Shown: positions 1 to 10,407, counted from the stretch's first letter. The stretch is DNA of 10,407 nucleotides from Fibrobacterota bacterium (GCA_043753995.1 JAYUVP010000073.1:1-10407), one strand, 5' to 3'. Made by a program: numbers and translations. The notes: generated by a model not told the origin, from the letters alone.

Positions 1-576
1 CTTATTGTTTTCTCCGCTGCATCAGGCGCCGGGAAAAGCTCGCTCAAAGATCGACTCGTACGTCGCTTTCCTGATTTACGCTATTCCGTTTCGGCCACCA
101 CACGCAAACCGCGGCCCGGCGAGATCGATGGCAAGCATTATTTCTTCAAAACTCCCGAGCAATTTCGCCAAATGTTGGACGCTGGGGAATTGGTCGAATG
201 GATGGAAGTGCATGGCAATTGGTATGGCACGCCGCGCGCCCCCATTGAAGCCATTCTCGCCGAAGGGCATAGTGTCATTCTCGATCTAGACGTCTATGGC
301 AAGGTGAATTTCGACAAGGCGTTTCCCAACGCGGTGGGCATTTTGATTTTGCCGCCCAGTCTCGAAGAATTGGAAAAGCGGCTCGTGGGGCGGGCACAAG
401 ATGATCCTGATACCATAAAATTGCGTGTGCGCAATGCGGTGCGCGAAATGGAATTCGCCCAGGAACACGGGAAATACGAATATAAAGTGGTGAATGACGA
501 CTTCACTCGGGCCTTGGCCGAACTGACCGCGATTTTCGAAAAGCTGCTCAAGGTGCCGGCTCTGCCCGACCCTTAA
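1..576 (+). CDS. gmk: Guanylate kinase, 5'-truncated by the window edge (open frame from position 1; the ORF-track start at 172 is an internal Met)
   Basis: Translating frame 1 from base 1 gives LIVFSAASGAGKSSLKDRL (P-loop), YSVSATTRKPRPGEIDGKHYFF, then EVHGNWYGT, ILPPSLEELEKRLVGR and VVNDD, all typical guanylate kinase motifs. Stop TAA at 574-576. Confidence 0.97.
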   Translation, partial: LIVFSAASGAGKSSLKDRLVRRFPDLRYSVSATTRKPRPGEIDGKHYFFKTPEQFRQMLDAGELVEWMEVHGNWYGTPRAPIEAILAEGHSVILDLDVYGKVNFDKAFPNAVGILILPPSLEELEKRLVGRAQDDPDTIKLRVRNAVREMEFAQEHGKYEYKVVNDDFTRALAELTAIFEKLLKVPALPDP

Positions 577-585
577 GAGCAGCCA

Positions 586-1527
586 ATGTGGATATCCCTC
601 ACCTGCCTATCGGCCCTCTTTCTTGGCTTTTATGACTTGGCCAAGAAAAAAGCCGTCGACGGAAATGCCGTCCTTCCTACGCTTTTTTTTACCACCTTAA
701 CCGGTGCGGTCATCACCTTGCCATTTTTGGCTCTGTCTTGGATTTCGCCGATAACCGCGATAGCGTGTCACATTTACATTCCCCCGCAATCGCTTTCGGC
801 TCACTTGCTGATTCTGTTCAAATCCTTTATCGTCGGCCTCTCTTGGCTCTTGTCTTATTTCGCCCTAAAGCATTTACCGATTTCGGTAGCTTCGCCATTG
901 CGCGCGACCGGCCCACTCTTTACCGTGATTGGCGCCATTGCCTTCTTCGGAGAAAAGCCCACCTGGGGACAAGGCGTCGGCATAGCCTTAATCCTAGCAG
1001 CCTATTTCTTGTATTCGTTGCAAGCCTTGCGTACCAAGGGTATCAGGCAGGCGACTCCTAGCCGTGAACCGAGAATATCGGGAGTCTGGGTACTTTGCAT
1101 GTTACTGGCGGCTTTCACCGGAGCCATCAGCGGGGGCTATGACAAGTACTTGCTGCAAACTCGGCATTTACCGAATCTCTTTGTATTAGGATTTTTTCTT
1201 CCCTACCTGGCTTTGATCTTCGCCGTGATCACCGTCTTGCTTTGGTGGCCAAGGCGCGCCTCCCTGCCATTTCGTTTCAAGCCGTCCATGATTTGGGTGG
1301 GTTTGCTTTTAGTCGCTGCGGATTTGGCGTATTTTCAGGCCTTGTCCCATCCGTCGGCCAAGCTTTCCGTCGTCAGTGCTATTCGTCGCAGCAATGTGAT
1401 GATTTCTTTTGCCGGTGGCATGCTGCTTTTCAAGGAAGCCAAGGCGGGCGCATGGCGCCGCCGCTTAATTCCCTTTGTCGGCATAGCCCTGGGGCTTGCC
1501 TTTCTACTGCTATCGCCTAAGGATTAA
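586..1527 (+). CDS. EamA-family (DMT superfamily) membrane transporter, 313 aa, two internal repeats, about 10 TM helices
   Basis: Hydrophobic helices throughout, with DMT-like motifs in both halves (SYFALKHLPISVASPLRATGPLFTVIGAIAFFGEK; YFQALSHPSAKLSVVSAIRRSNVMISFAGGMLLFKE). Starts 9 nt after the gmk stop, so probably co-transcribed. Confidence 0.9.
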   Translation: MWISLTCLSALFLGFYDLAKKKAVDGNAVLPTLFFTTLTGAVITLPFLALSWISPITAIACHIYIPPQSLSAHLLILFKSFIVGLSWLLSYFALKHLPISVASPLRATGPLFTVIGAIAFFGEKPTWGQGVGIALILAAYFLYSLQALRTKGIRQATPSREPRISGVWVLCMLLAAFTGAISGGYDKYLLQTRHLPNLFVLGFFLPYLALIFAVITVLLWWPRRASLPFRFKPSMIWVGLLLVAADLAYFQALSHPSAKLSVVSAIRRSNVMISFAGGMLLFKEAKAGAWRRRLIPFVGIALGLAFLLLSPKD

Positions 1528-1536
1528 TCGCTGAAT

Positions 1537-1553
1537 GGCAGGGCCGTGCTGCC
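1537..1553. terminator. Short GC hairpin between the convergent EamA and purQ stop codons; possible weak bidirectional terminator or pause
   Basis: GGCAG (1537-1541) / 7-nt loop / CTGCC (1549-1553) in the 25-bp gap. No U-tract on either strand. Confidence 0.25.
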
Positions 1554-2347
1554 TAGCGCACCGCCGCCACGGCATTGCGGAAAAACGCAAGCCCAGCTCC
1601 ATCCCCCTGAAGCCCCAGGGCCTGCCACCGCGGATGATGATGAGCAAAAATGAAGGCTTCGGGATGGGGCATTAGGCCAAAGACCAAGCCATCTGGCGTA
1701 CACACACCCGCGATATCGTCGACGGAACCATTCGGATTGGCGGGATAGGGCACATTGCCTTCGGCGGGGCGATTGCCATCGGCCTGCACATAACGCAGGC
1801 ATACCTGGCCCGCCGCTCTCCAGCTAGCAAGCAGGGCTTCGCTACCGGGGATGAACTTGCCTTCACCATGGCGCACCGGCAAGGTGATTTGGCTTATGCC
1901 ACGTGTCCACAGGCAGGACGTGCCCGACACGGTTTGCAATTGGCACCAACGATCTTCGAAGCGGCCGCTATCATTGGTGGTCAGTGTCGCGTTTTGGTTT
2001 AGTTCTCCCAGGCCCGAGCCGGGCAATAAGCCTAGTTTGACCAGGACTTGAAAGCCATTGCAAATACCAACCATGGGCACGCGCCGCTCGCGGGCTGCCA
2101 ACAATTGATCGCCCAAATGGCTGCGGAGCTTATTGGCGAAAACGCGGCCGCTGGCGATATGATCGCCAAAGGAGAATCCGCCGGGAAAGGCGATTAAGTC
2201 GAAGTCACTTAGCTTGGCTTGGCCAGCAATGAGATCGCCTACATGGGTTTTCGTAGGCAGGCCGCCGGCGAGGCGAAAAGCCTCGGCCAGCTCATTGTCG
2301 GAATTGATACCGTAACCGGTAATGATGGCAACGCGTGGCGCGGGCAT
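1553..2347 (-). CDS. purQ: FGAM synthase glutaminase subunit PurQ; start re-assigned to the ATG at 2347 (MPAPRVAIITG...)
   Basis: Class I glutamine amidotransferase motifs: GYGINSDNE, FPGGFSFGD, GICNGFQVL (catalytic Cys), LPVRHGEG, YPANPNGS, GLMPHPE (His/Glu of the triad). The minus strand reads TGAGGCCAGCATG, with an SD-like GAGG overlapping the purL stop, which suggests translational coupling. The ORF-track start at 2395 would overlap purL. Confidence 0.95.
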   Translation of the reverse strand: MPAPRVAIITGYGINSDNELAEAFRLAGGLPTKTHVGDLIAGQAKLSDFDLIAFPGGFSFGDHIASGRVFANKLRSHLGDQLLAARERRVPMVGICNGFQVLVKLGLLPGSGLGELNQNATLTTNDSGRFEDRWCQLQTVSGTSCLWTRGISQITLPVRHGEGKFIPGSEALLASWRAAGQVCLRYVQADGNRPAEGNVPYPANPNGSVDDIAGVCTPDGLVFGLMPHPEAFIFAHHHPRWQALGLQGDGAGLAFFRNAVAAVR

Positions 2348-2354
2348 GCTGGCC

Positions 2355-5300
2355 TCAAAAATCCAGAGGTTTGCGCCAACGAGCGAATAGGGCATCGATC
2401 GTGGCGGTGAGCGCTGGGGCTCCGGGAAGGTTCAAGTGTAACTCAGGGGTTTCGGTCACCTGTCCGATACGGGCACAGGCCAGACCCGCGAAAGCAGCTT
2501 CGAATTCGGCCACTTTTTCCAGGGAGACGGAAACTATAAAGCGGCTGGCGCTTTCGGAAAAGAGCAGGGCTTGCGGCGAAAGCCCGGAATCGCGGGCAGT
2601 CTGTAAGGGAGCACCATAAGCGCGGCGTGCGGGCAAGGCGCCGACATCGGCGTCTACGCCAAGCCGTCCTGCCATGGCGCATTCGGCTAAGGCGACAAAG
2701 AAACCGCCGTCGCTCAAATCATGGCAGCTGCGCACCATGCCGCCTTGTATGGCTTGGGACAAGGCCTGATAAGTCGCCCAAGCCTCCTGGACATTCACGC
2801 GCGGCACGGTTTGTCCGATGACACCGAGCATGGCGAAATATTCCGATCCGCCGAGTTCGGGCAAGGTGGCTCCGATAGCATAGACGGCATCGCCCGCGCA
2901 TTGGAAATCCATGGTGATGGCGCGCTTGGCATCAGCCATGACGCCGATGACGGTGACCAGCAAGGTGGGCGGCACGCTGATTTTATCCTTGCCGCGTCCA
3001 TAGTCATTCTTCATCGAATCCTTGCCGGAAATCAGCGGCAAGCCATAGGCCACGCAAATGTCATATAGCCCTTCATTGCACCGCACGAGTTGGGCCAGTT
3101 TGTATTGTCCGTCTGGCGTCGACTCGGACTCCACCGGATCCGGCCAGCAGAAATTGTCGAGGCCCGCCATATAGCCCGGCTGGGCTCCTACGGCGATAGC
3201 ATTGCGCACCGCCTCATCGACGGCATTTTGCGCCATGGCATAGGTATCAATGTCGCTATAGCGCGGCACAATTCCGTGTGAAACCACCAGGCCTTCGGGC
3301 CGCTGATAGAGTGGACGCAAAACGGCCGCATCACTCGGGCCATCGGCTTGCAATCCCACGAAGGGCTTGACCACGCTGCGGCCTTGCACTTCGTGATCGT
3401 ATTGGCGCACCCAAGTTTCCTTGGAGCAAATATTCAAAGCGCCCAATAAATTCAGTGCATCGGCTTTCAAATCGCGCGCGGCCAAATCCTGGGCCGGGGG
3501 ATCGAGATGCCGCGGCGGCGACCATCGAGCCTTGAGTTGCAGGCGGGGATTACCGTCATGCAGAAAATCCATATCGAGTTGGGCGACCAATTTGCCGCCA
3601 TAAAAACAGGCAAGGGATCCCGAAGCCGTGAATTGCCCCAAGTCGGAGGCTTCGACTCCGCGCCTTTGAGCCAAGTCCAGTAATGCCGACATATTTTCGG
3701 GAGGCACTGCGAAAGACATGCGCTCTTGCGCTTCCGACACCAAAATTTCCCAGGGATCCAAACCCGCGTATTTCAACAAGGCGTGATCGAGGTGCACTTC
3801 GCATCCGCCGCTTTCACGAGCCATTTCGCCCAGCGAGGAAGAAAGTCCGCCCGCCCCATTGTCGGTCACGAAGCGATACAGCCCTAGATCACGCGCTTCC
3901 AAAAGGAAATCGAGCAATTTCTTTTGCGTGATGGGATCACCGATTTGCACGGCCGACGTGGGCGAAGCCGTGGTGAGCGCCGCCGAAGAAAAGGTGGCAC
4001 CGTGAATACCATCTTTGCCGATACGGCCACCGGCCATGACGATGCGGTCGCCGGGTTCAATGGATTTTTGCCAGCTGGGCTTTCCATTGATTTCGCTGGG
4101 AATGAGGCCTCCGGTGCCGCAGAATACCAGGGGCTTGCCGAGAAAGCGCTCGTCGAAGACGATGGATCCATTCACCGTAGGAATGCCGCTCTCATTGCCG
4201 CCATCCTTCACGCCGCGATGCACTTCTTTCAACAGGCGCTTGGGATGATGCAGCTTGCCCGGCACGGGTTTGTCATAATAAGGCGAGGCGAAGCAAAAGA
4301 CATCGGTATTGAAAATCGGCTGGCAGCCCAGTCCGCAGCCCAAAATGTCGCGATTCACGCCGACTATGCCGGTCATCGCTCCACCATAAGGATCGAGAGC
4401 CGATGGCGAATTATGGGTCTCGGCCTTCATGGCCACGTCCCAGCCTTCGCAAAAAGCGATGATGCCAGCATTGTCGGTGAATACCGATTTCAACCAGGGC
4501 GCCTTGGGCCGTACCGCTTCGGTTGCTGCCTTTACATAGGTCTTATACAGGCTACGTATGTTGCGCGTTTCGCCTAGCTCATCGGTATAAGCAATGTCGG
4601 CGGCGAAAATCTTGTGCTTGCAATGCTCGCTCCAAGTTTGGGCTATAGCCTCAAGCTCAATATCGGTCGGCCAAGCCGGTAAGCCCGCTTGCGCGCGTGA
4701 GGCCTGTCGCGAAGGCTCAGCGAAGTGGGCGCGAATGCCACGCATTTCCTGAAGTGACAAAGACAAGACCATGTCGTCCGACATTTTTTGCAATTCGGCA
4801 TCGCTATCAGGCAGGGCGATTTCCCGAACTTGAGGTATATGGGCCAACTCGACCTTATTCGAGGCCGCCTGGATGCCGCCCTGTGCGATCCATTCTTCCC
4901 CTGAAAAAAGCGCCCAGGTCTCAATGAGATCATTGGCGAAAACTTGGCGAGCCGCCATTTCTGCCTGTCCGCGCGAAAGAGTGCCATGCAATAAAAATTG
5001 ACGATGGGTATAAACCCCTTCGTCATCTCTGAGGGAGCGGTGCAATAAATCCGAGACACCTTCGCGAGTGCTACGCCCCACATTGTCGGTGACCCCCGGC
5101 TTAAATCCGACTTCAATCACCCAGGAAAAATCGCCCTTGCTAACCGGTTTATTGATGGCATAAATCTCGGTGACGGGATCACAAAGCAATTGGTTGGCAA
5201 TGAGCTCCTGCTCCTGGGATTTAAGGTCCAGTTCAAAGGTATAGGCAGCCACGGTCTCCACCTGAGTGACCGGCAGCCGAAAATCATCGCGCAAGGTGGG

Positions 5301-5366
5301 AAGGAGCTTACGCCCCTTGGCGTCGGTTGCCGAGGATTTCTGGCCGACTTCGATGCGGGTAAGCAA
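2355..5366 (-). CDS. purL: FGAM synthase synthetase subunit PurL with fused N-terminal PurS-like region, ~1003 aa, no glutaminase domain
   Basis: Motifs AQTWSEHCKHKIF, KAETHNSPSALDPYGGAMTG, RDILG, DNGAGG, SEAQERM, QYDHEV, ISGKDS, HDLSDGG. SD AGGAG (5377-5373) directly abuts the TTG at 5372 but lies 6 nt before the in-frame TTG at 5366, which I prefer as the start. Confidence 0.96.
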   Translation of the reverse strand: MLTRIEVGQKSSATDAKGRKLLPTLRDDFRLPVTQVETVAAYTFELDLKSQEQELIANQLLCDPVTEIYAINKPVSKGDFSWVIEVGFKPGVTDNVGRSTREGVSDLLHRSLRDDEGVYTHRQFLLHGTLSRGQAEMAARQVFANDLIETWALFSGEEWIAQGGIQAASNKVELAHIPQVREIALPDSDAELQKMSDDMVLSLSLQEMRGIRAHFAEPSRQASRAQAGLPAWPTDIELEAIAQTWSEHCKHKIFAADIAYTDELGETRNIRSLYKTYVKAATEAVRPKAPWLKSVFTDNAGIIAFCEGWDVAMKAETHNSPSALDPYGGAMTGIVGVNRDILGCGLGCQPIFNTDVFCFASPYYDKPVPGKLHHPKRLLKEVHRGVKDGGNESGIPTVNGSIVFDERFLGKPLVFCGTGGLIPSEINGKPSWQKSIEPGDRIVMAGGRIGKDGIHGATFSSAALTTASPTSAVQIGDPITQKKLLDFLLEARDLGLYRFVTDNGAGGLSSSLGEMARESGGCEVHLDHALLKYAGLDPWEILVSEAQERMSFAVPPENMSALLDLAQRRGVEASDLGQFTASGSLACFYGGKLVAQLDMDFLHDGNPRLQLKARWSPPRHLDPPAQDLAARDLKADALNLLGALNICSKETWVRQYDHEVQGRSVVKPFVGLQADGPSDAAVLRPLYQRPEGLVVSHGIVPRYSDIDTYAMAQNAVDEAVRNAIAVGAQPGYMAGLDNFCWPDPVESESTPDGQYKLAQLVRCNEGLYDICVAYGLPLISGKDSMKNDYGRGKDKISVPPTLLVTVIGVMADAKRAITMDFQCAGDAVYAIGATLPELGGSEYFAMLGVIGQTVPRVNVQEAWATYQALSQAIQGGMVRSCHDLSDGGFFVALAECAMAGRLGVDADVGALPARRAYGAPLQTARDSGLSPQALLFSESASRFIVSVSLEKVAEFEAAFAGLACARIGQVTETPELHLNLPGAPALTATIDALFARWRKPLDF

Positions 5367-5372
5367 AGGCAA

Positions 5373-5377
5373 CTCCT
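5373..5377 (-). promoter_or_regulatory. Shine-Dalgarno sequence (AGGAG) of purL
   Basis: Minus strand reads CCCC-AGGAG-TTGCCT-TTG-CTT-ACC. Confidence 0.8.
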
Positions 5378-5498
5378 GGGGCGGGCGCCGATTTCCAGCC
5401 TTGGCCGCCTGTATTCCCGCCGCATGGAGACAGGCTTTTTAAGCTAGTCCATTGGGCTAAAAAGTCAGGCTACCCTCTGGGGCGCGTGAGGAAAGGCC
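5373..5498 (-). promoter_or_regulatory. Candidate structured 5' leader of purL-purQ (consecutive hairpins plus an anti-SD helix)
   Basis: Complementary segments read by eye: CCTC/GAGG, CTTTTTAGC/GCTTAAAAAG, GCCTGT/ACAGGC, GGCGG/CCGCC, and CTCC-A-TG-C-GGCGGG with CCCGCC-C-CA-GGAG. I do not recognise a known riboswitch consensus. Confidence 0.35.
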
Positions 5499-5807
5499 AA
5501 ATGTACATCGAGAGCGATTCACCTTAGTCAAAAAACACCCGATCCAAGGGCAATTTGAAATGGGTCCCCAGGCCGGTCCTTCTGTTTACCATTACTACCC
5601 ATTATTATTGGAAATAAAATCCCGTCTTCCAGGGTACTGCTTTTTAAATAGGTTTTTTTGTTTAAATAATGACAAAAATGAGCGAAATCAAAAACGGGCT
5701 CGACTCCATTACGTTTACTCCATTTAATCTTTTAGAAAGACAATGAGATCAGGAGCGAGCACCCGTCACCTGCGAAGAATTGGCTCATAATTAAATCCCC
5801 CTAGGAT

Positions 5808-5821
5808 GCGGCCGAAGCCGC
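5808..5821 (-). terminator. C(UUCG)G tetraloop hairpin just downstream of the lipoprotein stop codon; possible 3'-end protection or pause element
   Basis: Minus strand GCGGC-TTCG-GCCGC begins 18 nt after the TGA at 5842-5840. No adjacent U-tract, so it is not a canonical intrinsic terminator. Confidence 0.35.
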
Positions 5822-5839
5822 CGCTTTGTTCGCGTCGAC

Positions 5840-8821
5840 TCACATGCGCTTGCGGATATACAGCTCGGGAGCAGCGCTGCCCACGGCTTCCCGTGAATTG
5901 AATAAAACCAGGGATTTGCTGTCCGTGTTCACCGCCTTCAAGGCGAAAGTCACGGAGGTTTTACCCGCCAACTTTTGGGCCGTCACATAATCGCTCACGC
6001 TGATGGTAAACCATTCGGCTTTGCTCGAAGAGACTTCAATAGTATCCAGCGCCGAGGCTGTATCGCTCGGAAAATTGGAATTCTTCAAAGCCGTCTCCGT
6101 CCAGGACGTGTCTGAAACTGGATAAACCGCCACCTTGGCCGTCACCGTGTCGGTAGCGCTTAATGCTCCATAAAGCCTAAGCTGGGCAAAGAGCACACTG
6201 TCGACCTTGGCCAGGGAAAAATTGATCAAAGACTTATAGATATTGCCTTTGTCAGCCGTGCCCGAACCGTGAACAATCAAGGTGTTCGTCTTAGGATAGT
6301 TGGTGTTCGCGTATTTCGTTCCGTCACGGGTCAGTCCGTCCTTGGACGGGCTGACATTGCGGTACTTGGTCGTGTCCTGAACATAAACCGTAAGCACTTG
6401 ATTGCAGGTCACGCCGGCTCGGTCCGTGGCCACTGCGAAATAGGTCGTATAGCCTTGCACGGTGTCTTTGACCGCCGTGGTTCTCACGGTATAGGGCAAG
6501 GTCGTTTTCGTAGCTATGCTGTCTAGCGAAGTCGAGAAGAACACGCTGACTACGTCGGAGGCGCCATCCAAATCGGTAACGCTGGCGGTCATGAACAGGC
6601 TATCCCCTTCATTCATCACGGTTCCGTCCACTAAACCCGAAACAGTCAATGTGGGCAAGAAATCACTGATGGAATCGACTTTGGGAATGTTGAATTTGGC
6701 CGTGTCGGTCTTGGCTGTATCGCCGCCATTCATGGCCAGACCGATATAGGTATTCGTCCCCAACGTCGGCAGGCTGACCTTGCCCAGCAAGGCCCAATTG
6801 GAACCCGTATTCGATAAATAGGCCGCCACAATCTTGCCTTTGCGAATAAGCCTTACACCGTAATTAGTCGAGGTCGGAGCGGTAAATTTTGTGGCGACGG
6901 AAGCACCATAGGTAGCCCTAGCCAAAAATTGGGCCGAACGATCTGCTCCCAAGCTGAGAAAGGCCATACGGCTTCCCACCCCGAGGGAATCACGAATCAT
7001 CAGACCTCTCAAATCATTCGCATTGATGTCCGGAATGGTTAGCATCTGGGCGGAGATGCCGCCGTCGCCGCTGAGTGTCTTATAGGTGAATTGCATTTCG
7101 TCGGCTTTACCTTCGGACAAAGGCGTTTTACTCGTCATATTCCAACTGGTTTGATGCGTTATGGAGTCCGTGACTTTCTTTAGCTTTCCATTCCAACCTT
7201 TTGAGCCGATATAAGCTTCTTTCCATGGAGCCAAGACCGTGGAATCGGTAAAGACGGTCACCGCCGCCGAGGTGTCGATCAAACCACCCCCGTCATAAGC
7301 GCGAACGGTCAAGACTTTCGTGCCGGCCGTGGCAGCGGTCCAATTGTAGAGATACGGAAATGCGATCACCTTGCCCAGTCGAGTGGAACCACTGTAAAAG
7401 ACCACGCTATCTAACCCTTCGTCGTCACTCACCGTCGCTCGAATCATGAGATTCGTGCCCCCGAAGGCCGAGCAGTCTACGGGAAAGGAAATGGCTGCCA
7501 CGGGTACGGAATTCGTGCCTCCAAAGCCGGCGGCAACTTTGCCGGTGGCCATGAGGGTGGCCGCCGCATTGGCCGTGGCTGAACCCAATGCCTTGCCTTG
7601 ATAGGTGACGGCGGGATTGGAAAAGTACGGGAGTATGGAAGTCGCGGCAGTCGCCATCTGCGTCCCATACATCGTGGTGTCACCTTTCATTTTCAAGGTG
7701 AAGGCATAGGGCATTTTCCCCACGCCCTTTAGCTTGGCTTTGGTTGCTGTCTTGTTGTCAGTGAGCAAACCCAAATTGCAGCCTAGCGCTTTGGCCAAAC
7801 CGTATTGGCCTAGTTCCAAGGCTCTTCGGGAGACGACGTTGTAGGCGTAATTTGAGAAGCTGTCCACGGCCACTTTCATTTGATAAGAGGTGCCACTGAC
7901 GCTTCCGGCCAAACTATCGACTATCAGCAAAACGATATCCGCGCTATGCGCCGAGCGCAGGGTTTGCGCCGTGTCTAGTTTGCCGTCGCCGCTGGTTTTG
8001 AGCCGCACCAACTCGCTGTCCGAAGAATGATGCTCGGTATAGGTGATTTTGGCGGTATGAGCGACATGTAAGGCCAGGTCTACTTTGCTGTTGGTTAAGA
8101 GATTATTGGTTTCCGCGATGGCGGCTGTGATCTTGGCCTCCAGCAGGCTATCGCTGCCCGCTCCCGTCCCAGCGGAGGCGGTATAGAGGACTTGCAGCTC
8201 AAGAGTGCGCGTCGCCTGGGTCAGCGAGGTCTTGGCCAAAGCCAATTCTGGGGGAGTCGGACCGGACATTTCCGGGGTTTCCACCTCGGTGGCCAGGGGA
8301 AGTGTCAGGTCATTCAGTTGGCTCACACGATATTGGCCACGCGCGTCGCAGCTCACGCGAAAATTGCCGAGCGAACCGAGCCGGACAATACCACTCAAGA
8401 TATGCTGGGACAAAACCACCAGGAAGGTGCCGTCTTCATATCCCGCGACTTTGCCCGAAGCCACCACTCCGCCGGACTCCAGCCCCTTCACATCGTCCAC
8501 GGTAGCCATGAAGTCGGCCTCGACGAAAAAATTGAACGCGATATGGGAACCAGGATAATGAAGCGGGCTACGAGTGGGTTCGAAAAATACCGGATTCAGC
8601 GTGCCTGTCCCACTCTTTTCAACACCGCTCTCCCAAGTCCAGTCCTTAGATTCCGGCACCGTTGCCCCACCCAGAAAAAGGGGTACGGCATCGTCAAAAA
8701 CGGGCTTGCCTGCCGCCGGCGTTCCTTTGGAGTTGAATAGACATGCCGAAAGGGAGCCTGCTAATCCGGCGGCAATAAGGAAGTGCGAAATGTGAAGGTT
8801 TTTTAGAAAGCGCCCGTACAT
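5840..8821 (-). CDS. Multidomain lipoprotein, 993 aa: signal peptide II, prodomain-like region, degenerate reprolysin/M12B-like metzincin domain, Ig-like (Big_7-like), ConA/DUF1349-like beta-sandwich, Ig-like, C-terminal DNRLRE/CBM96-like domain
   Basis: Basic N-region, hydrophobic H-region and lipobox LSA-C (Cys27, codon 8743-8741). SD AGGGAG lies 5 nt before the ATG. Metzincin-like landmarks: LELQVLYT, LRSAHSADIVLLI, GTQMA, PYFSNPAVTYQG. Ig-like repeats: ATVSDDEGLDSVVFY...PYLYNW...LTVRAYDGGG and ASVTDLDG...VVSVFF...PYTV...AVATDRAG. ConA-like: FTYKTLSGDGGISA...GLMIRDSL...YIGLA. CBM96-like: ANTNY...INFSL...AQLRLYG...WTET...VSDYV...FNSREA...PEL. Confidence 0.85.
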   Translation of the reverse strand: MYGRFLKNLHISHFLIAAGLAGSLSACLFNSKGTPAAGKPVFDDAVPLFLGGATVPESKDWTWESGVEKSGTGTLNPVFFEPTRSPLHYPGSHIAFNFFVEADFMATVDDVKGLESGGVVASGKVAGYEDGTFLVVLSQHILSGIVRLGSLGNFRVSCDARGQYRVSQLNDLTLPLATEVETPEMSGPTPPELALAKTSLTQATRTLELQVLYTASAGTGAGSDSLLEAKITAAIAETNNLLTNSKVDLALHVAHTAKITYTEHHSSDSELVRLKTSGDGKLDTAQTLRSAHSADIVLLIVDSLAGSVSGTSYQMKVAVDSFSNYAYNVVSRRALELGQYGLAKALGCNLGLLTDNKTATKAKLKGVGKMPYAFTLKMKGDTTMYGTQMATAATSILPYFSNPAVTYQGKALGSATANAAATLMATGKVAAGFGGTNSVPVAAISFPVDCSAFGGTNLMIRATVSDDEGLDSVVFYSGSTRLGKVIAFPYLYNWTAATAGTKVLTVRAYDGGGLIDTSAAVTVFTDSTVLAPWKEAYIGSKGWNGKLKKVTDSITHQTSWNMTSKTPLSEGKADEMQFTYKTLSGDGGISAQMLTIPDINANDLRGLMIRDSLGVGSRMAFLSLGADRSAQFLARATYGASVATKFTAPTSTNYGVRLIRKGKIVAAYLSNTGSNWALLGKVSLPTLGTNTYIGLAMNGGDTAKTDTAKFNIPKVDSISDFLPTLTVSGLVDGTVMNEGDSLFMTASVTDLDGASDVVSVFFSTSLDSIATKTTLPYTVRTTAVKDTVQGYTTYFAVATDRAGVTCNQVLTVYVQDTTKYRNVSPSKDGLTRDGTKYANTNYPKTNTLIVHGSGTADKGNIYKSLINFSLAKVDSVLFAQLRLYGALSATDTVTAKVAVYPVSDTSWTETALKNSNFPSDTASALDTIEVSSSKAEWFTISVSDYVTAQKLAGKTSVTFALKAVNTDSKSLVLFNSREAVGSAAPELYIRKRM

Positions 8822-9004
8822 GCGGACTCCCTGGATAAACAGCTATTCAGAAGCCGCGTTATGCGTTATCGATACTGGACCTGGCGAGGAATGGCGTCAA
8901 AGAGTTTGGCGGTTAAATCGCAGAACTGCTGAATATGCTCCAGCGAATCATGAAAGGACTCTAAATGCGCTTTAGGAAACTAATTTGCCTGTTTCGGTCT
9001 TTTC

Positions 9005-9081
9005 GTCCTCGTAGCTCAGCTGGATAGAGCAGCGGTTTCCTAAACCGTTGGCCGGCAGTTCAATTCTGCCCGAGGACACCA
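9005..9081 (+). tRNA. tRNA-Arg, anticodon CCT (reads AGG), 77 nt with encoded CCA
   Basis: Acceptor stem GTCCTCG/CGAGGAC + A-CCA; D arm GCTC-AGCTGGATA-GAGC; anticodon arm GCGGT-TT-CCT-AA-ACCGT (anticodon 9039-9041); T arm GGCAG-TTCAATT-CTGCC. Confidence 0.98.
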
Positions 9082-9202
9082 TTATTTGATTTTCATTTAT
9101 CCGCGGCAATTCCCAAAAAGCCGCACCCTTGACCTTTCTCAGCCGGGTCTATGCCCCCCTAGCCTCAACTCTTCCGGCTATTTTTACAACTGAGATAGAG
9201 CA

Positions 9203-9409
9203 ATGAACTCCCCAGAACAAATCCAAGAACTCGCAGCTTCCCTGACGGATCTTCATGGTTCTGTAAGCAAGCTGATTGCCGTTTTGCAAGCCAATGCCCA
9301 TCGACTCGAAGAGGCACCCAGCCTTATGGACAAACTGCCCTTGCTTGACTTCTATAATGACGATTTGAAGCGCAATATCGAAGCGTTGCGCTCAACCTAT
9401 CCCGACTGA
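9203..9409 (+). CDS. Small hypothetical protein, 68 aa, predicted two amphipathic helices
   Basis: ATG start, fills an otherwise empty gap, protein-like composition with heptad-spaced Leu/Ile (IQELAASLTDLHGSVSKLIAVLQ; LDFYNDDLKRNIEALRS). The SD is weak (GAG). Overlaps the convergent gene by 13 nt. Confidence 0.6.
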   Translation: MNSPEQIQELAASLTDLHGSVSKLIAVLQANAHRLEEAPSLMDKLPLLDFYNDDLKRNIEALRSTYPD

Positions 9410-10407
9410 GGGCTGACTAAGACCGGAAATTTATCGGTTGTCGGCTTTTCCGAGGCAGGTTTTTCATTAGGAGGCGTCACCGTTAGGCGCAACCTCTCCA
9501 TTTTCTGCCCGTTCATTTGCAATACTTCAAAGACAAAATTTCGATGACGAATCACCGCACCTTGTTCTGGCACCTTGCCGTGAATGTAGAGGACAAAGCC
9601 GCCTAAAGTATCGATTTCCACAGCCTCATCATCCGGGGTCAATTCAATTTCCAATTGCTTACCGATATCATCCAAGGAAGCAATCGGGTCGATTTCATAA
9701 ACCCCTTCGCCGACGATATTGATTTTCAAGTCTTCAGTTTCGTCCTCATCGTGAATTTCGCCCACGATTTCCTCAAGAATATCTTCCAAGGTCACTATGC
9801 CCGCCGTGCCACCATATTCATCGACGACCACGGCCATATGGGCATGCTTTTGCCGGAATTCGCGCATGAGATCTCCGATTTTCTTCGTGCGCGGCACGAA
9901 ATAGGCCTCACGCAAGAATTCGGAAATGCGAAAGCTCTCGGGTGGGCCGCGGCGATCGAGGCCCATCAAGTCCATCACATGCAAGATCCCTTGAATATGG
10001 TCCATGTCACCGTCATAAACGGGGATGCGGCTGAACTTTTCGTGGGTAATGCAGTCCATCACCTCTTGCCAGCTCGCACGCAAATCCAAGGCTACCACAT
10101 CCACCCGCGGAGTCATGACTTCCTTGGCCTGCGTTTCCCGCAAATCGAAAATGGAGCGTATCATCTCCTTTTCGTCTTCCTTGAGGCCACTGCGGTCGGA
10201 GTTTTCGTCTTCGGGTAAATGAAGCCCTAATTGCTGGATTTGATCCTTGCCCAAAAAGCTGAGCTTGGGATCAAAGCCCAGGCGCTTCAACAAAAGGTCG
10301 TTCAGCTTGGCGAGGGCTTCGCCAATAGCCCCCATGAGGAAAAAACGGTAAAGGCGCAACAAGATTAAGGCTGGCCCACCCAACCTATGGGCGAATGCTT
10401 GGGAGAG
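9397..10407 (-). CDS. HlyC/CorC (hemolysin/CNNM-type) family protein with a CBS pair and C-terminal CorC_HlyC domain; 5'-truncated by the window edge
   Basis: Motifs [77 protein letters not shown]...GKVP. The frame stays open past 10383 to the window end ([17 protein letters not shown]...), with a hydrophobic segment consistent with the end of a membrane domain. Confidence 0.92.

Follow-up and report, generated by a model that had tools for sequence, protein, structure and literature searches.

A predicted pseudo-metzincin within a lipid-anchored multidomain protein of an uncultured Fibrobacteria-like bacterium

Much is known about dead metzincins from animals, in which synapses and sperm surfaces are organised by non-proteolytic ADAMs. 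ADAM22, ADAM23, ADAM11, ADAM2 and others have other residues in place of the zinc ligands and catalytic Glu but retain the Met-turn, as does the bacterial protein (the query) described here. The zinc-site sequence of ADAM22, as given in Table 2 of a review (PMC11266112), is QSLAHNIGIISD, and fold searches with the predicted model of the query place ADAM22 structures near the top. Unlike the query, these ADAMs come from eukaryotes, cross the membrane once and carry disintegrin, Cys-rich and EGF domains; they lost their sites independently of the query and are not close to it in sequence. In the literature searched, no bacterial reprolysin/ADAM-like pseudopeptidase is described.

Among the closest described bacterial proteins, Mep72 (PA2783) of Pseudomonas aeruginosa shares with the query the order of a metzincin ahead of carbohydrate-binding domains. 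It is an active protease that processes itself, leaves the cell by type II secretion and is co-expressed with the inhibitor BamI, and its processing is reported to be affected by alginate (PMC4334185); the query, in contrast, is without a zinc site, carries a lipobox and has other C-terminal modules. CpaA of Acinetobacter (PDB 6o38) is both the best profile match and the best structural match to the query catalytic domain, but its HExxH is intact, repeat domains occupy the N-terminus where the query has a prodomain, it relies on a dedicated chaperone, and its identity to the query is 12–15%. The prodomain–catalytic pair predicted for the query is found in human ADAM17 (9o54, 8snl), profragilysin-3 (7pnd) and MPII (4on1) of Bacteroides fragilis, with 284–323 residues aligned at Z 19.4–21.7. 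These are active or activatable zinc enzymes of about 12% identity, and the likeness is to the predicted model of the query.

Gene and Domain Architecture

The gene occupies positions 5840–8821 of the window, the whole 10,407-nucleotide stretch of DNA analysed, whose host is an uncultured Fibrobacteria-like sediment bacterium. All features given below lie on the minus strand. The gene encodes the multidomain lipoprotein P0001, for which the earlier note had claimed a good Shine–Dalgarno sequence, a lipobox and an intact 993-codon frame; the frame is confirmed, and both a Shine–Dalgarno-like and a lipobox-like sequence are present. The frame is open throughout its 993 codons (993 aa) and ends in a stop; a Shine–Dalgarno-like GGGAG (8827–8831) is read directly from the sequence 5 nt ahead of the ATG at 8821; and the signal peptide (8741–8821) carries a lipobox-like L-S-A-C (residues 24–27, 8741–8752). 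By the lipobox rule a signal peptide ends in [LVI][ASTVI][GAS]C, which the N-terminus, ...AGSLSAC, fits, with Cys27 as the predicted lipidation site. An [L/I]-[S/A]-A-C is conserved in P0008, P0009, P0010, P0013 and P0020, five of the six other members of the subfamily described below; the sixth, P0017, is without its N-terminus.

Following the signal peptide is an all-β prodomain-like region with a low-confidence linker in the AF2 model (residues 28–194; 8240–8740), and then the metzincin catalytic-domain homologue, of reprolysin/Mep72/CpaA type and dead (residues 195–437; 7511–8239). A bacterial Ig-like Big_7 domain (residues 438–527; 7241–7510) matches Pfam PF17957 at E 7.3e-14, with its best stretch at 440–506, and PDB 9kvu at 3.3e-10; the Big_7 Pfam score of the query is 52.6 bits. 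The β-rich middle domain (residues 528–716; 6674–7240) is tentatively DUF1349-like, based on an hhalign probability of 96% against a region of P0158, a carrier of PF07081. Pfam returns no significant match to either the prodomain-like region or this middle domain. A second Big_7-like Ig domain (residues 717–816; 6374–6673) has inferred boundaries; Pfam finds two Big_7 stretches in the query, and the region is colinear with Big_7 matches at 720–795 in P0009, P0010 and P0013. The protein ends in a CBM96/DNRLRE carbohydrate-binding module (residues 817–993; 5843–6373), which matches PF24517 at E 2.2e-25 (89.8 bits against a cut-off of 26, profile positions 2–163 of 164), the NCBIfam DNRLRE model at 8e-19 (68.3 bits against 34) and PDB 8wab at 1.3e-7. 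The founding member of CBM96 is described as binding alginate in a groove of Lys, Arg and Tyr residues (PMC9971899).

The same order of lipobox, prodomain, metzincin, Big_7, DUF1349-like domain, Big_7 and CBM96 defines a rare subfamily. Active P0009, P0010 and P0013, all metagenome proteins, are colinear with the query over their full length at 36–40% identity, and two dead members, P0017 and P0020, are colinear at 30–34%. The active members keep HE[IL]GHN[ML]GCQHD and pass the Pfam Reprolysin_3/4/5 thresholds, and the query does neither.

The neighbours of the gene are tRNA-Arg, corC and purL, and no bamI-like gene adjoins it. The gene is missing at the same locus in related MAGs, and its composition gives no signal of transfer (GC 0.52–0.57, resembling the neighbours). 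No second copy was found in its own genome (97% complete), either by protein or by PF13688/PF13583 above cut-offs, and promoter and terminator scans gave counts close to shuffled expectation. Of the sampled words, 97% occur in two DNA runs of a single study; these may be the source sample and are therefore not independent. Run contigs match only about 5726–7227 of the gene region, identically, and leave the motif region uncovered, a third run is represented by an unrelated 36-base piece, and no RNA run with the sampled words is listed.

Family, Fold and Loss of the Zinc-Binding Motif

Judged by sequence, residues 195–437 are a true homologue of reprolysin/Mep72/CpaA-type metzincins. In phmmer the domain gives 5227 matches at E≤1e-3 and 1910 proteins at E≤1e-10, the best being the active relative P0009 at E 6e-40. 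NCBIfam Mep72 (NF052434) is the only named sequence family to match it, at E 2.1e-12 over residues 208–437, with 46.4 bits falling far short of the 645-bit equivalog cut-off and profile positions 3–235 of 573 covered. The profile built from alignment A2 finds CpaA at 5.9e-9 and then snake-venom and ADAM proteases. The comparison with Pfam reprolysin models that had been proposed as a check gave scores below the gathering thresholds (Reprolysin_5, 13.8 bits vs 27; Reprolysin_3, 13.5 vs 22.4) and, for the domain alone, no family at E≤1e-3; among the homologues that A2 aligns with the query, 91 match Reprolysin_3. The proposed label, Reprolysin/M12B-like, thus holds as far as metzincin homology goes, but the nearest named relatives are of the Mep72/CpaA type with an ADAM/fragilysin-like prodomain and not M12B proper.

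The metzincin fold that had been proposed for the region is also what is predicted. The AF2 model of the domain (pLDDT 88.6) matches 6o38 (CpaA) in Foldseek at E 1.9e-10 and TM 0.69, with inactive ADAM22 among the top matches, and in VIA it matches CpaA at Z 25.0 (rmsd 1.9 Å over 202 residues) and adamalysins/ADAMs at Z 15–16. In a model of residues 28–440 (pLDDT 85.8, pTM 0.87), the N-terminal 170 residues are predicted to form a prodomain of the ADAM17/profragilysin type; VIA aligns the pair with the ADAM17 prodomain and MP at Z 21.7 (299 aligned), profragilysin-3 at Z 20.8 (295) and B. fragilis MPII at Z 19.7. These models were built from alignments in which the homologues are active, and such models can show neither an empty metal site nor actual folding.

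Residues 344–355, encoded at 7792–7757, read K-A-L-G-C-N-L-G-L-L-T-D, a degenerate motif (KALGCNLGLLTD; 7757–7792) in place of HExxHxxGxxHD. Translation bears out the claim that all three His and the catalytic Glu are replaced: K344 (AAA), C348 (TGC) and T354 (ACT) stand for His, each codon two bases from CAY as the earlier note had implied in placing them multiple bases away, and A345 (GCG) is one base from GAG. All 91 aligned homologues have HExxHxxGxxH at the corresponding position, and the consensus of alignment A2 agrees with the pattern typical of bacterial reprolysin-like proteins, LAHELGHNxGxxHD ... RTxMAY ... YFSNP. Conservation among these homologues is 100% in each of the four catalytic columns, of which the query keeps 0, against 30 of the 39 other columns conserved at ≥80%. 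This combination, with ligands and general base lost and scaffold kept, is that of a pseudopeptidase. The retained scaffold is largely as had been described: NLG is present, the Met-turn methionine M389 (7655–7657) occupies a column with Met in 97% of the 91 homologues, and F400-S401-N402-P403 is kept. The nine departures from the 39 conserved positions include H286Q, G375T and Y391T, the last at the Tyr that follows the Met by two residues in 90% of homologues.

The motif is kept in 5/5 relatives of a first comparison, in 15/15 domains from related genomes (14/14 without L010, from the unpublished genome G021) and in 81/81 metagenome domains covering the site, a set biased by the search pattern used. 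Unbiased family representatives, drawn from the best 150 of the 5227 phmmer matches, keep it in 142 of 149 among the matches listed, and 4 of these 149 other representatives have a fully degenerate motif, so loss is not unique to the query. Judged by the phmmer homology and the column comparison, the motif loss is far beyond chance. Because the three zinc-binding His and the catalytic Glu are all replaced, the module is predicted from its sequence to be unable to bind catalytic zinc or hydrolyse peptides.

A Putative Binding Role for the Inactive Module

These features probably reflect a maintained bacterial pseudo-metzincin, a lipid-anchored, folded, non-catalytic module kept within a multidomain surface protein. 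The protein would be exported and anchored through its lipobox, directly followed by a complete ADAM/fragilysin-style zymogen module of β-rich prodomain and metzincin domain, in which the zinc ligands and Glu are replaced (K, C/R, T; A) and the fold residues kept. The dead module would be retained as a folded non-catalytic part and, ahead of the two Ig-like Big_7 domains, the DUF1349-like β domain and the terminal CBM96, may form a structural or binding base for a tether mediated by CBM96, through which the protein would attach the cell surface to acidic polysaccharide or matrix. With the anchor at the prodomain end, cleavage of the prodomain would free active relatives from the cell, whereas the dead version, with no self-processing, would stay tethered. 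We infer that the protein, anchored to the cell and non-catalytic, binds polysaccharide or matrix as an adhesin or tether, a role compatible with the repurposing for binding or scaffolding suggested by the earlier note.

The module might instead be a specific protein-binding device, serving as decoy or receptor either to a protease inhibitor or to a substrate of active relatives that neighbouring cells produce, in the manner of ADAM22–LGI1. The model's structural likeness to the inactive ADAM22 ectodomain points this way, as do the action of M12 pseudopeptidases through protein binding, as presented in a review (PMC11266112), and the module's position as the best conserved part between the query and its orthologue P0008. 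Yet no partner gene lies near, with only tRNA-Arg, corC and purL as neighbours, no active paralogue was found in the genome, and the cleft would be occupied if the prodomain remains bound as in the zymogen-like model, which leaves this explanation rather unlikely.

Probable Persistence of the Inactive Module

The orthologue P0008 was assembled independently and, at 993 aa, is identical to the query at 905 of 993 residues (91%), with 88 differences and 0 gaps. Its motif, KAIGRNLGLLTD, carries the same loss, so the loss is common to the closest homologue. The position of the second His is Cys in the query and Arg in P0008, a variation expected once metal binding is gone. A sequencing or assembly error, which the earlier note had already discounted, is ruled out by the independent assembly together with the two-base codon differences.

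It is unlikely, in our estimate, that this is a recently inactivated protease gene heading to a pseudogene, its frame open for lack of time or for the sake of the downstream domains. The open frame by itself says little on the domain, because stops or frameshifts there would also kill the domains downstream. The pseudogene reading gains from the close similarity (91%) of the single known orthologue, query and P0008 being the only two sequences of their lineage in the collections searched. It also gains from the fate of the catalytic domain: among active members this is the best conserved part (53–62% identity), but the query shares only 38–44% of its residues there with active members, no better than in other domains, and this extra conservation is gone. 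The 9/39 changed scaffold positions and the long stem branch of the lineage (1.1–1.5 changes per site) are signs of relaxed constraint. Against this reading, the loss is older than the split of two lineages now 88 residues apart, and neither stop, indel nor in-frame deletion has appeared. Under neutrality 3.5 nonsense changes would be expected beside 88 missense changes, and none is seen (P(0) = 0.029). The substitutions are conservative (mean BLOSUM62 +0.11 vs −0.42 for random missense). Divergence in the metzincin domain is the lowest of all domains (12/243, 4.9%), where a free-running segment should have the highest, compared with 7.8% for the whole mature protein, 63/723 (8.7%) for the mature protein outside this domain and 12.2% for the middle domain, the most diverged; the difference between the metzincin domain and the rest is not significant (Fisher p = 0.07). 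The zinc-site codons, each two bases away from His, indicate that the change is old. Dead motifs also occur in the colinear P0017 and P0020, whose proteins are full-length and have an intact CBM96, implying that dead versions persist long. The earlier expectation of no neutral decay is consistent with the record of 0 stops and 0 indels over 993 codons in two lineages, with the dead domain least diverged.

Searches for further relatives of the query lineage returned little. Scanning metagenomes with the query protein gave no relative, and with alignment A1 only distant, active homologues; a phylum-wide search of 296 genomes gave nothing closer than 30–33% identity; a genome-contig scan with P0009 gave distant matches only; and a search for shorter fragments found none. 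A word-index search with a 7-sequence profile matched the middle and Ig domains, and these only in part, and missed known subfamily members.

It is very improbable that the domain is still an enzyme, with substitute residues that bind metal or catalyse (e.g. a new site of the lineage-specific H252, H255, H264 and H265) or with a non-metal mechanism. In favour of such an enzyme, the four His, absent from relatives, are clustered in a 14-residue stretch (HVAHTAKITYTEHH) that P0008 shares at these positions, and the scaffold of the substrate cleft (NLG, Met-turn, FSNP) is retained. Against it, no general base replaces E345 (Ala), and position 348, with Cys in the query and Arg in P0008, is not a ligand. 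The rest of the domain has no HExxH or similar motif, and the literature searched gave no precedent. By model secondary structure, the His patch falls on the second strand and the next loop, off the active-site helix.

In a tree of the N-terminal half the four dead sequences group together (support 94/96) on long branches. In the C-terminal tree (551 columns) the query pair groups with active P0009 (96/93) and a single dead clade is rejected (AU p = 0.018), while the grouping of query and P0009 is not significantly rejected by the N-terminal data (AU p = 0.087). The evidence leans towards at least two independent losses in the subfamily. A bolder proposal, which we regard as doubtful, is that an active member would free itself on activation and spread into the polysaccharide matrix targeted by its CBM96, and that active-site loss turns a released protease into a permanent zymogen-like tether between envelope and matrix, and did so more than once in the subfamily (in the query lineage and in P0017/P0020).

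If a released protease did become an anchored adhesin in this way, loss of catalysis would be a recurrent, selected route to new bacterial surface adhesins. Active members of the same architecture stand beside the query, P0008 and no fewer than two further dead members, a natural comparison that asks what purpose a bacterial protease fold serves once cutting is lost. For annotation, because the Pfam reprolysin models do not pick up the domain, metagenome surveys of Fibrobacterota that degrade polysaccharide and protein will either miss such proteins or, where similarity does find them, miscall them as proteases.

An intact reading frame with a replaced zinc motif

The target gene is an ORF of 993 codons on the minus strand (5840-8821). 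GGGAG lies 5 nt ahead of its ATG and the encoded signal peptide ends in the lipobox L-S-A-C, with Cys27, confirming the intact frame, Shine-Dalgarno sequence and lipobox described in an earlier note on this DNA. Residues 344-355, encoded at 7792-7757 (-), read KALGCNLGLLTD, with codons AAA, GCG, TGC and ACT where relatives carry His, Glu, His and His. Two base changes separate every former His position from a His codon, which bears out the multi-base distance claimed in that note; its account of the motif, of M389 and of PYFSNP also proved correct in all details checked.

Of the columns in an alignment of 92 domains (A2), 43 reach at least 80% conservation across the 91 homologues, and the four catalytic columns are 100% conserved. 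The target retains 0 of these 4 catalytic positions versus 30 of the 39 non-catalytic ones; what it has lost is specifically the active site. Other conserved positions changed in the target include H286Q, G375T and Y391T, the last at a position after the Met-turn where 90% of homologues carry Tyr. A His-rich patch at residues 252-265 (8026-8068, minus strand) places H252, H255, H264 and H265 within HVAHTAKITYTEHH. The patch is common to the target and its closest homologue, P0008, and absent from all other subfamily members; it may form a new metal site on the surface or have arisen by chance.

Metzincin homology and predicted fold

Sequence comparison leaves no doubt that the region is a metzincin homologue, as the earlier note had proposed to verify with HMMER. 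The Pfam reprolysin models score below threshold (13.8 and 13.5 bits, residues 204-323 only), and no Pfam family matched the domain at E<=1e-3, but the NCBIfam Mep72 model matches residues 208-437 with an E-value of 2.1e-12. A phmmer search run exhaustively over 1.84 billion representatives returned 5227 matches at E<=1e-3, headed by P0009, an active-motif subfamily member (E 6e-40, 44% identity). Reprolysin_3 is matched by 91 of the 92 sequences in A2, and the A2 profile finds Acinetobacter CpaA (5.9e-9), followed by snake-venom metalloproteinases, ADAMs, serralysins and fragilysin.

The AF2 model of residues 195-440 (pLDDT 88.6, pTM 0.87) matches CpaA in Foldseek (6o38; E 1.9e-10, TM 0.69), followed by adamalysins and ADAMs, among them the catalytically inactive ADAM22. 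In a model of residues 28-440 (pLDDT 85.8, pTM 0.87), a linker of low confidence joins an all-beta domain at the N-terminus to the metzincin domain. When compared with 48,161 PDB representatives, this model matches CpaA with Z 25.0 and an rmsd of 1.9 Å over 202 residues. Alignments to the ADAM17 prodomain and metalloproteinase (Z 21.7, 299 residues), profragilysin-3 (Z 20.8, 295 residues) and B. fragilis MPII (Z 19.7) reach into the N-terminal domain. Because these three structures are of zymogen type, the model suggests a prodomain of the ADAM/fragilysin type in the 170 N-terminal residues, and the pair resembles a zymogen. Since the alignments behind both models consist of active homologues, the models support the fold by homology and cannot reveal an empty metal site.

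Losses among relatives and constraint after the loss

HExxHxxGxxH is kept in all 5 word-index matches and in 15/15 domains from related genomes (14/14 without L010, from the unpublished genome G021), a count that leaves out L013, whose match stops short of the motif. It is also kept in 81/81 metagenome domains spanning the site, a set biased toward the motif because the search pattern was built on it; an 82nd match is a fragment ending ahead of the motif. In the unbiased set, the best 149 of the 5227 phmmer matches, the strict motif is kept in 142. P0023 has Gln for Glu, P0041 carries Asp in place of the third His and P0078 differs only by Gly to Ala, while P0017, P0020, P0058 and P0131 (4/149) are fully degenerate. 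P0017 and P0020 carry CBM96 like the target; P0058 and P0131 have other architectures (Big_5; Calx-beta with Big_3_5). Pseudo-metzincins seem to arise repeatedly in bacteria. To a specialist, with these other representatives dead too, a dead domain in the target is plausible and not startling.

Within the subfamily, P0009, P0010 and P0013 (988-1008 aa) keep HE[IL]GHN[ML]GCQHD and contain Reprolysin_3/4/5, Big_7 and CBM96; the target is 36-40% identical to them and colinear all the way from the lipobox to the C-terminus. Two further proteins with CBM96 and Big_7 are colinear too: P0017 (938 aa), which is incomplete at the N-terminus, and the 1200-aa P0020, which has an insertion. Their dead motifs read QFVAKTMGCAAD and ILVGKNMGAATD, respectively, and both have lost the Met-turn Met as well. 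A tree of the N-terminal half unites the dead members (support 94/96), with a risk of long-branch attraction. In the C-terminal half, the target falls beside active P0009 (96/93), and a clade uniting all dead members is rejected (AU p = 0.018). When tested on the N-terminal data, this position of the target is not significantly rejected (AU p = 0.087). The evidence leans towards at least two losses.

At 90% clustering, the target protein is grouped with a single further protein, P0008, which was assembled independently: 993 aa, 905/993 identical, without gaps. Its motif reads KAIGRNLGLLTD, and therefore the loss is common to both and predates their split, answering the note's question about close homologues. 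The former second-His position is Cys or Arg between the two and, judged from this pair, is free to vary. Their 88 differences fall in the signal peptide (13/27, 48.1%), prodomain-like region (13/167, 7.8%), metzincin-like domain (12/243, 4.9%, the lowest), Big_7 a (5/90, 5.6%), middle domain (23/189, 12.2%), Big_7 b (11/100, 11.0%) and CBM96 (11/177, 6.2%). The metzincin-like domain is clearly not faster, and not significantly slower, than the rest of the mature protein (Fisher p = 0.07). Under neutrality, 88 changes would be accompanied by about 3.5 nonsense changes (P(0) = 0.029), and the replacements are conservative (mean BLOSUM62 +0.11 vs -0.42 for random missense). The middle domain (residues 528-716; 6674-7240, minus strand), the fastest-evolving part of the mature protein, has no Pfam match; a subfamily profile aligns it to a region of a DUF1349-carrying protein (hhalign 96%).

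Some observations point to weaker constraint once the motif was lost. The stem branch of the target lineage is long (1.1-1.5 changes per site), and the metzincin domain, the best conserved part among active members (53-62% identity), is 38-44% identical between the target and those members, on par with other domains. The pattern fits a domain that would have lost its catalytic constraint and kept a structural or binding one.

Genomic setting and proposed role

To one side of the target lie gmk, an EamA transporter gene, purQ and purL. To the other side is a CBS/CorC gene, and tRNA-Arg(CCT) (9005-9081, plus strand) lies within the 575 bp that separate corC from the target start. The closest purL genes (65-69% identity) belong to Fibrobacteria MAGs, and the sequencing runs containing the sequence are sediment metagenomes. 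Related Fibrobacteria MAGs conserve the purL-purQ-gmk order, with no target homologue upstream of purL (L127-L132); in one, corC lies 2.2 kb upstream of purL, again with no homologue in between. At this locus the gene is thus confined to its lineage, and it may have been inserted beside a tRNA gene. Across the phylum (296 genomes), relatives are only 30-33% identical, differently built and confined to one sister genus. The purL ORF, a fused form of 1005 aa with a PurS-like N-terminus, overlaps the purQ-like GATase_5 ORF by 41 bases (2355-2395), and its listed TTG start may differ from the real one. The 410-bp spacer between the target stop and purL (5426-5839) has a lower GC content (about 0.49), a weak GC-rich hairpin immediately after the stop and no Rfam match.

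It is unlikely that the cell pairs a dead subunit with an active paralogue, since the genome (97% complete, 356 contigs) holds no second copy of the domain or above-cut-off reprolysin-family match. Pseudoenzymes as such are common, and a search of open-access literature and bioRxiv found no description of a bacterial reprolysin-like pseudopeptidase. The closest concept is that of the non-proteolytic ADAMs, in which the zinc ligands and Glu are replaced and the Met-turn is kept; the M12 pseudopeptidases in the review describing them are all eukaryotic (PMC11266112). Mep72, the nearest named relative, is described as a metzincin secreted in biofilms; it has carbohydrate-binding domains, and alginate influences its processing (PMC4334185). 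The founding CBM96 member is reported to bind internal alginate chains (PMC9971899).

The target is an exported lipobox protein in which a zymogen-like prodomain and a metzincin module without zinc ligands or general base are followed by Ig-like spacers and a terminal CBM96. Without any catalysis, it may bind an acidic polysaccharide matrix at the cell surface or tether the cell to it; the dead module would then be a folded base or offer a surface for binding. Because the lipid anchor sits at the prodomain end, active relatives should detach from the cell upon activation; the dead form, unable to process itself, would remain anchored.
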